DNA from: an uncultured Chloroflexia bacterium
GTDB taxonomy: Bacteria; Chloroflexota; Ktedonobacteria; Ktedonobacterales; JADMIN01
Direction of reading: 5' to 3'
Assembly: GCA_963702665.1 (NCBI GenBank)
Contig: CAVPDP010000019.1
Location: 331,023 to 395,022 of the forward strand
Length of the DNA: 64,000 nucleotides
Shown in pieces: positions 1 through 64,000 of the stretch. Made by a program: the position numbers and the translations under genes. How positions within the stretch are numbered: the stretch's first letter is position 1; every line of letters begins with the position of its first letter. Under the pieces are notes generated by a model. That model was given only the letters and a program-made list of their open reading frames with translations, had not been told where the DNA came from and ran no database searches.

Positions 1-566
1 GGCCCGGCGAGATCGTCGCGTTGGTCTCCGCGCCTACGGGTGGGATGGTGGAGCGCAGCGACCTCCCAGAGCAGGGCGAGGCGGCGCTCAGGCGCATCCT
101 CGGCGACGGTGGCGCGCCAGAATCGCCTACCTGGTGGGCGGGCATGGGCGAGGCGGCGCGGACTCCACTTGAGGTGCGCCGTTCAGCCACGGAGGCGCAG
201 GATACCGCGCGGCTTGGCCTGCTGGTGGTTGGCTCTGGCCACATCGCACGCACCGCCGACCTTGGTGTCTATCGGCTGTTGCTGGCGCTACGCAAAAGTG
301 GCGACCTCCAGCCGTTTGTCGAGCGTGAGCTGGCTCCACTGCGCAACACGCCCCGCAAAGAAGATCATCTCCTCGAGACGGTCGAGGTGTATCTGGAGTG
401 CAATGGTAATCTCTCGGAGGCGGCGCGGCGTCTCCATCTGCATCGCAACTCGCTGCTCTATCGGCTCCATCACATCCGCGACCTGCTCGGCCACGACCTG
501 GAGAACCCCGAGCTGCGGTTGGCCTTACAACTGGCGTTGAAGGGGCGGCGCGTTCTGGAGCAATAG
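1..566 (+). CDS. PucR/CdaR-family transcriptional regulator, C-terminal part (5' end outside window)
   Basis: The frame is open to the window edge. It carries a PucR-type C-terminal HTH: NLSEAARRLHLHRNSLLYRLHHIRDLLG. Confidence 0.7.
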   Translation, partial: PGEIVALVSAPTGGMVERSDLPEQGEAALRRILGDGGAPESPTWWAGMGEAARTPLEVRRSATEAQDTARLGLLVVGSGHIARTADLGVYRLLLALRKSGDLQPFVERELAPLRNTPRKEDHLLETVEVYLECNGNLSEAARRLHLHRNSLLYRLHHIRDLLGHDLENPELRLALQLALKGRRVLEQ

Positions 567-602
567 CGCCTCAACGCCGGGCGTATGCGCCGCGCTCAGA
601 TG

Positions 603-884
603 TTATTTCTCTGGCGGTTGCGCGGCGGTGGCGTCCAGCATGCGTTCGAGCGCCTCAGCCTGGGCAACCAGCGCGGCGACCTCCGGCGTCCACTCGCCAT
701 CGCGCAGGCGTTCAGCCAGACGAGCGAAGAGTTGGGAGGCGCGCTCCAGGCGCGTGTTCATCGCGTCGAGCCGGTCGAACAGTCGGCCCGCGCCGTCTCC
801 CGCTTGAATGCCAGCCCGCGCCAGCATCGAATCCGTTCCCCCGGGCTTTTGTCGCGACGAGCGCGGCGAGTGCGAGTCTGGCAT
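603..884 (-). CDS. hypothetical small coiled-coil protein
   Basis: This is part of ORF 603..959. The C-terminal half looks helical (LFDRLDAMNTRLERASQLFARLAERLRDGEW). The start was chosen at ATG 884, the SD is weak, and I recognise no family. Confidence 0.3.
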   Translation of the reverse strand: MPDSHSPRSSRQKPGGTDSMLARAGIQAGDGAGRLFDRLDAMNTRLERASQLFARLAERLRDGEWTPEVAALVAQAEALERMLDATAAQPPEK

Positions 885-1165
885 ACTATATATCCTGTCT
901 GGGATGTTTGAGCTATGTGGCGTCTCTCTGGCAGATACCAGTTGTGGACGGCTAGCCATTCGGAGTCTATCGTCCCCGATTCGACCAGTTGTGCTAGACT
1001 GTGTACGACCATCAGGCTGGTTTCACACGTGCTGGAAGCGGCTCTCATTGCGAATCCAATGCGAACCAATTGCTGGAAACTCACAGTACTGCTTGAACGT
1101 CTGTTCACACGAGCAATTGTAGACGGCGATGCCAGGGACGTCAAGCACGTCAAGCGCCTGGCGGG

Positions 1166-3004
1166 ATGGGAGCGGATATTTTCGTGGGAGGACTGCGCAG
1201 CATGCGCGGGAGTCATCAGGCATCGGCTGTGCCAGATACAACAAAGACGATTGGCGCAACAGCGGAACACCCCAGCGCGTTACTTCAGCAACTCAGCAAA
1301 GTAGCGTGGATGGTTGGCGTTGCGTTCTGGCGCCTGAGTCTGCCAGTGATGCTGTTCTTTGTGGCGATACTCCCGCGATGGTCGCTGGCGCACACGCTTG
1401 ATCTCATCACCGATGAAAGCACCTACATTCGCATCGGACGGCTCGATTATACGTTGCTCATCAATGGGCGGCTCGCGAATCCGAAATGGCTGATCAATTA
1501 TGAGGCGCCGTCGCTGCCGAAGATCCTGATGGGCTTTGGTTCGATCTGGGCCTCGCAACATCGTTCCCCAGGCGATTGGTTGATCGGCGCGCGCATCCCC
1601 GGCGTCATTTTGGGATCGTTGTTTGTCGTGCTCATCTACTGGCTGGCGCGGCCCATTTTTGGCAAACTCCCCGCGCTCTTTGGCGCACTGGCGCTGGCGC
1701 TCAGTCCATGGGTCGCCTATTTCTCCGCCATCGCCTATCTGGATAGCTATCTGCTCGGCTTCGTGACGCTCGCGATTCTCGTGACCTGGCATGCCGTGCG
1801 CCACCCATGGTTATTCCTGGTCGTTGGGATGCTGCTGGGCTTGAGTTTCGACTCGAAGTATACCGGCTCGTTCGCCCTGCTCCCCATCGGCGCATACCTC
1901 GCCTATTACTACGCCTTTCGGGCGCATCAGCGGCCACCAAAGCACGTGTGGCTGCTCCCGGTGGCGGCGTTGCTGACCATCTACATCGCCGATCCCGCCA
2001 TCTGGGTCTCTCCCATAGATCGTCTGGTGGATGGCATCGTGTTCCAGTGGGATCATGCGGCTCGCGGGCACTCGGTTTTCCTCAACGGTCTGGTGTGGGA
2101 TCATGTGCCGCCCGGTGAGGTCGTCTTCATCCTCGTCGCCAAGATGAGCCTGTTCATTTGCATCCCCGCGCTGCTGGCGCTGCCCTGGGCGCTCACTCGT
2201 ATCATTCGGGCGAAGGGCCAACCCAGTGGCCGTGATGAGCGTGCGGCGTTCGTCTTCTTCTGGCTCTTTGGGATGCTGCTCCCATTCGGACTGCTCAATA
2301 TCGTCGTGGGCACGCATTATATGCTGCCACTGGCGCCAGCCATCACGTTTATCGGCGCATGGGCGTTGCTGGGCGCGTGTCGCTGGATTGGCCCACGCCT
2401 GGTCGCCTGGGGAGAACGTGGTTTGGCGGCGCTTCGCCCTCGTATTCGCGCGACTGCTACGCTACCATCAGTATCTCTGCCGCGCTGGGCCGCTGTGATG
2501 CGCAAATACTTCACCCAGCGGCGGATACGCCAGCTCGGGGCGCAGGTATTGATCCTCGCGGCGTGTGTGGCGATGACTGTTCCGCCGCTTACCGGCTTGC
2601 TGGGCGTCTCGCAGGCTGAAGGCTACACCAGCGAATGGCTCAACGGCGAGAACTCCTCGCTCCAGGTGGCGTATCCCGCCTATGCCGATGGCACACAGTG
2701 GGTCACCGATCACACAAAAGGCTGGGTGACGGTGACGCTTGTTGGCACGCCTGGGACACTAGACTACTGGATGATGATGCGCCAATACCTCTATCCTGAG
2801 CGCATTCGCCTCGTTCCCTCCAGTGTGGATATGGGGCAGGCGTATGTGCCTCCAAGTGTGCCCGTTGGGCGACCGCTGTACCTCATCTGGCCCGCCCACC
2901 TGGTCCAGCGCCAGTTTCCGACGCTGCCGGACTGGCAGAGCAAGGTTGTTGGAACGATCAAGGGTGGTAGCACCATCTATTGCTACATCATCCGCGTCCA
3001 GTAA
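1166..3004 (+). CDS. polytopic membrane glycosyltransferase, GT-C fold (GT39 / ArnT / PMT-like)
   Basis: A 612-aa ORF with many TM helices. The first loop has a DE motif (ITDESTYIRIGR), typical of PMT/ArnT-type enzymes, and there is a large C-terminal soluble domain. The start is uncertain (ATG 1166, 1202 or 1310). Confidence 0.6.
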   Translation: MGADIFVGGLRSMRGSHQASAVPDTTKTIGATAEHPSALLQQLSKVAWMVGVAFWRLSLPVMLFFVAILPRWSLAHTLDLITDESTYIRIGRLDYTLLINGRLANPKWLINYEAPSLPKILMGFGSIWASQHRSPGDWLIGARIPGVILGSLFVVLIYWLARPIFGKLPALFGALALALSPWVAYFSAIAYLDSYLLGFVTLAILVTWHAVRHPWLFLVVGMLLGLSFDSKYTGSFALLPIGAYLAYYYAFRAHQRPPKHVWLLPVAALLTIYIADPAIWVSPIDRLVDGIVFQWDHAARGHSVFLNGLVWDHVPPGEVVFILVAKMSLFICIPALLALPWALTRIIRAKGQPSGRDERAAFVFFWLFGMLLPFGLLNIVVGTHYMLPLAPAITFIGAWALLGACRWIGPRLVAWGERGLAALRPRIRATATLPSVSLPRWAAVMRKYFTQRRIRQLGAQVLILAACVAMTVPPLTGLLGVSQAEGYTSEWLNGENSSLQVAYPAYADGTQWVTDHTKGWVTVTLVGTPGTLDYWMMMRQYLYPERIRLVPSSVDMGQAYVPPSVPVGRPLYLIWPAHLVQRQFPTLPDWQSKVVGTIKGGSTIYCYIIRVQ

Positions 3005-3081
3005 CTGCTCAGTTCCATCCTCTTGCCAGCAGTGGCATAATAGGTTCTCTTGATGTCACACGGGGCAGAAGGGATAGCTGC

Positions 3082-3918
3082 ATGTCTGGCGCACATGAAC
3101 CTTCTTCGGAAGTAGAGGGCAAAGAATCAGGGACAGCGCGCGATCCGGAGAGTCAGGAGGACGATCTCTTTATTGAGGTCAGCGATCTACGACGGCCGCC
3201 CTATGAACGCGTATCGTTTGTGCCATGGCGACGGCAGAGTGTACAGGTGCCACGGCCGGTGGTGGATGTCGCCCTCGCGGGGATACTTATCTCCCTGTTG
3301 CTGGTTGCGACACCCATTGGTTCCGCGCTCGTCGCCTTCGCCGCTCATCCGACGCCTGCTTCCACCGCCAGGAGCGTCGTCTCCCCTGCCGCTAAGTCTG
3401 CTCAGTTGACGCCTTTGCCTTACCCCACACCGACGCTCAATGTCCCCGCCGTCGGCCCAGTGTCCGCCAACTGCCCGCCAGAAACGCCTCCTGTGGACTT
3501 CAGTTCCGGTGAGACCGTCCCCGGTGTTGGCGGTTCAGGTGTCTGGTTTATCGCCAGTAACAGGAACGGGAAACGCGACGACGTGGAGCTACCACCAGGC
3601 AATTACACGCTAGCTGGTTGGCCTGTCCCGGTGATGGTATACATCAAGCACGGCTTTACCCAGACCATCACCCTTACGGGCCATGATCTGCTCACGGGTT
3701 ACAACCTCTGGTTGTCTCCCGATGCGACTAGTCCTGGCTCTATTGCGGAAACAGCCCCGCTTGCCACGATTAACCCAGGACAGGGTCTGGCCCACACCAT
3801 CGATGCTCAGTGGGATATCTGGTCTGGCGTCCTCTATCTTCCTGGCGCTGGCTGCTACATCGTCCAGGCCAACTGGCCCGGCAACGGCTGGACCATTGAC
3901 TTTGCCGCTGGCCGCTGA
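3082..3918 (+). CDS. hypothetical single-pass membrane protein with extracytoplasmic domain
   Basis: ATG 3082 lies within ORF 2980..3918. It has an acidic N-terminus, one TM helix (VALAGILISLLLVATPIGSALVAF), a Pro/Thr linker and a C-terminal domain. No family recognised. Confidence 0.5.
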   Translation: MSGAHEPSSEVEGKESGTARDPESQEDDLFIEVSDLRRPPYERVSFVPWRRQSVQVPRPVVDVALAGILISLLLVATPIGSALVAFAAHPTPASTARSVVSPAAKSAQLTPLPYPTPTLNVPAVGPVSANCPPETPPVDFSSGETVPGVGGSGVWFIASNRNGKRDDVELPPGNYTLAGWPVPVMVYIKHGFTQTITLTGHDLLTGYNLWLSPDATSPGSIAETAPLATINPGQGLAHTIDAQWDIWSGVLYLPGAGCYIVQANWPGNGWTIDFAAGR

Positions 3919-4646
3919 AGGGGGGGCCACGCGCGCCTCTGGTCCCCTCTCCTGTAGGAGAGGGGGTTAGGGGGTGAGGTCGCACTCCAGGAGAAGAACT
4001 CAAACGAGTTCAGTATCTGCTGGAAGAATGGCTCTATCGTCAGGTAGGTATCCACCGGGGCTAACTCGAGCATATACACGGTATGGCCGCCGTGAATGAC
4101 CGCCAGGGCTGTCGCGTGCATCGCCGTGGGCTGCTTATTCACCTCCACAGTCACATCGCCTGATTCTTGTGTCCAGGACTCACCCGCGATAAATACCGAC
4201 GTCGGCCCGCTCCGGTTGGCAACGCCCGTTTTCTGCCCCAGCAACGACAGTTCCTGTTCCACGATCTGTTGCGCTGGAACATCGGTTGTCGAGAGCGTGC
4301 CGATATCGAAGCTCGCGCCAGTGATGGGATTCGCGAAGATGGCCAAACGTGGCTGCGTTCCGGGCGCGTTTTGCGCGGTCAGAAACCAGCCCGTGGGATA
4401 GCCGACGGTGAAGACCTGGTCGCCATCGGTGAAGGTCGTGAGAACGGCTGGCGCGGTGGCCGTTGGCGCGGGAGTGACGGTGGAGGCGGCGGGTGTGGAT
4501 GTCGCGTTGAAGAACGGCAGCCGCCCATTCGCGAACAGCACCCCTGCCGCGCCAACCACCAGCAACAACAGAATCAGCAACAAAACGGAGATAATAGCGG
4601 CTGGGTTACGCGTGCGTGGGGACGGTTGTTTGGCGGGGGGATTCAT
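3855..4646 (-). CDS. single-pass membrane protein with extracytoplasmic alpha/beta (PsbP/DUF1795-like) domain
   Basis: A 263-aa ORF with TM helix AAIISVLLLILLLLVVGAAGVLF, a Thr/Ala/Pro linker, then FTVGYPTGWFL... The last ~45 codons read through the REP hairpin and overlap the neighbouring gene, so the true stop is doubtful. Confidence 0.55.
   Translation of the reverse strand: MNPPAKQPSPRTRNPAAIISVLLLILLLLVVGAAGVLFANGRLPFFNATSTPAASTVTPAPTATAPAVLTTFTDGDQVFTVGYPTGWFLTAQNAPGTQPRLAIFANPITGASFDIGTLSTTDVPAQQIVEQELSLLGQKTGVANRSGPTSVFIAGESWTQESGDVTVEVNKQPTAMHATALAVIHGGHTVYMLELAPVDTYLTIEPFFQQILNSFEFFSWSATSPPNPLSYRRGDQRRAWPPLQRPAAKSMVQPLPGQLAWTM
3921..3985. repeat. REP-like GC hairpin repeat (copy 1)
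   Basis: Hairpin CCCCTCTCC-tgta-GGAGAGGGG (3944-3965) followed by gttagggggtgaggtc. This is the reverse complement of the copies at 12558 and 38975. Confidence 0.8.
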
Positions 4647-4790
4647 CGGCGCCAGCAGCCGGAACGCCTGGCCACGCGGCTGGCGCGTCCACAGGCAGCG
4701 CTGGCTGTGTCTGTGGCTCGGTGGTTGGCATTGCGGGCGCCGGTACCGTCTGCGTACGCTCAGGCGTCGGCGCCATGGGATAATCCGCTG

Positions 4791-5054
4791 TCACATCGCC
4801 AGCGGTGGCGTTCGCGGGATTGGCGGAATCGGAGTCCTGGCAGCCTGAGCGACGCTGATGGGCACAGAGGCTTTGGTTGTCTCGTCGACACCAGGCACAG
4901 GGAAGAAGATGCTGGGGCGCGTCGCGGAATCATCTTCCGCCGCGCTGGCCGACGCGGGAGCGGAAATCGGCGCGCCACAACTGGGGCACGCCATCGCCGT
5001 TCCCGGCGCCAGGGCCGTTCGCCGCCCGCAGACAGCACACACAATTTCCTGCAT
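4791..5054 (-). CDS. zinc-ribbon domain protein, probably the N-terminal part of the 3855..4646 gene
   Basis: ATG 5054 has GGAG 8 nt upstream. The motif CAVCGRRT...CPSCGAPI is a CxxC..CxxC ribbon, followed by a Pro-rich tail. It is in the same frame as 3855..4646, but the Pro-rich linker between them lies in another frame. Confidence 0.5.
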   Translation of the reverse strand: MQEIVCAVCGRRTALAPGTAMACPSCGAPISAPASASAAEDDSATRPSIFFPVPGVDETTKASVPISVAQAARTPIPPIPRTPPLAM

Positions 5055-5189
5055 AGAACTACTCCAGTGGATGACCGTCGAGGGTGCGCCATCATCCATT
5101 GCGTACATGTACCGCAATGCAATAGCATGGCTCGTACCTAGCAGTGAGATGCGTTGGCGCGCCCTTGACAGTGGTGGCGTAACGCGGCG

Positions 5190-5486
5190 CTATTTTGTGT
5201 TCTTCGGCCCAATCACGCTGTAGAGCAGCGGGCCAATCAAGACTGGCGACAGGATAATCAGCGCAATCAGCCAGCCCCAGCGGCGTTCCTGGATGGAGTC
5301 GAAGAGCGCGACAATCCACGCAATCAAATAGACGACGGCCGCCACAAGGTACGCGATAAGGCTCAGGCCGATGTTGCTTGACCCAAAGACTCCGCCTTGT
5401 GCCAGCAACACGCCAACGGCGATCAGCGCGACGGTGATGAGAGTCAGGATGAGGACGGTCCATTTGCTCAAGAAGGTGTACTTCAC
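5190..5486 (-). CDS. small membrane protein, PLD-nuclease N-terminal (PLDc_N)-like
   Basis: 98 aa with 3 TM helices. The C-terminal motif RRWGWLIALIILSPVLIGPLLYSVIGPK resembles the PLDc_N family. Confidence 0.55.
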   Translation of the reverse strand: MKYTFLSKWTVLILTLITVALIAVGVLLAQGGVFGSSNIGLSLIAYLVAAVVYLIAWIVALFDSIQERRWGWLIALIILSPVLIGPLLYSVIGPKNTK

Positions 5487-5691
5487 GTGCGATGCCCTTT
5501 CATGTCTGCGGGTGGCGCATCAAGCGCTCCCTATAGTGTACGCACAAAGCGCCTGCTATGTGTCAGGCGCTTGAAGAGAGCGTGCCATATTTGTGGGTTT
5601 GAAACAACCCTCCAAAGCGCGTGACCGGGCTACGCACATTCTTGCATAGCAACACGCCAATGTGAATATGTTTGCCAGAATCTCGCGCTGT

Positions 5692-6066
5692 TTAAGGTCG
5701 CAGCCACTTCTCGCCATATGCGCGTAGCGCCGTGATGACGGCCACCGCGTCATGTCCCTTCGGCGTCAGTTCATACTCGACACGCGGCGGAATCTCGGCG
5801 TAGATGCGACGGGTAGCCAACCCCTCAGCCATCATTTTGCGCAGGCGGTCGGTAAGCACACGCGGGCTGATGCCCGTGGACGCCTGGAGCGCCGTGAATC
5901 GGCGGGGCGCATCGGCGAGATCGCGCACCAGCAGCAGCGTCCAGGAGTCGCCCAGAACCGCTACCGCCGCCGCTACCCCGCAGAACGTCTCTCCGCCTGG
6001 CTGGTCAACGGTGTGATCCTCTCGATAGAGACCCTCATCTTCGTACACTTCTTGGTCTGACATCAT
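5692..6066 (-). CDS. HxlR-family winged-helix transcriptional regulator
   Basis: LGDSWTLLLVRDL...RRFTALQASTGISPRVLTDRLRKMMAEGLATRRIYAEIPPRVEYELTPKG is a canonical HxlR signature. Confidence 0.85.
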   Translation of the reverse strand: MMSDQEVYEDEGLYREDHTVDQPGGETFCGVAAAVAVLGDSWTLLLVRDLADAPRRFTALQASTGISPRVLTDRLRKMMAEGLATRRIYAEIPPRVEYELTPKGHDAVAVITALRAYGEKWLRP

Positions 6067-6152
6067 ACTATCCCTTCGTCGCTCTCCAGATTCTCAGTCT
6101 CTAGATGTTTCTTCTTTGACAGTGGCGACATTTCACACCCTGTGAATCATAC

Positions 6153-6181
6153 TTGACATTAGTTCTTGCCTATGCTATACA
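6153..6181 (+). promoter_or_regulatory. sigma70-type promoter for the VOC gene
   Basis: TTGACA (6153-6158), a 17-nt spacer, then TATACA (6176-6181), in an AT-rich divergent intergenic region. Confidence 0.45.
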
Positions 6182-6246
6182 TTATATAGTTACTGTTCAC
6201 CAGATAGCAATAGCACATCTGAGATCCTTCATCGGGAGGTATTGAT

Positions 6247-7173
6247 ATGACTCAAGAGACACAACAGCAAGGGACAGCGGCTACCGCGTCCGCGATTGAC
6301 CCAGCGACCCAGGTTGGCATGGTCGCGCTGACCGTGGCCGACCTCGAGCGGTCGTTACGCTTCTACTCCGACATCTTTGGCTTTACCCTGCATGCCCGGA
6401 ATGCGGGCGAGGCGACACTGGGCACGCCCTCGGCGCCGCTGCTGCTCTTGCGCGAGCAGGCTGGCGCGCGTCCGTGGCCGCATGACCAATACGCCTACAC
6501 GGGGCTGTATCACTTTGCGGTGCTTGTGCCGACCCGCCGCGATCTGGGGCGCTGGCTGCGCCACTGGCTAGCGTTGGGGCTGCCGCTGCCGGGACAGGGC
6601 GACCATCTGGTGAGCGAGGCGCTCTATATCTCCGATCCCGATGGCAACGGCATCGAGATTTACCGCGACCGCCCGCGCAGTGAGTGGCATTGGGATAACG
6701 GGCAGGTGCGCATGGCTGCCGATCCGGTGGACATCAGAGGCGTGCTGGCCGAGGCTGAAGCGGACGACGAGCCGTGGACTGGTTTCCCCGATGGCACGCG
6801 CGTTGGCCATATCCATCTTCAGGTCGGCGATATTCCGCAGGCCGTGGTGTTCTACCATGACATCCTGGGCTTCGATATCGTCGCGACGATGCCGAGCGCG
6901 CTCTTTGTCTCGGCGGGCGGCTATCACCACCACATCGGCATGAACATCTGGCACAGCCGCAACGCGCCACCAGCGCCCGCAGACACAGCCGGACTTCGCT
7001 TCTTCACCCTGGAGCTACCCAGCGAAGAGGCGCGCGCCGCAGTCGCCGCACGGCTCACCGCCGCTGGTATCGCTAGCACACAGACGCCCGACGCGGTTAT
7101 CGTGCAGGATCCGTGGCAGAATACGCTGGTGCTCCAGCTTGGGCCAGCGGGCGACGCCGACCACCGCCGATAG
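6247..7173 (+). CDS. two-domain VOC-family protein (glyoxalase / extradiol dioxygenase-like)
   Basis: 308 aa with two VOC modules (VGMVALTVADLERSLRFYSDIFGF... and VGHIHLQVGDIPQAVVFYHDILGF...). A GGGAGG SD sits upstream, and the gene is divergent from hxlR. Confidence 0.8.
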   Translation: MTQETQQQGTAATASAIDPATQVGMVALTVADLERSLRFYSDIFGFTLHARNAGEATLGTPSAPLLLLREQAGARPWPHDQYAYTGLYHFAVLVPTRRDLGRWLRHWLALGLPLPGQGDHLVSEALYISDPDGNGIEIYRDRPRSEWHWDNGQVRMAADPVDIRGVLAEAEADDEPWTGFPDGTRVGHIHLQVGDIPQAVVFYHDILGFDIVATMPSALFVSAGGYHHHIGMNIWHSRNAPPAPADTAGLRFFTLELPSEEARAAVAARLTAAGIASTQTPDAVIVQDPWQNTLVLQLGPAGDADHRR

Positions 7174-7229
7174 GCTGCGCGACGCGGCGCAGAAGTAAGA
7201 CGTTAGCACAATAGAATTACAGAACGGCT

Positions 7230-7270
7230 ATCCCCGGCAGAAATCGCCTGTCGGGGATGTTTGTTTTCGT
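7230..7270 (+). terminator. intrinsic terminator
   Basis: An 11-bp stem (7230-7240 with 7248-7258, ATCCCCGGCAG/CTGTCGGGGAT, one G-U pair), a 7-nt loop, then gtttgttttcgt. Confidence 0.7.
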
Positions 7271-7329
7271 ATGAGGCCAAACTTCCACATATGCTGTCGC
7301 GGATTGGCGGGAGCATATGGCGTAACAGG

Positions 7330-8547
7330 CTAAACGGCGGCTTGTGCTTTCTCGATCAAGGTGTGCGCCTGTGTCTCAGCGGCTTCCGCCTCAGACATAC
7401 GACCAAGCATGCGCAGCAACACGCTTTTGTTTTTCCAGTACTCTATCCCGTCTGGGTCTGTGGAAATCTGATGTGCAACCTTTGCCAAGCCTTGTAGCGC
7501 GGCTGCCTGGGCTTCTTCCGATTGTCCAAGGTGAGCCAAAGCATCAGCCTGAATTATCCATACCGTGGATGATTCAGGCCCCAATGGCAAGGCTCTTCGG
7601 GCAGTGTCCAGGGCATCCGCATAGTTACCTGTGCTATTCAATGCGCCTGCCTTTGCTACCAAAGCCATCCCTTGCCATATATCAAATGTGGCGTTGAGGC
7701 CGCCATTGAGCGCCCGCTCAGCGGAAGCCAGAGCCTGCTCAGGGAATCCTGCGCGCTGGAGGAGGTACGCCTTCTGAGCCCATGAATAGGGATAGTTTGG
7801 CTTGAGCGTGAGTGATTGGTCAATGGCAGTCAGTGCTTCGTTCAAGCGATACATGGACAAGAGGATACCGCTCTTGAGCAGCAAAATTCGCGCGCGGAAT
7901 GGATCGGAAGACGGCTTAGGATTTAATGTCGCCACTGCCTTCTCACATGATAGAAGCGCCTCAACCCAGTGTCTCTGCCCCGTGAGGGTTTGTGCTTTGC
8001 CATACCATGCATTCGCATCCTGTGGATGTTTGGCCAACATACGCTCGTAGATCACCTGGGCTTCTGTATAGCGTTTCTTATTGAGAAGTTTGGTTGAGCG
8101 ATACATGCTGTATACGTATGCTAACAATTGCCCGCTACTTCGGACATCATAGACAAAGACCGTTGCGACGACCAGAAATGCAATAGCGCCTATTTCGAGG
8201 GACTGGCCGGTGACATGGCCATCTGGGCCTAGCGCGAAGTCAGAAAGAAACACATACAAGCAAACCCCGAAGCCAATTGAGACAAGAATGGTAAACGTAG
8301 CGACTCCCAGCAACGGCTTACGGCCCATCGTAAGGAGCATCCGGGTAGCCAGGCGTATCACGATGCCAAGCGCGGCAAGGAGAAAGACTCCTCCCCAGAA
8401 CAGCCAGAACAATACGATATCCACTTGTTGACCCCCGATATGTAGAGAAAGCCTACCATCCCCCAATACTCTCTCATGATAACAAAGGGCGTCAACGCAT
8501 CTTATCCAGATACCTATGTAGATACAATGGGTGACAGGGGCCATCAA
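7330..8547 (-). CDS. membrane-anchored TPR-repeat protein
   Basis: 405 aa with N-terminal TM helices followed by multiple TPR-like repeats (NAWYGKAQTL..., YSWAQKAYLLQRAG...). GC is visibly lower than in the flanks. The start is uncertain. Confidence 0.6.
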   Translation of the reverse strand: MMAPVTHCIYIGIWIRCVDALCYHERVLGDGRLSLHIGGQQVDIVLFWLFWGGVFLLAALGIVIRLATRMLLTMGRKPLLGVATFTILVSIGFGVCLYVFLSDFALGPDGHVTGQSLEIGAIAFLVVATVFVYDVRSSGQLLAYVYSMYRSTKLLNKKRYTEAQVIYERMLAKHPQDANAWYGKAQTLTGQRHWVEALLSCEKAVATLNPKPSSDPFRARILLLKSGILLSMYRLNEALTAIDQSLTLKPNYPYSWAQKAYLLQRAGFPEQALASAERALNGGLNATFDIWQGMALVAKAGALNSTGNYADALDTARRALPLGPESSTVWIIQADALAHLGQSEEAQAAALQGLAKVAHQISTDPDGIEYWKNKSVLLRMLGRMSEAEAAETQAHTLIEKAQAAV

Positions 8548-8587
8548 CTGTCACCCTGCTCGCTCGCTCGTATATGAGGCCAAAAGG

Positions 8588-9956
8588 TCAGACGCGGGTG
8601 CTGCGCCAGCGTCCGCTGCGGAAGCGCCAGTAGGAGAGGCCAGCCTGGGTCCAGAAGTCGAGGCCCATCGCCAGGCGCGCTCCCGGCAACCCCCACAATG
8701 GTATCAGCAGCGCCGCCACTGGCAGCCGCAGACCCCATGTGCCCGCCGCGCGCACCACCACCGGAAAACGGGTATCGCCCGCGCCACGTAACGCGCCGTT
8801 GAAGACGAAGCTGCACGCCGAGGCGGGCATCAGCACCAGCGAGAGACGCATGGCGATGTCGCCCGCGTTCAACACCGACCGATCGGCGACGAACACGCCG
8901 AGCAAGAGGTGGGGTATGAACGCCTCGAAGAGGCCAACGATAATCATGACCACGACGGCAGGGCGCAGCGATGCCCAGACCGAGCGCTCAGCCAGCCCGG
9001 CGTCGCGCGCGCCAAGCGCCTGACCGACCAACGCCGTCGCCGCGACCGAGAAGCCGAAGCCCGGCAGCGTGCCGATGCTATCCACCGTGTTGATGGTCAC
9101 ATTGGCGGCGTAGGTGACTGGCCCCAGGCCAATGACGACACGATTGAAGGTCAGCACCCCAAGCTGGAAGACGACGAGTTCAGCCGCAGAGGGCAGCCCA
9201 ACCTTGAGTACCCGTCCCATGACGCTGAGACTGGGGCGAAGCGCCGCGCGGGTGAGCCGTGGCGCGCGCGGATGGTGGCGCGTTATCAGGATAGAACGCG
9301 AGGATGCAGCCGAATGTCCATCCGGTGGCGGCGCCAATGGCGGAGCCAACCACGCCAATCGTCGGAATCCCAAGCGCCGGAACGCCATTCATCAGGGTCC
9401 AGGAGGCGATGATATTCGCGCCGTTGACGACCAGCATCACCAGCAGTGGACGCCGCGCATCGCCCGCGCCACGCATCGCCGCGTTCATGGCGGAGGCAGC
9501 GCCCGCAGCGGGCATCGTCAGACTGTAGACGCGAATGTATGACGCCGCAAGTTCGGCCTCTTTGCCGCTGACGCCGAGCAATTCGATGATGCCATGCGCG
9601 AGCGGGATCGCCAGGCCAATCATCGCCAGACCGATGATCGCGCCGAGCCAGATGCCCTGGCCAACCGTGCGCGCGGCGAGGCGGCTATCGCGCGCGCCAG
9701 TTGCCCGCGCCACCAGCGCCGTCACCCCGATATTGACGCCGAAAAAGACGGTCAGCACGATCCATGCGGCGGTGCTGGCAATGCCGACGGCGGCCACTGC
9801 CGTCGCGCGCCCATAGCCGAGCGTGTGAACAGCCTGATCTGCCAAATGACCAGCGAGGAAGGTATCGGAGACGCCGACACCGAGCGAGAGCAGTTGTTCG
9901 CCAATCGACGGCAGCGCCAGTCCCCAGACGCGGCGTTTCAGATCTTTGTCCGCCAT
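8588..9956 (-). pseudogene. MATE-family efflux transporter, split by a frameshift near 9296-9310
   Basis: ORF 9180..9956 is the N-terminal MATE half (LALPSIGEQLLSLGVGVSDTFLAGHL). ORF 8588..9388 is the C-terminal half (LKVGLPSAAELVVFQLG...). They join if one C is removed in TATCCTGAT, giving ...ILAFYLITRHHPRAP... Confidence 0.8.
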
Positions 9957-10140
9957 CGGTACCTGCGTCGTCGGCGCGGAAACGGTGAGCGCTGTTCCCG
10001 CCGCTGGCGCCGTGATGGTGGTGGTTGTGGCGTTGTCACGGCCGCACGGCGGGTATTCACCCGGCGACGACCGATAATGACGCCACCATGTAGCGTACGC
10101 AGGCGTGGGCGCGCGCTCAGGCGGCGTGGCGCACGTGTGG

Positions 10141-10167
10141 TGGCGTCGGTGGCGTCGGTGGCGTCAG
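10141..10167. repeat. 9-bp tandem repeat, 3 copies
   Basis: tggcgtcgg tggcgtcgg tggcgtcag, located in the 530-bp gap between the rsgA stop and the MATE start. Confidence 0.9.
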
Positions 10168-10488
10168 TAGCAGGTGATGGCAGCGTTACGGGCGGTTTTG
10201 CGGTGATCTCAGACGACGAAAAAGGTGTTCCACGGATGAATGAGAGCAGAGGCCGACTACGAAGAGGCAGACGCATGAATGATTACTCCAGAGATGATGA
10301 CACGACAATGATGTTAGATTTGTATCTCACATCACCTTGCGACACAAGCTGTTGCAAGTACAATCTTACTGAATGTGACGTGTCTCACACTCTGGAGTAA
10401 CCGTACATTCTGGCCGTACCGGACTGGCCATTGGTTCAGGTCGCCTGGCAGGTATTCATGTATGATGTCTATCATCCACAGAGACATG

Positions 10489-11559
10489 TTACCAGTCGGC
10501 CATCTCCCACGTGGCGCCACCCGTCGCTCCCTCGGCGAACAGCTTGCCGTAGCTCTCGTAGCGCTCGGCGTCGAGCGCGCCCTGCTCCAAGGCGGCGCGA
10601 ATGGCGCAGTCAGGCTCGTGCAGGTGGGTGCAGTCTGAGAGGCGGCAGTATCCCAGATAGGGCGCGAACTCACGGAAGCAGGTATCGAGCTGGCGTAGCG
10701 AGGCCGCGCCCAGCGCCAGCGCGCGAATGCCAGCGGTGTCGGCGATATAGCCACCATCGGGGCCATCCAGCGGGCAGAGGCGCGTGCCCGTGGTGGTATG
10801 GCGCCCTTTGTGCGTCGTCTCGCCTATCGCGCTGACCCGCAGGGCCAGCCCCGGCTGTACGGCGTTCAGCAGGCTGGATTTACCCACGCCCGATGGCCCA
10901 ACAAAGGCGGACGTGCATCCCGCAAGATGTCCGCGCAGGTCGTCGATGCCCGCGCCAGACGCCGCGCTGGTCATCACGACAGGATAGCCCATCCCGCGAT
11001 AGACCTCCATCCGCGCGAGTAGCCAGTCTTCCGGCTGCTGATCCACTTTGTTCAGACATATCAGCGCGGCGATCTCCTGGGATTCGGCGAGCACCAGCAG
11101 GCGATCTAACAGGCGCAGATGTGGCGCTGGTTCGCGCGCGGCAAAGACCGTGATGAGTTGATCCAGCCCGGCGATGGTCGTCAGGGCCAGATTGCCAGCG
11201 CCAGCGTTTGGGTCGCGACGGGTGAATGCTCCGCCTGCCCGCGCGACGATCTGCTCGATGACGCCAGTGTCGCCACCCGTTGGCAAGACGCGTACGCGGT
11301 CGCCGATGGCCACGGGATCGTGATCGCGCACGGTGACGCGCTTCGCCTGGCGGCCAGCGCCACCACGCGACCCATATTCGATCTCTTTGCGCAGTTTGCC
11401 CCGGATGGTGCAGCGAAGGGCGCCACCCGGCGTCTCGACACGATAAAGCCCACGGCTGCCATCCACGATCAGGCCCTCGGCCAAATGGGTGGCTTCCCCG
11501 GTATTGGATGCGCCAGGCGTCTCTTCGGGCTGGCGCGATGCGAGGTGTTTTGAAGACAA
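10489..11559 (-). CDS. rsgA: ribosome small-subunit-dependent GTPase A
   Basis: GVGKSSLLNAV, HKGRHTTTGTRL, DTAGIR and the C-terminal zinc motif CxFxxCxHxxEPxC. The start was chosen at TTG 11559, 9 nt after AGGAGA; the ORF is open to 11598. Confidence 0.9.
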   Translation of the reverse strand: MSSKHLASRQPEETPGASNTGEATHLAEGLIVDGSRGLYRVETPGGALRCTIRGKLRKEIEYGSRGGAGRQAKRVTVRDHDPVAIGDRVRVLPTGGDTGVIEQIVARAGGAFTRRDPNAGAGNLALTTIAGLDQLITVFAAREPAPHLRLLDRLLVLAESQEIAALICLNKVDQQPEDWLLARMEVYRGMGYPVVMTSAASGAGIDDLRGHLAGCTSAFVGPSGVGKSSLLNAVQPGLALRVSAIGETTHKGRHTTTGTRLCPLDGPDGGYIADTAGIRALALGAASLRQLDTCFREFAPYLGYCRLSDCTHLHEPDCAIRAALEQGALDAERYESYGKLFAEGATGGATWEMADW

Positions 11560-11996
11560 GTCGGTTGTTCTCCTGGCGCTGTCTCTCGTCAGCCACAACT
11601 AGGGCTGATACGCATGTCGATAGTGGGGTTGCGGTTGTGCGGCGAGCGATGCCCGCCAGATATGCGTATCGAGGTCAGCGCCAGGGCCGCCACATCAGCG
11701 CATAGAGCGACTGGTGACGGATGCTCGGCTCGTGTGGAGGGTGAGTTGGTGGCGCAGACCATGACGCGCACATGCGGACATGCTCATATAGTCACCCTCC
11801 TTTCAGCGCCATGACGATGAGGAGTGTCATGGCCAGTCAATCCATAGCGAGTGGACAATTCAGAATCTCGCCGCAACTATTGTACGCGACGCATCGGGGA
11901 TGCGCAAGGGGCGCATAGAGGCACGGTGAACATGTATAATGCGTGAAGGCTGCGAGTGCGCTGATACTGGTGCAGATACAGCAGATGAGGTGGGCA

Positions 11997-12542
11997 ATGG
12001 CTGGACGAGAACGCCCCTCGTGGGATGACTACTATATTAACATCGCCTGGGTGGTGGCGAGCCGCTCCAGTTGCATCCGCCGCCGGGTGGGCGCGCTGAT
12101 CGTCGTCGAACAGCGCATCATCAGCACCGGCTATAACGGTACCCCGTTTGGTGTGAAGAATTGCGACGAGGGCGGCTGTCCGCGCTGCGCCTCGGAGGCG
12201 CCGAGCGGGGCCGGGCTGGAATACTGTCTCTGCGTCCATGGCGAGCAGAACGCCATCGCGCTGGCGGCGCGCCAGGGCACCGCGACGAAGGACGCCAGCC
12301 TCTTCGTCACGACTCGCCCCTGCTTTAACTGCCTCAAAGAGTCGGTGCAGGCGGGCATCAAGGAAGTCGTCTACGACCAGCCCTATGACTATGATGACGA
12401 GCTAGAAGTCGCCTATCAGTCGCTGCTCGCGCAGTCTGGCCTGGTGATGCGTCGCCACCCCTTCAGCGACAAACATCCCGCTGTCATGGGCGCGGGGCCA
12501 GCCAGCGCTGATAGCGGGCCAGAGATGCCCGTGGAGGGGTAA
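11997..12542 (+). CDS. deoxycytidylate (dCMP) deaminase, ComEB-type
   Basis: WDDYYINIAWVVASRSSC, CVHGEQNAI (zinc H/C-A-E motif), PCFNCLKESVQAGIKEVVY. An SD (GAGGTGG) lies upstream of ATG 11997. Confidence 0.85.
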   Translation: MAGRERPSWDDYYINIAWVVASRSSCIRRRVGALIVVEQRIISTGYNGTPFGVKNCDEGGCPRCASEAPSGAGLEYCLCVHGEQNAIALAARQGTATKDASLFVTTRPCFNCLKESVQAGIKEVVYDQPYDYDDELEVAYQSLLAQSGLVMRRHPFSDKHPAVMGAGPASADSGPEMPVEG

Positions 12543-12557
12543 TTAGGAGCAGGCGCT

Positions 12558-12662
12558 GACCTCACCCCCAGCCCCTCTCCTCGAGGAGAGGGGAGTGCAT
12601 CCGCGCTGGTTGCCTGGTCCCTCCCCTCGTAGGGGAGGGTGGCCGAAGGCCGGGAGAGGTCT
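12558..12662. repeat. REP-like GC hairpin repeats (copy 2 plus a second hairpin)
   Basis: gacctcaccccca + CCCCTCTCC-tcga-GGAGAGGGG (12572-12593), then CCCTCCCCT-cgt-AGGGGAGGG (12619-12639). Confidence 0.8.
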
Positions 12663-12713
12663 GTCACAATTGCGAAACGCCATCATCCTACTGCTCTACA
12701 TTTTCCATGTCTC

Positions 12714-12758
12714 TTGACATGCTAATGAAAATAGTCTATAAACTAATATAGTTAGTTT
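12714..12758 (+). promoter_or_regulatory. sigma70-type promoter with overlapping palindromic operator
   Basis: TTGACA (12714-12719), a 17-nt spacer, then TATAAA (12737-12742). The palindrome AAACTAA-tatag-TTAGTTT spans 12740-12758. Confidence 0.45.
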
Positions 12759-12765
12759 TGAGTGC

Positions 12766-13520
12766 GTGAACAGGAGATTCACTCGATGGCAACAACTGAC
12801 ACGACACGGCGAATATCTGACACAGATAGAGCGGACGACGATTCTGTTTCCGATCAACTGCTATCTGGTGCGCGAAGACGACGGGCTGACGCTGGTAGAC
12901 ACGAACTGGACGAAGACCGAGCGCGCCATCCTGGATGCCGCCAGGACAGTTGAACGCGCCCATCAGGCGGATTGTGCTGACGCATGTCCATGGCGACCAC
13001 ATTGGCTCGCTCGCTGCGCTGCATCAGGCGCTGCCCGATGCCGAGGTGCTGGTGGGCGCGCGTGAGGCGCGGCTGCTGGCGCGCGATTTCAGTCTCGATG
13101 CGGGTGAGGCCCAGGGAAAACCGCGCGGCGACTACCCGGTATGCTCTGTGCGCCCGACGCGCACGCTGCAGCCCGGCGAGATGGTGGGATCGCTGCGGGT
13201 GGTGGCGTCTCCCGGCCACACGCCAGGGCATATCGCCTTCCTCGACACCCGCGATGGCACACTGCATTGCTGGCGACGCGCTCTTCACCTACACGGGCAT
13301 CGGCGTCGCGGGCGCGTTTCGGCTGCGCTTCCCGTTCTCCCGGATGGCGACGTGGGATCAGCCGACGGCGCTGCGCTCCGCCCGCGCGCTTGCCGACCTG
13401 CAGCCAACACGGCTCGCGGTGGGCCACGGCCCGGTGCTCGAAGCGCCCACAGCGGCGATGAAGCAGGCGATTGACGCGGCGGCGCGGCGGCTTGCGAAGG
13501 CTGGTGTGGCGGCTGCGTGA
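12766..13520 (+). pseudogene. MBL-fold metallo-hydrolase, spread over three frames (two +1 shifts)
   Basis: Frame 1 reads ILFPINCYLVREDDGLTLVDT. Frame 2 reads IRRIVLTHVHGDHIGS...SPGHTPGHIAFLD. Frame 3 reads IAGDALFT...LAVGHGP. The shifts are at ~12945-12960 (extra g in cc-agg-aca) and ~13262-13270 (extra c in ctg-c-att). A third shift near the start is possible. Confidence 0.8.
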
Positions 13521-13556
13521 TAGCGGCAAACTGATCCGGTCGGTGTGTCGGGCCGC

Positions 13557-14938
13557 TTATATCCGTTCGCAGCGCGCGACGCACTCGATATGCGTGGTGA
13601 ATGGGAACATATCCACTGGCTGCACCGATTCCAGCCGGTAGCCGTTCTCGCACATCACACGCAGATCGCGGGCAAGTGTCGAGGGGTCGCACGAGACATA
13701 GACGAAGGTGCGTGGCGCCAGTCGCCGTATCTCACTCAACGCCCGTGGCAGGCAGCCAGAGCGCGGCGGATCGACCAGCACGACATCGACACGGTCGCGT
13801 TGCGGATGCATCGCGCCGAGAACGCGCTCTAAGACCCCTTCAGTGGCGATGACATTGGTGGCGCCGTTGAGGATGGCGCTGGCGCGGGCGTCGGCCACGG
13901 CGCCTGGCTGCGACTCTATCGCATGCACCGCCGCCACGTCGTCCGCCAGAATCAGCGAGAACAGGCCAACGCCACTGTAGCCATCGAGCAGATAGTCCGC
14001 TGGCGAGAGCTGCGCCGCCGAGCGCGCCTCACGCACGAGTATGGGCGTCTGGGCCGCGTTCACCTGAAAGAACGACCCAGCGGAGACCCGGTACGTCTTA
14101 TTCAGCACGCGCTCATAGATGAAATCAGCGCCAGCGACGACGCGGCCATGTCCACCGGGAATCCCAAGAATCACGACACCTGCCAGCCCCGGCAGTTCCC
14201 TGAGCATCGTGTCGGCGAGCGCTGCCACGTCATCTACCTCGGCAAACGCGCTGGCGGTACGCGCCTCGATGGTCAGCAGCCCCAGGCCGCCGGGCGCTGC
14301 TTCTGGCGCCTCTGGCGACTCGGCTCTGGCGCGTTCGCGGCGACACGCAGTGTGAATCGCTCGGTGTAGTTGGCGGCTGCCATGCCCCAGTGTTCCCGCA
14401 TCCAGGCGCGGACATCCGTGTAGAGCGCATCGAGCGCCGGATGCACCAGCGGGCAGGTGGGCATATCCAGCACGTCGTGGCTGTTGGCGCGGCGGAAGCC
14501 AATCGCGCCATCCGGGCCAATGGCGAACTGGGCGACAGTGCGATAGCGCCAGCGATCGCTATCTTCGGGCATGCCAATCGTTGGCAACACGGGTGGCTGC
14601 GCGAAGTGACCCAGGCGTCGGAGCAACTCCTGGACGATGTGTGTCTTCCAGGTGAGTTGAGCGGGGTAGGCGATATGCTGCCATTGAAAGCCGCCCGATT
14701 CGGCCAGCTCTGGATAGCGCGGCGCGACGCGGTCTGGTGACGCTTGAATCACCTCAACCAGTTCGCCGCGCGCATACGTCTTGGATTCGCTCACCACGCG
14801 GATACGCACGCGCTCGCCAGGTATGCCGCCAGGCGCGAAGATGGCGCGCCCATTGTATCGGCCTACCGCGTCGCCGCCATAGGCGAGATCCACCAATTCC
14901 ATTTCCAGAAGCGCGTTCCCTGGATCCGCTCCCGACAT
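13557..14938 (-). pseudogene. TRAM-domain 23S rRNA (uracil-5)-methyltransferase (RumA/RlmD/TrmA family), split by a frameshift near 14300-14345
   Basis: ORF 14273..14938 holds the TRAM and central domains. ORF 13557..14228 holds the SAM-MTase domain (LLDGYSGVGLFSL, VLVDPPRSG, VYVSCDPSTLARD). The cluster cysteines of classical RumA are absent. Confidence 0.8.
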
Positions 14939-15064
14939 ATGGGATCATCCTTCCCGCAAAATGCCAGTAATGGCAGCAACTACAGGATAACTGGTACACC
15001 GCTGTATTGTAGCATATGTGTAAGAAATGGTGGCCGAAGAACGTGGGGTTGTGGCGGGTACAAT

Positions 15065-16135
15065 CTATCCCAGCGCGCGTCGCCGAGCAGGTGATGGATG
15101 GCGCATCGTCGCAATCGTCAGCAATACCGCTCCAAGGCCCGCAGTGCTCACCAGCGCACGAATGATTCCCCCAATGATGGGCGCGGTGCAGGCGATGGCG
15201 AGCAACGTCACCCCAATGACGGTCGCAAGGATGAAGGGGAATCGCCGGTATTGCGTCGCTCCCGGTACCAGCGCGCTGCCAATCCAGAGGCCGAGCGCCG
15301 CCGTGCCAAAGATGGAGCCTCCCCAGAGTACCACACCAATCGCCAGCGCCAGCGGGATGCCAAGACAACTCAGCACGAGCACGATGGCCGCGACGAGGCC
15401 AATAACATAGGCGAGCAGGCCAAAGAACAGACTTCCCACAGGTTGGCGGCGTGCCATGAGCCGCACCCGAATGAGTTGCGATGGCAGAAAGAGTGAGATA
15501 ACGAGGCCTGAAAATGCCCAGAACATCACATCGGCCCAGTCGAGCCGGACAGGAATGATGCTGGTGATGTTGGGGATTGTGAACTGGTCGGTGGAGATGC
15601 CACGATCGATTTGGCCGCCTACCACCACACCGGGCGAGCTGCTGACAGAGCCGCCTACCGCCTGCACATCACCCGCGACATGCGCGCCTGGCAGCAGCGT
15701 TATGTTGCCGCCAAGCGCGAGCACGCGCCCGTCTACCTCGCCAGAGATGGCAATATCGCCACCGACCGCGACGACATCGCTGCTGACGCGCCCAAGCACA
15801 GTGATACCGCCACCATAATCCGTCACGTGGCCGCAATACCATTGATGCGCGTCGATGACAACATCTTTGCCAAAGATATCGAGGCTCGACGGTGTGCAAC
15901 TGGTCAGTTGCGCGTTTGTCCTGGTGGGCGCCGCGCCTGCCAGGAGGCCGCCAGATGCCAGTGTCAGACGGTCGGGCTGTTCTGTGTGTGTTCCATTGTG
16001 GTGAGGCGAGGCGAGGACGAAGACGACACCAAAGAGCGCTATTCCACCGAGGAAGGCAGCCAACAGAATCATGTAGCGAGCGTGCGGGGAGGTCTCTGAG
16101 GCGCGCATAGGGCGATCAGGCTTCCTGCGGGTCAC
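15065..16135 (-). CDS. membrane protein with bactofilin-like (polymer-forming) beta-helical repeats and a polytopic C-terminal domain
   Basis: One N-terminal TM helix, the repeat region VVAVGGDIAISGEVDGRVLALGGNITLLPGAHVAGDVQAVGGSV, then about 5 TM helices. It is the last gene of the ECF sigma operon. Confidence 0.5.
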   Translation of the reverse strand: MTRRKPDRPMRASETSPHARYMILLAAFLGGIALFGVVFVLASPHHNGTHTEQPDRLTLASGGLLAGAAPTRTNAQLTSCTPSSLDIFGKDVVIDAHQWYCGHVTDYGGGITVLGRVSSDVVAVGGDIAISGEVDGRVLALGGNITLLPGAHVAGDVQAVGGSVSSSPGVVVGGQIDRGISTDQFTIPNITSIIPVRLDWADVMFWAFSGLVISLFLPSQLIRVRLMARRQPVGSLFFGLLAYVIGLVAAIVLVLSCLGIPLALAIGVVLWGGSIFGTAALGLWIGSALVPGATQYRRFPFILATVIGVTLLAIACTAPIIGGIIRALVSTAGLGAVLLTIATMRHPSPARRRALG

Positions 16136-16718
16136 GCCCGAACTGGCGAGCCAGTTGCGCCCAGGAGAGCAACAGGCATCCCAGCAGAGCGCCCATCGCG
16201 GCAGGAATCATCCAGGGAGTTGCGGAGGCGCGATTGATAAGCTGTCCGAGCATACGCCCAAATGCCAGCAGGCCAATCGCCAGCGAGATGAGCGTATCGA
16301 GTATCGCAACGGCCAGTGTAGGATTCACCAGGGTCACGAACACGCCTGTCGCCAACATGAGCAGCAGCGCCACGATCAGCGTGGCCCCGATGATGCGCAT
16401 CGAACGCAGCCACGAAACACGTGGCGTGTGAGCGGCTGTGAGTCGCTGTTGTGGCGCGGGCGCTGTCGCGACGCGGGCGAGCACCCTATCGGTGAAATCA
16501 GATGGGGCGCTGACCATCGTCACCGGCATGCGCAGCCGAATATGACTGTCGAGCGCGTCATCGTTGATGTCAGTCTGCTGCGTGCTCGCGGGCAGCGCCA
16601 GACGATTTCGTAGTAAGAAACGCGCGAGGATGAAGGCGAATAGGGCAGAGAAGGCGGCTACACTAGTGCGCCGCCAGCCCGACGTCGCCTGCCGCGATTT
16701 TTCCATGCTCTCGCTCAT
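16116..16718 (-). CDS. putative membrane anti-sigma factor
   Basis: It overlaps the 3' end of the sigma gene and has a central segment APSDFTDRVLARV followed by TM helices. No clear zf-HC2 motif. The call is by position. Confidence 0.4.
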   Translation of the reverse strand: MSESMEKSRQATSGWRRTSVAAFSALFAFILARFLLRNRLALPASTQQTDINDDALDSHIRLRMPVTMVSAPSDFTDRVLARVATAPAPQQRLTAAHTPRVSWLRSMRIIGATLIVALLLMLATGVFVTLVNPTLAVAILDTLISLAIGLLAFGRMLGQLINRASATPWMIPAAMGALLGCLLLSWAQLARQFGRDPQEA

Positions 16719-17403
16719 CAGTTTCCTCGCTGGTGAGGGTTATGTCCAGACCTTGCGTCTTCATCGTCCGCGCGACAAGCTCGCGGGCACGGTGGAGGCG
16801 GGCCTTCACGAGAGCTGGGGTCAGCTCAAGCGTCTGGGCAATTTCCTCGTAGGAGAAGTCGTGCCAGTAGCGGAGAAGCAGAACCGCGCGATACTTGACC
16901 GGCAACGTATCGAGAATGCGCTGCATGTCATCGGCGGTCTCGTGGCGCAGGGCGGATTGCTCTGGGCCAGGGCCGACATCGGCGATCCACTCCAGGAAGG
17001 GCACGTTCTCTAGCGGAAGGGCGAGAAAACGACGGCGACGAAGCTGGTCAATCGAAAGGTGCGACGCAATCGAGAGCAGCCAGGTGCTGAACCGATGTGT
17101 GTCTTTGTATGTGTGCAACTGGGTGTAGGCGCGTACAAATGCTTCCTGCGCCACATCTTCCGCCTCGGTGGGATTACCGAGCATGCGGTAGGCGACATTG
17201 AACACAGGATCCTTGTACTTTTCGACGAGCGACGAGAATGCTTCCTGATCGCCAGAAAGCGTTCTGCGCACGAGCGTAGTGTCTTCGATCATATCGGTCG
17301 TGCGCGGTGACGGGGTAGTCATTGGACTCTCCGCCTGCGAACGCCCAGTTATCGCGCGACCCAGCGCCTTACCAGCAGCCAGGGTAGTACCTTGGATATC
17401 CAC
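16663..17403 (-). CDS. ECF (sigma-70 family group 4) RNA polymerase sigma factor
   Basis: Region 2 reads FSSLVEKYKDPVFNVAYRMLGNPTEAEDVAQEAFVRAY. Region 4 reads YRAVLLLRYWHDFSYEEIAQTLELTPALVKARLHRAR. The start is GTG 17403, 6 nt after GGAGG. Confidence 0.85.
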   Translation of the reverse strand: MDIQGTTLAAGKALGRAITGRSQAESPMTTPSPRTTDMIEDTTLVRRTLSGDQEAFSSLVEKYKDPVFNVAYRMLGNPTEAEDVAQEAFVRAYTQLHTYKDTHRFSTWLLSIASHLSIDQLRRRRFLALPLENVPFLEWIADVGPGPEQSALRHETADDMQRILDTLPVKYRAVLLLRYWHDFSYEEIAQTLELTPALVKARLHRARELVARTMKTQGLDITLTSEETDEREHGKIAAGDVGLAAH

Positions 17404-17818
17404 CCCGGGCCTCCTTCGTTTGGCCGTGTGCCGTATCTATCTCGTTGGCGATTCAACCCCGACCATCTCAGGGATACTATTCGCCATATCGAGCAATCTC
17501 ACTGCATCACGCCAGCATGATTCTGGTCGAATCTGCCTCTCTGAAGCTAAGCTTCCCGCAGTGTATACGCGAAGTTCGCCTCAAGGTTGCAGCTTTGCCA
17601 GCCATCCTGGCGTTAGTTATATGTTACCCCAAAACCGCTGCTATCTAGCAGTGTCCAAGGATATAACCTGTCTAAGACTTAGGATGTATCACGCCGCGCT
17701 GCCACGCAATGAGCTACGCCACATATTGGCAACGTATTGGCGCTCACGGCTGTCGAAGATGCTCAAGCAGTGTCTCATCACCACTCTATTCGATGGCTCG
17801 CATCATATGAGTCTGCAT

Positions 17819-17853
17819 GAACAGAGCCGCCACGGTTGGTAGCGGCTCTGTTC
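17819..17853 (-). terminator. terminator-like perfect hairpin downstream of the YeaQ-like gene
   Basis: A 12-bp perfect stem GAACAGAGCCGC / GCGGCTCTGTTC with an 11-nt loop. There is no clear U-tract. Confidence 0.5.
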
Positions 17854-17887
17854 TCGGTCAACGCCAAGGCAACCTGGATGCGGTCTA

Positions 17888-18208
17888 TTAGACAGTTCTG
17901 CTTCGGCCCAAGCCTAGCGCTTTGAGGATGAGCAGCAGAATGACCGCGCCAATGAATGCGATAATCAGGCTGCCAAAGTTGAACCCTGAGAAGCCAAATG
18001 TGCCAGGGAGCAGCAAAGACACCACAAAGCCACCGATCAGCGCGCCGACGACTCCGACGATGATATCGCCGATAATGCCCAACCCAGTGCCTTGAACAAC
18101 AAGACCAGCCAGCCAGCCAGCGATGCCGCCGACGATAATCCACACAAGTATGTTAATCACTGTCATCTCCTCCTTCGGAGCATGTGGCGCAATTGCAAAC
18201 CGATGCAC
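17888..18208 (-). CDS. GlsB/YeaQ/YmgE-family (transglycosylase-associated) stress membrane protein
   Basis: ILVWIIVGGIAGWLAGLVVQGTGLGIIGDIIVGVVGALIGGF is the typical Gly-zipper TM pattern. Confidence 0.8.
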   Translation of the reverse strand: MHRFAIAPHAPKEEMTVINILVWIIVGGIAGWLAGLVVQGTGLGIIGDIIVGVVGALIGGFVVSLLLPGTFGFSGFNFGSLIIAFIGAVILLLILKALGLGRSRTV

Positions 18209-18477
18209 GCGCCACGTTGCTGATGATTGGAGGCGCCGATTAGCGTCTCGTCATCACCACAACCTGCCATATATGCAAGAGAGCGTGCCAGCGCCTTTGC
18301 GCCGACGTGTGGGTCCGCTGGCGGGAGCGACTATTCCTGGCGCGAAGACGATCAGGCGCTTCTCGTGAAGCGTCGCTGAAATAGCAGCCATGTCGGTGGA
18401 GCATAGAGACAAACAATCCCCCTCGTCCACGTGCTCGTCACATGAAGGAGGGGGATATGAATATGCGGGAGCAACAG

Positions 18478-19098
18478 TTAGCGGCCACTCATGCCCTGGG
18501 CAAAGCGCTTCGCAATCTCGTCCCAATTGACGACATTCCACCAGGCTGCCAGATAATCTGGGCGGCGGTTCTGATACTTCAGATAGTAGGCATGCTCCCA
18601 GACGTCGTTGCCCATGACCGGGAAGAGGCCGTCGGTCAGTGGGCTATCCTGGTTGGCGGTCGAGGTGACGGCCAGTTTGCCATCGGCGCCGATGACCAGC
18701 CACGCCCAGCCAGAGCCGAAACGCTTGGCGCCCGCATCGTTGAAGGCCGCTTTGAGCTGATCGAAGGAGCCGAACGCCGAGGAGATGGCGCTGGCGAGGT
18801 CGCCGGTTGGCTCGCCGCCGCCATTGGGCTTCATGATCTGCCAGAACATGCTGTGGTTGGCGTGGCCGCCACCGTTGTTGCGCACCGCCGTGCGGATCGC
18901 ATCGGGTACGCTGTTCAGGTTGCGCATCAAGTCGTCGACGCTCATGTTCTCGAACTGGCTCTGCCCCTGCAGCGCGGTATTCACGTTGTTCACGTACGCT
19001 TGATGGTGTTTGTCGTGATGCAGATGCATCGTTTGTTCGTCGATATGCGGTTCTAACGCGGTGTAGTCATACGGTAGAGGTGGAAGTTCGTACGCCAT
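18478..19098 (-). CDS. sodA: Fe/Mn superoxide dismutase
   Basis: [36 protein letters not shown]...[22 protein letters not shown] 19098 is preceded by AAGGAGG. The track ORF start at 19167 is an upstream extension. Confidence 0.92.
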
Positions 19099-19453
19099 TG
19101 TGTCGGAGTCCTCCTTCGCCAGGCGAAACAGTAAGAGTGGATGGGACGCCCATGCCATCAGCCGCAAAACTCGTGCCTGAATGGCAGGTGTCGCCGCTCG
19201 TCAGTCTAGCACAAGATTGGCATGTTGGTGGGCTGGCCAGCGGCGGCAGGTGGCCCTGTGTTACATCGTAGCGCTCGCATGGAAGAAGCGACAAGCGGGG
19301 TACGAGTCCCTGTTCCAATGTCCAGGGTGATGGAAAGCGGCTAGCAGATTTCTGTATGAATGAGTGGTATGCGCTTGCGTGTGGGTGAGCAGTGTGTTAC
19401 TTTACCTGCTGGCGCGAGATGAGAGCGCCAGTAGAAGGACAGGAGGACGCAGC

Positions 19454-19555
19454 ATGCAACACAAGGTATTCGGCGCCACGCCGTTCGCCCACCCGCTGTA
19501 TCCCCGTGCCTGCCAGCATGAGTGCGCTCATCCCTACCATCCGGAGGAGCATTGA
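19454..19555 (+). CDS. candidate 33-codon sORF (His/Pro/Cys-rich)
   Basis: AGGAGGA lies 6 nt upstream of the ATG. The peptide is MQHKVFGATPFAHPLYPRACQHECAHPYHPEEH, followed by a terminator-like hairpin. No homology is known to me. Confidence 0.25.
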   Translation: MQHKVFGATPFAHPLYPRACQHECAHPYHPEEH

Positions 19556-19576
19556 GACGTACTCGATCAGAGAGCA

Positions 19577-19614
19577 GGCGCGGGTGTCAGATGATGGCAT
19601 CCGCGCTATTTTTA
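19577..19614 (+). terminator. terminator / attenuator-like hairpin upstream of rtcB
   Basis: The stem pairs 19577-19587 with 19597-19607 (core GCGCGG / CCGCGC) and is followed by tatttttat. Confidence 0.5.
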
Positions 19615-19657
19615 TGCGCGCTTGTCGAGACCCGTTTCAACATCCATAGAGGTATCC

Positions 19658-21082
19658 ATGATTACCGGCAAGATTCTCAAAACCTACGGTTGGCCCGAAG
19701 GCAAGATCATCGGGCTGGCCAAAGCCGCCGCTGAAGACCTGGCGAAGACCGGGCTTGAGCAGGGCGCTATACTCGTCTGGCTGGATGGCGTGCGCGAAGA
19801 GCCAGGGAAATACCTGGCCGATCCGATGTTCGCCACGCTGGCGCGCGAGTGCCTTCGCCGCGCCAAAGCGCCACATGACGAGACAGCTGATATTGTTCGC
19901 GACCAGCCAGTGGCCTTCACGATCTGGGGTGAAAACCTGATCGAGCCTCAGGCGGTCGCCCAGATGGAAAACGCCATGCGGCTACCCGTCGCCATGGTGG
20001 GCGCGCTGATGCCCGACGCGCACGTGGGCTACGGCCTGCCCATCGGCGGCGTGTTGGCGGCGGATGACGCGGTCATCCCGTATGCCGTCGGCGTCGATAT
20101 TGGCTGTCGCATGCGGCTCTCCGTCTATGACGTCTCGCCCTATGTGCTTGGCCAGCGGCGCACCGATTTTCGCAACGCGCTGCTAGATCGCACACGCTTT
20201 GGTATGCGTGAGGGTTGGGAGGTACGCGACCGCCCCGATCATCCCGTGCTGGCTGACCCGGCCTGGGAGGCGACGCGGCTGCTCAAGTCGCTCAAGATCA
20301 AGGCGCAGATCCAGTTAGGCACATCTGGCAGCGGCAATCACTTCGTCGAGTGGGGCGCTTTCCGCCTCTATGCCGATGATGAGCAGCTTGGCCTGAAGGC
20401 GGGCGAATATCTGGCGCTGCTGTCGCATAGCGGCTCGCGGGGTGTCGGCTTCAAGATCGCGAAGACATATACCGAGCTGGCGTCGCGTGAGCATCCACTG
20501 CTGGATTCGTCGCTGCGCCATCTGGCGTGGCTCTCGCTGTGCAGCGAGGCGGGCCAGGAATACTGGCTCTCGATGCAGCTTGCGGGTCGCTTCGCCTCGG
20601 CGAATCACGCTGTCATCCATCGTCGGGTGGCGACTGCGCTGAAGCTGAAGGAGGCGGCAGCCGTAGAGAACTTTCACAATTTCGCCTGGCTTGAAGTGTT
20701 GGCTGATGGCTCGCGCGCCGTCGTTCACCGTAAAGGCGCCACACCAGCGGGCGCGGGCGTGCTGGGCATCATTCCTGGCTCGATGGGTGATGCTGGCTAC
20801 GTCGTGCGCGGGCGTGGCTCATCTGTGGCTCTCGACTCCGCCTCGCATGGCGCGGGCCGCCGGATGAGCCGCCGGGCCGCCTTCGATTCGATCACGAAGA
20901 CGGCGCGCGACACCTATCTGCGCGAGCGGGGTGTCACGTTGCTCGGCGGCAATGTGGACGAGTCGCCCCAGGCGTACAAAGATATCGAGACGGTTGTCGC
21001 CGCACAGAGCGACCTGATCGACGTGCTGGGCAAGTTCACGCCGCGCCTGGTGCGCATGGCCGAAGAGGCGGGCGAGTTCTAA
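19658..21082 (+). CDS. rtcB: RNA-splicing ligase RtcB
   Basis: DAHVGYGLPIGGV, GSGNHFVEW, SHSGSRGVG, HRKGATPA, IPGSMG, SASHGAGR. ATG at 19658. Confidence 0.92.
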   Translation: MITGKILKTYGWPEGKIIGLAKAAAEDLAKTGLEQGAILVWLDGVREEPGKYLADPMFATLARECLRRAKAPHDETADIVRDQPVAFTIWGENLIEPQAVAQMENAMRLPVAMVGALMPDAHVGYGLPIGGVLAADDAVIPYAVGVDIGCRMRLSVYDVSPYVLGQRRTDFRNALLDRTRFGMREGWEVRDRPDHPVLADPAWEATRLLKSLKIKAQIQLGTSGSGNHFVEWGAFRLYADDEQLGLKAGEYLALLSHSGSRGVGFKIAKTYTELASREHPLLDSSLRHLAWLSLCSEAGQEYWLSMQLAGRFASANHAVIHRRVATALKLKEAAAVENFHNFAWLEVLADGSRAVVHRKGATPAGAGVLGIIPGSMGDAGYVVRGRGSSVALDSASHGAGRRMSRRAAFDSITKTARDTYLRERGVTLLGGNVDESPQAYKDIETVVAAQSDLIDVLGKFTPRLVRMAEEAGEF

Positions 21083-21158
21083 CAGCCCTCCGGTATTCCA
21101 TTGTTCGCATGACAGTGGAGCCGGAGGGTTTCTGCTGTGCTGTACGGAGGGGGCTATT

Positions 21159-22113
21159 ATGCTGATACGTCCACTCGACCCTGCGCGCGACTTTCCGGCG
21201 CTGGCCGCGTTGTTCGCCACGCGCGATCCTGAGCCGCCGACGCCTGAACTGCTTCAAGAATGGGAGGGCAACGCGCCAGCGGGACTGGTACGCCAGCGGC
21301 TCGTCGCCATCGATGACGCGGGTGAGAATTCACTGGTCTGGCTACAGCGATGCCGTGCACTGGCCCTGGGATGCGCCAATCTCATTCGCGCTAGCGACGC
21401 TGGTAGCTCCCGATTATCGGCGGCAGGGGCTTGGCGCGCAACTGACCGATGCGGCGTTGACGTTTGCGCGGGAACAGGGAGCGACACGGCTGGTGGCGGA
21501 GGTGCGCGACAACATTCCCGAAGGGCTGCGCTTTGCCGAGCGCTACGGCTTCCAACTGAATCGCCATATCTTCGAGTCACGGCTGCAACTGGCTACATTT
21601 GATGAGCAGCCATTCGCGGGCGCGGTTGGTCACGTGGAGGCTGCGGGCATTCGGTTCTTCACGCTGGCCGATGTTGGCGATACCGACGAGGCGCGACGAA
21701 GGCTCTACGATGTCAATGCTGCGCTGGTACGTGACGAGCCGGGACACGACAGCGACTTTATGCCGTTCGCGCAGTTCCAGAAGACGGTCTGTAGCGCGTC
21801 GTGGTATCGCCCGGATGGCCAGATCGTCGCGGCGGTGGGCGATGACTGGATTGGCATGGCGGCGGTCGGCTACTTCGCGGCAACCAACTCGATGTATAAC
21901 ATGTTTACAGGGGTAGAATCCGCGTGGCGGGGCAAGGGAATCGCGCTGGCGCTCAAACTGCTGGCCATCGACTGTGCCCGCCGCTATGGCGCCGACTACA
22001 TCAGCACTAACAACGATTCTGAGAATGCGCCGATGCTGGCCATCAATCGCAGGCTTGGCTATCAGCCAGAGCCAGGATTCTATCGCATGATGCGCGAACT
22101 GGCATTCTCATAG
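21159..22113 (+). pseudogene. tandem-GNAT N-acetyltransferase, split by a frameshift near 21320-21345
   Basis: ORF 21159.. gives the N-terminus up to VAIDDAG. ORF 21313..22113 continues with GYSDAV...APDYRRQGLGAQL and a second GNAT module (VESAWRGKGIALALKL). Confidence 0.75.
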
Positions 22114-22452
22114 CTACAACGGCAGGTAGGTGAACAGGTCGGTTTCTCTAAACCGGGCCACACGCTGGCGCATCTCTCCATAGAACTCTGGTTTGCTCGC
22201 CTCGTTCACTGCCTTCTTTTGACGGAAAAGCGCATCTTGCGCGCGAAAGAAAGCGTCCATCTGCTCGCGGTGTTCCATATAGTAGAGGATCGTCCCGTAG
22301 ACATCCTGGAGCGAAAGCAGGGAAAAGCTAGCCTGTATCTCTTCTGGCGAATATCCCTGCTCCCAGAGCGCGATGACGCTATAGACGGAGACGCCGCTGT
22401 CGCCGACGTACCAGCCGCCATCTCGCTGGCGCACATACTCGACTGCCTGCAT
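22114..22452 (-). CDS. DUF433 domain protein (antitoxin-like HTH) with a C-terminal extension
   Basis: ATG 22452. The segment GGWYVGDSGVSVYSVIALWEQGYSPEEIQASFSLLSLQDVYGTILYY matches the DUF433 pattern. No PIN or DUF5615 partner gene is adjacent. Confidence 0.7.
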   Translation of the reverse strand: MQAVEYVRQRDGGWYVGDSGVSVYSVIALWEQGYSPEEIQASFSLLSLQDVYGTILYYMEHREQMDAFFRAQDALFRQKKAVNEASKPEFYGEMRQRVARFRETDLFTYLPL

Positions 22453-22574
22453 TGGTGTTCCTCGATGCCTGTCCAGCGCTGAAAAAACGCCACAATTACC
22501 GTTCGTCGTCATTGTATCATGTGTTGAACGAATTACGCGGCCAGCGCTTAAATGCCATTGGAGGGATACACACC

Positions 22575-23234
22575 ATGTCACTCGACCCGGAGCATCTCGC
22601 GAGTACACGTGCGACCTATGATCGCATTGCGGACGAATATGCGGCGCGTATCGCGGGCGAACTGGCGGGCAAGCCGCTAGACCGTGCGCTGTTGGCGTGC
22701 TTTGCCGAGCAAGTGGATGGCATGGGCACAGCGGTGGATATGGGCTGTGGCCCCGGCCACGTCGCCGCGTATCTCCACGAGTTGGGCGTGCCAATGATCG
22801 GAATCGATCTCTCGCCGGAGATGGTGGCAGTTGCCCGGCAGCGTTCGCCGAACATCGCCTTCGAGCAGGGTTCGATGCTGGCGCTCGCTACGCCTGATGC
22901 GGCGTGGGGCGGCATCGTGGCGTTCTATTCGATCATCCACCTGCCACCTGAGGCGCGACCACAGGCGCTGGCGGAGTTCTATCGAGCGCTGCAGCCAGGT
23001 GGCCTGCTATTTCTGGCGTTCCACATCGGCGACGAGCAGCGCCACCTGGACGAGTGGTGGGATCAGCCTGTCTCGCTAGATGTCTGGTTTCTGCAGCCAG
23101 CGGAGATCGAGACCCTGCTCCGCAACGCTGGATTCACCGTTGAGATGTCGCTGGTGCGACAGCCCTACGCGCCTGATGTAGAGCATCAGAGCCAGCGAGC
23201 GTATATTTTCGCGCGTAAGCCAATGACTATCTAG
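22575..23234 (+). CDS. class I SAM-dependent methyltransferase
   Basis: ATG 22575 follows GGAGGG. Motif I is AVDMGCGPGHVAAYL, then IGIDLSPEMV. Confidence 0.8.
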   Translation: MSLDPEHLASTRATYDRIADEYAARIAGELAGKPLDRALLACFAEQVDGMGTAVDMGCGPGHVAAYLHELGVPMIGIDLSPEMVAVARQRSPNIAFEQGSMLALATPDAAWGGIVAFYSIIHLPPEARPQALAEFYRALQPGGLLFLAFHIGDEQRHLDEWWDQPVSLDVWFLQPAEIETLLRNAGFTVEMSLVRQPYAPDVEHQSQRAYIFARKPMTI

Positions 23235-24031
23235 CTCCCGCTTGGTGTCACTACCGCGCTCGTTACCAGTGTCAGCCCGGCAGGCAACGAACCCGATTTG
23301 AGGTAGGCGGCCAGTTGCTTCGCACCGACCTCATCCATGCCGCTGATCTGCGCCGCGCCATCAATTTCGCTCTGGATAACCGCTGACTCGATGACGACAT
23401 CATTGGCCGTTATCGTCAGAGACAGGCCGACATGCGACGCCGTGTAGCTGGCGAACTGCTGTCTGGCCGATCCCGCGAACTCGAACTGCACGAGCCATAT
23501 TCCACCGTGCGTGATATCCTGCTGGACGTTTACCTGATTGGGATCCATCTGATCGCCAGTGAATATGATGCGATAGTGGTTCGCGTCGCAGGCGTTGACG
23601 CAGGTCTGCCCCTTTGTGCTCGTGCCGACGGGGAGGAATGTGTCACCTGTGTCGAGTATCGTGACTGCGCCAACGCTCGTCAGCAGCGCTATGATATCCG
23701 CGATTTGTGTGTTGCTGGTCATGCCCGGCAGCTCAACGATGAGAGTCGCTGCACCATCCGAGCGCACAACGACATCTGGAACAGCGGTGTACGCGTTAAT
23801 CCGCCGCGAGAGTACGACAGCAGCCGCGTCGCGCTGCTTCGTCAGGTCGCAGTTAGGGGCTGTCGGTAGGCATGCCACGTGCAGGGTGAGGCGAGCGCCG
23901 CCGTCACGTGCGAGTGAGTGCTGAGGCGCGGGAGACTTCCAAATGCTGATAGGCCCGCAGGCCGTGAGCGCCAGCGTACCTATCAGCAGACAGAAAAGGA
24001 TGAGGTAACGTCCATTCCATCGCATCGGCAT
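23231..24031 (-). CDS. lipoprotein with SecD/SecF P1-head-like domain
   Basis: ATG 24031 follows AAGGAG. The lipobox is LALTAC. The pattern RINAYTAVPDVVVRSDGAATLIVELPG...LTITANDVVIESAVIQSEIDGAAQISG...AAYLKSGSLPAGL resembles the SecD periplasmic domain. Confidence 0.5.
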   Translation of the reverse strand: MPMRWNGRYLILFCLLIGTLALTACGPISIWKSPAPQHSLARDGGARLTLHVACLPTAPNCDLTKQRDAAAVVLSRRINAYTAVPDVVVRSDGAATLIVELPGMTSNTQIADIIALLTSVGAVTILDTGDTFLPVGTSTKGQTCVNACDANHYRIIFTGDQMDPNQVNVQQDITHGGIWLVQFEFAGSARQQFASYTASHVGLSLTITANDVVIESAVIQSEIDGAAQISGMDEVGAKQLAAYLKSGSLPAGLTLVTSAVVTPSGS

Positions 24032-24288
24032 CTCTGATGGCTCCTTAATCACCCGAATCACCCGCGCGAATATGTTAGCGGCTTGAGCCACTACCCCGAC
24101 AGGCCACTCTCTGCCAAGCATACAATGTGTCGGCATGTCAGGGCAATGCGTAGGCGCCCAAAACCAGACGTTCACACTCTATGGACGGATCAAGTGCGAG
24201 CGACTGTGCTATCAGGTTGGATTCCCGCTGGATGTGAGGATGCGGGTCTACAGTTTCGGATGGGGTGGTTCATCATGCGTCGGCATCA

Positions 24289-24507
24289 CTACGTTCCTGG
24301 GCAATACGTTTTACTTTCGGCTAATTCTTCGTCGTCAGCCCCCAAGGCGCGCAAGAGTTCTTCATCGGTGAAGTAGATGGTTCCCTGAGTCTCAGTGAGC
24401 GCGTTGACCATCCGCTCAATAAGCTGCTCGGGTGTCTCCTGGTCACGTGCTGCTACCTGACGCAGGGTCTCATATTGCTCATCAGTGAGTTCAAAGACGT
24501 GGCTCAT
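24289..24507 (-). CDS. small acidic helical protein, paralog B of a tandem pair (3' end apparently frameshifted)
   Basis: GAGAGG lies 7 nt upstream of ATG 24507. The peptide begins MSHVFELTDEQYETLRQVAA... Compared with paralog A, an extra base at 24311-24319 shifts the tail. The corrected frame reads ...KRIAQERSDADA with its stop at 24273. Confidence 0.6.
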   Translation of the reverse strand: MSHVFELTDEQYETLRQVAARDQETPEQLIERMVNALTETQGTIYFTDEELLRALGADDEELAESKTYCPGT

Positions 24508-24518
24508 CAGCCGACCTC

Positions 24519-24737
24519 TCAATCGAAGGCAATACGTTTTGCTTCGGTGATTTGCTCGTCTGTCGCCCCAAGATGGTGGAACCAGTCATCGGTGGTGAAT
24601 GCATGGGAGGATGCCTGGCGGTTGTGCAATTCTTGTATCAACGCTTCGATAAGCGCATCAAGCGTCTCTCCCCGCTCATCGGCAGCTTGCCGCAATGTTT
24701 CATATTGCTCGTCGGTAAGTTCAATGATATGGCTCAT
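24519..24737 (-). CDS. small acidic helical protein, paralog A of a tandem pair
   Basis: GAGAGG lies 7 nt upstream of ATG 24737. The 72-aa peptide reads MSHIIELTDEQYETLRQAADERGETLDALIEALI...FTTDDWFHHLGATDEQITEAKRIAFD. Its stop overlaps the SD of paralog B. Confidence 0.65.
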   Translation of the reverse strand: MSHIIELTDEQYETLRQAADERGETLDALIEALIQELHNRQASSHAFTTDDWFHHLGATDEQITEAKRIAFD

Positions 24738-24843
24738 ACGCCTGCCTCTCATGTGGGAATGCATCATCATGATGACGTGTTCCATTCCACTGTATCACGC
24801 AATGAAACAGCGCCAGAGACCAGCCGTTTGCGACAGGCAGACG

Positions 24844-26315
24844 CTACAGCTTCGGGATGAGGGGACCCAACTGGTCCGCAGCGGGTTCCGCTCAGCAGAA
24901 CCACGGCTCGCTCAGATGGGGTACGGGGCGTCGCGCCCGCCGCAATGCGCCTGTATCGTCACGTGTATCGTCACCGACGCCCGCGCCCACCAACACTGGA
25001 ATCGATGTCCCCAGCCGCTCCGAGGCCAGACGTGGATGGCGGCAAACGTCACCGGAATCGGCTCGCGCGCGCTGGCGGCGCGTTCGACAATCGCCTGTAC
25101 CTCGCGCTGCAATGCATCCATGCGCGGGTCGGGGTGTTGCCAGGTGTAGCTGAGCGCCTCTTCATCCAGCGGGCCAAGCCACGCCCGCCCGTCGGGGTCA
25201 TCCAGCAGCGCGGAACCGGGCGGTACCAGCAGTCGGATGGCATACTGGATCGGGTCGACGTGTTCGATCAAATCGTGTTCGGCGATGAAGTCGAGCACAT
25301 CGAGGTAGTCGCGCGCGGTCGTCCACGGCGTGAAGGCGACGAACGTGGGCCGCATCGGGATACCCGCGTCGTCCAGGATGCCCAACGCCTCCGCCACATC
25401 GGCGCGACTGTGCCCCTTCTTCAGGTGGCGCAGCACGCCCTCGCTCAGCGATTCGACGGCGGAGACGACGAAGATGCAGCCGAGCGCGGCCAGCTCAGGG
25501 AAGACCTCGCGGCGCTCCAAAATATGCTCCACCTTGATCGTCGCGTCGAAGGTGACATCGGGAAACTCGGCGTGGAGCGCGCGGGCGATTTCCAGCGAGT
25601 GGCGCGGCCCATTGAGAAAATCGGGGTCGCCAAAGGTGATGTGCTCGACGCCAGCGCGCACCTGGGCGCGGATATCTTCGAGGACGAGCGGGCGTGGCAC
25701 GACGAAGAAGCGTCCGCCATAGACGGGCGTAATGGGGCAGTGGGCGCAGGTATGCAGACAGCCACGGCTCGCCTCGACGTATCCCGCCGGAACCACCTCG
25801 TCGCCGCGCACCAGATAGGCGTACGACTGCGGCGCAGGGAGCGCGCTGCGTTCGGGTACGGCGTGATCTAGCCGCCGCAGCACAGGGGTCGCCTGATGCT
25901 CGCGCGTGCGCACGCCAGGAATCGCGCCCGCGTCTGACGTTTCGAGCGACTCGGCCAGCGCCAGCAGCGCCTCCTCATACTCGCCGCCGATCACCGAGTC
26001 GGCGATGGTTCGCAGCAGATACTCGGCGTTGAGGGTGGCGTAGAGGCCGTAGACGCAGATGTGGGCGGTGGGGTTGAGCCTTCGCACACGCGCGGCCACA
26101 TGCATGCCCAGGCGCAGCGCGGTATGCATCGGCGCGGAGACGGCCACCAGTTTCGCCCGCATGATGGCCTGGTCGGAAAGCTCGGAGACGGATGTATCCA
26201 CCGCCGCCGGGGAAAATCCAGCGCGGCGCAGAACCGCCAGTGGCGAGGCAAGACTCAGCGGCTGGTGGCCCAGTTCGTAGCATGCTACCAGCAGGATCGC
26301 GCCGGGGTCTCTCAT
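24844..26315 (-). CDS. B12-binding-domain-type radical SAM protein with a C-terminal CUAEP selenocysteine tail
   Basis: N-terminal Rossmann-like domain (ILLVACYELGHQPLSLASP...), radical SAM CxxxCxxC (SRGCLHTCAHCP). The called stop at 24912 is bypassed in the adjacent frame, which reads ...PHLSEPWFC-UGA(24892-24894)-AEPAADQLGPLIPKL-TAG(24844-24846). This needs one frame change between ~24920 and ~25050. Confidence 0.8.
24863..24877 (-). promoter_or_regulatory. SECIS-like hairpin 14 nt downstream of the radical SAM UGA
   Basis: GGACC-AGUUG-GGUCC. The apical loop starts 20 nt after the UGA and has G at its second position. Confidence 0.45.
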
Positions 26316-26632
26316 TTCTTCGCAGGCGCCGCAGGTGCGCCGCCCTTGCCTTTGGCGCCGCTCGCTCCCTCAGGAACCCAGCCCTCCGGCATCTGTTCAT
26401 CCTCACCAAAGAAGAACTTTTCCATCTCCTGCCGGAGGATCTGGCGCGCATCGGGGTCGGCCAGATTGAGACCGTAGTGGTTGATGAGCAGGCGTGAATG
26501 TTCCTGCCACATGTCCCAGGCCTCCTGAGAGATATTCTCATAGATGCGCTGGCCCAGTTCACCGGGAACCGGCGGTTTCTCCAGACCCGGCAACTCCTGG
26601 CCCAGTTTGACACAATGCACCATTCGCGCCAT
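26312..26632 (-). CDS. yggX: Fe(2+)-trafficking / oxidative-damage protection protein YggX
   Basis: MARMVHCVKLGQELPGLEKPPVPGELGQRIYENISQEAWDMWQEHSRLLINHYGLNL aligns closely with E. coli YggX as I remember it. Its TGA overlaps the radical SAM ATG (ATGA at 26312-26315). Confidence 0.88.
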   Translation of the reverse strand: MARMVHCVKLGQELPGLEKPPVPGELGQRIYENISQEAWDMWQEHSRLLINHYGLNLADPDARQILRQEMEKFFFGEDEQMPEGWVPEGASGAKGKGGAPAAPAKK

Positions 26633-26805
26633 ATGGCTTGCTCCTATATCTGGCCTGCGTCGGCCATTGCCGGTTCCGCATACCTCTTCCGCATACCTCG
26701 TACTGAGAGCATACTACATCCGCGTCGCATGAGGCGAGGGAATCGCGTGATATGCTGAACACGGCTGAACACATCGGCAATGGTATAGCAGCATGAAGAG
26801 GCAAG

Positions 26806-28104
26806 ATGACGAGCAAAGGTACGGCGATTCTTGGCGGCGGCGCGCTGGGGCTGACGCTGGCGTGGCGGCTGGCGCGCGCAGGTGAACGCGTGGTGGTCTA
26901 TGAGCGTGAGCCATTGGCGGGCGGTCTGGCGGCGGGCTTTCGCGTGGGCGAGGAGTGAAGGTGCCCGTGGTTGGAGAAGTTTTACCACCACCTTTTCCGT
27001 AGCGACCACGACGCTATCGCGCTGATTGGCGAACTTGGGCTGGCGGATAAGCTCTACTGGGGCCATCCCAACACCAGTTCGCTGATCGATGGCAAGCCGT
27101 GGCGATTGGATGGGGCGCTGCCCGTGCTGAAGTTCGCGCCGCTGCCGGTTGTTGACCGGCTGCGGCTGGGGGCGGTCGCCGCGCTGATGAAGGCGCTGCC
27201 CAACGCGAACCCGCTGGAGGGCGTCACCGCCTCGGCATGGCTGCGGCGCTGGCTTGGCCCACGTGGCTATTCACTGGCCTTTGAGCCGCTCTTTCGCGGC
27301 AAGTTCGGCGCATACGCCGACGAGATCGCGATGCCGTGGTTCTGGGCGCGGATACATTGTCGCACGTCCGCGCTCGGCTATCTGCGCGGTGGTTTTCAGC
27401 AGTTGTACGAGGCGCTGGCCGCTGGCATCCAGGCGCATGGCGGTGAGGTGCGACTCGGCGTGACGGTGGATTCCGCCCGGCCCGCCGATGATGGCGCCTG
27501 GCAGGTGACGACTGCGGCGGGCGAGGAGCGATTCGCCCGTGTCGTCTCGACGCTGCCAACGCGCGTGACATTTCGGGTCGTGCCCGATCTGCCCGCCGAC
27601 TTCCGCACGCGCTACGACTGGGGGCTGGCCTACGGCGCCCACTGCCTGATTCTGGCGCTGGATCGCCAATTCATGAAGGATGTCTACTGGCTGAGCATCG
27701 CCGACGAGGGCTATCCATTTCTGGCGGCGGTGGAGCATACCAACTACATCCCGGCGGAGGAGTATGGTGGTCGCCATCTGCTCTATCTCGGCAACTATCT
27801 GCCCATGGATCATCCGTTGATGCGCGCTACCCCACAAGAGGCGCTGGAGCAGTTCGTGCCGCATCTCCAGCGGCTCAATCCCGCCTTCTCACGCGACTGG
27901 ATCACCGATATGTGGGGATTCGCCGCGCCGTTCGCCCAGCCCATCGTCACCCGCGACTATCGCGCGCACATCCCGCCGCACGAGACGCCGCTGCCCGGCC
28001 TCTACCTCGCCAACATGTTCCAGGTCTACCCGCAGGATCGTGGCCAGAACTATAGCATCAAGCTGGCGAATGGGCTGGCGCAACGGCTGGCGCTGGCAAG
28101 GTGA
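26806..28104 (+). CDS. NAD(P)/FAD-dependent oxidoreductase (amine-oxidase / phytoene-desaturase-like fold) interrupted by one in-frame UGA
   Basis: ATG 26806 is followed by a dinucleotide-binding fold (TAILGGGALGLTLAWRLARAGERVVVYEREPLAGGLAAGF), then GAG GAG TGA(26956-26958) AGG TGC. The rest continues in the same frame (LEKFYHHLFRSD... to 28104, track ORF 26971..28104). Confidence 0.8.
26959..26993 (+). promoter_or_regulatory. bulged hairpin immediately 3' of the in-frame UGA (SECIS candidate)
   Basis: AGGUG-ccc-GUGGU-[12-nt loop UGGAGAAGUUUU]-ACCAC-CACCU. That is 10 bp in total, and the loop has G at position 2. Confidence 0.4.
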
Positions 28105-28110
28105 TTCTAG

Positions 28111-29052
28111 TCTGACGAATCGAGCCGGATGTGCTACCCTCGTGCTGGAGATGGCATTGGAACGAGGGTAGCCACGATGGTTGGACGCGGGGAGTTGACA
28201 GAGGAAGCGTGGAGCGTCATCGCGCCGCTGCTGCCCGCGCAGGGGGCGGCGTGGCGGGCAGTGGCGGGACCATCGCACGGTGATCAACGGCATCTTATGG
28301 AAGCTGCGCACAGGCGCGCCCTGGCGCGACCTGCCGGAGCGCTAAGGCCCGTGGCAGACGTGCGCGGACCGGCTCTACCGCTGGCGCCGCGACGGGACGT
28401 GGGACCGGATCTGGCGCACGTACAGACCAAATCGGATGCGGTGGGCGAGGTCGTCTGGGAGGTGAGCATCGATAGCTCGACGGCCCGCGCCCACCAGCAT
28501 GCCAGTGGCGCCCGCCGTCGGCCGCAGTCAGGCCGACGCAAAAAGGGGGTCCAGCACCCAACCGACGAGGGGCTCGGACGCAGCCGGGGAGGACTGACGA
28601 CCAAGTTCCATCTGGCCTGCGACGGGAAGGGACGACGCTCTCGGTGGTGATCACGGCGGGACAACGCCATGACAGCACGCAACTGGGGCCGATCTTGGAT
28701 GGGATCCGCGTCCCGCGCCCGGGTGGACGGGGACGACCGCGCACGCGGCGCGGATCGCGTCATCGCCGATAAAGGCTACAGCTATGCGCGCTGTCGTCAG
28801 CTGCTGCGCCAGCGCGGCAGATCCCGCACACCATCCCAGAGCGCAGCGACCAGCGAGCACGACGAGCGGCCCAACCTGGTCGCCCGCTGACATTAGACAA
28901 GGCGATCTACGCGCGACGCAATGTGATGGAGCGCTGCATCAATCGGCTCAAACAGTGGCGTGGGCTGGCCACCCGCTACGAGAAGCGCGCCGTCAACTAC
29001 CGGGCGATGCTGGTCTCGCCTCCATCGTCACGATTGAGTCGTGATTCATCGG
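28111..29052 (+). mobile_element. degenerate IS5-family (IS427/IS1031-like) insertion sequence with an inactivated transposase
   Basis: Transposase motifs are scattered over three frames: [41 protein letters not shown] (nonsense at the conserved Tyr), DSSTARAHQHASGAR, LGRSRGGLTTK, VIADKGYS, NVMERCINRLKQWRGLATRYEKRAVNY. The ends are imperfect inverted repeats (CTGACGAATCGAG vs CCGATGAATCACG). TAG flanks both sides (28108-28110 and 29053-29055). Confidence 0.8.
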
Positions 29053-29202
29053 TAGACCCTGCTGGCGTCTCATGTGGCCGACATCAACGATTTTATGGCT
29101 TGAAGTAGATAGTGAATTTGGGGTTAGCTGCCGCTATTGTTTCGTCGAAAATGCAGTGTAGAAGCATTTCGCTAATTGGGTAAGGCGTTTCCAGCAGTAC
29201 CT

Positions 29203-30386
29203 CTACTCAGCCTTGGCATCCTGCGATAAGACAACATTGGTCTCCTGCTGCCACTTACCATCATGGTAGCGCAGGAGCGCACCACAGAGTCCCACCGCCC
29301 AGGTGTCACTGCTGGCGGGAAGCGTGGTGACACCATAGAGCGGGTATGAGATTGGGCTGGTGACCTTCGACCACACCCCAGAGATATCATGGTAGAGGCT
29401 ATTAGATCCGCCGACGGCCCAGCCTTCTTCTGGGGTGGAGCGCGTTGCGGGGCGCAGCGAGACACTGGAGAGGTTCTCATCCACGGTGCGCACGAGGAAC
29501 CAGCGACTACCCACATAGCGCAGAATCACGCCAGAAGAGGAGTTCCCAATGCTACCGACAGCGTAGCCCGCCTCGGACGAATTCATGGCGATGCCAGTGA
29601 GAAGGATGGGGCCCAGCGCTTGTTGGGCGATGGGGAGCATAATGTCTTGCTCGCTCCATGACGTGCCGTCGTAGTGGACAATGTTCGCCACCAAAGCGGG
29701 CGATCCAGACATCATCTGGACCAGTCGCCGCGATGGCTGCGCCCACCGCCCCATTGCTTATCAGCGAGAGCCGTCACTTCGCGCCAGGCCGTCCCATCGT
29801 AGTGCAGCGTGATCCCGTCACCGGTCGCCCACCCATCCGTAGGAGAAAGCATGAGCAGCGCCGAGGGATCGGATCCGATGCCAATGGGAAAGACGGGTGT
29901 TGAGATCTTCCAAGTGGCGCCGTCATAGTGCAGCAGGACACCGCCGGGTCGGAAGCTGTGGTAGCGGTCACCGATGGGAATGGGCATGGAGGCCCAGGCC
30001 CAGCCATCGTGCGCCGACACCATCGAGACGGCGGTAAATGCGGACGTATCGTCGAGACCGGCGGGTTTGGGGAGAATCGTCCACTGGCCGCGTGAGTAGC
30101 GCATGAGCAGCGTCGTGGGTTTGCCGCTGATGCGCCCAACCGCCCAGCCGTCGTCCGCCGACACCATTGAGACACTCTGCAAGCTCATTGTATTGGCCCA
30201 AGGGTAGGGCTGCATGACTCCTAGGCGGAAGAGCCACGCGACGAAGGTCGGCTGCAGCACGTATGCCAGGATCAGTGCGACAGTAACCAGGGCCGCAGTG
30301 ATCCCCAGGGCCGCGCGTCGCTGTAGAGCAGACCAGCCAGCTGGGAACAGGAAACCTTGGAAGCGCATGTGCCAAGAGTCCTTCAC
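29203..30386 (-). pseudogene. membrane-anchored beta-propeller repeat protein (Ycf48/BNR-like blades), split by two frameshifts at ~29700-29760
   Basis: N-terminal TM helix, then repeated blades with x-[HR]-Y-D/x-G-x-x-W (LLMRYSRGQW, LLHYDGATW, ITLHYDGTAW, IVHYDGTSW, ILRYVGSRW, LLRYHDGKW). Between ORFs 29712..30386 and 29203..29754, a third frame carries AVGAAIAATGPDDVWIA. Confidence 0.65.
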
Positions 30387-30609
30387 TGAATTGCGGATTA
30401 CGCCCAGCGTTTGTCCGAGGCGAAGCCCATATCACACTCCAGATTACACTATCGTATCATTGCAGAAAGCCCGATAATGAACCAATGACCACACAGTCTC
30501 TTTCAACCCATTTGCCAGAGCAAGGAAACCGCTATTGAGCGTGCCGCCATAATACCTTGCTTCTTTCAAGGGCGTCAAGTGCGCATGTCGCGCGCGCCCA
30601 AACTTTCTC

Positions 30610-30638
30610 TTGCCTCGCATCCCCTCACCGCGTAGAAT
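30610..30638 (+). promoter_or_regulatory. sigma70-type promoter of the ABC-F leader
   Basis: TTGCCT (30610-30615), a 17-nt spacer, then TAGAAT (30633-30638). Confidence 0.45.
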
Positions 30639-30657
30639 GATCGCTGGAGGTGAACCG

Positions 30658-30675
30658 ATGGAACACACACGCTAA
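30658..30675 (+). promoter_or_regulatory. 5-codon leader mini-ORF (MEHTR) upstream of the ABC-F gene
   Basis: GGAGG (30646-30650) lies 7 nt before ATG GAA CAC ACA CGC TAA, directly downstream of the predicted promoter and ~245 nt before the ABC-F start. Confidence 0.35.
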
Positions 30676-30921
30676 CCGGCAGCCGATGAGCAATCCTGTA
30701 CGCGAGGCAGCGTAGCGCGCCCGCGTGCATCACTGGCAAACTTCTTTACCTCATCCTCTGGCCGGTTACTCTGCCTGATACCTGTATGCGGGTTGTCTGG
30801 GCAGCGTGTGTTCTCGCCGGTCATGCATTCCACATTTCAGCACGATTTCCTCCGGCCCCACTGCATATCGCGCCCTCGACATACCCCGTTTCGCCAGACT
30901 GGCAAAGGGGAGGCGCCTCCT

Positions 30922-32598
30922 ATGTTGCTGACCGTACGAAATATCACGAAAACCTATGGCGCTGTCACCGTGCTCGATGGTGTCACGTTCGCGCTGGAAC
31001 CCGGCGAACACGTCGGGCTTGTCGGCGCGAACGGCGCGGGCAAATCCACGTTGATGCGTATCATCACCGGCGAAGAAACCGCCGATAGCGGCGAGGTTCA
31101 ACTGGCGACCGGGCTGGACCTGGGCTACCTGCCGCAGACACTGCCCGCTATCGAAGGGCGCACGGTTGACAGCATGTTAGCCGAAGCGCTCGGCGGGCTG
31201 CGCTCCATCGAGACGCACATGCGCGCCCTGGAGGCGGCGATGGCCACCACCAGTGGCGAGACGCTCGCTGCGCTGCTGGCGGAGTATGGCCAGCTTGCCA
31301 GCCAGTTTCAGGATCGCGGCGGCTACGAGATGGAGGCGCGCATGGGCGCCATCCTCGCGGGTCTGCGCCTCGACTACCTGTCGCGCACCCGCGACCTGGG
31401 CACGCTCTCTGGGGGCGAGCGGGCGCGTGTTGGGTTGGCGCTGCTGCTGCTTCGTGCGCCCGATGTATTGTTGCTGGATGAGCCGACCAGCCATCTCGAC
31501 GCCGCCAGCCTGGCCTGGCTCGAAGACTATCTTGCCAGCTATGCGGGCGCGGCGCTCATCGTCTCGCATGACCGCCAGTTTCTCAACCGTAGCGTCAACC
31601 GCATCTTCGAGTTGGATGAATATACCCATACTCTGCGGCGCTACGAGGGCGATTACGATGCCTACCAGCGGGCCAAGGCGGCGGAGCGCCTCGCCTGGGA
31701 GGAGTCGTTCGCCCGCCAGCAGGAGGAAATCAAAGACCTGCGCAAGCGTATCCGCGAGTCGGCGCGGCAGGTGGCCCACAATCGCAGGCCGAAAGACAAC
31801 GACAAGCTGGCGTATAAGGGCAAGGGCGAGTGGGTTGCGGACGCCGTCTCGCGCAACGTCCGCGCCGCCGAAGAACAGCTTCGCCGCGTCGAGGCCGACC
31901 CAATCCCCAAGCCGCCGCGGTTGATGCGCTTCCAGCCGAAGTTTCAGGCAGAGGCATTGCGCGCCAACGCAATTGTGCGGATGGAGCATATCAGCAAGCG
32001 CTATGATGGACGGCAGGCGCTGCATGACGTAAGTCTTGTATTATTGCCCGATGCGCGTGTGGCGCTGGTCGGCCCGAATGGCGCAGGCAAGACGACGCTG
32101 CTGCGCGTGCTGCTGGGGCTGGAGCAGCCTGATAGTGGCAGTGTGCGTCTGGCTCCGGGAGCGCGCATCGGCTATCTGCCACAAGAGCCAGACGTCGGCA
32201 GCGGCGGCCGCACTGTCTTCGACGCCTATCGCGATGGACTGGAGGGCTACGAGTCGAATCTCGTCGCCGGAATTCTGGGTAACGGCCTCTTTCGCCTGGA
32301 GGATTTGACCAAGACCGTCGCGCAGCTCAGCCCTGGACAGCAACGCAAGCTCGAACTGGCGCGCTTGCTGGCGCTTGGCCCCAATGTGCTGTTGCTCGAC
32401 GAGCCATCCAACTATGTCAGCCTCGACGTGTTGGAGGCGTTCGAGGCGGCGATACTGGCGTTCCCCGGCCCGGTGCTGCTGATCTCGCACGACCGCTGGC
32501 TACTCAATCGTTTTGGTGGCGATATCTGGGAGCTTAGCGATGGCAATTTGCGGGATGATGCGGCAACAGCGCCATCACTGGGCGCTCCTTCGCTATAA
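30922..32598 (+). CDS. ABC-F family ATPase (two ABC domains, long interdomain linker)
   Basis: ATG 30922. Walker A motifs GANGAGKST and GPNGAGKTT; signatures LSGGERARV and LSPGQQRKL; Walker B motifs LLLDEPTSHLD and LLLDEPSNYVS. No TM domain. The linker is ~100 aa and Arg/Lys-rich. Confidence 0.9.
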   Translation: MLLTVRNITKTYGAVTVLDGVTFALEPGEHVGLVGANGAGKSTLMRIITGEETADSGEVQLATGLDLGYLPQTLPAIEGRTVDSMLAEALGGLRSIETHMRALEAAMATTSGETLAALLAEYGQLASQFQDRGGYEMEARMGAILAGLRLDYLSRTRDLGTLSGGERARVGLALLLLRAPDVLLLDEPTSHLDAASLAWLEDYLASYAGAALIVSHDRQFLNRSVNRIFELDEYTHTLRRYEGDYDAYQRAKAAERLAWEESFARQQEEIKDLRKRIRESARQVAHNRRPKDNDKLAYKGKGEWVADAVSRNVRAAEEQLRRVEADPIPKPPRLMRFQPKFQAEALRANAIVRMEHISKRYDGRQALHDVSLVLLPDARVALVGPNGAGKTTLLRVLLGLEQPDSGSVRLAPGARIGYLPQEPDVGSGGRTVFDAYRDGLEGYESNLVAGILGNGLFRLEDLTKTVAQLSPGQQRKLELARLLALGPNVLLLDEPSNYVSLDVLEAFEAAILAFPGPVLLISHDRWLLNRFGGDIWELSDGNLRDDAATAPSLGAPSL

Positions 32599-32649
32599 TG
32601 CCAGCCAGCAGGTATCTGCTGCCAGATGAGATGAAGGGAACATACAGAC

Positions 32650-33024
32650 ATGGCGGATGAGGGAGCTGGGCGGCCGGGTGAGATTGGCATCGAAGACTTC
32701 CAGCGGGTGGATATTCGTGTTGGGCGTGTGCTGGCGGCTGAGCCACTCAAGGGCGCGCGCAAGCCCGCCTATGCCTTGCGCATCGACTTTGGCGCGGAGA
32801 TCGGCGTTCGGCAGTCGAGCGCGCAAATTACCGAGCATTACCAGCCAGATGCGCTGATTGGGCGGCTCGTGCTGGCGGTGGTCAATTTTCCGCCGCGCCG
32901 CATCGCTGGCTTTCGCTCCGAGGTGCTGACGCTCGGTGTGGCCGATGACGCGGGCGCTGTGGTGCTGATTGACCCCCGATGCCACCGTGCCACTCGGCGC
33001 GCGTTTATTCTGAAAAGGCGATGA
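32650..33024 (+). CDS. tRNA-binding (CsaA / EMAP-fold) protein with a 3'-terminal frameshift
   Basis: IEDFQRVDIRVGRVLAAEPLKGARKPAYALRIDFG...RLVLAVVNFPPRRIAGFRSEVLTLG. Removing one C from the C5 run at 32973-32977 restores the canonical tail DPDATVPLGARLF, with the stop at 33011-33013. Confidence 0.8.
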   Translation: MADEGAGRPGEIGIEDFQRVDIRVGRVLAAEPLKGARKPAYALRIDFGAEIGVRQSSAQITEHYQPDALIGRLVLAVVNFPPRRIAGFRSEVLTLGVADDAGAVVLIDPRCHRATRRAFILKRR

Positions 33025-33055
33025 AAGGACAGGCGGGCTGCGCAATCGCTGGCGC

Positions 33056-33085
33056 CGTCATGGCTCGTCATGGCTCGTCATGGCC
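33056..33085. repeat. 10-bp tandem repeat, 3 copies
   Basis: cgtcatggct cgtcatggct cgtcatggcc. It overlaps the stop codon of the ParA-like gene. Confidence 0.9.
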
Positions 33086-33844
33086 GTCGGCGGGCGGCTG
33101 ATGGTTACCGTCTGTCGTCGCTGGCGACGGGATGCGTCGTAACTGCGCCAAAGGGATCAGCGTGCGGCTCAATTGCTGTATCGCCTGGAGATACGTGTCA
33201 TGGGGGATGATCGGCTGGCTGCCGCGCCGCTGGCTGTCGTCATCTCCGGCGAGCAGATAGTCTGCGGGAAAATAGCCGATCACGGGCAGGCGCCGATCCA
33301 TGGTTTGCGGCGGAAGACGCCCGGCCTCCACCGCATTAACCCGGCTAAAGACGACTCCGAAATGGCCGTGGGGTGGTGGCGCGTCTCCCAGACGTTCGGC
33401 CAACTGGTCAGCGGATTTCTGTCCGGTTTCGGTTGGATCAACCAGCGCCAGCACATAGTCAATAGACGCCGCGAAGCCACCTGTGCTTTCCAGCGGAGCG
33501 GCATCGCTGTCCAGCAGGATGACATCGACATGGCCGCGTGTCTGCTGGCGGGCGGTCTGTAAGATCGCTGGAATCTGGGCCGAGCGAGGCGCCGCTGGAG
33601 TCCATATCCCCACGTTCTTGACATTTTCGGATGCGACCAGCGCATGCAGCCGCTCGTGCCGCCCCGTAATGTCGACTATCAGCACCCGCAGTCCGGCGGC
33701 CACCAGCGCGCGCGCCAGATACCATGCCAGGGTGCTCTGACCGTGCCCACGGTGATTCTGGGTCAGTGCAATGCACGACGCGCGCTGACTGTCCTCGTCA
33801 TGGTAGTCATTGGCGCTGAAATGATTGTTCACCAGTGCATCCAA
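33068..33844 (-). CDS. ParA/MinD-superfamily-like protein with a degenerate Walker A
   Basis: IALTQNHRGHGQSTLAWYLARALVAAGLRVLIVD occupies the position of xKGGxGK[ST]T...G.rVLlvD. Both lysines are replaced (H and Q). A later VDVILLDSD is Walker-B-like. TTG start, uncertain. Confidence 0.5.
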   Translation of the reverse strand: MDALVNNHFSANDYHDEDSQRASCIALTQNHRGHGQSTLAWYLARALVAAGLRVLIVDITGRHERLHALVASENVKNVGIWTPAAPRSAQIPAILQTARQQTRGHVDVILLDSDAAPLESTGGFAASIDYVLALVDPTETGQKSADQLAERLGDAPPPHGHFGVVFSRVNAVEAGRLPPQTMDRRLPVIGYFPADYLLAGDDDSQRRGSQPIIPHDTYLQAIQQLSRTLIPLAQLRRIPSPATTDGNHQPPADGHDEP

Positions 33845-34208
33845 TCTCGGTGCTACGGTTACTTGCCGTTACTGCGGAGCGTTTCAGTATGCAGCAAGCT
33901 CATCAACACACGCAAACAGAGCATTCTACTTTCCCCGGCCACGGCCATGCTCGATCTGCGCCGTGGCGTGAACACACCCCAGTGGTCTGTGCTCGAAGAC
34001 CATAAGGACGTGGAAAAATCGCTGGCTGATTCGTCGTCCGTCTGCCGATGTGTCGGTGCGTCAGCAACTTCTCACGAGCATCTACGCGAAAATCAGGTAA
34101 TTCAAGACAATTCATGGCGTTCTCTTGTCATTGGAAGCGGTTTCCTTCGTCTACTATAATACGAGAGGTGCGAGCGATGTTGAATCGCTGCTAGAGGAGT
34201 TGTGTGTT

Positions 34209-35570
34209 ATGGCGCAAGGTCATGGTGTACTCCAGGGGAACCTGCGAGGGCGGCGACGGCAATTCCTCTACATGGCCGCATCGACCTTCTTGTTAGCGGC
34301 TGTTTTTGTCATGAATGCCTGCGGGGCGAACCCTGCTGTGGTGCGGACTGAGCCAGCGGCAGCGATGCAACCCGACCAACGCGGACCGACGTCAACCAAT
34401 TCAACCCTCCTCTACCCGCGTCATTATGATCGCCAGCGGGTGCAGACACTCGCCGAATATGTAGACCAGATGATCGGCAAGATGTCGCTCAGCGAAGAGC
34501 TTGGGCAGTTGTTCGTCGCTGAATTGACCGGCACTGATATGAACGCCAACAACATCGCCATGATCTCGCAGCTGCATGCTGGCGGCATCATCCTCTACGC
34601 CTTTAGCATGCAAACCGCTCAGCAGACCCAGGCGCTTATCCGCTCCTCGCAGGCGAACGCCAAGATTCCGCTGATTGTGTCCGTTGACGAGGAAGGCGGA
34701 TGCGTGGATCGCCTTACGCAGATCTATGGCAACCATCCTGGCGCGCCAGAGATTGGCGCCACTGGGTCAACCACGTATGCCTATCAGCAGGGCGCGAAGA
34801 TGGCGCAGGATATGACCTCCCTTGGCTTCAACCTTGATCTCGCTCCTGATGTTGACGTGAAGCTTGTCGACGGGCGAGACCTGCTATGCCGCACCTTCGG
34901 GAGCACTCCGGGCACTGTGACCCAACTGGCTGGGGCCTATCTCAACGGCTTGCAGCAGAATGGTGTGGTTGGCACGCTGAAACATTTCCCTGGCCTGGGC
35001 GATGCTCTGGGTGATGCGCACCTGAGCCTTCCAGTTATTAACCGCACCAGGGATCAGATCGAATCGGTGGAACTGGCCCCCTATCGCACGCTGATTAATA
35101 GCGGGCAGGTGCAGATGGTGATGACCACCGATCTGCTGCTGCCCAGTATTGATCCTGTGTTGCCCGCTGAGCTTTCTCCGTCCATCATCACTGGCGTCTT
35201 GCGCAGTGAGCTTGGATTCGATGGCGTGGTGATGACCGACGCGCTCTATATGCAGGGCATCTCGGATAAGTGGGGCATGCCACAGGCCGGCGTCATGGCC
35301 ATCCAGGCAGGCGACGACATGCTACTTGGCCCATGGAGCGCCGGACAGATGAGCGCCATGATCTCAGCGTTGAAAGCGGCGCTCAAAAATGGCAGCATCA
35401 GTAAGGCGCGTATTGATCAGTCCGTCCGGCGGATTTTAACACTGAAGATGCGCATGGGCCTGATTCCATTGCCCGCTAACAGCCAATCGCTGCTGCAGAG
35501 CGTGCCGCCCATCGGCTCGTTGTCACTGCACTTCAGCGGTGCGCCCGTAGCCGACGTGCCCAACCGCTAG
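34209..35570 (+). CDS. glycoside hydrolase family 3 N-terminal-domain protein (beta-N-acetylhexosaminidase, NagZ-like) lipoprotein
   Basis: ATG 34209. Lipobox-like VFVMNACG. Motifs: VDEEGGCVDRL, KHFPGLGDALGDAHLSLPV, VVMTDALYMQGI. Confidence 0.85.
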   Translation: MAQGHGVLQGNLRGRRRQFLYMAASTFLLAAVFVMNACGANPAVVRTEPAAAMQPDQRGPTSTNSTLLYPRHYDRQRVQTLAEYVDQMIGKMSLSEELGQLFVAELTGTDMNANNIAMISQLHAGGIILYAFSMQTAQQTQALIRSSQANAKIPLIVSVDEEGGCVDRLTQIYGNHPGAPEIGATGSTTYAYQQGAKMAQDMTSLGFNLDLAPDVDVKLVDGRDLLCRTFGSTPGTVTQLAGAYLNGLQQNGVVGTLKHFPGLGDALGDAHLSLPVINRTRDQIESVELAPYRTLINSGQVQMVMTTDLLLPSIDPVLPAELSPSIITGVLRSELGFDGVVMTDALYMQGISDKWGMPQAGVMAIQAGDDMLLGPWSAGQMSAMISALKAALKNGSISKARIDQSVRRILTLKMRMGLIPLPANSQSLLQSVPPIGSLSLHFSGAPVADVPNR

Positions 35571-35590
35571 TGGCCTGGCGCTAGCAGAAT

Positions 35591-35622
35591 CCTCCCCCCG
35601 TCGTTTTCAGGGCGAGGGGAGG
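35591..35622. repeat. GC hairpin between convergent genes (REP-like variant / bidirectional terminator)
   Basis: CCTCCCC (35591-35597) pairs with GGGGAGG (35616-35622). The loop contains ttttc. Confidence 0.5.
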
Positions 35623-35628
35623 GGGACA

Positions 35629-36978
35629 TCACTCCTCGATGATAAAGCGTCGCGGCGCACTGACCCTGCTGACCTCGTGGTGCCGTTCCATCGCCGCCTC
35701 GTAGCCGGGCCAGTCTGTCTGGAGGCCACGTTCGGCCAATATCTCCGCCGCCAGATCCGCTGGGAAACCACGCTCCGCATGCAGCAAGAAAAGCTGCTCG
35801 CCCGAAACGATGCCATCAGCGTCGGGCTGGATGTGTTCCAGCAGGCGAAGTCCAGTCGTCAGCACGCGCGTGAAGCGCTGTTCCTCGTCTGTCAGCAGCG
35901 TCGCGATCTCAGGCGCGCGAAGGCGCTCATCGGTTGAGAACAGGTCGCCCGCGCGCTCCACGAGTGGCGGCACAAGCTCACCCAGAAATGGCTGCTCTAG
36001 CCCCAGGATGCGTCCATGCCGCGCCGCCCGACGAATCAATCGGCGGACGACAGAGCCGCGACCATCCGGGCGCGGAACGACTCCGGCCAGGCCAATATAG
36101 AGCGTCGAACGCACCGCATCGACGATCACGCGTCGCGCGCGTTGCCGCGCTGGTGTATCTTCACCCGCTGGCGCAAGCTCCGCCAAACGTTGCTGCGCGC
36201 CCGCAAACAGGTCGGTCTCGAAGAGCGTCGGGGCTTTCTGGAGAACCGCCGCGATACGCTCTAGCCCCATGCCAGTATCGACGCTACGCAGGGGCAGAGG
36301 TGTATAGCGCCCGTCAGGTTGCCACTCATATTCGATGAAGACCAGATTCCAGAACTCGAGAAAGCGTTCGCACGAGCATCCCGGTCGACACGTAGACTGG
36401 CCACAGCCGAACGCTTCGCCGCGATCTATGAACATCTCCGTGTCGGGGCCGCATGGGCCGGGGCCGTTCATCGTCCAGAGATTATCGTCGCGCCCAAGCG
36501 GCACGATACGCTCCTCTGGCTGGCCAACCCGCCGCCATTCATCGAGCGTCACGTCATCTGGTGGCAGGCCAGACGCTGGATCACCGGCAAAGACAGTCAC
36601 CCAGAGCGCCGACCGATCAACGCCAAACGCCGAGAGCAGTTCAACCGCGTAGCCAATCGCCTCGCGCTTGCCGTAGTCGCCGATAGACCAGTTGCCGAGC
36701 ATGTTGAAGCTGCTCAGCTTGCGCCCATTGACGCCGACAGCATCCGCGTCGTCCATCCGCAGGCAGCGTTGCACTGCGGTCAGCCGTGGCGCGGGTGGTG
36801 GCGTCTGACCGCGCAGCCACGGTAACAGCGGCTGCATGCCCGCGATGACGAAGAGGGTGCCTTCCGCCGTGGCAAGCGGCGCGCCCGCGATCTCCAGATG
36901 GTCATGCGCACGGAAGTACGCGAGATAGCGCCGGGTAATTTCCGGCGACGAGAGTTCCGACTGTTGATGATGCGCCAT
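35629..36978 (-). CDS. alanine--tRNA ligase-related protein: aminoacylation plus tRNA-recognition domains only (450 aa)
   Basis: ATG 36978 follows GGAAGGAG. Motifs: FVIAGMQP, QRCLR, FNMLGNWSIGDY, GPCGPDTEMFIDRG, CSCERFLEFWNLVFIEY, SVDTGMGLERIAAVLQ, RGSVVRRLIRRAARHG, and it ends at ...GYEAAMERHHEVSR. No editing (HxxxH/CxxxH) or C-Ala domain is present, and there is no room for one before the convergent GH3 gene. Confidence 0.8.
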   Translation of the reverse strand: MAHHQQSELSSPEITRRYLAYFRAHDHLEIAGAPLATAEGTLFVIAGMQPLLPWLRGQTPPPAPRLTAVQRCLRMDDADAVGVNGRKLSSFNMLGNWSIGDYGKREAIGYAVELLSAFGVDRSALWVTVFAGDPASGLPPDDVTLDEWRRVGQPEERIVPLGRDDNLWTMNGPGPCGPDTEMFIDRGEAFGCGQSTCRPGCSCERFLEFWNLVFIEYEWQPDGRYTPLPLRSVDTGMGLERIAAVLQKAPTLFETDLFAGAQQRLAELAPAGEDTPARQRARRVIVDAVRSTLYIGLAGVVPRPDGRGSVVRRLIRRAARHGRILGLEQPFLGELVPPLVERAGDLFSTDERLRAPEIATLLTDEEQRFTRVLTTGLRLLEHIQPDADGIVSGEQLFLLHAERGFPADLAAEILAERGLQTDWPGYEAAMERHHEVSRVSAPRRFIIEE

Positions 36979-37140
36979 GCTGCCGCGCTCCTTCCCCAGG
37001 GGTTGACCCCAGGCGCTGAAAATGGGCTGAGTTCGTCTTCCGGTGGACATGCCGGAAAAGCCCGTCAGAAGGAAAGGCGCAGTGTGCGAGGCTGAGGCGC
37101 TCGCTACCAGATGGATAGAGGCTGGTTCATCGCGGCCAGA

Positions 37141-37480
37141 CAAAAACACCCGCCGCGAGCGCCTTGCTCGGGGCGGGGTCGATGATATTCGAGTCCCGTG
37201 GTACCACCCTGCTTGAGAGCATCCCGATATCCACAATTTGGGGACACAGGGGTTGCTCTCCACTCTTTCCGGGCACGGAGCGGATTGCTCGATGCCCTGC
37301 TCTCAGGTAACGGGGAGCGACCGGCGGGTGCTACTGACCACAGTGGGTGTTCGTCCCGCGTCGTGGCCCAGCGTCACATGGCGCCAGGCCTGAGGGTGGC
37401 TTCTCCGCGCGTCTGCCTGCCGGGCTTACACTCTCCCCGGCTCGCTGCTTTGCCGTAGCGCGGATACTCGTCCCTCACGA
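37141..37480 (-). promoter_or_regulatory. T-box riboswitch leader, alanine specifier (GCC)
   Basis: Read on the minus strand. Stem I is GAGGG-ACGAGUA-UCCGCGC ... GCGCGGA-GAAGCCA-CCCUC, with specifier codon GCC at 37398-37400 followed by A. The T-box core is AGCAGGGUGGUACCACGGGA (37194-37213). The terminator is CCCGCC-C-CGAGC-aaggc-GCUCG-C-GGCGGG followed by UGUUUUUGU (37141-37180). A possible promoter is TTGACA (37530-37535), 18-nt spacer, TAGACT (37506-37511). Confidence 0.85.
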
Positions 37481-37549
37481 CGAACTCTCTTCGATTGATG
37501 ATATCAGTCTACGTGATCGCATGCGCTGCTGTCAACCAGCGATCATGCC

Positions 37550-38955
37550 TCATCCGCCGCCGAGGGCGGGCGGCAGATAGATCGCGATCACAGCCAGCAG
37601 CAGCCAGAGCGCCACCAGTTGCACGCCCTCCAGCATCGTCGATTCGCCATCGCGGCTGAGCAGCATGAAGGCGAAGGTGGCCGCGCCGAAGATGATGACG
37701 TTCAGCGGCGAAAAGACCAGATTCAGTGGATGGCCGGTCAGCCAGCCCACCAGCACGAGAATCGGCACCACCAGCAGAATCATCTGAATCGAGGCGCCCG
37801 CCGTGATGGCCATCGTGATATCCATCTTCTTGCGCCGCGCCATGCCGACCGAGCCGTAGAGTTCCACGACGCCCGCCAGCACTGGAATCAAAATGAGGCC
37901 GAGGAAGAATTCATAGTGACTCAGTCCGGCGTTGGTCTCGACCATCTCTTTGACCGAATCGGCGAAGTGCTCCGACATCACGACCACACCGGTCGCGGTA
38001 ACCAGGAGAAGGAGAACCGCGAGCAGCCCACGGACGGCTTTGTGTTCTCCCAGAAACCTTTGCTCCCCTGACTCACCGTGTGTGGCGCGGCGGATCTTAG
38101 TCCGTTGCGCGAGGGCGGAGAGTTTCTTGTCGGCGCTGTTGCGTTCTTCCGCGAAAAGCGCCTGTTGGCTATCGAGTTCTGTATAGGCCTCCTCGATACC
38201 GGAAAGCTCAGTAGTCGGAGGCGCCGGTCGCATCCTTATTGAAGTCACGCGGCCTGAAGACGACGAAGATGAGATAGGCCGCGTAGCTCACCAATAAGAC
38301 CACGGCGATGCAGACGGCGAAGGGCAGATGGCCAAATACCAGTAGCCCCGACTCAGCCGATTCGCCACCCGCGCTGCCCTCTGCTCCAGCAGACGATCCG
38401 ATGACAAATGAGGCCAGCGTCGGTAGCGATAGCCCTGTGACCGCCAGCGCGAACACGGTGCTGTATTCGCCCGCCGCCTCGGGGCTGAAGCGCATCTTGC
38501 CGTTACGCCAGCAGCCGATCAAGGTCGCGATGCCGAGGAACAGCAAGGCATTACGCACGATAACGCCCGCCACCGAGCTGAGTACGATCTCGGAGCCACG
38601 CGAGCCTGCGAACGATGTCAGCACCGAGAGCGCGAGCGCGAGTTCCGCCACGTTGCTGGCGGTGGTATGCAGCAGGCCGCCGAGAAACTGCCCCAGCAGC
38701 TCGGCTAACTCCTCGACGGCGCTTTCGAGAAAGCCCGCCAGCGGAATCAGCGAGAGCGCGGCGCAGAGAAATACGACACCGCCGACGAGCAGGACGCGCT
38801 GCTGGTCGCTCCAGCCCGGCGAGTGGTTCTGCCAGCAGATGCTCCTCGATCCATGCGCTGAAAATCACCAGCGGAATGAACAGCAGGAAGATGTTGATTT
38901 TACGCTTCCAGACGGACCTCTCCAAATCGGCTCTCCCCCGAATTAGCCGCCCCAT
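37550..38955 (-). pseudogene. CaCA-family cation (Ca2+)/H+ exchanger, split into three frames
   Basis: The N-terminus (INIFLLFIPLVIFSAWIEEHLL) shifts at ~38835-38845 into ...LIPLAGFLESAVEELAELLGQFLGGLLHTTASNVAELALALSVL...VRNALLFLGI. It shifts again at ~38215-38250 into the second alpha-repeat half (LGLILIPVLAGVVELYGSV...). Confidence 0.75.
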
Positions 38956-38974
38956 ATCATAGATGAGCGCAGAC

Positions 38975-39015
38975 GCTGACCTCACCCCCAACCCCTCTCC
39001 CACAGAAGAGGGAGC
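38975..39015. repeat. REP-like GC hairpin repeat (copy 3)
   Basis: gctgacctcacccccaacccctctcc is nearly identical over 29 nt to 12555-12580, followed by an imperfect hairpin. Confidence 0.8.
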
Positions 39016-39144
39016 CAGAGGTTGAGCGAGGCCTTTGCACGCGGGCATTGTCCCGCTGGTTGGTCAGCTTGTCAATACGCTGCTCTACGTAGAGCAATCG
39101 GCGGCAGTGTATGACCCCGTGATGTTATGGCGCTGTTTGCGGTG

Positions 39145-41455
39145 TCACGCCTCGATATTGCGCATGCTCAGTTGCACACGCCCCCGCCCGATATCCACCG
39201 CGAGCACGCGCACCTGCACCACCTGGCCAACGGCGACGACGGTGAGTGGGTCGCGCACGAAATGGTCGGCCATCTCGGAGACGTGTACCAGGCCATCCTG
39301 TTTGACGCCGATATCCACAAACGCGCCGAAATCGACGACGTTGCGCACGGTGCCCTGCAGCACCATGCCTTCCTGGAGATCCTCCAACTTCAGCACGTCC
39401 TGGCGCAGGATGGGCCTGGGCAGGCTGTCACGTGGGTCGAGTCCAGGTTTTTCCAGATTCTCCAGCATGTCGGTGAGCGTTGGCACGCCGACATTGACCT
39501 CTTTCGCCAGCGCCGCAATGGCCGCCTGAGCGCCTGACGCCGCGCGAGTTCATGCCGCTGAGCAGCCGCCACGAGCGCACCCGGTCGGACGCGCGCTCAT
39601 CTGGCTTCCCTGGCAGCGTCGTCAGCACCGCGCGGGCGGCGTCATAGCTTTCGGGATGGATGAAGGTGTTATCTAGCGGCTCTTTGCCACTGGGTACCTT
39701 GAGGAAGCCCGCCGCCTGTACGAACGTTGCCGGGCCGAGGCCAGAGACCTTGAGCAGTTGCTGGCGACTCTTGAAGAGGCCATGCTCCGCGCGCCAGGTA
39801 ACGATGTTGTCGGCGATCCGCGCGGTGATGCCGGAGACGTGGCGCAGCAGTTGCGCCGAGGCGGAGTTGACATCGACGCCCGCGAAGTTCACGCACGATA
39901 CCACGGTGCGGTCGAGCGCGGTGGCCAATGCCCGCTGATCCACATCATGCTGATAGAGGCCGACGCCAATGGCCTGGGGATCGATCTTGACCAGCTCGGC
40001 TAGCGGATCTTGCAGACGCCGGGCAATCGAGATGGTGCCGCGTTCGGTCACGTCTTTCGTGGGAAATTCCTGTCGGGCGACCTCAGACGCGGAATAGACC
40101 GACGCGCCAGCCTCGTTGACCATGACATAGCCCAGCGAGCCAGCGGGATTGCCCATCTTTTCCAGTTCGGCGATGACCTCAGCGGCGAGTTGTTCGGTCT
40201 CGCGCGAGGCGGTGCCATTGCCGATGGCGATCACGCCAATGTGATGGGTGGCAATCAACGCTTTGAGCGAAGCCTTCGCCTCTGCCCAGCGTTCCTGAGG
40301 CGCATGGGGATAGATCGTGGTGGACTCGATGGGCTTGCCGGTTTCATCCACCACCGCCACTTTACAGCCCGTGCGGAAGCCAGGGTCGAGTCCCAGCACG
40401 CGCTCGCCGCGCAGCGGCGGCTGTAACAGCAGATTGCGCAGGTTGGTCGCAAAGACGTTGATCGCGTGTTCTTCAGCCTGGCGTGTCAACTCGGCGCGCA
40501 CCTCACGTTCGAGCGCGGGCGCCAGCAGGCGGCGATAGCCATCGGCGATGGCGGTTCCCAGTTCGTCGGCGAAGGGCGAGCGGCTGTCGGGCTGATACTG
40601 GCGGTGAATCAGCGGCGCGGCGCGCTCGAATGGCACATCCACCGAGACGCGCAACACGTCTTCACGCTCGGCGCGATTGAGCGCGAGAATCCGATGCGGA
40701 ACGAGGCGTGAGACCGGCTCGTGAAAATCATAGTACATGCGATAGACGCCGCGCGGATCCTTCTCGGCGGCTTTTTCCGGGTCTACTGTGAGCTTTGTGC
40801 CGAGCGCGCCCTCTTTAATGAACTGCGCGCGCACCTCACCACGTACCGTTGCGTCTTCCATGATCGTCTCGGCGCAGATGTCGCGTGCGCCCGCAAGCGC
40901 CGCCTCGATATCCGCTACTCCGCTCTCAGCGCTCACAAATGGCTCCGCAGCGGCGATCCGCGCCTGTTCTGGCGGGCCGGGGATGCGCTCTTGCCGCAGA
41001 ATCAGGTCGGCGAGTGGCTGCAATCCGCGTTCGCGCGCCATGCTTGCGCGTGTCTTGCGCTTCTGGCGATAGGGCAGGTACAGGTCTTCGACGGCCTGCA
41101 AGGTGGTCGCCGCGAGAATCGCATCGGCCAGTTCGCGGGTTAGCTTGCCCTGCTCGGCGATGAGTCGCAAGACATCGTGCTTGCGGGCGTGGAGCGCGCG
41201 CAGAGCGGCGGCGCGGTCGCTGATCGCTTGAATCTCCACCTCGTCGAGGTTGCCGGTGGCCTCTTTGCGATAACGCGCGATGAAGGGCACCGTGTTGCCA
41301 TCATCGAGCAGGGTGAGTGTGGCAAGCGTCTGCGTCGGTTTCAGGCGCAGTTCGACCGCGATAACACGCGCCACCTCGGCAGGTTCCAGCGTCTCGGGGA
41401 AATGGACATCGTCAAGTGACAGAAATGCGCCAGAATCGGCGGCGGTGTCGGGCAC
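39145..41455 (-). pseudogene. tex: transcription accessory protein Tex (YqgF / HhH / S1 domains), split by a frameshift near 39545-39560
   Basis: ORF 39428..41455 reads TVPFIARYRKEATGNLDEVEI..., with a YqgF-like region and HhH motifs. ORF 39145..39486 carries ...PTLTDMLENLEKPGLDPRD plus the S1 domain (GMVLQGTVRNVVDFGAFVDIGVKQDGLVHVSEM). Removing one base in aactcgcgcggcg joins them. Confidence 0.85.
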
Positions 41456-41685
41456 GGAGAAGCTCCTCTATCGCGGTAAACGCCTCTACTCTATCAAGCA
41501 TATCGGCTGTCAGGCTGCCAGGATGAAAGCGCCCACCCAAGCAAACGGATGCTGTTACACGGCGCATCGGCCAGTATAGCCCAGGCGGCCCCGTAGGCTT
41601 GCAAACAGCGCCCGAATGGGCCATACTAGGGCGCGAGGGACGGATTTTTCCGGGATGTCGCCCATCAATCATCGCGAGGCCCACC

Positions 41686-42651
41686 ATGCCTGACCGAGAC
41701 AATACATCTGCCGACTCGGTGGAGCAGCCCAGTCTGTTTTTCCCCGACGCTGTGGCGCATCCAACTGAGTCGAAGCAGACGTCCGTGGCGATTGCTCCTC
41801 CGCTGACCGCAACATCCGTGCTGGGCGCATGCGCGTTGCCGTATCAGGAATATCTGCGCCTCACCGATCACTCGGCGTATACGATCACCTGCTTTCTCTC
41901 CGATCTGCGCCTGCTGACCGAGTTTCTGGGGCGTGAGATGCCCCTGCGCAGCATCACTAAGGATTCGCTGGCGGATTGGCTGGGGCATCTACGCTGGGAA
42001 CGCGCCACCCAACCGGCGCCGAAGACGATGGCGCGACGGGCGACATTCCTGAAAAACTTCTTTGGCTGGCTGGCGAAGGAGCAGTTGCTCGCCGATGACC
42101 CATCGCAGCGCATCGTGCTCTCACGCCCCATGCCGCCGTTGCCAGAGTTGCTCTATGAGGACGAGGTGGCCCGGCTAGAACAGGCTGCGGCGATTGATGC
42201 GCGCTGCCAGTTGCTGGTGATGACGTTGCTGGCGACTGGCCTGAAAAAAGAGGAATTGATGGCAGTGGCGCTACGTCACGTTGACCTCTCGAATCCAGAT
42301 GAGCCAGCGCTTGAGGTGCATTTTCCTGGTCAGGCGAAACGGCGCCGTGAGCGGCGTATGACGCTGCCGACTGAATGGACAGACGTCTTTCACCGCTATG
42401 TCGAGCGCTATCAGCCTCGCGAGCGGCTCTTCGAGTGTACCGACCGCAACCTGAACTACGTGCTCGCCGCCGCCGTCAAGCGCGCGGATCTCGAAAAGCG
42501 CGTGACTTTACAACTGCTACGCGACATCTTTGCCGTGCGCCAGTTGCGCGCTGGTGTGACGATGGATGCGCTACGTGAGAAGCTGGGTCTTTCGGAAGAG
42601 GCCTGGTATGAGATTGCCGAGAAATATCGCAAACTCGCGTTTCCAGCCTAG
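41686..42651 (+). CDS. tyrosine-recombinase (XerC/XerD/phage-integrase fold)-like protein with substituted catalytic residues
   Basis: ATG 41686. SAM-like N-domain (YTITCFLSDLRLLTEFLG), then LLATGLKKEEL (Arg I replaced by Lys), TLQLLRDIFAV (H-x-x-R-H becomes Q-x-x-R-D), LGLSEEAWYEI (His/Trp replaced by Leu, Tyr kept). Confidence 0.6.
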   Translation: MPDRDNTSADSVEQPSLFFPDAVAHPTESKQTSVAIAPPLTATSVLGACALPYQEYLRLTDHSAYTITCFLSDLRLLTEFLGREMPLRSITKDSLADWLGHLRWERATQPAPKTMARRATFLKNFFGWLAKEQLLADDPSQRIVLSRPMPPLPELLYEDEVARLEQAAAIDARCQLLVMTLLATGLKKEELMAVALRHVDLSNPDEPALEVHFPGQAKRRRERRMTLPTEWTDVFHRYVERYQPRERLFECTDRNLNYVLAAAVKRADLEKRVTLQLLRDIFAVRQLRAGVTMDALREKLGLSEEAWYEIAEKYRKLAFPA

Positions 42652-42917
42652 CTGGCTGAGGAGGAATACTGGATGCCACTCTCGCCTGCCCCATTGATGC
42701 CTGGCACATCACCGCTCCCGACGCCAGGCCGACGCCCTCCTGGACGACGGGCGCTGCGCATGGGCGCGCTGGTGGCGATTCCCTTGCTGATTGTTCTCCT
42801 GGCGGGTGGACAATTCATGCTGCCGCATATCCTGTTTCTGGCGCCGGGTCTCTTGGCGCAGACTGGTAACACCCAGCAAGGGCAACCAGCGGCGATGCGC
42901 CATTCCAGGGTTTCACG

Positions 42918-44153
42918 ATGATGTGGACACGCCGCCAGACCGGTGGCGGGTACGATACGCCAGCTTCGCTCGACAATATGACATTCGAGGCGAAGACATT
43001 CCACATGAACACCGTCATCATCCCGGTGGTGGCCGATATGCCGACGCGCAGCGCGAGCTACATTGCCTGGCATTCTACTGATAAAGGCGACAAAGACACG
43101 TTTGCGGACAGCGTGTATATACAGGCGATCAACGACGCGCACAAGGCGGGCCTGGTTCCCATCCTCGAACTTCAGATGCGCCAGCAGGATCAATTGAGCA
43201 GTGGCGCTGGTGGGCTTAATGAGACGAGCCAGCTTGTGGGTGTGGTGTGGTCAGAACTGCGCTCGAATAACAACATCTATGGCGAGACTGATAACATTGG
43301 TACACTGGAGCACAAGTGGTTCGATAACTACTCCCAGTTCGCGGTTCACTACGCCCAGCTATCCGAACAGTATCATCTCCCCTACTTCATCATTGGTGAC
43401 CAACTTTCCAATGTCACCGTGGATACCTCGCACACGACGGCGGCGAACGATGCTGCTGGGATCGATCGGGGCGTGCCCGGTGAATCGTTCCCCAACTGCA
43501 CTGGTCGGCGCGATTGCGGCTGGCGTCACGTGATACACGCGATACAGTCGGCCACCTACGCCAGTTTCGCTGGCCACCAGTCGCAGACCGGCGGTGGATA
43601 TACTGGCAAGCTGATCTACGCCGCCTCGTCTAGTGGAGCGTCGGAAGGCGCCACTGACAGTGAATACAACCACATCACCTGGTGGGACGCCGTAGACTAT
43701 ATCGGCGTAGACGCCTTCTTCCCACTGACCCAGAATGCTGATGTCAGCGTTCCCGACCTGATGAACGCATGGCACGGCAAGGGGCTTGATCTCAAGGGCC
43801 AGGGAGATATCTATGGCAATCTGGCAAAGATTGCTTCGTCGGCGGATCGGCCGATACTCTTCACTGCGGCGGGATACGAGAGCGCGGCTGGGGCAAACGG
43901 CGCTCCGCTGACGGCATCGACCGACAGCCCTGACCAGAACGAACAACTCAATGATATGCAGGCGTTGTTCCAGACGTTTGCCGCCGCGCCGTTCTGGCAA
44001 GGGGCCTTCTGGTACGCCGACCAGCCCGTGACGCCCCGCAGCAAACAGAGCAACTGGGATTCGAGCAGCTACTGGGGCGGCGATACCCTGGCGACGAGCA
44101 AGCTCGCGGGCCAGTGGCTTGCCGACTACTACCAGCCCAACCCGCTCAAGTAG
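42918..44153 (+). CDS. secreted TIM-barrel glycoside-hydrolase-like protein (clan GH-A-like); N-terminal signal-anchor apparently in another frame
   Basis: 411-aa ORF. The upstream ORF 42673..42921 encodes a signal-anchor (MGALVAIPLLIVLLAGG) and abuts it in a different frame. The beta4-like motif is YFIIGDQLSN and the beta7-like motif is ILFTAAGYES. The family assignment is tentative. Confidence 0.5.
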   Translation: MMWTRRQTGGGYDTPASLDNMTFEAKTFHMNTVIIPVVADMPTRSASYIAWHSTDKGDKDTFADSVYIQAINDAHKAGLVPILELQMRQQDQLSSGAGGLNETSQLVGVVWSELRSNNNIYGETDNIGTLEHKWFDNYSQFAVHYAQLSEQYHLPYFIIGDQLSNVTVDTSHTTAANDAAGIDRGVPGESFPNCTGRRDCGWRHVIHAIQSATYASFAGHQSQTGGGYTGKLIYAASSSGASEGATDSEYNHITWWDAVDYIGVDAFFPLTQNADVSVPDLMNAWHGKGLDLKGQGDIYGNLAKIASSADRPILFTAAGYESAAGANGAPLTASTDSPDQNEQLNDMQALFQTFAAAPFWQGAFWYADQPVTPRSKQSNWDSSSYWGGDTLATSKLAGQWLADYYQPNPLK

Positions 44154-44305
44154 CTGGCGGCTGAAGCCGCGCCTAAGGGCTGCGCCGCAAAGCCCGCCTG
44201 CGCGGGCTGCAGAGACCAGACGGCTATTCATAATCTCTGGAGGCCGCGCAGGCGGCCTTCGCAGCCGAACGAAGTGAGGCTCTTAGGCGCGGCTTCAGCC
44301 GCCAG
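44154..44305. repeat. 152-bp element with perfect 24-bp terminal inverted repeats and three internal hairpins
   Basis: CTGGCGGCTGAAGCCGCGCCTAAG (44154-44177) is the exact reverse complement of 44282-44305. Internal hairpins: GCCCGC-ctgc-GCGGGC, GGCCGC-gcag-GCGGCC, CTTCG-cagccga-CGAAG. Confidence 0.85.
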
Positions 44306-44930
44306 CCTGTCCAAAGCGGCGAGTGGCCTCGCGCTGCCATGCGGCCGCCAGCGCTGTGAGTTCTATCGGCAGGCCAGCCACCATCAGTAGCACGGTGTCG
44401 GCTGCGGCGGCCAGTCGCGTATTGGCGCGTCCCAGGCAGTCGCGATAGACGCGGCCAAGTGGATAGGGTGGTACAAGCCCCATCCCAACCTCATTGGAGA
44501 TGAGGATCAGCGTCGAGGTGTGCGCTCTCCATGCGCCCAGCAGATTGGTGATGGCGCCATCCACGCGCGCCTCGGCGGCGGCGCTCTCGATCGGTGACTC
44601 ATCGAACTCGCGCCATGCGTGGCGCCGTCAAGGAGCAGATTGGCGACGAGCAGGGTGATGCAATCCAGCAGGATCACGGGCGATGTAGCCGATTGAAGCG
44701 CGGCGGCGGGATTCAGCGGCTCCTCGGTGGTGAGCCAATGGCGCGGGCGACTCGCCTGGTGCCGCTGCAATCCGCTCGCGCATCTCGTCGTCGCTGGGGG
44801 TTGCGGTGGCAATGTAGAGCACGGGCGCTTCCCCCGCCAGTTGCGCCGCCAGCGCCTCGCCATAGGCGCTCTTGCCGCTTCGCGCGCCGCCAAGCAGCAG
44901 AATCAGCCGTGGGTTGGTCTCCAATGCCAT
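44295..44930 (-). pseudogene. cobU: adenosylcobinamide kinase / adenosylcobinamide-phosphate guanylyltransferase (CobU/CobP), with two frameshifts
   Basis: The N-terminus is [17 protein letters not shown] (P-loop)...[10 protein letters not shown]. It shifts at ~44758-44768 (extra G) into [16 protein letters not shown]...[15 protein letters not shown]. It shifts back at ~44590-44610 into ...ITNLLGAWRAHTSTLILISNEVGMGLVP. The first and last segments share a frame. Confidence 0.8.
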
Positions 44931-44936
44931 AGGGGT

Positions 44937-45551
44937 CTACCTGCTCCCACTCGTCGCCAGCGTCTGCGCAATGCCCGCCCGAAGCGCGCTGGCGTCGACC
45001 TCGCCCGTCCAGATGTTGCGTACGCTACCCTGCCCGTCAACCAGCACCAGCGTTGGATAGTAGGCGATGCCGTAACGTGCGGCAACGTGCCCATCGGCGT
45101 CGAGCAACACCGGATCGGTGATGGCAAGGCGCTGCATCATCAGATCGGGGAGATTTGGCAACTCGGCTGGCGAGTCGATGTAGACGGTATGCAGGCCAGA
45201 GAATCCAGCAGTGACCGCATGCGTCGCTTGCATCTGCAGCAGACAATGGGTACACAACGTGTAGAAGAATATCAGGAGCGTCGGCTTGCCGGGCGTTGGC
45301 GTAAAGGTGACGGGCGCTGGCAACCGGGCGCCAGCCTGTTCGGCGGGCAGCGTGAAGGTGATCGCTGGCCGATTGATATGCGCTTGTGTGGCGACGGCAG
45401 ACGGCGCACAGGCGCGGAATGCGACCAGCAGCACGATAGCCAGCAGCGCCGCCGCCAGCATCCCGCCGCGCAATGCCCGCGATGGGGTGGGCGCCGATGT
45501 GCGCCAGCGCGCCTTCATTGTTGCGATCATGCTGCTCCACTGCTCCAGCAT
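44937..45551 (-). CDS. TlpA/ResA-like thiol-disulfide oxidoreductase (thioredoxin fold, membrane-anchored)
   Basis: TM anchor MLAAALLAIVLLVAF. The CxxC motif sits in KPTLLIFFYTLCTHCLLQM, with YYPTLVLVDGQG downstream. Confidence 0.75.
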   Translation of the reverse strand: MLEQWSSMIATMKARWRTSAPTPSRALRGGMLAAALLAIVLLVAFRACAPSAVATQAHINRPAITFTLPAEQAGARLPAPVTFTPTPGKPTLLIFFYTLCTHCLLQMQATHAVTAGFSGLHTVYIDSPAELPNLPDLMMQRLAITDPVLLDADGHVAARYGIAYYPTLVLVDGQGSVRNIWTGEVDASALRAGIAQTLATSGSR

Positions 45552-45775
45552 CCGTGCATGTTTGTCTCCGACCTGGCGAGCGTCTCAGCCTCGCCCATTA
45601 ACCTCGATTTTAGCACGTACCGAGGTCATGCAGTGGGATGGATAGCCCCGCTGCTGGCCCAAAGGTTCCAGCGGGATAGTATGGCGAGGATGGCTATGCT
45701 ATACTGGGCTTCCGAAAGCAGCAGTCGCATAAGTGAGTTTCTGGCGGTGAGGTGTGGCCGAGAGGAGCAGACGCG

Positions 45776-46234
45776 ATGCGGGGTCGCAGTGAGCGGTATC
45801 AGCAGTGGGACGACGGACAGGGATACGCTGACGATGGCGAATCCTATGGATATGGCGAGCAGAACTATTCCGATGCCGACTATGGCCAATATGGCGAATA
45901 TGATGATGACGCTATGTATGCCCAGGATGACGCACAGGGACTGGTGCTCCAGCGCGAGCAGTCGCTGGTCGGCGTTTCCAGCACAGTCACGGCGCATGGC
46001 GTGCCGTTGCTCTCCTATACACGTACAATGAACCGCTTCTACACCAGCCGCAAGCAGAAGCTGAGCTTCGGTCGTTTCAAGTGTGAGGTCTGTGGCGAGC
46101 GGATTCGCTGGTGGGCGTGGCAGACGCCTACGGGCAATCGCACCCACGATGGCTGCTACGAGCGTCTCGCCTGGATGTGGACGAATCTCTACGCCCAGCA
46201 GCAGCGTCTCGCCAACGAGGGTCGCCTCGACTAA
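45776..46234 (+). CDS. hypothetical protein (acidic Tyr/Asp/Gly-rich N-terminus, C-terminal Cys/His cluster)
   Basis: ATG 45776 lies 8 nt after GGAG. The C-terminus reads FKCEVCGERIRWW...THDGCYERL. No family recognised. Confidence 0.45.
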   Translation: MRGRSERYQQWDDGQGYADDGESYGYGEQNYSDADYGQYGEYDDDAMYAQDDAQGLVLQREQSLVGVSSTVTAHGVPLLSYTRTMNRFYTSRKQKLSFGRFKCEVCGERIRWWAWQTPTGNRTHDGCYERLAWMWTNLYAQQQRLANEGRLD

Positions 46235-46463
46235 CTCGACGACTCGCTACGCCAGCAATTCACGGTTTTCGACTCCATGCCCGCGTGGGTTCACAATTCA
46301 CCACTATTCTGCGCGCCGGGCGCGTGATACACTGAATGGTACACTGTGGCCAACCCAACTAACCATTCGCGTGGGCACGGGGTCTTTCTGTGCGTCTGGG
46401 CATTATCCTTATTCGCTACCGACTGGTCTATTCGTGATGTGAGAGACGAGGCACAAGAAATTC

Positions 46464-47819
46464 ATGTTCAAGAGGGTGCTGATCGCCAACCGAGGCGAGA
46501 TCGCGTTGCGGGTGCTGCGCGCCTGTCGTGAGCTGGGCGTGGAGACAGTAATCGCCTATTCCGAGGCGGATCGAGACTCGCTGCCTGTTCGTCTCGCCGA
46601 TGACCGCATCTGTATTGGCCCTGGCCCCAGCAGCAAAAGTTACCTGCATATTCCCAACCTGATTAGCGCGGCAATGCTCAGAAGCTGCGACGCCATTCAC
46701 CCCGGCTATGGTTTCCTCTCCGAGAATCCCAGTTTCGCCGAGATATGCGCTGACTGCGGCATTACCTTTATCGGGCCGCCACCAGCCGCGATGGTGCAGA
46801 TGGGTGACAAGGTGCAGGCGCGTGATGCGATGATGCGCGGTGGGCTGCCGATGTTGCCGGGCACCGATATCTTGCGCTCTGTCGGCGAGGGCGTCGCGGC
46901 GGCGTCACGCATCGGCTTCCCGCTGATGCTGAAGGCGGCGGCTGGTGGCGGTGGGCGCGGCATTCGGCTGGTGCGGCGTCTCGAAGAATTCGACCACGTC
47001 TTCACCACCGCGCAGAGTGAGGTGCGCGAAGCCTTCCATGATGACGGCCTCTACGTCGAGAAATATCTTGGCCGCGCCAAGCATGTTGAGGTGCAGGTGC
47101 TCTGCGACAACTATGGCAATGGCGTTCATCTGGGCGAGCGTAACTGTTCGGTACAGCGCCGTCACCAGAAGCTGATTGAAGAGTCGCCTAGCCCTGGCCT
47201 TCCACCCGCGCTCCGGCGCGAAATGGGTCAGCGAGCCATCGCGGCGGCCCTGGCCATCGGCTATCGCGGCGTCGGCACGCTCGAATTTCTCGTCGATGAA
47301 GAGAACAACTACTATTTCATGGAAATGAACACGCGCCTCCAGGTGGAGCATCCCGTGACCGAGTGGGTGACGGGCATCGATCTCGTGCAGGCGCAGCTAC
47401 GGGTTGCGGCGGGCGAGCGGCTCTGGTTCCAGCAGGACGATGTGGAATTGCGCGGGCACGCCATCGAATTCCGCATCACCGCCGAAGACCCGTCCTATGA
47501 TTTTCGCCCGCAGACGGGAATCATCGAGCAATATCTGCCGCCGAGCGGCCCAGGCACGCGGGTGGATTCGCATCTGTTCCTGGGCTACGAGGTGCCGCCG
47601 CACTACGACTCGCTGCTGGCGAAGCTGATCGTCTGGGCGCCATCGCGCCCGGAGGCCATCGCTCGTGGCAGGCGCGCGCTGTTGGAATACGAGATCAAGG
47701 GGGTTCCCACGACGATCCCATTCCATCTCAAGTTCCTGGAACATGACATATTCCTGCGCGGAGAGACCTATACCAACTTCCTCGCGGAACATGGTGAGGA
47801 ATTCGGGATTAAGGGTTGA
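46464..47819 (+). CDS. accC: acetyl-CoA carboxylase, biotin carboxylase subunit
   Basis: MFKRVLIANRGEIALRVLRACRELG, HPGYGFLSEN, ATP-grasp GGGGRGIRLV, EMNTRLQVEHPVTE. Confidence 0.93.
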   Translation: MFKRVLIANRGEIALRVLRACRELGVETVIAYSEADRDSLPVRLADDRICIGPGPSSKSYLHIPNLISAAMLRSCDAIHPGYGFLSENPSFAEICADCGITFIGPPPAAMVQMGDKVQARDAMMRGGLPMLPGTDILRSVGEGVAAASRIGFPLMLKAAAGGGGRGIRLVRRLEEFDHVFTTAQSEVREAFHDDGLYVEKYLGRAKHVEVQVLCDNYGNGVHLGERNCSVQRRHQKLIEESPSPGLPPALRREMGQRAIAAALAIGYRGVGTLEFLVDEENNYYFMEMNTRLQVEHPVTEWVTGIDLVQAQLRVAAGERLWFQQDDVELRGHAIEFRITAEDPSYDFRPQTGIIEQYLPPSGPGTRVDSHLFLGYEVPPHYDSLLAKLIVWAPSRPEAIARGRRALLEYEIKGVPTTIPFHLKFLEHDIFLRGETYTNFLAEHGEEFGIKG

Positions 47820-47970
47820 TGGGTGAAATCCGCCGAACGCTTGAAGCAATTTGATACAATAGCCGTATGCCACAGCGCGCCACAAGCGCCAATGGCCCGA
47901 CAATCGGATAACCGGCCTGCGCTGTCCCTGGGGTGGAGCGCGAACAGACTTGCTGAGAGGTAACAACCAT

Positions 47971-49212
47971 ATGACCAGGCGCGTCGTAGTGACCGGCATC
48001 GGGCTGGTTTCGCCCGTTGGCAACGATACCCCCTCAACCTGGAAATCGCTATGCGAGGGAAAGTCTGGCGGCGGCACGATTACCGTCTTCGATGCCAGCA
48101 ACCAGGAAGCGCGTATCGCCTGTGAGGTGAAGGGTTTCGATCCGTTGTTGTACATGGATCGCAAAGAGGTTCGGCGCAACGACCGCTTTGTCCATTATGC
48201 GATGGCCGCGAGCAAACAGGCGCTTGCGGATGCCGAGTTTACCATCGATGAGGAGAACGCCGAAGATGTCGGCGTCATCATCGGCTCTGGCATTGGTGGC
48301 CTGACCGCCTGCCATGACCAGTTCAAAGTGCTCTTTGATCGTGGCCCCGACCGAGTTAGCCCATTCTTCATCACGATGTTCATTACCGATATCGCGGCGG
48401 GCTTCATCTCGATGCAGACGGGCGCGAAGGGACCGAACTTTGCCACGGTGTCCGCCTGCGCCACCAGCGCCAATGCAATCGGTGAGGCGGCGGAGATCAT
48501 CCGCCGTGGCGATGCCGTCGCCATGATCGCGGGTGGCAGTGAGTGCAGCATTACGCCGATGGGCATCGCGTCCTTCGCCAGCATGCACGCCCTCTCGCGC
48601 AACAATGATGACCCTGACCACGCCAGCCGCCCGTTCGACGCTACCCGTGATGGCTTCGTCATGGGTGATGGCGCGGGGGTGTTGATCCTGGAAGATGAAG
48701 AATACGCGCGCAAGCGCGGCGCTCGTATCTACGCCGAGATTGTCAGTTATGCCAGTACGGCGGACGCCTACCACATCACTGAGCCTGCCCCCGGCGGCGC
48801 TGGCCTGGCGCGCGCTATCCGCAAGGCGCTGGCGAAAGGCGGTATCGCCACCGACCAGGTGGACTACGTCAATGCGCATGGCACCGCGACACTCTACAAT
48901 GATCGCAACGAGACGGCGGCGCTCAAGACCGTCTTCGGCGATCATGCGCACAAGCTGGCGGTAAGCTCGACCAAGTCGATGATTGGGCATACGCTGGGCG
49001 CGGCTGGTGGCATCGAGGCGGGCGTCACGGCGCTCACGCTGCACACCGGCACGATCACGCCGACGATCAATCTCACCCATCCCGACCCAGACTGTGACCT
49101 CGACTACGTGCCCAATGAGGCGCGCACGACCCATCCGAAGATTGCCATCTCGAACTCGATGGGCTTTGGTGGTCACAACGCCGTGCTGGTGATGCGTCGC
49201 TACGACAGCTAA
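47971..49212 (+). CDS. fabF: beta-ketoacyl-ACP synthase II
   Basis: ATG 47971. RRVVVTGIGLVSPVGN, active-site ATVSACATSANAIGEA, VNAHGTATLYND, GHTLGAAGGIEA, NSMGFGGHNAVLV. Confidence 0.93.
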   Translation: MTRRVVVTGIGLVSPVGNDTPSTWKSLCEGKSGGGTITVFDASNQEARIACEVKGFDPLLYMDRKEVRRNDRFVHYAMAASKQALADAEFTIDEENAEDVGVIIGSGIGGLTACHDQFKVLFDRGPDRVSPFFITMFITDIAAGFISMQTGAKGPNFATVSACATSANAIGEAAEIIRRGDAVAMIAGGSECSITPMGIASFASMHALSRNNDDPDHASRPFDATRDGFVMGDGAGVLILEDEEYARKRGARIYAEIVSYASTADAYHITEPAPGGAGLARAIRKALAKGGIATDQVDYVNAHGTATLYNDRNETAALKTVFGDHAHKLAVSSTKSMIGHTLGAAGGIEAGVTALTLHTGTITPTINLTHPDPDCDLDYVPNEARTTHPKIAISNSMGFGGHNAVLVMRRYDS

Positions 49213-49255
49213 TAGAGATCGCAAGACATGGCCGTGGCACAGCCAGTGTGCAATT

Positions 49256-49747
49256 TTGTATGTAGAACAGAGGAGGCAACTTACGGAACGCCAATCGCTT
49301 GTCAGCCGGGTAAAGGCGCTGGCAGAGGCACTCGAAGGCACTGATATCAGCGAACTTGACCTCACCGAAGACGGCGTGCGCATTGCGCTACGGCGCCGCC
49401 TCGATGCGCCTATTGGTGTTCAGACTGTGCAGGCTGCCTCCTCGGTTCGTACGGTTCGCCCACAGCGCGCCGCAGCCATCGCACCCGCGCCCGACCCGGC
49501 CGAGGCGGGTGTTGCCATCATCGCGCCGCTTACTGGCGTGTTTTATACCGCTTCATCACCGAGCACTGATCCATTTATCACGATTGGCGGCATGGTGCAG
49601 GCGGGAGCGGTCGTGTGTATCGTCGAGGCCATGAAAGTCTTCAACGAGATCAAGAGCGAGGTTGCGGGTATCGTCACCTCGATTCCCGCAGCGAACGGCC
49701 AGCTTGTCCAGAGGGGCGATGCGCTCGTGCGGATCAAGCCGCTCTAA
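49256..49747 (+). CDS. accB: acetyl-CoA carboxylase biotin carboxyl carrier protein
   Basis: C-terminal biotinyl domain VCIVEAMKVFNEIKSEVAGIVTSI. The start is unclear: the track uses TTG 49256, but a strong AGGAGG at 49272-49277 has no canonical start at the right spacing. Confidence 0.8.
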   Translation: MYVEQRRQLTERQSLVSRVKALAEALEGTDISELDLTEDGVRIALRRRLDAPIGVQTVQAASSVRTVRPQRAAAIAPAPDPAEAGVAIIAPLTGVFYTASSPSTDPFITIGGMVQAGAVVCIVEAMKVFNEIKSEVAGIVTSIPAANGQLVQRGDALVRIKPL

Positions 49748-49766
49748 TGCCTGAAGTGGCGCTACG

Positions 49767-51459
49767 ATGACAACTCCACTCGAACACCCAACGCCCGCGT
49801 CGACAGCAGCGAGCGCCACGACTCGCGAGTGGCTAGAAGAGTGGTTGGGGCGGTTCTGGCGGACGCTGCGGACACCAGAAGGCCAGCGGCGGCTCTCGTG
49901 GGCGCTGGTGCTGTTGCTCGTCGTGATCGATAGTATCCTCGTCTGCCAGCATAGCATCGCGCGCTACCAGACCTATCACGCCGACGCCTTTGATCTTGGC
50001 AATATGAATCAGGCCGTCTGGAATACCCTGCACGGCCACCCCTTCCGCTTCACCAATCGTGGGCTAGACTGGTTCGGGCCGCCGACACGTCTCGGCATCC
50101 ATGTCGAGCCTATCCTGGTGTTGATCGCGCCGTTCTACCTCATCCATGAGGGGCCTGAGACCCTGATCGTGATCCAGAACGTGGCGCTGGCGCTCGGCGC
50201 GATTCCACTGTTTCTGCTCAGCCTGCGCCGCCTGCCGGGTCTGCCGCTGCTCGGCGTCGCTTTTGTCGCCTCGTATCTACTCGCGCCGGAGTTTCTGGGC
50301 GCCGCGCTCTGGGACTTCCATAGCGTTGCGCTGGCGACGCCCCTGCTCATCCTCGCGATCTGGGCGCTCGACGCCGGGCGGCTGCGCATCTTCGTCGTGG
50401 CGGCGATTCTGGCCGCGCTCACCAAAGAGGATGTGGCGCTCTCGCTGGCGCTGCTTGGCCTGCTCATCATCGTTTGGAAGAAACGCCCGGCCTTTGGTCT
50501 GGCGGTGACGCTGCTCTCAGTCGCGTATGCCGTGCTTGTGCTTCGCCGTCGTGCTGCCACACTTCAACGGTGGTATCTCCGGCGGCAACAACTTTTGGTA
50601 TCGCTATTCCTGGCTCGGCGGTTCGGCTGGCGCCGCGCTCAAAAACATCCTGAAGAATCCCCTGCTGCCCTTCACCATTCTCGACGCCGACCGCTTTGGC
50701 TACCTGGCGATGCTCCTGCGTACCGGGGGCGGGCTGGGCATCTTCATGCCCGTGCTCTGGCTCTGCGCGTTGCCAGAGTTGGCGGTCAACATTTTGAGCG
50801 CCCACGTCGAGCAGTATAGTGGCTTCTTTCAATATAACGCCGTAATCCTCGCCTACATGATGCCCGCCTCGATCTATGGCGTCGCGGCGTTGCTGGCGGC
50901 GCGTCGGCGCGTCGAGCAGGGCGAGCCTTCGCCCCGGCCAGAGCGTCTCGCGGAGACGGCGCTACGGGCGCGCATCGTGGCGCTGGCGCGGCTGCTGGCC
51001 TGGGGGTGGCGTTGGCTCCTGGAGCGTATCCCGGTACCCTCGCGTTGGATTGCGCCGCTGGTGATCGTCTTGTTGCTGGTGACTGGCTGGTGGAATCTGA
51101 CGGCGACGGCTGGTGGGCTTATCGGGTCATTTTGGCATGCTGGCGACAGGCCGATCCCCTATCAGGCCGAGGTGAACACGCTGCTGGATCGTGTGCCACA
51201 ATCGGCCTCGGTCGCGTCCACTGATTCGTTGAATCCGCGCCTCAGCAGTCGCTATACCATCTATCTGATGCCCGACCCACAATCGTACCTTGCCGACTAT
51301 GTGGCCGTAGATATTCCGAATGCCATCTCCATCTCACAGGCGAGTGACCGACAGATGTTGGGAATCATGTTGCAGTCGGGTCACTACGAGATCGTTGGCC
51401 GCGCAGGCGATGTCATGCTGCTTCATCTTGTAGGCGCGCCAATCGCTCCCGGCGGGTGA
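49767..51459 (+). pseudogene. DUF2079-family polytopic membrane protein, split by a frameshift near 50535-50550
   Basis: SIARYQTYHADAFDLGNMNQAVWNTLHG...HVEPILVLIAPFY... continues after ...SVAYAVLV in ORF 50527..51459 (CFAVVLPHFNGG...). The junction lies at a gtgctt gtgctt duplication. Confidence 0.7.
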
Positions 51460-51507
51460 GCCTGGGGCCAACGTGAGCCAGGGCAGAGTCCAGGGTGGGA
51501 GGATGTT

Positions 51508-52293
51508 ATGCCAGGGTTAAGCGAAGGTATACAGCGCCTGCTGGATACGATCTATCCGCCACGGTGCGTCGTCTGCCAGCGCATGGGCGCCGTCGTGTGC
51601 GCGCAGTGCCTGAACAGCATGCATCCGCCAGACGTGCCTCTCTGCACCCATTGCGGCGCGACCATCCTCAATGCGGGATATTCCGCGCCCGCTCTCTGCC
51701 CAGACTGCGCCGCTGGCCGTGGCCCGATGCATCTCGATGGCGTACGGGTTGCGGCAGCCTACGCGGGCGCCGCGCGAACTGCGGTACTCGCGCTCAAGTT
51801 TGGTGGCGAGCGGCGGGTTGCCGAGCGATTGGCGACGTTGATGTCAATCCCGTATCAATGCGAAATCCATTTCGCCGACATGGTGATCCCCGTGCCATTG
51901 CATACCAGTCGCCAGCGCAAACGCGGCTACAACCAGGCTGAATTGCTGGCGCGCGCCTTCGCCCGTCTTCAAGGGCTGCCCGTGCGCACCGATATCTTGA
52001 AACGCGCGCGCGCGACCGAGGCGCAGACACGTCTCTCGCGCGTCGAGCGCCGTCACAACGTGGCTGGCGCGTTTGCGCTCACCTCGCCCACAGCCGCCGC
52101 CGTCGTCATCGGCAAACGCATTGTGCTGGTGGATGATGTCACGACAACTGGCAGCACCATCGATGCCGCCGCCGAGCCGCTACGAGCCGCCGGAGCCACA
52201 TCGGTATGGGGGCTGGCCTTTGCGCGGCCAGGATTGGGCGTATCTGACGCACACGATACAGGCGAAGCACGCGACACACGCGACGCATCGTGA
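51508..52293 (+). CDS. comF: ComF-family phosphoribosyltransferase-domain protein
   Basis: N-terminal Cys pairs (CVVCQ...CAQC; CTHCG...CPDC), then RKRGYNQAELLA and the PRTase motif IVLVDDVTTTGSTI. Confidence 0.8.
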   Translation: MPGLSEGIQRLLDTIYPPRCVVCQRMGAVVCAQCLNSMHPPDVPLCTHCGATILNAGYSAPALCPDCAAGRGPMHLDGVRVAAAYAGAARTAVLALKFGGERRVAERLATLMSIPYQCEIHFADMVIPVPLHTSRQRKRGYNQAELLARAFARLQGLPVRTDILKRARATEAQTRLSRVERRHNVAGAFALTSPTAAAVVIGKRIVLVDDVTTTGSTIDAAAEPLRAAGATSVWGLAFARPGLGVSDAHDTGEARDTRDAS

Positions 52294-52396
52294 CATGGGC
52301 TGGCAGCGGTGGGTGTGTCATGCGTATGCTGGTGTGAGCCGCGAGCAATCTCGTGTGAAAGCCATACCTGGACACCCAGTGTGAGAGGAGCATGTC

Positions 52397-53768
52397 ATGA
52401 CGCTCGCTGCGCTTCCCGCTGAGCAGGTCGAGCGCCTGGTGTTATTGCTCATCGTCTCGCTCGTGGTTGCGCTGATTGCCCGCCAACTGCGCTTCCCGTA
52501 TACGCTGGCGCTGGTGCTGGTGGGCCTGATTCTGGGACTGCTCCCCTTCGTGCCCTCGGTGAAGTTCGACCCAGATGTTGTGCTCTTGATCTTCATTCCC
52601 GCTCTGCTCTTCGAGGGCGCCTGGAATGTCAGCGTCTCGGTGTTGCTGAGAAACTGGCTGGCGGTTCTGTTGCTGGCGGTACCAGGCCTGCTGATCTCGT
52701 TGCTGGTGGCCGCGGCGGCGTTGCATTTCGGTGGTGGACTGACGTGGCTTGAGGCGCTGCTGCTCGGCGCGATCATCTCGCCGACCGACCCGGTGGCCAT
52801 CGTAGCGTTGTTCCGGCGGCTGGGAATGGGCGAGCGGATGCGCACCATCATCGAGGGCGAGAGCCTCTTCAATGACGGCGTTGGCGCTGCGGTCTATACG
52901 ATTGTGCTTGGTCTGCTCCTCGTGGCGACCGGCAATTCGGCTCAGGCGCCTGGCGGTTGGCAGGTGAGTCTGGAGGCAGTCTGGCTCTTCATCGGTGGCC
53001 CGGTGCTTGGCTTCATCGTTGGCTTCACCCTTTCGCGGCTGATGCGCCACTTCGATGACTACCTGATCGAGATGACCATCACCTTTAGCGCCGCATATGG
53101 TGTCTATCTGCTGGGCCAGGTTTTGCATACATCTGGCTTGTTGGCGGTCGTCGTCGCTGGTCTTACACTCGGCAGCTATGGCCGCCAACGCAGCATGTCT
53201 GAGCGTACGCGGGTGGTGGTGGATGACGTCTGGGAGTTCATCGGTTACATTGCCAACTCGCTGCTCTTTCTGCTGCTGGGCATGCAGATTGGCGGTTCGC
53301 ACATCGGTCCCGCGTTTGTGCCGCTGCTCTGGGCGATTGGCGGCGTTATCGTTGGGCGCGCGGTGATGATCTTCCTGATGCTGACCCTACACGATGGCAT
53401 TGCCCGGCGCTATGCGCATTATCCGCCGCCGCGAACAGAAGAGTCTGCGCAGTTCGCTGATGCCGATACCCCGTAGCTGGCGCCCGATCATCCTGCTTTC
53501 GGGACTGCGCGGCGCGCTCTCGCTGGCGCTGGTGCTGAGCCTGCCCCATGCGTTGCCCAATACCAGCCTCTACGAATTTGTCACCTATGGCGTAGTGCTG
53601 GTGACATTGGTGGGCCAGGGCATCGCCATGCGGGTCATCCTGCCGCCCTGGTCGCGCAGATATGCGTCGGTTGAGCCAGCGCCAGCCACGCTGCAATCAA
53701 CATCGCCCGCCAGAGTTGAGTGGCTGACAGCGGCGGCGGTGAACCGCTATAGTATCATGGTGTGGTGA
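52397..53768 (+). pseudogene. CPA1-family Na+/H+ antiporter (NhaP-like), split by a frameshift near 53380-53400
   Basis: ORF 52397..53476 carries the TM core (ISPTDPVAIVALFRRLG, ESLFNDGVGAAVY). ORF 53394..53768 carries ...SWRPIILLSGLRGALSLALVLSLP... in another frame. Confidence 0.75.
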
Positions 53769-53816
53769 GGAGACAGTCCCCGGCGTATTCTTTCGCCGGC
53801 AGAAAGGATACACCGA

Positions 53817-55112
53817 GTGAGCGCATCTGAGACGACGAACGCGCCGAGCGGCGAGTTAGCCCCGAATTACTTCATGCACGTCTTCCCCAATGGCCTGCGG
53901 ATGGTCGGGCAGCGGATGCCGAGCCTGGCGTCTGTGACCTTCGGGGTGCAGCTAGACGCTGGTATACGCAATGAGCCAGAAGACCGGCTTGGCCTGACCT
54001 ATCTGCTCTCGGAGATGATGTTCCAGGGGACGGAACACCGCTCGGTGCGCCAGCTTACCGAGGAGTTTGAGGCGCTGGGCGCGCGCAAGGGCGGTGAGTC
54101 AGGCATCGAGTTTGCCCGATACTCCGCGCAGATTGTTGGCAATCGCCTGGATACCGCCCTCGATCTCTTTGCCGATGTCTTGCTCTATCCGGCGATGCCC
54201 GAGGAAGAACTGGGCCAGATGCGCGCCGTGCAGTTACAGGAGATTCGTCGCCGCGACGATGAGCCGATGCGGCGTATCTTCGACCTGGCGCGCGAGCGCT
54301 ACTATATCGGCTCGCCACTCGGACGCCGCTCCCTCGGCACGCAGGAAACCGTCGAGGCGATCACGCGCGATGATCTGCGCGCTTTCTGGCAGGCGCGCTA
54401 TCACCCGCAGGGCACGGTGCTCTCAATCGCGGGTGATTTCGACTGGGATGCCGCCGTGGCGCGCGTGGGCGAGTTGTTCGGCGCCTGGAGCGGCGCCGCG
54501 CCCGCCGCGACGACTGCCGACCCACATCCCGTCTCGTCGGTATTTGTCGAGCCGCAGGAAGGCAATCAGCAGCATATCGCGATGGTGTTTCCGTTCCCGG
54601 CCTACGGTGATCCCGACTATTACGCCGCCTCGGTCGTCACTGAGATTTTTGGAGGCGGCATGACATCGCGTCTCTTCCGCGAGGTGCGCGAGAAGCGCGG
54701 GCTGGTCTATTCGGTGGCGGCGATGTTCGCGCCAAACGGTGGGACGGGCGCGGGCTTCCTCTACGCGGGCACGACGCCGGAGAAAGCGCCAGAGACGGTC
54801 AAAGTTATGCTGGATGAGCTGGCCTTGCTGCGCGAACAGGGCGTGACCGAAGATGAACTGGAGCGCGCCCGGGTGCAGCTCAAGAGCGAGATGGTGATGC
54901 GCGGCGAAAGCTCGGCGGCGCGGATGGGGTCGCTGCTGCGCTCGTGGTGGTTCGAGGGGCGATTGACGACGATCCAGGAGCTAAAAGAGGCTATCGATGG
55001 CGTTAGCCGTGACCAGATCATGCATCTGCTCGAACGTTTCCCACTCACCGATCCGCTGGTGCGGGTCGCCATCGGCCCACGCCCGGCTGAAGAGCTATTC
55101 CCCGGCGCGTGA
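53817..55112 (+). CDS. M16 (pitrilysin)-family peptidase-like protein lacking the HxxEH zinc motif
   Basis: GTG start. GLTYLLSEMMFQGTEHRS occupies the place of G.aHflEHmlFKGT (H, E, H become Y, S, E). The remainder is a typical two-domain M16 fold (...R.YYIGSPLGR...). Confidence 0.75.
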   Translation: MSASETTNAPSGELAPNYFMHVFPNGLRMVGQRMPSLASVTFGVQLDAGIRNEPEDRLGLTYLLSEMMFQGTEHRSVRQLTEEFEALGARKGGESGIEFARYSAQIVGNRLDTALDLFADVLLYPAMPEEELGQMRAVQLQEIRRRDDEPMRRIFDLARERYYIGSPLGRRSLGTQETVEAITRDDLRAFWQARYHPQGTVLSIAGDFDWDAAVARVGELFGAWSGAAPAATTADPHPVSSVFVEPQEGNQQHIAMVFPFPAYGDPDYYAASVVTEIFGGGMTSRLFREVREKRGLVYSVAAMFAPNGGTGAGFLYAGTTPEKAPETVKVMLDELALLREQGVTEDELERARVQLKSEMVMRGESSAARMGSLLRSWWFEGRLTTIQELKEAIDGVSRDQIMHLLERFPLTDPLVRVAIGPRPAEELFPGA

Positions 55113-55216
55113 CGCGGGCACAGCGAATTGCCCGGTTGTGGTATACTGAAGCGTATCGATGCGCCATCACACAGCGCTTTCCAACAAAAACAACCCATTG
55201 AGGAGTGAGAAGAATC

Positions 55217-55405
55217 ATGGCGAAAAAGGGCGAGCTTTCCAAGACAGCGCGCGCCTCGCTGGCGCAGCGCGATGATAAAGACTTTATGACCAGCCGCGTC
55301 TGCGAGAAGTGCGGCGAGCCTATCATGCTCAAAGAACTCCAGGCAGTGAAGGTCTTTGGCCAGGGTATGCAATATTACCACAAGGAACACTTCAAGCTGG
55401 TGTAG
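55217..55405 (+). CDS. hypothetical small basic protein (62 aa)
   Basis: ATG 55217 follows GAGGAG. The peptide is MAKKGELSKTARASLAQRDDKDFMTSRVCEKCGEPIMLKELQAVKVFGQGMQYYHKEHFKLV. A strong terminator follows. Confidence 0.5.
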   Translation: MAKKGELSKTARASLAQRDDKDFMTSRVCEKCGEPIMLKELQAVKVFGQGMQYYHKEHFKLV

Positions 55406-55427
55406 CGCTGGTCGCACGGCGCCTATC

Positions 55428-55467
55428 ATGCCCCGGAAGGCATATTTTCCGGGGCATTCGTTTTTTT
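55428..55467 (+). terminator. intrinsic terminator
   Basis: An 11-bp perfect stem ATGCCCCGGAA / TTCCGGGGCAT, an 8-nt loop, then tcgttttttt. Confidence 0.88.
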
Positions 55468-55712
55468 ACGCGAGGATGATGCGCATCTAACATGCATAGC
55501 CTACATCTGCCAGAAACATTGACGTTAACGTGAATTACAGGATACAATAAACGCATTGTTCTTATCTTCGTTTCAGCTTATTCTCAGTTTGTGAGGCGGC
55601 TTCGTGGTCTGGGTAAAACATCTCTCTCTTCCTCTTCATCTTTCCTCCTCGCGAGCCAGGCGTCGTCACTTCCGCGAGCGGTAGGGCCGCTGGCGGCGGT
55701 ATCTTCTCGGCA

Positions 55713-56996
55713 TTGCAGTCTCGCAATTATCGTCTCTTCTGGTTCGGCCAGCTCATCTCTGTCACTGGCACCTTTATGCAGAGCACCGCGCAGCAATGGC
55801 TCGTGCTGACACTCAGCTCGAATGCGCTGTCGCTTGGCGTCGTCGGCGCGCTGCAGTTTGGGCCGTTGCTGGTGCTGGGGCCATTCGGCGGCGCAATCGC
55901 TGACCGTTGGCCACGGCGCAATGTGCTGATCGGCACGCAGGTCGCGGCGGGCGTGCTCGCGCTCGCGCTCTTTGCGCTGACCGCGACGGGTGTTGTTCAA
56001 CTGTGGCAAGTCTTCGTGCTGGCGACCCTGCTGGGTCTGGTCAACGCGGTGGATATGCCAACACGCCAGGCCTTCATCAGCGAGATGGTGCCAACCGATA
56101 AACTGCTGAATGCCGTCTCGCTCAACTCGGCGCAGTTCAACGCCTCACGTATCGTCGGGCCAGGCCTCGCGGGCGGCCTGATCGCGCTATTGGGAGGAAC
56201 GCCGCCGCTCTTCCTGTTCAACGGGTTGAGCTATATTGCCGTCATTGTCGGCCTGGTGATGATGCGCGTGGTTGACCTCGTACCCGTGCCACATTCCGAG
56301 CCGCAACACGGTCTGGCGCGACTGCGCGCGATGGGCGATGGCATCCGCTTCGTGCTGGCGCGTCCCAAGTTGCGCATCACTTTCCTGATGATCGCGGTTA
56401 TTGGCACCATGGGCTTTAACTTCAGCGTCCTGTTGCCACTGGAGGCGACGGTCGTCTTGAAGTCGGATGCGGTGGTCTTCGGCCTGCTCAGTTCGGCGCT
56501 GGGCGCGGGCGCGCTCCTTGGCGCGCTGATGCTGGCGCGGCGTAGCGGGGCGCCAACAAATCGCATGCTCGTGAGCATGGCCATCGTCTTCGGGCTGCTG
56601 GAGTCCGCGATGGCGCTGACACGCTCCATACCAATTGCGCTCGTGATGATCGCGGTGACTGGCTACGCCATGAGTTCTTTCTCGGCGTCGGCCAACACCC
56701 GGACGCAGCTTTCCAGTCCGCCAGAGATGCGCGGGCGGGTGATGAGCGTCTACACGATGATCTTTGTTGGCACAACGCCGATTGGCAGCCTGCTCGTCAG
56801 CAGCGTGGCGAGCGCGGCGAGTGTTCCGGTGGCGTTCGTCGTCTCTGGCCTGCCGTGTTTCGCTGTGGCATGTTGGGCCGCGTGGCTGTGGCGCCGACAG
56901 GAGGCCCGCGAAGTGACAGAAGTTGTGCCGGTGGAGACGCCTGAACTCTCGCCAGTGGCAGAGGCGACGGAACGTGAGTTGGAACTGGCTGATTAG
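55713..56996 (+). CDS. MFS transporter (EntS / MFS_3-like, 12 TM)
   Basis: SRNYRLFWFGQLISVTGTFMQSTAQQWLVL..., FGGAIADRWPRR. TTG start; no upstream in-frame ATG or GTG before a stop. Confidence 0.85.
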   Translation: MQSRNYRLFWFGQLISVTGTFMQSTAQQWLVLTLSSNALSLGVVGALQFGPLLVLGPFGGAIADRWPRRNVLIGTQVAAGVLALALFALTATGVVQLWQVFVLATLLGLVNAVDMPTRQAFISEMVPTDKLLNAVSLNSAQFNASRIVGPGLAGGLIALLGGTPPLFLFNGLSYIAVIVGLVMMRVVDLVPVPHSEPQHGLARLRAMGDGIRFVLARPKLRITFLMIAVIGTMGFNFSVLLPLEATVVLKSDAVVFGLLSSALGAGALLGALMLARRSGAPTNRMLVSMAIVFGLLESAMALTRSIPIALVMIAVTGYAMSSFSASANTRTQLSSPPEMRGRVMSVYTMIFVGTTPIGSLLVSSVASAASVPVAFVVSGLPCFAVACWAAWLWRRQEAREVTEVVPVETPELSPVAEATERELELAD

Positions 56997-57009
56997 CAGG
57001 TGAGCGCTG

Positions 57010-57609
57010 ATGAGTGATAGCGAGACGACGAAACGTCAACGTCTGGTCTGGATTCCCGAGGATGAGCCAGGGATCGAGGATGTGCGCGTCACATATGATG
57101 CGAGCGGCATCCAGTTCAGCAGCATGCTGATCCGCATGTGGGAGGGGCTGCCGCTACGCGCTGCCTATGAACTCGTCTGCGATAGCCAGTGGCGCGTGCG
57201 TGAGCTACAGATGTCGGTCGATAGCGAAGCGGCGAGCGAGCATACGATCCGGCTGGTGGCCGATGGCGTCGGCGGCTGGCAGGATGGCGCGGGCCAACCG
57301 ATAGCTGAGTTGCAAGGCTGCGTCGATGTCGATATCATGCTCACGCCACTCACCAACACGCTGCCGATCCGGCGGCTTGCGCTCGCCCCAGGCGAATCAC
57401 GCGAGATCAGCGTCGTCTATATCGCCGCGCCCGACCTGGATGTCAGGCCGTTCGGGCAGCGCTACACCCGGCTGGATGACGCGGATGGCAGGCAGCGCTA
57501 TCGCTACGAGAGTCTCGCCAGCGGCTTTACCGCTGAGTTGCCAGTTGATGACGATGGCTTCGTCGTCGCGTATCCAGGCATCTGGCGGCGCATCTGGCCC
57601 ACCACCTGA
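57010..57609 (+). CDS. putative glycolipid-binding domain protein (DUF1089 family)
   Basis: AAYELVCDSQWRVRELQM, GCVDVDIMLTPLTNTLPIRRLALAPGES, YRYESLASGFTAELPVDDDGFVVAYPGIW. Confidence 0.78.
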   Translation: MSDSETTKRQRLVWIPEDEPGIEDVRVTYDASGIQFSSMLIRMWEGLPLRAAYELVCDSQWRVRELQMSVDSEAASEHTIRLVADGVGGWQDGAGQPIAELQGCVDVDIMLTPLTNTLPIRRLALAPGESREISVVYIAAPDLDVRPFGQRYTRLDDADGRQRYRYESLASGFTAELPVDDDGFVVAYPGIWRRIWPTT

Positions 57610-57683
57610 TAGCGCTTCACCGTGCTACGTGACTAAAGTGGTCATTACCAGCTTCGTCATCATGACGATTTGACTGCGGGTCG

Positions 57684-58466
57684 TCACCACGCCTCGAAGA
57701 GACCAGCATCGGCGGTGAGCCGCAGTTCGCCATGGGAGGCAAGGTATTCTCGCAGGCGCTGCCCAATCCCCGCACGTATGCGCTCGTGCATCTCCGTAGC
57801 TGATGCCGGTGTCATCGAAACGATGTAGGCAATGAGCGGTTCGGCCTCGGTGATGACAAGCGTATTGGCGTAGCGATGCAGCGTCACCCGCTCGAACTGC
57901 TCCGCCAGTATATCCGCGCCATTTTCCAGGTTGAATCGTAGGTGCGCAGGCTCGCGCGAGGGCAGGAATTGCGCCAGTTCGTGTAGATATTCGCTGCTCA
58001 GCGTGGAGGCGTACAATCGCCCACCATCCTTCAGTACCCTGCGAATCTCGGAGATAGCAGTGGGGATATCTGGCATGTGGTAGAGCATGTGATTGGCGAT
58101 CACTCCATCATAACTGTTGTCGGGATAAGGGATCTCCTGGGCGTCGGCGACAGAGTAGTTGAACGTATGAGACATGTGCTCTACGTTGCGCCGGGCCTCA
58201 TCGAGCATACCCGACGAGAAATCGGTCAGTGTGATATCCCAGTCGGCGGGAATGCGGTCGCGGTTCGAGAGCCAGAGCCAGCCCGGCCCGCATCCCAACT
58301 CGAGGATGCGGGCATTTTCTGGCAGTTGAAAGTGATCGAAGATCCAGGGAAACCAGCGATAAGGATTGGTGGCAAAGCGCGCATGCAGGTTAGCGCGTGC
58401 GCCCAGCCGTGACGAATCGTGATATTGCTGCGTGAGCAGCCAGTTCTTATCAGGACGCTGTGCCAT
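57684..58466 (-). CDS. class I SAM-dependent methyltransferase
   Basis: Motif I is ILELGCGPGWLW, followed by DITLTDFSSGML and YDGVIANHMLYHMPD. Confidence 0.8.
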   Translation of the reverse strand: MAQRPDKNWLLTQQYHDSSRLGARANLHARFATNPYRWFPWIFDHFQLPENARILELGCGPGWLWLSNRDRIPADWDITLTDFSSGMLDEARRNVEHMSHTFNYSVADAQEIPYPDNSYDGVIANHMLYHMPDIPTAISEIRRVLKDGGRLYASTLSSEYLHELAQFLPSREPAHLRFNLENGADILAEQFERVTLHRYANTLVITEAEPLIAYIVSMTPASATEMHERIRAGIGQRLREYLASHGELRLTADAGLFEAW

Positions 58467-58634
58467 GGCATATGCCTATCTCGCTAGCCAGGTCGCTCTT
58501 ATCGGTAAGCCTATACACACTATGTCACCCGATAATCGGCGCAGCCAGTCAGAATTTCCCCACAACAGGGCGGCGTGCTATACTGGCAGTGAGGCTGTTT
58601 ATAGGTCAGATGTTCGAGATTGCGGGAGGCGAGT

Positions 58635-60107
58635 ATGAGCGGAACCGACGAGCCGCGCCAGCAGGCATCGCTCTTTGGCGAGGCGCCGCCTATAGCGCCA
58701 GCGCGCCAGCCGCGAAAGCCGACACAGCCAGAGAGCGCGCTCGATGCTCCCGAAGCGACGAATATGCCGCCGGGCGCGCGACCGCTCGCCGCGCGGATGC
58801 GTCCGCAGACCCTGGATGAGATTCTCGGCCAGCCGCATCTGCTGGATGAGGGACGCGCCCTCCGCCGCAGCATCGAGCGCGATCAGGCGCCGTCGATGAT
58901 CTTCTGGGGGCCACCGGGCAGCGGCAAGACGACCCTTGCCAGTGTGATCGCCCATACGACCCAGGCGCGTTTCGTGGCGCTCAGCGCTGTCACGGCGGGC
59001 GTCGCCGACCTGCGGCGGGTGGTGGACGACGCGGCCAAGCTCTTGCGCGCGACGGGTCGCCGCACCATCCTCTTCATCGACGAGATTCACCGCTTCTCGA
59101 AGTCGCAGCAAGACGCGATTTTGCCACATGTCGAGCGGGGAACCGTCACCATGATCGGCGCGACGACCGAGAATCCCTCCTTCGAGGTGAATGCGGCGCT
59201 CCTCTCGCGCTCGCGTGTCTTTACGCTGCATGCGCTTGGCGATGACGATATTCGCGTGCTGCTCAACCGCGCGCTCCATGACGCCGAGCGGGGACTTGGC
59301 GCGCAGCCAATCACCATTGACGATGACGCGCTGAACGCGCTGGCCACCTATGCCAATGGCGACGCGCGCACGGCGCTCAATGCGCTGGAGTTGGCGGCGA
59401 GTGTCGCGCCAGAGGCGCTGGGCAAAGCGGATGCAGACGTTGGCACGCGGCATATCAACCTGGCGACCATCGAGGACGCGTTGCAGCATCGCGCGCTGCT
59501 CTATGATAAAACAGGCGAGGAACACTATAACCTGATCTCGGCGCTGCACAAATCGCTGCGCGGATCTGATCCCGACGCCGCGCTCTACTGGCTTGGGCGC
59601 ATGCTGGAGGCAGGTGAGGACCCGCTCTACGTCGTGCGGCGGCTGATTCGCTTCGCCAGTGAAGATGTCGGCATGGCCGATCCGCAGGCGCTGATGGTCT
59701 GTGTCGCGGCGCAGCAGACGGTTCACTTCGTCGGCATGCCCGAAGCGGCGCTGGCGCTGGCGCAGGCCGTCGTTCATCTGGCGACCGCCCCCAAGAGCAA
59801 CGCGCTCTATACCGCCTATGCCGCCGTCCAGGAGGATGTGCGCGCCACCCGCAACGATCCGGTGCCGCTACATCTGCGCAACGCGCCGACTGGCCTGATG
59901 AAGCAGCTCGACTACGGCAAAGGCTACGAGTACGCGCACGACACCTATGCGGGCCAGCCCGACCCCGAAGACCCGTCGCGTCCGCCGCCCGAGCGCCCAC
60001 AAGACTATTTGCCCGAGCAGATGCGCGACCGCCAGTATTACCATCCGACGGCCCAGGGTGGAGAGGCCTCGATTGCGGCATGGCTCCGGCGACGACGCAA
60101 GCAATGA
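58635..60107 (+). CDS. rarA: replication-associated recombination protein A (AAA+ ATPase)
   Basis: ATG 58635 follows [88 protein letters not shown]. Confidence 0.92.
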
Positions 60108-60120
60108 CAGGGGAAGCCAG

Positions 60121-60708
60121 ATGAACGCGAAGCAGACCCGCGAGATTGTCATCGTGGAGTATCGCCCCGAGTGGCCGCAGGAGTTCCAGCGGATCGCGCG
60201 CCAACTTCAGGATGCGCTCGGCGATGCGGCGTTGCGGATCGATCACATCGGCTCGACCTCGGTACCGGGACTTGCGGCGAAGGACATCATCGATGTGCAG
60301 GTGACGGTGGCCCAACTGACGCATGACCTCGATGCGCCGTTTGCGCGGGCAGGCTGCGTCCGCCGTGTGGATATCGACCATGACCACGTGCCGCCGACCG
60401 CCAACGATGGCGATGAGAACTGGCGCAAGCTGTATTACGATCCACCTGCCGAGATGCGCCCCACGCATATTCATGTGCGCCGGGCGGGCAGCGCCAATGG
60501 ACGTTACGCGCTGCTCTTCCGCGACTATCTGCGGACGCATCCATTGGCGGCGGAGGCGTATGCGCAGGTGAAGGTGGCGCTGGCGCGCAAAGACTCGTTT
60601 GACTGGGATTTGTACTACGATGTCAAAGACCCCGTCTGTGACATTATCATGGCGGGCGCCGAAGACTGGGCAGCCGCGACCAACTGGCGCATCGAACACT
60701 ATTCTTGA
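60121..60708 (+). CDS. GrpB-family (UPF0157) protein
   Basis: ATG 60121. IVEYRPEWPQEF, IDHIGSTSVPGLAAKDIIDVQVTV, HIHVRRAGS...LFRDYLRTHP. Confidence 0.85.
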   Translation: MNAKQTREIVIVEYRPEWPQEFQRIARQLQDALGDAALRIDHIGSTSVPGLAAKDIIDVQVTVAQLTHDLDAPFARAGCVRRVDIDHDHVPPTANDGDENWRKLYYDPPAEMRPTHIHVRRAGSANGRYALLFRDYLRTHPLAAEAYAQVKVALARKDSFDWDLYYDVKDPVCDIIMAGAEDWAAATNWRIEHYS

Positions 60709-60727
60709 GTCTACGACGGAGACCGCA

Positions 60728-61423
60728 ATGCCCTCGATACAGGTCAACGATATTCAGATGTATTACGAGATGCGTGGCGAGGGCGAGCCGCTTGTGTTGG
60801 TCCTCGGCATGACACTCGACATCTCCGAGGTTGGGGCGATCATCAGTTGGCTTGCGCAACGCTACCAGGTCTTAGCGTTCGACAATCGCGGCGCAGGTCG
60901 CACCGACAAACCCGATGCGCCCTATTCTATCGAGATGATGGCCGATGACACAGTTGGACTCATGAACGCCCTCGGCATCGAACACGCCAATATTCTCGGC
61001 ATCTCCATGGGTGGGCGCATCGCGCTCACACTGGCGCTAGAGCATCCCGAAAGCGTCGAAAAGCTGGTTCTCGTCTCCACATCGGCGCGCGTTCTCCCGC
61101 GAGGCTGGCGGTTCCGTATACTCGGTCTGTTATCCAGCGCGCCCATCTTCCGAGGCAAATATCCGCAGCCGCGTTACGCATTCATTCGGCAGCGTGACGC
61201 ATCGACCACGTTCAACTGCACCGACAGGTTGCCTGAAATACAGGCGCCGACGGCAATTATGCATGGCAAGAACGACAAGACCGCCCTCTTCGCGCTGGCT
61301 GAGGAGATGCAGCGCGGCATACCCGGCTCGAAGTTGCTCCCGTTCGCGGGCGGCCACATCTTCTTTTTATTCCGCGAACGCCAGCGCTTCCTCGACGCCG
61401 TCGCCGATTTTCTGGAGAACTGA
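60728..61423 (+). CDS. alpha/beta hydrolase
   Basis: ATG 60728. PLVLVLG, FDNRGAGRTD, nucleophile elbow ILGISMGGRIAL, C-terminal GGHIFF. Confidence 0.82.
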   Translation: MPSIQVNDIQMYYEMRGEGEPLVLVLGMTLDISEVGAIISWLAQRYQVLAFDNRGAGRTDKPDAPYSIEMMADDTVGLMNALGIEHANILGISMGGRIALTLALEHPESVEKLVLVSTSARVLPRGWRFRILGLLSSAPIFRGKYPQPRYAFIRQRDASTTFNCTDRLPEIQAPTAIMHGKNDKTALFALAEEMQRGIPGSKLLPFAGGHIFFLFRERQRFLDAVADFLEN

Positions 61424-61665
61424 TTGTAACGTACCACAGGGACATGCCAGTGCGAGCGGGCGTATCCCACAGTGAGATCAGCACGGAGAATGCCCTCACC
61501 AAGACCCCCGTGGGGGAAGCCGAGAGCGTCGCCCCCAATATTCCCCAGGTCACTCAACAACTTGGCGGTGGTGGGGTTGAGCGCAACAGCACGGTAGCCA
61601 GGCTCGATGACAACGCCAGTCCGCCCAGCACGATTTGCCCAGATCATGTAACCAGTGGCAGCCCG

Positions 61666-62118
61666 TCACAGCGCTGGTCTGCCCGGCGCGGGAATGATGC
61701 CCAACTGCATCATCATCGGCAGATCTTCGCGTACCGCCCAGTGTTCGGCAAGCTTGTTGTCCGCGACCCTGAACCAGTGATGCTGCCACCCTGCGAAGTG
61801 CCTTCCGGTTGGTGGGATCGTGCCATTGAATGGGCCAAGATTCGTCCCCTCGGTGAAGACACGGCACGCGACCAGATCGCCCTCGGTGATGGTCATCTCG
61901 ACCCGCATGCGGATATCCGGAAACTGCGCGTGCAGCCACTCGGCGGCGCTCTGCGCGTGTTCCGGCCCCGAGACGCTGCCCGGCTCGGACTGGCCGAAAG
62001 GCGCCAGCGCGTGTTCCACGTAGTGTTCCGCCATGACCTCGCGGCAGACGGCGTAGTTCTGACGGGTGAGGATTTCATCGAAGAAGCGCTGTGCAAGGAG
62101 CCTGTTTGCTTCGGACAT
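61666..62118 (-). CDS. ester cyclase (SnoaL-like / NTF2 fold)
   Basis: NRLLAQRFFDEILTRQNYAVCREVMAEHYVEH..., LVACRVFTEGTNLGPFNGTIPPTGRHFAGWQHHWFRVADNKLAEHW. Confidence 0.75.
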   Translation of the reverse strand: MSEANRLLAQRFFDEILTRQNYAVCREVMAEHYVEHALAPFGQSEPGSVSGPEHAQSAAEWLHAQFPDIRMRVEMTITEGDLVACRVFTEGTNLGPFNGTIPPTGRHFAGWQHHWFRVADNKLAEHWAVREDLPMMMQLGIIPAPGRPAL

Positions 62119-62195
62119 AAAACGTCTCCCCTCTACCCATGAACTGGGCAGTAATTATATGATTGCTCGCTGTATGGCCACGTACATTCGTGGGA

Positions 62196-63032
62196 CTATG
62201 CGGGGTCGAGCTGATGCTGAATCTCGGTGAGATAGTCTGAGGCGTCTCCCCGATGCATCGGCCCGCGATGATAGAGAAATCGCCATGTGCCGCTCAGGTG
62301 GTAGCCGTTTTCCACCGCCCAACGCTGAAGCAGCAGGTATTTCTCGTTGAGCGTATCGTAGTCGCCCTGGTGCATGTAGACCGCCGCCGTTTCGATGGCG
62401 GGCAATTCCCGGAGGGTGAAGGTTCCAGCGTCTCCGAGCGAGACAACAGGGGCGTGTGTGGGGTTGACTGGCACGACCATTTCCGTGTCGAGATAGTCCC
62501 CGCGAAACTCATCCTCATAGAAAATGGCGGTCGGTACCCCACCAGTCCAGGTGATATTTCCCCGCTTGATCGCTTCTTCGATGCCTCTGGCGACGACCTC
62601 GCGTTCTTGTCGCGAGTGAAATATCCGGCGCATGGTCAGCGCCGAAAACGGCTCAATGCGCTTGATGACGATGTCTAGGGTGGATATGATACCCTCCTGT
62701 TCAATCTGGCGCAGGCGAAATTCAACCTGCGCGAGCCGTGCCTGCTCCTCGCGGACACGCTGCTGAAGTTCAGACTGTTTCAGCCGATACATGCCGCGAA
62801 TTTGTTCCGTCGACAGGTTCTCAGACACTAACCTGGCTATTTCCTCCAGTGACAGCCCCAACTCTTTCAGCGCCATGATGGTGTGCAGACGTGGTAACTG
62901 GTCGAGCGTGTAATAGCGATAGCTGGTGAATGGGTCTGTCAGTGACGGCTTGAGCAACCCCATCTCATCGTAGTGATGCAGCGTTTTGACTGTTACCTGG
63001 CTCAAGCGCGAAAATTCGCCGATTTTGAGCAT
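62196..63032 (-). CDS. MerR-family transcriptional regulator with a GyrI-like effector-binding domain
   Basis: ATG 63032 follows GGGAGG. MLKIGEFSRLSQVTVKTLHHYDEMGLLKP, a coiled-coil linker, then a C-terminal GyrI-like domain. Confidence 0.85.
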   Translation of the reverse strand: MLKIGEFSRLSQVTVKTLHHYDEMGLLKPSLTDPFTSYRYYTLDQLPRLHTIMALKELGLSLEEIARLVSENLSTEQIRGMYRLKQSELQQRVREEQARLAQVEFRLRQIEQEGIISTLDIVIKRIEPFSALTMRRIFHSRQEREVVARGIEEAIKRGNITWTGGVPTAIFYEDEFRGDYLDTEMVVPVNPTHAPVVSLGDAGTFTLRELPAIETAAVYMHQGDYDTLNEKYLLLQRWAVENGYHLSGTWRFLYHRGPMHRGDASDYLTEIQHQLDPA

Positions 63033-63170
63033 TGGCGCCTCCCGCTCACACGCTGTGAAATTGCCGTCACGCAAAGTTTGCACTCTCCGGTTACCGGAGA
63101 GTCAAGGGGGGGATTTGGAGCATGTGGCGCAGAGTAGATCAATTGCCCGCGCAGTCAGGCACACTCGGTG

Positions 63171-64000
63171 TTATTTCGTCGTGTCGATCACGATTTTGCC
63201 GAAGACATTGCGCTCCTCCAGCAGCCGCTGCCCCTCGGCGACGGATTCCAGTGGCAACGTGCGCGCGATCACCGGATGAAGCTGACCGTTCGCCACCAAT
63301 CGCAGCACCGTCGTCAGGTCGGCGCGTGTGCCACCATAGGAGCCGATGAGCCGTAGCTCTTTGGCGAAGAGCGTCCAGAGGTTGGTCATGCCCTCGTTGC
63401 CAGTGGTCGCGCCACAGGTGACCAGCCTCCCTTCGCGCGCCAGACAGGCGATGCTTTTGGCCCACGTCTCCGCGCCAATATGCTCCACCACCACCGAGAC
63501 GCCGCGCTTGCCGGTCAGCTTGCGCACCTCCTGCGCAAAATCGAGTTCGTTATAGTTGATAACATTGTCCGCGCCGAGCCGTTGGGCGTGTTCCATCTTC
63601 TCGCTGCTGCCCACCGTCGCGATCACCCGCGCGCCCGCCAGTTTCGCGATCTGAATGGCCGCGCTGCCCACGCCGCTGCCGCCAGCCTGTACCAGCACCG
63701 TCTCGCCGGGTTGAACCTGCGCTCGTTCGATGAGCATGCGCCAGGCGGTAATCATCGCCAGGCCCACCGCCGCTGCCTCTGCCGCACTCACGCCCTCTGG
63801 CAGGGGCACGAGGCTCGAGACTGGCACGACGACATATTCGGCGAACGCGCCCTGGCTGGCCAGCCCCAGGATATCGCCACGCATGCACATCGTCTCTTCG
63901 CCAGCGACGCAGAATTCGCACTGGCCGCAGAACAGATAGGGCGCGATAGCGGCGAGCCTGCCCACGGGCACTGGCTCGGTCGCGACACCGGGTCCATAGG
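63171..64000 (-). CDS. zinc-type alcohol dehydrogenase / quinone oxidoreductase (MDR family), N-terminus outside the window
   Basis: CGQCEFCVAGEETMC (structural-zinc-like), NAD(P) fold VLVQAGGSGVGSAAIQIAKLAGARVIATVGS, C-terminal GKIVIDT. The frame is open to the window edge. Confidence 0.82.
   Translation of the reverse strand, partial: YGPGVATEPVPVGRLAAIAPYLFCGQCEFCVAGEETMCMRGDILGLASQGAFAEYVVVPVSSLVPLPEGVSAAEAAAVGLAMITAWRMLIERAQVQPGETVLVQAGGSGVGSAAIQIAKLAGARVIATVGSSEKMEHAQRLGADNVINYNELDFAQEVRKLTGKRGVSVVVEHIGAETWAKSIACLAREGRLVTCGATTGNEGMTNLWTLFAKELRLIGSYGGTRADLTTVLRLVANGQLHPVIARTLPLESVAEGQRLLEERNVFGKIVIDTTK

Follow-up and report, generated by a model that had tools for sequence, protein, structure and literature searches.

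A yggX gene overlapping a radical SAM selenoprotein gene in Chloroflexota: a probable Fe-S helper and its client

Results

The locus lies in a 64-kb stretch of DNA, the whole of which is called the window here, and its features are collected in Table 1. The gene coordinates and the ATGA overlap given in the original prediction were correct when the sequence was read again, and the oxidoreductase gene is indeed divergent from yggX. On the minus strand, from yggX through the lipoprotein gene, the spacers measure −4, 106, 11 and 257 nt; tight packing is limited to the yggX/radical SAM and small1/small2 pairs.

Table 1. Positions of the features in the window
Feature	Position	Strand	Remark
Stand-alone SecD-P1-head-like lipoprotein, 266 aa	23231..24031	-	Outside conserved module
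small2, 72 aa, small1 paralogue	24289..24507	-	Outside conserved module
small1, 72 aa	24519..24737	-	Probable ribbon-helix-helix; outside conserved module
CUAEP/CCAEP-tail radical SAM selenoprotein	24844..26315	-	NF040546; N-terminal B12-binding-like domain
SECIS hairpin GGACC-AGUUG-GGUCC	24863..24877	-	Starts 15 nt after UGA
yggX stop/radical SAM start overlap, ATGA	26312..26315	-	Read from sequence
yggX (Fe(2+)-trafficking / oxidative-damage protection protein), 106 aa	26312..26632	-	PF04362, NF003817
Divergent intergenic region, 173 nt	26633..26805		Between yggX and oxidoreductase
Amine-oxidase-type FAD oxidoreductase (PRK07233 family)	26806..28104	+	NF005560 at 430 bits
IS5-family transposase, broken into at least 3 frames	28129..29105	+	NF033580 on three separate ORFs

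The yggX product matches PF04362 with residues 1-87 on the 88-position model (1e-39, 134.6 bits, cut-off 27) and NF003817 with 140.9 bits (cut-off 74). Its N-terminus, MARMVHC, places a cysteine at position 7, a residue shared by every one of the 44 YggX proteins linked to the enzyme, and its C-terminal extension is rich in Gly, Ala and Lys and ends in AKK. A Shine-Dalgarno sequence, AGGAG, stands 9 nt before the ATG, and the TGA stop shares the ATGA tetranucleotide with the ATG of the radical SAM gene. The intergenic region upstream of yggX gave no match when searched against Rfam; it contains two tandem repeats, TTCCGCATACCTC twice at 26674-26699 and GCTGAACAC twice at 26754-26772, the second GCTGAACAC copy being absent in two relatives (L171, L172).

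In the assembled sequence a frameshift interrupts the radical SAM ORF. The alignment with homologues follows one frame for residues 1-430 (down to 25035) and another for residues 432-473 (from 25032), which places a 1-nt deletion at about 25033/25034; the missing base is a G, the window reading ATCC-ACGT where relatives (L087, L088, L170) read ATCCGACGT. As a consequence, the frame shifts 44 codons before the UGA. This is either an assembly error or the mark of a pseudogene, and the yggX-enzyme pair may therefore not function in this particular genome. The repaired protein consists of 474 aa, selenocysteine and AEPAADQLGPLIPKL (stop TAG at 24846..24844), and a homologue 96% identical to it (P0001) shares the end ...EPWFC. 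The Sec codon, at 24892-24894 on the minus strand, belongs to the tail codons TGC TGA GCG GAA CCC at 24897..24883. The CxxxCxxC motif (C186-LHT-C190-AH-C193) is 100% conserved among 73 homologues, and further conserved cysteines are C12, C87 (90%), C280 and C474. Profile searches found neither a RiPP-recognition nor a SPASM domain in the enzyme.

The window gene belongs to the NF040546 family, described as uncharacterised (10.1101/2022.07.06.499078), by its score (716.8 bits for the repaired protein with U replaced by C, cut-off 500), its tail motif and its SECIS hairpin. The five core pairs of this hairpin are 94-100% paired in 62 distinct Sec-type loci, against 36-57% for shifted controls; compensatory changes occur (A-U/G-C and C-G/U-A), the loop AGUUN is conserved, and the hairpin is mostly lost in Cys-Cys variants of the enzyme. 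The real selenoprotein of the locus is the radical SAM enzyme.

The oxidoreductase gene had also been described as UGA-containing, with the implication that it codes for a selenoprotein; its in-frame TGA, at 26956..26958, turned out to be an indel lesion. Homologues carry Gln, Ser or Glu at this site, in a loop of variable length that reads GDSQGGPW, GEASEGGPW or GEASEGAPW in relatives and contains no Cys or Sec. Compared with a 96%-identical contig, the window gene lacks 2 nt at one place and 1 nt at another, with 11 nt between the two deletions, so that the TGA is AGT GAA in the wrong frame. This −2/−1 pair falls in a hypervariable loop. Selenocysteine is ruled out by the loop residues of the homologues together with the indel pair, and the codon should not be so labelled in annotation. 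Indel lesions are therefore present in two genes of the locus as assembled, that of the enzyme and that of the oxidoreductase. Next to the oxidoreductase gene, the broken IS5 transposase, whose ORFs match NF033580 at 1.1e-13, 8e-4 and 7.8e-8 (model positions 91-139, 166-202 and 221-249), marks a local rearrangement beside the locus.

The two small genes are paralogous, as first proposed (48% identical, 32/67, E=1e-19). Searches of small1 against Pfam and NCBIfam gave nothing above threshold; RHH_1 (E=0.013) and RHH_7 (E=0.043) appeared below threshold for the small genes. The AF2 model of small2 (pLDDT 68) gave Foldseek top matches that are nearly all RHH domains (PutA, Arc, FitA, VapB), none of them significant (probability at most 0.98, E at least 0.46). 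The products are probably ribbon-helix-helix, antitoxin-like proteins: as in RHH type II antitoxins, their length is about 75 aa, a strand-helix-helix arrangement is predicted for the first 45 residues, and relatives have an overlapping small downstream ORF. The small2 protein is 84-88% identical to a single copy in L002 and L004, followed there by an overlapping 97-aa ORF in a toxin-antitoxin-like pair, and its C-terminus departs from these relatives where their 97-aa ORF follows. The window differs from such systems in having a second antitoxin-like copy instead of the 97-aa partner, and in that no fold or sequence match reaches significance. No homologue of the 97-aa partner was found in the 64-kb window, and the partner matched no toxin family.

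The last gene codes for a lipoprotein with a SecD-P1-like domain, as predicted: it carries an LTAC lipobox in its signal peptide and matches SecDF_P1_head (PF22599) at 9.3e-18. We rejected its identification as SecD itself, because it is a P1-like stand-alone domain without the 6-TM membrane domain of SecD; its score against TIGR01129 is 85 bits, below the cut-off of 244, and the P1 region alone matches.

We then compared gene neighbourhoods across loci coding for CUAEP/CCAEP-tail radical SAM proteins. The enzyme-chosen sample consisted of species-level genome loci, the best 80 of at least 576 matches, biased to Chloroflexota; the reverse sample consisted of 80 metagenome contigs picked through YggX. 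Conservation extended to yggX and not to the small genes, the lipoprotein or the oxidoreductase. In the best 80 of at least 576 matches, yggX lies immediately upstream of the enzyme gene on the same strand in 43 loci, and the 4-nt overlap (ATGA or GTGA) is found in 33 of 44 genome loci, the others having 23-261 nt between the two genes. In the reverse sample, the enzyme gene stands next to yggX in 67 of 80 contigs, overlapping it in 59 of the 67, and six of the 80 end before a call is possible. The arrangement is kept in Ktedonobacteria and several other Chloroflexota lineages; it persists as enzyme identity drops to about 50% and flanking genes differ. As a sign of co-inheritance, the identity between two YggX proteins correlates with that between their enzymes over 780 pairs (r=0.67). 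The translational coupling first proposed thus fits the frequent co-occurrence with the same overlapping junction; co-transcription and coupling are both deduced from gene geometry alone. We found no report of a yggX-radical SAM selenoprotein pairing in the searchable literature.

Such a pairing could in principle reflect inherited synteny, YggX being a general housekeeping stress protein that came to stand upstream of the enzyme in an ancestor of the Chloroflexota concerned and has stayed there. We consider this unlikely. It is true that gammaproteobacterial YggX is a general SoxRS-regulon protein (PMC11078426), that one phylum supplies most yggX-positive loci, and that 7/80 YggX-chosen contigs have room for a downstream enzyme gene and lack it. 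In addition, neither yggX nor nfu stands beside the enzyme in 21 loci, mostly Thermomicrobiales, among the best 80 of at least 576 matches, so that a linked helper is not obligatory. However, the enzyme is present in 67 of the 74 informative YggX contigs, and the overlap is retained in 94 of 108 pooled junctions despite the turnover of surrounding genes. Inertia is also hard to reconcile with what occupies the adjacent slot elsewhere. Among the best 80 of at least 576 loci, 16 have an Nfu gene (PF01106 + PF08712) directly after the enzyme gene, and 0/16 of these loci have yggX; the Nfu arrangement occurs in Acidobacteriota, Methylomirabilota and certain further phyla. The linked Nfu carries the CxxC motif and is a bona fide Fe-S cluster carrier. 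The replacement of yggX by Nfu beside the enzyme supports, at the level of gene content, a putative Fe-S helper/client pair; the yggX-versus-nfu split tracks phylogeny and therefore represents few independent events.

The original prediction had suggested that the genes of the locus may form one functional module. All of them lie within 5 kb, four in the same orientation, and the closest relatives keep the enzyme, the small genes and the oxidoreductase in synteny. Joint action of a five-gene module, or its variant in which the small genes provide peptide substrates for the radical SAM enzyme, is nevertheless very improbable, since only the yggX association survives the neighbourhood comparison, which largely refutes the wider grouping and leaves a two-gene yggX-radical SAM unit. 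The synteny is lost outside the clade of the window, in which the radical SAM protein is 83-96% identical. The oxidoreductase, seen in that clade alone, occurs only in L001-L004 among the best 80 of at least 576 loci. In the loci compared, the nearest relatives (L002, L004, L086-L088) are the only ones with a member of the small-protein family beside the enzyme. This family comprises about 100 proteins, all those with an organism name being from Ktedonobacterales; it occurs in unrelated contexts, pairs elsewhere with the overlapping 97-aa ORF and sits away from the enzyme in a 5.07-Mb Ktedonobacterales genome encoding both. As for the lipoprotein, its sole homologue among the best 80 of at least 576 loci lies 7 kb from the enzyme (L004), and two contigs that are otherwise syntenic, L086 and L170, lack the gene. 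The 106- and 257-nt spacers set these genes apart from the operon, and the lack of a RiPP-recognition or SPASM domain argues against peptide substrates. The lipoprotein, the oxidoreductase and the small RHH-like genes are clade-specific neighbours in a rearranged region rather than members of a pathway.

Family-wide, the enzyme has two conserved partner genes, one for an L-amino-acid-ligase-type ATP-grasp protein and one for a formyltransferase-like protein; neither occurs in the 64-kb window. No metal(loid) resistance or transport gene is conserved near the enzyme in the loci compared, and it has no arsM, arsQ or ars-operon neighbours. None of the NF040546 partners (YggX, Nfu, the ATP-grasp and the formyltransferase-like protein) was found mentioned in the literature searched.

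Discussion

What YggX does at the molecular level has been under debate for two decades, because it is not known to have a defined client. The explanation that we hold to be the most probable, judging from the genomic comparisons, is that yggX and the radical SAM gene form a two-gene operon in which YggX serves as an Fe-S helper, the other genes of the window being local neighbours. YggX would be translated from its own Shine-Dalgarno sequence and the enzyme by restart at the ATGA: as the enzyme start overlaps the yggX stop, ribosomes finishing YggX can restart, and both proteins would be made together. By analogy with the Salmonella and E. coli literature, YggX would act in a Cys7-dependent manner, handling Fe(II) and shielding Fe-S enzymes from oxidants. 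It would most likely be a dedicated helper that loads or repairs the oxygen-labile [4Fe-4S] cluster of the enzyme in aerobic hosts, and in other phyla an Nfu-type Fe-S carrier takes the adjacent slot.

Two known systems may be compared with this arrangement. A role of YggX in iron and oxidative stress, and a mutY-yggX operon whose genes are co-transcribed and sometimes overlap, are described in PMC11078426; Cys7 near the N-terminus of Salmonella YggX is given there, after its reference 43, as functionally essential. In this gammaproteobacterial, SoxRS-regulated operon, a YggX with a critical N-terminal Cys is likewise encoded beside a [4Fe-4S] enzyme. However, yggX is there downstream of the DNA glycosylase gene, whereas in Chloroflexota it is upstream and overlaps the radical SAM start, and the Chloroflexota protein has an extra Gly/Ala/Lys-rich tail. 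The second system is NfuA/NFU1-lipoyl synthase, in which a dedicated Fe-S carrier binds a radical SAM enzyme and maintains its catalytic competence, NfuA rebuilding the auxiliary cluster of LipA (PMC9585516); the adjacency of Nfu to the CUAEP enzyme recalls this case. In contrast, the nfuA and lipA genes are unlinked, the window has YggX and not Nfu, and the auxiliary sacrificial cluster is a feature described for LipA.

The tail of the enzyme invites comparison with ArsL, which makes a C-As bond for an antibiotic (arsinothricin biosynthesis). In ArsL, a Cys-rich C-terminal tail holds the substrate onto which the 3-amino-3-carboxypropyl group of SAM is moved. The CUAEP enzyme shares with it the CxxxCxxC core and a short thiol-rich C-terminal tail, and the ArsL model NF040542 is its second-best match (315.9 bits over positions 1-413 of 423). 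We rejected the assignment to ArsL itself, the score being below the cut-off of 450 and the tail reading C-U-A-E-P instead of RCCLKC; the enzyme is the nearest paralogue of ArsL and not a member. For ArsL, binding of the substrate As(III) takes place at the tail (10.1101/2024.02.01.577332), and the Cys-Sec tail probably holds a substrate in the same way. From there, one could imagine that YggX is a substrate or metal chaperone, Cys7 passing a soft metal(loid) or chalcogen to the Cys-Sec tail for ArsL-like carbon-heteroatom bonding. Besides the As(III) precedent, the invariance of Cys7 would agree with this idea, as would the weak binding of Fe(II) by YggX (PMC3989283) and the argument that CU motifs indicate interaction with heavy metals (10.1101/2022.07.06.499078). 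We nonetheless regard it as improbable, given the lack of conserved metal(loid) resistance or transport genes nearby; and since an Fe-S carrier, Nfu, fills the slot in other phyla, cluster supply is favoured over substrate delivery.

If YggX is the Fe-S helper that we propose, the overlapping operon offers it a client, and the presence of Nfu in the same slot elsewhere strengthens the case; the helper role becomes directly testable with two purified proteins. These neighbourhoods also provide the first context clues for NF040546, a large selenoprotein family with ArsL as its nearest characterised relative. In particular, the recurrence of an L-amino-acid ligase neighbour suggests an amino-acid-like product. 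We speculate, with considerable doubt, that the enzyme, YggX or Nfu, the ATP-grasp protein and, in Ktedonobacteria, the formyltransferase-like protein form a mobile cassette, which would make a non-proteinogenic amino acid by ArsL-like transfer of the SAM 3-amino-3-carboxypropyl group to a substrate on the Cys-Sec tail, and then turn it into a dipeptide or N-formyl derivative, a new natural product of antimetabolite type. The proposed cassette would be widespread among soil Chloroflexota, Acidobacteriota and Methylomirabilota. Were this so, YggX would be the first case of an Fe-trafficking protein whose client is defined and genetically dedicated to it.

Conservation of the yggX-radical SAM gene pair

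Relatives of the radical SAM enzyme numbered at least 576 in a scan of one genome per GTDB species; the 80 top-scoring loci (labelled L001 onwards) were taken with 10-kb flanks. They come from Ktedonobacteria, Thermomicrobiales, other Chloroflexota, Blastocatellia/Acidobacteriota, Methylomirabilota/Rokubacteria, Nitrospirota, Gemmatimonadota, a planctomycete and others, and were compared by tblastn with the window proteins, de novo clustering of all ORFs and HMM re-scoring. yggX adjoined the enzyme gene in 43 of the 80 loci, always directly upstream and on the same strand. The two genes shared a 4-nt overlap (ATGA or GTGA) at 33 of 44 junctions, the window included, and the remaining junctions had a spacing of 23-261 nt.

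The association was then read in reverse, in 80 metagenome contigs picked by YggX (61-94% identical). The enzyme gene came next after yggX in 67 of these, with the overlap in 59 of the 67; six contigs stop less than 100 nt past yggX, and seven have space yet no enzyme gene. Pairwise identities of YggX and of the enzyme were correlated (r=0.67), showing that the pair is co-inherited, and Cys7 was invariant in the linked YggX homologues. The Shine-Dalgarno sequence ahead of the enzyme start was weak in all groups and did not discriminate overlapping from non-overlapping loci. Altogether, this gene arrangement makes it very probable that yggX and the enzyme gene form a conserved coupled unit. The original prediction, whose gene coordinates all proved correct when yggX, the enzyme gene, the small genes, the lipoprotein and the oxidoreductase were re-read, had seen here an Fe-trafficking protein coupled to an Fe-S enzyme; both samples confirm this pairing, which extends far beyond the window genome.

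Features of the locus (positions in the window)
Feature	Position	Strand	Description
Lipoprotein	24031..23231	minus	LTAC lipobox, SecDF_P1_head domain (9e-18); 257-nt spacer from small2
small2	24507..24289	minus	11-nt spacer from small1; 48% identity to small1
small1	24737..24519	minus	106-nt spacer from enzyme gene
Hairpin GGACC-AGUUG-GGUCC	24877..24863	minus	3' of UGA
Radical SAM enzyme gene	24844..26315	minus	
ATGA stop/start overlap	26315..26312	minus	yggX TGA shares bases with ATG of next gene
yggX	26632..26312	minus	106 aa; PF04362 at 1e-39, NF003817 at 140.9 bits (cut-off 74)
Amine-oxidase-type FAD oxidoreductase	26806..28104	plus	divergent from yggX over 173 nt; in-frame TGA 26956..26958
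IS5-family transposase	28129-29105	plus	split over three frames; directly beyond oxidoreductase

YggX residues 88-106 (26312-26370) form a Gly/Ala/Lys-rich low-complexity C-terminal extension that ends in (A/R)KK and is common to enzyme-linked YggX proteins. The K-K-stop codons at the end of yggX double as the source of the enzyme start codon. E. coli YggX is not known to carry such an extension.

Neighbours restricted to the window clade

A five-gene module had also been proposed. Among the best 80 of at least 576 relatives, the small-protein family stands beside the enzyme gene in L002 and L004 only, the lipoprotein occurs in L004 only, 7 kb distant, and the oxidoreductase is found in L001-L004 only, that is, in the window's own clade (enzyme 83-86% identical). 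Conservation of the neighbourhood thus held for yggX and failed for the small-protein family and the oxidoreductase, and the module is unsupported; among the 80 loci, its other genes are confined to L001-L004.

The small genes belong to a family of about 100 proteins, none with a Pfam domain, whose organism-named members are all from Ktedonobacterales. In L002, L004 and three further contigs of relatives (L086-L088), a single copy is accompanied by an overlapping 97-aa ORF in a toxin-antitoxin-like layout; this ORF (L002:11783-12076, L004:11791-12084, L086:4224-4517) matched nothing in Pfam, NCBIfam, PHROG or PDB. The window has two small-gene copies instead of the 97-aa partner, and the C-terminus of small2 diverges where the 97-aa ORF would start. 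Elsewhere, a 75%-identical copy lies amid unrelated genes in the 5.07-Mb genome that encodes the enzyme homologue P0040, and a 40%-identical member adjoins NADH dehydrogenase genes. Profile searches gave sub-threshold ribbon-helix-helix (RHH) matches, the AF2 model (pLDDT 68) consists of an N-terminal coil followed by two helices, and the top Foldseek matches were nearly all RHH domains, none of them significant. Because these three lines agree, the small genes probably share an RHH fold. We read them as an antitoxin-like or regulator pair, specific to this lineage and unrelated to the enzyme. The narrow family and its unrelated contexts ruled out both a RiPP-precursor role and membership of the enzyme's pathway.

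The lipoprotein combines a stand-alone SecD-P1-head domain with a lipoprotein signal, and a profile search found no SecD membrane domain in it. Its L004 homologue, the only one in the 80 loci, adjoins the same methyltransferase gene and not the enzyme gene.

The selenoprotein of the locus

Two lesions, one in the enzyme gene and one in the oxidoreductase gene, had not been described in the original prediction. As assembled, the radical SAM ORF stops at 24912 with a Trp-rich, out-of-frame tail. In alignments with homologues, one frame covers residues 1-430 and extends down to 25035, and the -1 frame, starting from 25032, covers residues 432-473; the change falls 44 codons ahead of the Sec codon. 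DNA alignment with two short-read contigs showed a single G to be absent at 25032-25035 on the minus strand (ATCC-ACGT versus ATCCGACGT), and the same absence was seen against a 96%-identical contig. A programmed frameshift was ruled out, the frame being continuous in relatives. In sister long-read contigs, the gene is whole in L170 (474 aa) and broken at other places in L169 and L086; the other large window genes, from about 21 to 38 kb, carry no frameshift. Either the assembly is in error at the 1-nt deletion or the gene is a pseudogene.

The repaired enzyme comprises 474 aa, U (TGA 24894..24892) and AEPAADQLGPLIPKL, with its stop at 24846..24844. It scores 716.8 bits against NF040546, the CUAEP/CCAEP-tail radical SAM (seleno)protein family (cut-off 500), and is 96% identical to the homologue P0001, which has the identical terminus ...EPWFC; Cys-Cys homologues run on ...CCAEPTSEQLEPLTLKF. 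Besides CxxxCxxC, it contains four more conserved cysteines (C12, C87, C280, C474) and Sec. Its closest homologues carry the name Ktedonobacterales, and the genome to which the window belongs is a Chloroflexota genome of Ktedonobacterales type. Searching PDB sequences with the profile of the enzyme returned only remote radical SAM matches (at most 28.7 bits) and no close solved structure.

In 62 distinct Sec-type loci, the five core pairs of the hairpin 3' of the UGA were 94-100% paired, compared with 36-57% for register-shifted controls; the stem shows compensatory changes, and the AGUUN loop is conserved. This covarying hairpin, mostly lost in Cys-Cys variants, marks the radical SAM enzyme as the genuine selenoprotein of the locus. 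The window holds no tRNA-Sec, nor any other tRNA gene. Promoter and terminator counts over 22900-27100 equalled the shuffle expectation, a weak terminator-like site at 24824-24812 being the sole feature, and an Rfam scan of 22000-29500 gave zero matches and hence no riboswitch.

The oxidoreductase had been described as UGA-containing, which would suggest a second Sec codon. Loop alignments ruled out this reading and identified the TGA as an indel product. Relatives have GDSQGGPW, GDAQSGPW, NANGPW, GEASEGGPW or GEASEGAPW, a loop whose length differs among them. Compared with a 96%-identical contig, the window gene has two deletions at 26950-26966, the first of 2 nt and the second of 1 nt, with 11 nt between them; as a result of these deletions, AGT-GAA is read in the wrong frame, as TGA. 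The enzyme and oxidoreductase lesions are either assembly errors or real mutations.

The region between yggX and the oxidoreductase contains tandem direct repeats, TTCCGCATACCTC twice (26674-26699) and GCTGAACAC twice (26754-26772), and two relatives do not have the second GCTGAACAC copy. The repeats may represent operator sites or have arisen by slippage. The split IS5 transposase is either a degraded insertion sequence or the result of further indels. Two adjoining ORFs of 183 and 224 aa at 29203-30386 (minus strand) have similar internal repeats (...VSMVSA.DGWA...) and matched no Pfam or NCBIfam family.

Recurring partners of the enzyme

Three other genes recur near the enzyme gene, all of them absent from the 64-kb window. 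In 29 loci between L007 and L079, all yggX-positive, a formyltransferase-like gene (PF00551 at 4e-30, short of the fmt cut-off) points away from yggX on the opposite side. It is conserved in Ktedonobacteria (for example L065:8632-9600 and L058); in the window clade the oxidoreductase takes its position and IS5 remnants adjoin. An L-amino-acid-ligase-type ATP-grasp protein (PF13535 with the LAL_C2 domain PF18603), weakly matching dapdiamide synthase DdaF and the alanine-anticapsin ligase BacD, is encoded nearby in 23 loci, in varying gene order, in Chloroflexota, Acidobacteriota, Methylomirabilota, Nitrospirota and a planctomycete (for example L063:16823-18094, L030, L036 and L058). L058, from Thermogemmatispora aurantia A1-2 (NZ_BKZV01000003.1), encodes the Cys-Cys form of the enzyme along with yggX and both the formyltransferase-like and the ATP-grasp gene. 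Finally, in 16 loci the gene directly downstream of the enzyme encodes an Nfu-type Fe-S carrier (NifU and Nfu_N domains, CxxC motif); yggX is absent from all 16, and the ligase is present in 13. These loci are non-Chloroflexota (for example L074:8221-8811), and the yggX/nfu split follows phylogeny among the 80 best-scoring loci. In 21 loci, mostly Thermomicrobiales, we found none of these partners and no other shared conserved neighbour.

Possible role of YggX

All gene families at the locus are already known. Literature searches on the CUAEP family and on YggX with Fe-S enzymes yielded no report of the yggX-enzyme pairing among the papers found, which were likewise silent on the Nfu alternative and on the ligase and formyltransferase partners. 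YggX has been tied, via Cys7, to the handling of Fe(II) and to oxidative protection, and in gammaproteobacteria its gene lies next to that of MutY, a [4Fe-4S] enzyme (PMC11078426); Fe(II) binding by YggX is weak (PMC3989283). In LipA, also a radical SAM enzyme, the cluster is rebuilt by NfuA during turnover (PMC9585516). By analogy with these systems, YggX would be co-produced with the enzyme and, in the most economical reading, would be dedicated to it as an iron or cluster-maintenance partner; we consider such an Fe-S-helper function moderately likely.

Haft noted that NF040546 is an uncharacterised family whose CU motif hints at an interaction with metal (10.1101/2022.07.06.499078). Among characterised proteins, the nearest relative of the enzyme is ArsL (315.9 bits, under its cut-off of 450), which converts SAM into a 3-amino-3-carboxypropyl species and holds As(III) in a Cys-rich C-terminal tail (10.1101/2024.02.01.577332; 10.64898/2026.04.29.721666). 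We speculate that the product of the enzyme is amino-acid-like, which would fit the recurrent L-amino-acid ligase neighbour.

Follow-up and report, generated by a model that had tools for sequence, protein, structure and literature searches.

The radical SAM gene on the minus strand of the window (the whole 64-kb stretch of DNA analysed here) raises the question of where its protein ends. The called ORF (26315..24912) encodes 467 aa and stops at a TGA (24914..24912) after ...HCGGRDAPYPI*, as a preliminary description of the locus had reported. The same description held that a tail stays open one frame over, up to a UGA and a final TAG. Both observations were reproduced: from 25161 onward the tail frame stays open, with the reading ...GALRRARRPVPHLSEPWFC-TGA(24894..24892)-AEPAADQLGPLIPKL-TAG(24846..24844). 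The stretch 26315..24844 is very likely a single gene for a ~490-aa protein of NF040546, the family of CUAEP/CCAEP-tail radical SAM (seleno)proteins. Its true end is masked by a selenocysteine UGA together with a one-base gap, the latter probably an assembly error. The explanation as a whole, which includes a Ktedonobacterales-like Chloroflexota host, is one that we hold with good confidence. All features described below lie on the minus strand.

Family membership and gene layout

The family name had been given in the preliminary description, and profile searches confirmed it, with NF040546 as the top NCBIfam match. The called ORF scored 678.6 bits against a curated cut-off of 500 bits and covered profile positions 1-422 of 468, and the frame-repaired protein reached 712.6 bits over positions 1-467 of 468. 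The alignment thus enters the tail only after the proposed frame correction. The tail alone matched positions 436-467 with E = 2.5e-8, which is beyond chance, and ...SEPWFC-UGA-AEP... aligned to this last part of the profile. The domain order and the profile positions of C-[U/C]-A-E-P are the same in the gene studied here and in NF040546, with TGA at the Sec position. Compared with other members, the gene differs in its 1-nt frame break and in belonging to a lineage that keeps the YggX partner only. Since the family and its Cys-Sec motif had been curated before (NCBIfam; Haft preprint, 10.1101/2022.07.06.499078), the gene is not a new discovery. It is an ordinary further member of a catalogued family, with nothing different in kind. 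NF040546 enzymes are spread over at least 589 species-level genomes of Chloroflexota, Acidobacteriota, Gemmatimonadota, Nitrospirota, Planctomycetota and other phyla.

The body of the gene (25032..26315) keeps the reading frame of the called ORF, takes in codons 1-428 (M1..H428) and corresponds to NF040546 profile positions 1-422; tblastn with the proteins of two related loci (L001 and L002) placed residues 1-430 in this frame. A B12-type N-terminal domain followed by CLHTCAHC, as noted earlier, was recovered with Pfam. The Rossmann-like B12-binding-type domain spans residues 8-120 (25956..26294; PF02310, 33.1 bits, marginally over the cut-off of 32.1), and the radical SAM core spans residues 181-321 (25353..25775; PF04055, 49.3 bits). 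The cluster motif C186-x3-C190-x2-C193 (CLHTCAHC, 25760..25737) can be read directly, and its three cysteines are invariant in alignments A1 and A3. The C-terminal extension RLASERLG...RRPVPHLSEPWFC (R429..C474; 24895..25032) follows in the -1 frame; it is covered by the profile match of the repaired protein and resembles the C-termini of homologues such as P0002 and P0027. Next come the in-frame UGA (24892..24894), which by alignment with the TGA, TGC and TGT codons of homologous loci is the predicted Sec475 right after Cys474, and the post-Sec tail with its TAG stop (24844..24891; TAG at 24846..24844), at which translation would terminate.

From N- to C-terminus, the protein comprises a Rossmann-like N-domain, the [4Fe-4S]/SAM core with CxxxCxxC, a pair of helices, a variable linker and a conserved tail of the form ...HLSEPWF-Cys474-Sec475-AEPAADQLGPLIPKL. 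The AlphaFold model had a pLDDT of 85, with ~69 at the Cys-Sec motif and <50 after it. The nearest solved folds were class-B-type radical SAM enzymes, namely AprD4, MgmA, TsrM, OxsB and TokK. A sequence search for solved structures returned none that was close, and no ArsL structure was found.

The frame break and its origin

In the sequence as given, the frame does not run uninterrupted from the start codon to the UGA. One C is absent near 25033, which puts the tail out of frame. Nucleotide alignments with L001, L002 and L081 each showed one 1-nt gap at this site (25031..25034), where the window reads ATC CAC -GT CTG and its relatives read ATC CAC CAC/CGT CTG. The tblastn alignments switched frame at 25035/25032, and a one-base step back near 25033 recovered ...HLSEPWFC-UGA-AEPAADQLGPLIPKL-TAG. 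The single frame change that had been placed within 24920-25050 is therefore narrowed to one missing C at ~25033. A 12-bp duplication had been mentioned for the same region, and it does exist: the 12-nt tandem repeat GTGACGATACA x2 was read directly at 24974..24964 and 24962..24952. Its suggested tie to the frameshift did not stand. The repeat, which keeps the frame and does no harm, contributes GDDTRDDT to the variable linker and is partly present in L081 and P0001, and it was ruled out as the cause of the frame change.

The missing C most probably stems from an indel error in the assembly rather than from pseudogenisation, given that at least three other genes of the window show indel damage. 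Frequent frame changes in the window had indeed been pointed out before. Both the MatE gene and the DUF2079 gene fall into two frames, and the neighbouring amine-oxidase gene contains a +1G/-1C indel pair 12 nt apart, which makes an in-frame TGA. This latter TGA was considered as a second Sec codon and rejected, as it is explained by the indel pair and aligns with a variable Q/S loop. Were the frameshift real, the locus would be a fresh pseudogene that yields no selenoprotein and, if any product at all, one of 467 aa whose C-terminus is nonsense. The base is absent from the sequence as given, and the CC-to-C context is a mere dinucleotide with no long homopolymer, both of which speak for this reading. 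However, the missing C is the sole frame-breaking difference from contig L081 (93% identical) and the sole defect in 1.47 kb, and downstream of it the tail codons, the TGA, the hairpin and the TAG are 100% identical in nucleotides to the intact L081. Other indel-type breaks occur in the window, and the +1/-1 pair of the adjacent gene is biologically hard to explain. We consider a pseudogene unlikely on these grounds. A programmed -1 ribosomal frameshift would account for the junction as well, in that reading C25032 twice yields the exact homologous ...AIH-RLASERL, but the site lacks a slippery heptamer, and a single frame spans the junction in L001, L002, L081 and the best 120 database proteins, which leaves this explanation scarcely credible. 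The frame break bears on the functionality of the present copy and not on its membership of NF040546.

Decoding of the UGA and the SECIS-like hairpin

From the comparison of homologous loci, UGA 24894..24892 is predicted to encode Sec475. The codon at the Sec position was TGA in 58 and TGC or TGT in 18 of the 76 genome loci, in line with the expected C[U/C]AEP at this place in the tail, and the AEPTxxQ[FL]xPL sequence after it is kept in frame in more than eight phyla, Cys forms included. Gene callers had been expected to miss the tail, and 100 of the best 120 database homologues do end exactly at ...WFC, with the other 20 going on as WFCCAEP. These 100 terminated proteins could equally be taken to mean that the UGA is a normal stop, with a protein ending ...WFC and with a regulatory RNA, a terminator or something similar behind the downstream conservation; the presence of a hairpin 3' of the stop would suit such a view. 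It is contradicted by the 18 loci and 20 database proteins that read through with Cys into an identical AEPTxxQ peptide, by amino-acid conservation that stays in frame after the TGA across all these phyla, and by the curated NF040546 profile, which runs through the tail. The hairpin itself has no T-run, measures just 5-7 bp and lies within conserved codons. A normal stop is thus very improbable.

The hairpin in question, GGACC-AGUUG-GGUCC (24877..24863), begins 14 nt past the UGA. Lying inside the D-Q-L-G-P codons, it would act as a small SECIS element that aids UGA read-through, as had been proposed from its position. When folded alone, the window hairpin was unremarkable (z = -0.85) and hence uninformative, so that its validation came solely from comparison across homologues. 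In 57 Sec forms the hairpin occupied a constant position, and it was absent or weak in Cys forms; the mean local MFE was -11.4 kcal/mol in Sec forms vs -5.2 in the 18 Cys forms (p = 1e-7). Covariation was evident, with 84% of cells paired compared with 70.6% in shuffles (0/500 reached the observed value), 77 double-change cells compared with 32 in shuffles, and at most 60% pairing in slid controls. RNAalifold independently predicted the identical 5-pair helix. By this comparative evidence the hairpin is a family-wide SECIS-like element with compensatory changes.

With the fdhF-type, SelB-binding hairpins of bacteria it shares a position directly 3' of the UGA within the coding sequence. The apical loop starts 19 nt past the UGA and contains a G-U, features that presumably fit the published bacterial SECIS consensus. 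In contrast to fdhF-type elements, it is very short (5-7 bp, loop AGUUN) and matches no Rfam family, and SelB binding is putative. Rfam searches of the whole window at the gathering threshold and of 24800-24950 at a permissive threshold gave no relevant RNA family. ARAGORN detected no tRNA genes in the 64-kb window, hence no tRNA-Sec, and no tRNA-Sec in 60 related loci. A tblastn search with E. coli SelA, SelB and SelD had no match in the window; across the loci, selD was seen only in three from Blastocatellia, and it adjoins the operon in two Blastocatellia loci. A 2017 paper on tRNA-Sec and two reviews of selenoproteomes contain nothing on NF040546 or on a Sec trait in Ktedonobacteria. None of the sequence-based observations that the preliminary description had named as contrary to a selenoprotein was made.

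Neighbouring genes, ArsL and a possible mechanism

Directly upstream lies a gene (26312..26632) for a 106-aa YggX-type Fe(2+)-trafficking / oxidative-damage-protection protein (Pfam PF04362 Iron_traffic, 1e-39; NCBIfam NF003817, 140.9 bits, cut-off 74). Its TGA stop overlaps the ATG of the radical SAM gene (ATGA at 26315..26312), and the radical SAM gene is translationally coupled to it. The same YggX arrangement was present in 32/81 loci and in L081, and Nfu was encoded in 16/81, YggX and Nfu being mutually exclusive. An LAL-type (L-amino-acid-ligase-type) ATP-grasp gene was found in 31/81 loci. Fusions of NF040546 enzymes with YggX (P0115/P0271), with LAL and with MerB (one member) also exist, as singletons or a two-member cluster. 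A search of the whole window found no LAL, formyltransferase, Nfu or DUF169 partner, and no fetched locus contained a MerB-like gene. Near the radical SAM gene in the window there were no ars, mer or other metalloid genes, and no ArsM-like gene either, the lone match in the window being a weak generic methyltransferase 33 kb away; an ArsM-like gene stood ~2 kb upstream in 1/81 loci (L009).

By sequence, the nearest characterised relative is ArsL, which forms the sister group in a library-wide profile search. The ArsL model NF040542 was the second-best match at 316 bits, which is under its cut-off of 450, and all remaining models scored 55 bits or less. With an RCCLKC-tail protein, the protein encoded in the window has 36% identity in an alignment of 412 aa. 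It shares with ArsL the N-domain, the CxxxCxxC core, a W-x-H-P-D-P motif and a vicinal chalcogen pair on the C-terminal tail. The tails themselves differ: ArsL has one of ~20 residues that ends RCCLKC (KRCC[LI]KC in true ArsL representatives), whereas the tail here has ~60 residues, uses Sec and, reading ...WFCUAEPAADQLGPLIPKL, lacks the RCCLKC motif. ArsL is elsewhere fused to GNAT and methyltransferase domains, and its arsM/arsN context is absent in the window. ArsL transfers ACP to As(III) bound by the C-terminal RCCLKC cysteines; its tail binds arsenite/substrate and is dispensable for SAM cleavage, and cleavage of SAM to MTA and an ACP species is established for ArsL only (bioRxiv 10.1101/2024.02.01.577332; 10.64898/2026.04.29.721666).

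By analogy with the ArsL tail, we tentatively propose an ArsL-like mechanism in which the Cys-Sec tail keeps a soft substrate in the active site; the analogy draws on 36% identity to ArsL, with tails that differ in sequence and length. On a flexible arm at the C-terminus, the adjacent Cys and Sec would bind a soft thiophilic atom (metalloid, metal or chalcogen), selenium binding tighter and faster than sulfur would, and the arm would offer the bound atom to the SAM/cluster site, where a carbon-heteroatom bond would form. The oxygen-sensitive cluster would be provided or mended by YggX in Chloroflexota and by Nfu/NifU in other phyla, and the L-amino-acid-ligase-type ATP-grasp that is adjacent in many genomes, though not in the window, would ligate the amino-acid-like product. 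Vicinal chalcogen pairs on flexible, near-C-terminal segments are also found in MerA (CC) and mammalian thioredoxin reductase (GCUG), whose folds and chemistry are unrelated to those of the present protein, so that the likeness is one of functional analogy only.

The same tail might instead serve a canonical 5'-deoxyadenosyl-radical or cobalamin-dependent enzyme, as a redox selenenylsulfide arm that re-reduces the active site or substrate and does not bind a metalloid. The B12-binding-type domain at the N-terminus, the canonical class-B-type enzymes and AprD4 as nearest solved folds, and the lack of metalloid genes around the gene in the window are consistent with this reading, and vicinal Cys-Sec redox arms are generally known from thioredoxin reductase. 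The sequence relationships point the other way, as the sister is ArsL, at 316 bits against at most 55 bits for others, and not a 5'-dA enzyme; the corresponding ArsL tail serves to bind substrate, and SAM cleavage does not depend on it. Elsewhere, the rare CU motif is common to mercury and organometal proteins, in which it is concentrated (Haft, 10.1101/2022.07.06.499078), and one NF040546 member is fused to MerB. A redox arm seems to us only a little less likely than the ArsL-like mechanism, both being tentative. The full extension of the ArsL-like proposal is more speculative again: NF040546 might form a second, far more widespread branch of non-canonical, ArsL-like radical SAM enzymes that moves SAM's 3-amino-3-carboxypropyl group onto a soft heteroatom (Se, Te, Sb, As or a metal) carried on a swinging Cys-Sec arm, giving 2-amino-4-X-butyrate for the ligases, with YggX/Nfu repair of the cluster.

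For annotation, these results mean that one ~490-aa selenoprotein (U475) should be called in place of the 467-aa ORF and its spurious C-terminus, and that the window assembly is in need of indel polishing. Overall the result is confirmatory, and the comparative data are its added value: a covariation-supported SECIS for NF040546, mutually exclusive YggX/Nfu partners, a recurring L-amino-acid-ligase neighbour with rare fusions, and the sister relationship to ArsL. If the extended proposal is true, the L-amino-acid ligases would use 2-amino-4-X-butyrate to make a peptide antimetabolite or a product of detoxification, and YggX or Nfu would be a dedicated cluster-repair partner in aerobes. Taken together, these data yield a specific hypothesis, open to biochemical testing, for an enzyme that is widespread in soil bacteria.

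Reading frame and family of the radical SAM gene

The called radical SAM ORF on the minus strand (26315..24912, 467 aa, ending ...HCGGRDAPYPI-TGA) carries a B12-binding domain (residues 8-120) and a Radical_SAM domain (residues 181-321) according to Pfam, and the cluster motif CLHTCAHC is read in the sequence at 25760..25737. One frame over, the same strand is open from 25161 and reads ...RLASERLGTSIPVLVGAGVGDDTRDDTGALRRARRPVPHLSEPWFC-TGA(24894..24892)-AEPAADQLGPLIPKL-TAG(24846..24844). The preliminary description had taken body and tail for one selenoprotein gene, and its coordinates were all correct on re-reading. The top NCBIfam match of the called ORF was NF040546, 'CUAEP/CCAEP-tail radical SAM (seleno)protein', with a score of 678.6 bits (curated cut-off 500 bits); the alignment went no further than residue 428, which corresponds to profile position 422 of 468. 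With the -1 frame appended behind ...FAAIH and U entered as C, the body scored 712.6 bits over profile positions 1-467, and the 72-aa tail alone matched positions 436-467 (E = 2.5e-8). The profile does take in the tail, and because the match lies above the cut-off and extends over the tail after the join, the family name given in the preliminary description proved right.

In tblastn with the intact proteins of two related loci (L001 and L002), the match runs in the ORF frame from residue 1 to 430 (26315..25035), then in the -1 frame from residue 432 to 473 (25032..24895). When the window was aligned at the nucleotide level with L001, with L002 and with L081, a 93%-identical JGI contig coding for the homologue P0001, each alignment contained one 1-nt gap at ~25033: for the ATC CAC CAC/CGT CTG of relatives, the window has ATC CAC -GT CTG. 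A single frame change thus joins body and tail, as had been predicted. Reading C25032 twice yields a 490-aa protein with Cys474-Sec475, and the window and L081 do not differ at any base from position 24905 through the TAG. A 12-nt repeat (24974..24952) was ruled out as the break site; it sits in frame in the variable linker and has no connection with the break.

This frameshift is very probably an assembly artefact, since paired length errors in the window point to an error-prone assembly; that it is real and the gene a pseudogene is improbable. Such a pair occurs in a flavin amine-oxidase-type gene (plus strand, 26806..28104) divergent from the radical SAM gene, where a TGA interrupts the frame at 26956-26958. 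The TGA vanishes and the reading becomes G-E-S-E-G-A-P-W once one G is taken out and, 12 nt further on, one C is put in; because this resembles the G-D-S-Q-G-G-P-W of relatives, the TGA was attributed to length errors and rejected as a second Sec codon. Frame changes are indeed frequent in the window, as had been claimed: two further genes are split by frameshifts over two overlapping ORFs in different frames, one for a MATE transporter with two MatE domains (minus strand, 8591-9956) and one for a DUF2079 membrane protein (plus strand, 49767-51456; profile 5-191, then 190-310). Three overlapping minus-strand ORFs at 14273-16135, with a Pfam match (TRAM domain) in the last only, may be another frame-broken gene.

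The UGA codon and the downstream hairpin

The best 120 homologues in the database are for the most part proteins from Ktedonobacterales MAGs, with up to 96% identity; 100 of them stop exactly at ...[ST]E[PA]WFC, and 20 go on as WFCCAEPxxxQ... At least 589 loci coding for relatives turned up when GTDB was scanned with one genome per species. The motif was present in 76 of the 80 loci retrieved from these, and the critical codon was TGA in 58, TGC in 9 and TGT in 9. Past this codon, the frame continues with the peptide AEPTxxQ[FL]xPL, conserved across Chloroflexota, Acidobacteriota, Gemmatimonadota, Nitrospirota, Planctomycetota, Rokubacteria and others. Pairing of UGA with Cys codons, together with conserved coding downstream, is the standard signature of selenocysteine, and the homologues bear out the C[UC]AEP motif at its proposed position.

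The hairpin GGACC-AGUUG-GGUCC (minus strand, 24877..24863) lies 14 nt past the UGA. Folded by itself, it was not significant (z = -0.85), and it matched no Rfam family; the evidence is therefore comparative. A hairpin occurred at the same position in all 57 Sec forms folded (56 loci and the window), with a mean local MFE of -11.4 kcal/mol vs -5.2 in 18 Cys forms (Mann-Whitney p = 1e-7). In the alignment of Sec forms, 84% of cells of the helix (columns 19-25/31-37) were paired vs 70.6% in shuffles, none of 500 reaching 84%; double-change cells numbered 77 vs 32 (0/500), and slid controls were all at most 60% paired. RNAalifold, supplied with no structure, returned exactly the five pairs originally proposed, with compensatory changes in four. 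The loop begins 19 nt past the UGA and contains G-U, in agreement with the bacterial SECIS consensus. Taken together, these results uphold the reading of the hairpin as a SECIS-like element, and both the observation and the interpretation of the preliminary description are supported.

In the protein, the covariation shows as an exchange between D-Q-[LF]-G (GAC...GGU) and G-Q-L-D (GGU...GAC); constraints on the protein can hardly account for it by themselves. At alignment columns 22-24 and 31-33, the residues around Gln-Leu/Phe alternate between Asp...Gly and Gly...Asp across genomes such that the stem stays paired. Here the protein sequence is shaped by RNA structure.

Genomic neighbourhood

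Directly upstream of the radical SAM gene, with an ATGA overlap, lies a gene for a YggX-type Fe(2+)-trafficking/oxidative-damage-protection protein (PF04362, 1e-39; NF003817, 140.9 bits). ORFs around 81 loci were clustered. In 32, all of Chloroflexota type, YggX lies upstream in the same orientation, and in 16 (Acidobacteriota and others) Nfu/NifU lies downstream, never both at one locus (0/81). An L-amino-acid-ligase-type ATP-grasp gene (31/81) recurs in both contexts; a divergent formyltransferase was present in 23 and DUF169 in 13. At least one partner occurred at 60 loci, and YggX is the sole one in the window and its nearest relatives (L001, L002, L005).

Rare fusions, each with no more than two database entries, link the radical SAM protein to YggX (P0115/P0271), the ligase-type ATP-grasp (P0270, CCAAP) or a MerB alkylmercury-lyase domain (P0133, CCAEP), and an ArsL-type protein to GNAT and methyltransferase domains (P0255); as they form singletons or a two-member cluster, they are taken as hints only. 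No selA, selB, selD or tRNA-Sec was found within the 64-kb window. In Blastocatellia, selD (selenophosphate synthetase) homologues accompany the ATP-grasp/radical SAM operon (L025 3995-4912, L060 1966-2991, L053 821-1789), adjacent in two loci and 8 kb away in the third; the enzyme of L025 is in the Cys form.

Directly past the selenoprotein stop, a 565-bp segment (minus strand, 24279-24843) missing from L081 contains a pair of short paralogous ORFs of 88 and 77 aa (MSH[IV][IF]ELTDEQYETLRQ...) with no Pfam match; L001 has one related copy.

Relation to ArsL and possible function

The second-best NCBIfam model was that of the arsinothricin biosynthesis enzyme ArsL (NF040542), at 316 bits; remaining radical SAM models scored at most 55. 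The protein resembles ArsL, with 36% identity to a representative over 412 aa, but stays below the model's cut-off of 450. At E <= 1e-30, a profile search of 1.84 billion representatives returned 739 proteins. The 150 best include 39 that end at WxC and 41 that read CCAEP, and proteins with RCC[LI]KC tails come next. An AlphaFold model of a Cys form (P0068; pLDDT 85, pTM 0.87) has a class-B-type radical SAM architecture, with AprD4, MgmA, TsrM, OxsB and TokK as nearest solved folds; its motif segment is moderately confident and its last 15 residues are disordered. Of the 81 loci, only L009 has an ArsM-like methyltransferase (7414-7938), placed ~2 kb upstream of a family member in the Sec form and sharing 51% identity with the methyltransferase domain of P0255.

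ArsL cleaves SAM to MTA and an ACP species; for this cleavage it does not need its C-terminal RCCLKC cysteines, to which the As(III) substrate binds (bioRxiv 10.1101/2024.02.01.577332; 10.64898/2026.04.29.721666). The CU dipeptide is rare and found elsewhere in mercury and organometal proteins, and NF040546 is listed as uncharacterised (Haft, 10.1101/2022.07.06.499078). By analogy, we tentatively propose an ArsL-like enzyme that would form a C-X bond to a soft heteroatom bound by its Cys-Sec arm, and whose cluster YggX or Nfu would service. Only slightly less likely is the main rival mechanism, in which a canonical radical enzyme would carry a redox-active selenenylsulfide arm.

The gene falls squarely within a selenoprotein family that had already been curated, and its novelty is low. 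In practical terms, the analysis mainly yields a corrected gene model and a caution about assembly quality; wider interest is limited to the function of the NF040546 family and its kinship to ArsL.

What the first reader, a model, noticed from the sequence alone, without database searches (positions are those of the whole stretch)
35629..37535. Alanine T-box riboswitch controlling a divergent, catalytic-domain-only AlaRS paralog
The minus-strand leader carries all the T-box hallmarks:
- a Stem I specifier loop with AGUA opposite GAA-GCC-A, i.e. an Ala codon (37398-37400);
- the conserved core AGCAGGGUGGUACCACGG, whose UGGU would pair with the acceptor end 3'-ACCA of a tRNA with discriminator A73;
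- a strong terminator followed by a U-run (37141-37180).

The regulated gene encodes only the aminoacylation and tRNA-recognition domains of AlaRS (450 aa, ending at ...GYEAAMERHHEVSR). The convergent GH3 gene starts its 3' end 59 bp later, so no editing or C-Ala domain can follow.

Several normally invariant stretches are altered: GGKHNDLENVG becomes MDDADAVGVNG, and RHHTFFEMLGN becomes RKLSSFNMLGN.

This could be a free-standing, editing-less AlaRS, one half of a split alaS, or a tRNA-Ala-dependent enzyme recruited for another function.
Basis: partly seen in the sequence, partly recalled or inferred. Interest (0 to 1): 0.65.

Follow-up and report, generated by a model that had tools for sequence, protein, structure and literature searches.

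The report
T-box-controlled mini alanyl-tRNA synthetase
A whole order of soil bacteria (Ktedonobacterales) carries a half-length alanyl-tRNA synthetase that lacks the proofreading and C-terminal tRNA-binding domains, and an RNA switch that senses uncharged alanine tRNA turns it on; a natural enzyme of this shape has so far been described only from a giant virus.

Summary
The core observation is real, with corrections. The gene (35629..36978, minus strand, 449 aa) encodes only the aminoacylation and tRNA-recognition domains of AlaRS. It is not an assembly artefact: at least 120 sequence clusters from Ktedonobacterales are all 441–485 aa long and under purifying selection (dN/dS 0.05–0.28). No editing or C-Ala coding sequence occurs in any frame of the window or of 54 orthologous loci.

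The leader matches the Rfam T-box model well below its gathering score (39.8 bits against 93). Comparative evidence is nonetheless decisive. All 43 orthologous loci with enough upstream DNA carry the T-box core, the GCC (Ala) specifier is invariant, and Stem I, the antiterminator and the terminator all show compensatory changes.

The real family-specific changes include both G3:U70-reading residues (N303 to R/P/H, D400 to A). The alanine and ATP pocket residues are kept.

Best reading: an editing-less AlaRS induced when tRNA-Ala is uncharged, probably auxiliary to a normal alaS. I could not test whether the host also has a full-length alaS. I found no description of the family in the literature I searched.

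The parts
37506..37535 (-). Sigma-70-type promoter of the leader: -35 TTGACA (37535-37530), 18-nt spacer, -10 TAGACT (37511-37506). It starts 15 nt after the stop codon of the upstream Na/Ca-exchanger gene (37550).
   Evidence: Coordinates. TTGACA...TAnACT lies at the same position in the orthologous leaders that extend that far (alignment). Promoter function is inferred.
37389..37485 (-). T-box Stem I. It comprises the basal GA/K-turn region (GUGAGGGAC...AGUA), the AG-bulge variant AGCGAG, the distal loop GGGGAGAGUGUAA (the tRNA-elbow platform), and the specifier loop closed by GAGGG/CCCUC.
   Evidence: cmscan alignment to RF00230. RNAalifold on 25 distinct orthologous Stem I sequences gives 17 pairs, 12 of them with compensatory changes.
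37398..37400 (-). Specifier codon GCC (Ala), in the context GAA-GCC-A before the closing helix.
   Evidence: cmscan places GCC on the codon positions of the model. GCC is invariant in 44/44 leaders while the spacer and the 3' neighbour vary (A 24, C 13, G 4, U 3). The 3' side of the loop is most often 8 nt, as in the Rfam consensus.
37214..37388 (-). Stem II / IIA-B (F-box CCGUUA) / Stem III region. Lineage-specific insertions here account for most of the low Rfam score.
   Evidence: The cmscan alignment shows long insertions relative to the model. Conserved blocks GCGAYGCGGGA-GAAC and UCCGUGCC...AGUGGG appear in the orthologous alignment. The sub-structure was not analysed further.
37168..37211 (-). 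Antiterminator: helix A1, the 7-nt T-box bulge UGGUACC (UGGU at 37206-37203, which pairs with the 3'-NCCA of uncharged tRNA; U pairs with discriminator A73), and helix A2.
   Evidence: the count of structure pairs on 28 leaders: 86.7% of cells paired against <=56% when the partners are slid, 5 of 10 pairs with changes on both sides, 0/500 shuffles reach the covariation score. Core motif present in 47 leaders, with N = U in 44 and C in 3.
37140..37178 (-). Intrinsic terminator: 12-bp G+C-rich hairpin with one conserved internal mismatch, followed by UGUUUUUGU. Its 5' arm overlaps the 3' arms of the antiterminator.
   Evidence: 96.3% of cells paired against <=48% when slid, 6 of 12 pairs with changes on both sides, 0/500 shuffles. 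Column 53 covaries with its partner in both structures. The hairpin forms in the MFE fold of the window sequence.
36976..36995 (-). Ribosome-binding site GGAAGGAG (36995-36988) and start codon ATG (36978-36976).
   Evidence: Sequence. The start agrees with the N-terminus of the 93%-identical orthologue P0001 (449 aa).
35629..36978 (-). Mini-AlaRS gene, 449 aa plus stop: class II aminoacylation domain and tRNA-recognition (helical) domain only. No beta-barrel, editing domain or C-Ala.
   Evidence: Pfam PF01411 positions 1-432/552, E = 1e-104. TIGR00344 alaS scores 367 bits against a cutoff of 457, matching positions 1-428/847. End-to-end match to crystallised AlaRS N-terminal fragments 9jc7, 3hxu and 1riq, E = 1e-71 to 1e-78. 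Family of >=120 clusters, all 441-485 aa. dN/dS 0.05-0.28.
35591..35625 (.). G+C-rich hairpin (CCCCCUCCCC...GGGGGGAGG) in the 58-bp gap between the convergent mini-AlaRS and GH3 genes. Probably a shared, bidirectional terminator.
   Evidence: Sequence. Function inferred, not tested.

Best explanation
The locus is a single-gene unit made of a promoter, an alanine-specific transcription-attenuating T-box leader, and a naturally truncated alanyl-tRNA synthetase.

Proposed mechanism:
1. When tRNA-Ala(GGC) is charged, the leader folds into the terminator and transcription stops about 160 nt before the gene.
2. When uncharged tRNA-Ala accumulates, its anticodon pairs with the GCC specifier in Stem I.
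3. Its free 3'-ACCA end pairs with the UGGU bulge. The antiterminator is stabilised and the gene is transcribed.
4. The product keeps the full alanine and ATP pocket and the tRNA-recognition domain. It most likely activates alanine and charges tRNA-Ala through the acceptor stem alone, without cis-proofreading and without the C-Ala elbow clamp.
5. Its acceptor-stem reading surface is remodelled: both G3:U70 readers are replaced.

The most likely role is an auxiliary AlaRS that restores Ala-tRNA supply when the housekeeping enzyme cannot keep up, through alanine limitation, stress or inhibition. This would be analogous to other T-box-controlled second-copy synthetases.

Shown: the leader anatomy and its conservation, the truncation, purifying selection, and which residues are kept or replaced.
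Inferred: tRNA binding by the leader, aminoacylation activity, and the auxiliary (rather than sole) status.
For: T-box:
- Full-length RF00230 matches in the window and in three independent orthologous contexts, each directly upstream of the gene.
- Core UGGNACCRCG, or a one-base variant, in all 43 orthologous loci with enough upstream DNA and in 0/31 canonical alaS loci.
- GCC invariant in 44/44 leaders.
- Compensatory changes in Stem I (12/17 pairs), the antiterminator and the terminator.

Gene:
- End-to-end homology to AlaRS aminoacylation fragments.
- 65 of 88 canonical-invariant columns in the shared region are kept. These include QRCLR (the motif-2 Arg), AGM, DNxW, GPCGP, E-x-WNLVF and VDTGMGLER, which holds the Asp that binds the alanine amino group (role of Asp235 from PMC12143591).
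- dN/dS 0.05-0.28.

Stand-alone status:
- Three unrelated neighbourhoods, each with a 500-650-nt leader.
- No editing or C-Ala sequence in 367 kb around 55 copies.

Precedents that such a protein can work:
- Tupanvirus mini-AlaRS (461 aa, P/T in place of N/D) charges tRNA-Ala specifically and rescues yeast (PMC10036535).
- E. coli N303A/D400A is only 6-7-fold down (PMC6055181).

Paralog-like divergence:
- Median identity to canonical enzymes is 38.6%, against 47.5% among canonical enzymes of different phyla.
- The family is one isolated cluster, scoring 641 bits and then dropping to 358.
Against: - The Rfam score is far below the gathering threshold (39.8 against 93).
- No tRNA-Ala gene was available to check anticodon, discriminator or G3:U70.
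- In E. coli the single D400A change nearly abolishes charging. This family has Ala there in >=90% of members, plus E92->H/N/Q, Y308->S and T409->A at canonical-invariant positions, so activity on tRNA-Ala is not guaranteed.
- An editing-less AlaRS that keeps Asp235, and keeps Leu at the L219 fidelity site, should make Ser-tRNA-Ala.
- The existence of a full-length alaS in the same genomes, which the 'auxiliary' part requires, was never shown.
Confidence: 0.62

Rival explanations
1. The mini-AlaRS is the only AlaRS of Ktedonobacterales. It would be the housekeeping enzyme, autoregulated by its T-box as alaS is in Firmicutes, with proofreading left to free-standing AlaX-type factors or absent altogether.
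For: - The gene appears order-wide, with at least 120 clusters, and is under purifying selection.
- In one complete genome it lies beside the rplL-rplJ-rplA-rplK-nusG-secE-tuf cluster.
- None of about 240 listed canonical AlaRS hits carried a Ktedonobacter label, whereas several mini-AlaRS hits did.
- T-box control of a sole synthetase gene is the norm in Firmicutes (general knowledge of T-box regulons).
Against: - AlaRS architecture is described as conserved throughout biology (PMC10036535).
- The family's accelerated divergence and its loss of otherwise invariant residues look like a paralog released from constraint.
- My searches were not designed to find the host's canonical enzyme, so its absence from the top-120 lists is weak evidence.
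Confidence: 0.15
2. It is the alpha half of a split AlaRS. A separately encoded editing + C-Ala protein elsewhere in the genome would associate with it to rebuild a complete enzyme, as in Nanoarchaeum equitans.
For: - The protein ends exactly at the junction where short (~596-aa) AlaRS fuse the editing core.
- Adjacent two-gene alaS arrangements cut at this same junction exist in other metagenomic contigs (L170, L171). They may be frameshift artefacts.
- The N. equitans precedent is described in PMC10036535.
Against: - No editing or C-Ala coding sequence lies within the fetched flanks (3-10 kb each side where the contig allows) of 55 copies in at least three different neighbourhoods.
- The N. 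equitans split lies inside the tRNA-recognition domain, not after it.
- A partner gene would be expected to share the T-box or an operon, yet the unit is monocistronic.
Confidence: 0.1
3. It is not a synthetase for translation. It would instead be a recruited AlaRS-like enzyme: an Ala-tRNA-dependent transferase like AcmF, or an alanine-adenylating enzyme with a non-tRNA acceptor.
For: - It has the same two-domain truncated architecture as AcmF (PMC12945691).
- The tRNA acceptor-stem readers are replaced and E92 is changed.
- Ktedonobacteria are rich in secondary metabolism (general knowledge).
Against: - AcmF has lost most ATP and alanine activation residues (N219Q, D232E). This family keeps the corresponding Asn (WNLVF) and Asp (DTGMGLER) in >=90-95% of members.
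- No biosynthetic genes lie nearby in three contexts.
- Induction by uncharged tRNA-Ala is the opposite of what an enzyme that consumes Ala-tRNA needs.
Confidence: 0.08
4. The leader responds to tRNA-Pro rather than tRNA-Ala: the specifier would be read one base later as CCN (all four are Pro codons).
For: The base after GCC varies among A, C, G and U while GCC is fixed. That is the pattern expected of a wobble position. It is a purine in only 28/44 leaders, whereas the base after the specifier is usually a purine.
Against: - In the CCN register no unpaired nucleotide would follow the codon, because CCCUC pairs fully with GAGGG.
- cmscan aligns GCC to the codon positions.
- The common 8-nt loop side GAA-N-GCC-N matches the Rfam consensus geometry.
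- The regulated gene is an AlaRS homologue.
Confidence: 0.03

Closest known systems
Tupanvirus mini-AlaRS (TuAlaRS; Antika et al. 2023, PMC10036535)
   Same: A natural protein of about 450-460 aa with only the aminoacylation and tRNA-recognition domains. The conserved G3:U70-reading Asn and Asp are both replaced: P321/T416 in TuAlaRS, P304/A401 in the window protein, R/P/H and A across the family.
   Different: TuAlaRS is viral and related to its amoebal host's eukaryotic AlaRS. This family is bacterial, restricted as far as I could see to Ktedonobacterales, present in hundreds of metagenomic contigs, and under T-box control. TuAlaRS activity is demonstrated; this family's is not. An independent origin is inferred, not tested.
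T-box leaders of aminoacyl-tRNA synthetase genes (Rfam RF00230), including T-box-controlled second-copy synthetases such as B. subtilis thrZ and tyrZ (general knowledge)
   Same: Stem I with specifier loop and distal platform, F-box, a UGGN bulge in the antiterminator, a competing intrinsic terminator, and a codon matching the amino acid of the regulated synthetase.
   Different: It scores far below the Rfam gathering threshold because of G+C-rich sequence and long insertions. The base after the specifier is not a conserved purine. The AG bulge reads AGCGAG. The regulated gene is a truncated AlaRS rather than a full-length one.
AcmF, the AlaRS-like Ala-tRNA-dependent transferase of ascamycin biosynthesis (Zheng et al. 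2024; review PMC12945691)
   Same: A bacterial AlaRS homologue truncated to the aminoacylation and tRNA-recognition domains, forming its own clade apart from canonical AlaRS.
   Different: AcmF has lost the ATP and alanine activation residues and sits in a biosynthetic cluster. This family keeps them, stands alone, and is induced by uncharged tRNA-Ala.
Engineered N-terminal AlaRS fragments (E. coli AlaRS 1-441, A. aeolicus N453)
   Same: Almost identical boundaries. The window protein aligns end to end with the crystallised fragments 3hxu and 1riq. A. aeolicus N453 charges G3:U70 minihelices efficiently.
   Different: Those are laboratory truncations of full-length enzymes with intact N303/D400. 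This is a natural gene with remodelled readers.
Short (~596-aa) bacterial AlaRS (NCBIfam NF002436 / PRK01584 type)
   Same: A shortened natural AlaRS lacking C-Ala, with the same short motif-2 loop and the MLGNWS motif. The window protein scores 324 bits on positions 5-442 of that model.
   Different: The PRK01584 type keeps an editing core (HxxxH ... CxxxH) fused directly after residue ~450. The mini family stops there.
Split AlaRS of Nanoarchaeum equitans (alpha/beta)
   Same: A separate polypeptide carries the catalytic domain. The alpha subunit alone charges weakly and without G3:U70 specificity.
   Different: The archaeal split lies inside the tRNA-recognition domain and has a known beta partner. 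No partner was found here.

Membership tests
T-box leader (Rfam RF00230) | Score at or above the Rfam gathering threshold | tested here: not met
   39.8 bits against 93 in the window; 31-47 bits in three orthologues. All matches span the full model, positions 1-219.
T-box leader (Rfam RF00230) | Stem I with basal GA/K-turn region, specifier loop (S-turn GAA + codon) and distal AG bulge/loop platform | tested here: met
   cmscan alignment. 12 of 17 Stem I pairs have compensatory changes in 25 orthologues.
T-box leader (Rfam RF00230) | Conserved T-box sequence with a UGGN bulge that pairs with the tRNA 3' end | tested here: met
   AGGGUGGUACCACGG at 37196-37213. Present in 47 leaders, with N = U in 44 and C in 3.
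T-box leader (Rfam RF00230) | Mutually exclusive antiterminator and terminator (or sequestrator) helices | tested here: met
   Antiterminator 86.7% paired and terminator 96.3% paired. Both far exceed the slid and shuffled controls, and a shared column covaries in both.
T-box leader (Rfam RF00230) | Specifier codon matches the amino acid of the regulated gene | tested here: met
   GCC (Ala) is invariant in 44/44 leaders, upstream of an AlaRS homologue.
T-box leader (Rfam RF00230) | Uncharged cognate tRNA promotes readthrough | not testable with these tools
   Needs in vitro transcription with tRNA-Ala(GGC). No host tRNA-Ala gene was in any fetched sequence.
Canonical alanine--tRNA ligase (alaS; TIGR00344) | Class II catalytic core with the alanine and ATP pocket residues | tested here: met
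   QRCLR, AGM, DNxW, GPCGP, ExWNLVF and VDTGMGLER are conserved at >=90-95% in the family. The exception is canonical-invariant E92, replaced by H/N/Q.
Canonical alanine--tRNA ligase (alaS; TIGR00344) | tRNA-recognition domain with the G3:U70 readers Asn303 and Asp400 | tested here: not met
   The domain is present. However, N303 is R 66% / P 11% / H 10% / A 7% / N 5%, and D400 is Ala in >=90% of members. The roles of these residues come from PMC6055181.
Canonical alanine--tRNA ligase (alaS; TIGR00344) | Editing domain (tRNA_SAD, HxxxH/CxxxH) and C-Ala (DHHA1) | tested here: not met
   Pfam finds PF01411 only. tblastn with six C-terminal halves finds nothing in the window or 54 loci (best E = 0.05), while positive controls score 1e-17 to 1e-84.
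Canonical alanine--tRNA ligase (alaS; TIGR00344) | NCBIfam equivalog cutoff | tested here: not met
   366.9 bits against a cutoff of 457.05. NCBI names family members 'alanine--tRNA ligase-related protein'.
Canonical alanine--tRNA ligase (alaS; TIGR00344) | Charges tRNA-Ala with alanine | not testable with these tools
   Requires a biochemical assay or complementation.
Natural mini-AlaRS (TuAlaRS type) | Only aminoacylation + tRNA-recognition domains, as a complete natural gene | tested here: met
   449 aa, family range 441-485 aa, stop codon followed by a convergent gene.
Natural mini-AlaRS (TuAlaRS type) | Common descent with TuAlaRS | not tested
The paper places it with amoebal AlaRS, whereas this family's nearest relatives are bacterial. 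An independent origin is therefore inferred.
AcmF-type Ala-tRNA-dependent transferase | Loss of ATP/alanine activation residues (N219Q, D232E) | tested here: not met
   The corresponding Asn (WNLVF) and Asp (DTGMGLER) are conserved.
AcmF-type Ala-tRNA-dependent transferase | Located in a biosynthetic gene cluster | tested here: not met
   The neighbours in three contexts are housekeeping or unrelated genes: Tex, Na/Ca exchanger and GH3; the ribosomal protein cluster; DNA pol III delta' and enoyl-CoA hydratase.
Split AlaRS (alpha/beta) | A separate gene encoding the editing + C-Ala half | tested here: inconclusive
   Absent from the fetched flanks (3-10 kb each side where the contig allows) of 55 copies. 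The whole genome could not be searched.

The most novel reading that the evidence does not exclude
Ktedonobacterales have no full-length AlaRS at all. An entire free-living bacterial order would then translate alanine codons with a 450-aa enzyme that lacks cis-editing, lacks C-Ala and has replaced both G3:U70-reading residues, with its supply set by an Ala T-box. That would break the rule that AlaRS keeps its four-domain prototype throughout cellular life. It would also raise the question of how Ser-tRNA-Ala is avoided.
Probability: 0.15. Interest if true: 0.85.

Novelty: new variant of a known kind. Interest (0 to 1): 0.58.

Why it matters
AlaRS is the textbook example of a synthetase whose four-domain architecture, G3:U70 recognition and proofreading are conserved across life. 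The loss of AlaRS editing is harmful from bacteria to mammals.

Here is a conserved, selected, cellular family that has dropped editing and C-Ala and rewritten the G3:U70 readers. It is still wired to the charging state of tRNA-Ala. That makes a natural test case for three questions:
- How much of AlaRS is needed to charge tRNA-Ala specifically?
- How do cells tolerate or exploit an editing-less AlaRS, and is it used only under starvation or when the main enzyme is inhibited?
- How else can the acceptor stem be read?

The 2023 mini-AlaRS paper calls the Tupanvirus enzyme the only natural case. A 2022 review of synthetase duplications lists no auxiliary AlaRS. This family would fill that gap.

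It also shows that real T-boxes in G+C-rich Chloroflexota fall well below the Rfam gathering score.

Tried and rejected
1. The genome-contig scan with the whole protein was swamped by the universal VDTGMGLE motif.
2. Exact-match look-ups of the window protein found no record. One search used a start two codons too early, and one search used the correct start.
3. I made four attempts to find the host lineage's full-length alaS:
   - Naming the ten closest full-length representatives.
   - Looking at the contigs of P0126 and P0121.
   - A homology search with P0121, which turned out to be Thermoleophilia/Gaiellales.
   - A homology search with P0131, which turned out to be unclassified Chloroflexota/Dehalococcoidales.
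   None carried a Ktedonobacter label, so the question stays open.
4. A neighbour-joining tree of the family with 148 AlaRS representatives gave no specific sister group, only a long isolated branch.
5. I considered and rejected an origin from the short ~596-aa AlaRS type. The motif-2 loop is shared, but AGMQP and overall identity point to terrabacterial full-length enzymes, and the tree is unresolved.
6. Other 440-500-aa AlaRS-like representatives were checked as possible further mini families. Most cluster with 855-896-aa members, or are followed directly by a gene for the missing half (tRNA_SAD + DHHA1 in L170; an unannotated 386-aa gene in L171), so they are fragments or adjacent splits.
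7. tRNA scans of the window and 42 loci found no tRNA-Ala.
8. A plasmid search found only canonical alaS on large replicons of other phyla.
9. The nearby stand-alone tRNA_bind gene was considered as a trans substitute for C-Ala. It is linked only in the closest relatives.
10. Literature searches for Ktedonobacteria plus AlaRS or aaRS, for AlaRS paralogs, and in the TBDB paper gave nothing on this family.
11. Structure prediction was not run. The sequence-level match to solved fragments is end to end, and the tool returns no coordinates with which to map the changed residues.


Full report
**What is there**

On the minus strand of the window, 15 nt after the stop of an upstream Na/Ca-exchanger gene, lies a sigma-70-type promoter: TTGACA at 37535-37530 and TAGACT at 37511-37506. 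A leader of about 520 nt follows, then a ribosome-binding site (GGAAGGAG) and an ATG at 36978-36976. The open reading frame ends with TGA at 35631-35629, giving 449 aa. A convergent GH3 glycosidase gene ends 58 bp further on, at 35570, with a G+C-rich hairpin in between. My early queries started two codons too soon ("GS-MAHHQQ"). This does not affect the homology results.

**The protein**

- Pfam finds a single domain, tRNA-synt_2c (PF01411), covering profile positions 1-432 of 552 (E = 1e-104).
- The NCBIfam alaS equivalog matches only its first 428 of 847 positions and scores 367 bits, below the 457-bit cutoff.
- The closest solved structures are the crystallised N-terminal aminoacylation fragments of bacterial AlaRS (9jc7, 3hxu, 1riq; 435-465 aa). 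They align end to end (E = 1e-71 to 1e-78).

The natural protein therefore corresponds to the piece that structural biologists cut out of full-length AlaRS. It has the catalytic domain plus the helical tRNA-recognition domain, with no beta-barrel, editing domain or C-Ala.

**Not an artefact**

- A search of 5.8 billion proteins returned at least 120 clusters (58-93% identical), all 441-485 aa long. Those with names are from Ktedonobacterales or Ktedonobacteraceae and are called "alanine--tRNA ligase-related protein" by NCBI.
- The gene stands alone in three unrelated neighbourhoods: window-like synteny in L081, beside the rplL-rplJ-rplA-rplK-nusG-secE-tuf cluster in the complete 5.07-Mb genome CP126532.1, and a third context in L084. 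Each time it is preceded by 500-650 nt of non-coding DNA.
- tblastn with the C-terminal halves of six canonical AlaRS found nothing in any frame of the window plus 54 family loci (367 kb; best E = 0.05). The same queries hit control alaS loci at 1e-17 to 1e-84. This disposes of a frameshifted continuation and of an adjacent split partner.
- Pairwise dN/dS between orthologues is 0.05-0.28, so the gene is under purifying selection.

**The leader is a T-box**

At Rfam's gathering threshold nothing in the window is reported. With an E-value threshold, RF00230 matches 37166-37489 (-) over the whole model at 39.8 bits (gathering score 93), E = 2.7e-7 for that search. The low score comes from G+C-rich sequence and long insertions in the Stem II/III region. 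On its own this would be weak evidence. The comparative evidence is not weak:

1. The three orthologous loci fetched first each give one full-length T-box match in 21 kb, directly upstream of the gene (31-47 bits).
2. A metagenome scan with a family-specific N-terminal alignment brought in 48 more family loci and 32 canonical full-length alaS loci.
3. The core UGGNACCRCG lies 150-320 nt upstream of the gene in every family locus with enough upstream DNA (43 of 43, counting a one-base variant in L101/L104). It is found in none of 31 canonical loci.
4. The specifier context reads GAA-(N)-GCC-N-CCCUC in 44 of 44 leaders. GCC is invariant, while the spacer and the following base vary.
5. RNAalifold on 25 distinct Stem I sequences predicts 17 pairs, 12 with compensatory changes.
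6. On 28 distinct 3' regions the antiterminator is 86.7% paired (at most 56% when partners are slid) and the terminator 96.3% (at most 48%). No shuffle out of 500 reaches the observed covariation. One column (C/U) covaries with its partner in both helices, as expected of a switch.
7. The terminator also forms in the MFE fold of the window sequence.

**Ala or Pro?**

The base after GCC varies freely, so a shifted CCN (Pro) register has to be considered. It is unlikely for four reasons:
- CCCUC pairs fully with GAGGG, which leaves no unpaired base after a CCN codon.
- cmscan places GCC on the codon positions.
- The commonest loop side, GAA-N-GCC-N (8 nt), equals the Rfam consensus geometry.
- The regulated gene is an AlaRS homologue.

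UGGU pairs with an A73 discriminator, which fits tRNA-Ala. It would also fit tRNA-Pro, so it does not discriminate.

**What is and is not unusual in the sequence**

I aligned 121 family members with 18 canonical AlaRS from many phyla.

The loop "AGGKHN" is not invariant. Ordinary AlaRS of Firmicutes, Spirochaetes and CPR bacteria, including full-length 881-aa enzymes, have the same four-residue-shorter R-T----xDxDxVG.

Of 88 canonical-invariant columns in the shared region, 65 are kept in at least 90% of the family. These include:
- the motif-2 arginine (QRCLR);
- AGM, DNxW and GPCGP;
- ExWNLVF;
- VDTGMGLER, whose Asp binds the alanine amino group (PMC12143591).

The consistent, family-specific replacements cluster in two places:
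- In motif 2, strand 2: H87 to K, and E92 to H/N/Q.
- On the acceptor-stem-binding surface: D297 to A, N303 to R/P/H/A, Y308 to S (98%), D400 to A (at least 90%), T401 to E, and T409 to A (100%).

N303 and D400 are the universally conserved readers of the G3:U70 identity pair. In E. coli, D400A is nearly inactive, but N303A/D400A is only 6-7-fold down and accepts G3:C70 (PMC6055181). The family thus carries a natural version of that double change, fixed by selection rather than decaying.

It also keeps Leu at the site where L219M was reported to improve Ser/Ala discrimination. I see no built-in substitute for editing.

**Relationships**

- An exhaustive phmmer search of 1.84 billion representatives found the family as a single 50%-identity cluster (641 bits). 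The score then drops to 358 bits at 45% identity or less, and those hits are mostly 850-900-aa enzymes.
- Median identity of the family to canonical enzymes is 38.6%, against 47.5% among canonical enzymes of different phyla.
- A distance tree gives no specific sister.
- The nearest full-length enzymes belong to Thermoleophilia/Gaiellales and to unclassified Chloroflexota/Dehalococcoidales.
- Other short AlaRS-like representatives turned out to be fragments, or halves of adjacent two-gene alaS arrangements.

This is therefore the only large, consistently truncated family I could see.

**Mechanism proposed**

The unit is a classical transcription-attenuation T-box. Charged tRNA-Ala leaves the terminator to form. 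Uncharged tRNA-Ala(GGC) pairs with GCC and with UGGU, stabilises the antiterminator and lets the gene be transcribed.

T-box regulons contain genes that raise the supply of the charged tRNA. An AlaRS homologue with an intact activation pocket is most simply a tRNA-Ala-charging enzyme. That such a minimal enzyme can work is shown by three precedents:
- the Tupanvirus mini-AlaRS (461 aa, P/T in place of N/D, specific for G3:U70, rescues yeast);
- A. aeolicus N453 (PMC10036535);
- the E. coli double mutant.

I think it most likely acts as an auxiliary enzyme alongside a normal alaS. It would be switched on when Ala-tRNA runs short through alanine limitation, stress or inhibition of the main enzyme. 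The accelerated divergence fits a paralog. A resistance back-up against AlaRS inhibitors is an attractive sub-hypothesis, given the changes next to the adenylate pocket, but nothing tested here bears on it.

**What remains open**

I could not establish whether the host genomes also carry a full-length alaS.

The rivals therefore stand with modest weight:
- A sole AlaRS of the order (about 0.15), which would be remarkable.
- The alpha half of a split enzyme with an unlinked partner (about 0.10).
- A recruited non-translational enzyme of the AcmF type (about 0.08). This is disfavoured because AcmF has lost the activation residues that this family keeps, because there is no biosynthetic context, and because the regulatory logic is opposite.

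No tRNA-Ala gene was available. Three leaders read UGGC instead of UGGU, which I cannot explain.

**Comparison with the literature**

- The 2023 paper on the Tupanvirus enzyme states that it is, to the authors' knowledge, the only natural synthetase consisting of the aminoacylation domain alone that functions normally.
- A 2022 review of synthetase duplications lists no auxiliary AlaRS.
- The AcmF work (2024/2026) describes a truncated AlaRS-like transferase with a disabled activation site.
- I found nothing on this Ktedonobacterial family or its T-box. The library searched is limited to open-access papers and preprints.

**Verdict**

I rate this a new variant of known kinds: a T-box-regulated synthetase gene and a mini-AlaRS. 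It is real and of solid interest to synthetase and riboswitch specialists. Its function is inferred, not shown.

Noticed in passing
L110, L112, L113 (T-box core about 205-210 nt upstream of the gene match): Three orthologous leaders have the T-box bulge UGGC instead of UGGU, with the same GCC specifier. C would pair with a G73 discriminator, whereas tRNA-Ala normally has A73. This could mean an unusual tRNA-Ala in those lineages, or a tolerated mismatch.
   Followed up: partly
window 37148-37170 (terminator stem); columns 52/72 of alignment A3: The terminator hairpin has a conserved internal mismatch (C.C or C.A) at the same position in nearly all leaders. The antiterminator correspondingly has a bulged base between helices A2 and A1.
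   Followed up: no
window 37550-38651 (-): The Na/Ca-exchanger gene upstream of the leader is broken into two overlapping ORFs (37550..38248 and 38208..38651). The 93%-related contig L081 has one 457-aa gene. This is a frameshift, a pseudogene or a sequencing error in the window.
   Followed up: no
window 32650-33024 (+): A stand-alone 124-aa tRNA-binding-domain gene (PF01588, Trbp111/CsaA-like; this family is known to bind the tRNA elbow, as C-Ala does) lies 2.6 kb from the mini-AlaRS. The linkage is seen only in the closest relatives (L081, L088), so it is probably just local synteny.
   Followed up: partly
L170 4001-6654; L171 273-2821: In other metagenomic contigs a ~455-aa tRNA-synt_2c gene is followed on the same strand by a gene for the missing half: 258 bp downstream and carrying tRNA_SAD + DHHA1 in L170, 15 bp downstream in L171. 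Both are cut at the same domain junction where the mini family ends. These are either true two-gene (split) bacterial alaS or assembly frameshifts.
   Followed up: partly
L017, L020, L069, L002 (canonical comparators): A ~593-610-aa AlaRS type (NCBIfam NF002436/PRK01584) in Bacillota, Treponema and CPR bacteria fuses the aminoacylation domain directly to a minimal editing core (HTATHLL ... CGGPH), with no beta-barrel and no C-Ala.
   Followed up: partly
L169 4001-6639: A Thermoleophilia-type alaS in the aspS-mnmA-alaS-ruvX-mltG arrangement is called as a 616-aa piece plus a separate 138-aa DHHA1 piece, and aspS beside it is also split. These look like long-read frameshift errors, and they are a caution about short 'AlaRS' entries in metagenome protein sets.
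   Followed up: no
L084 11357-11458 and 6103-6219: A near-perfect palindrome of about 100 nt directly after the mini-AlaRS stop codon matches several miRNA-precursor models on both strands; these are chance hits to a long hairpin. An orphan 5S rRNA gene lies 3.8 kb upstream of the gene, with no 23S next to it.
   Followed up: no
window 37166-37489 and orthologous leaders: Genuine, covariation-supported T-boxes of this G+C-rich Chloroflexota lineage score only 31-47 bits against an Rfam gathering score of 93. Routine annotation at the gathering threshold will miss them.
   Followed up: yes
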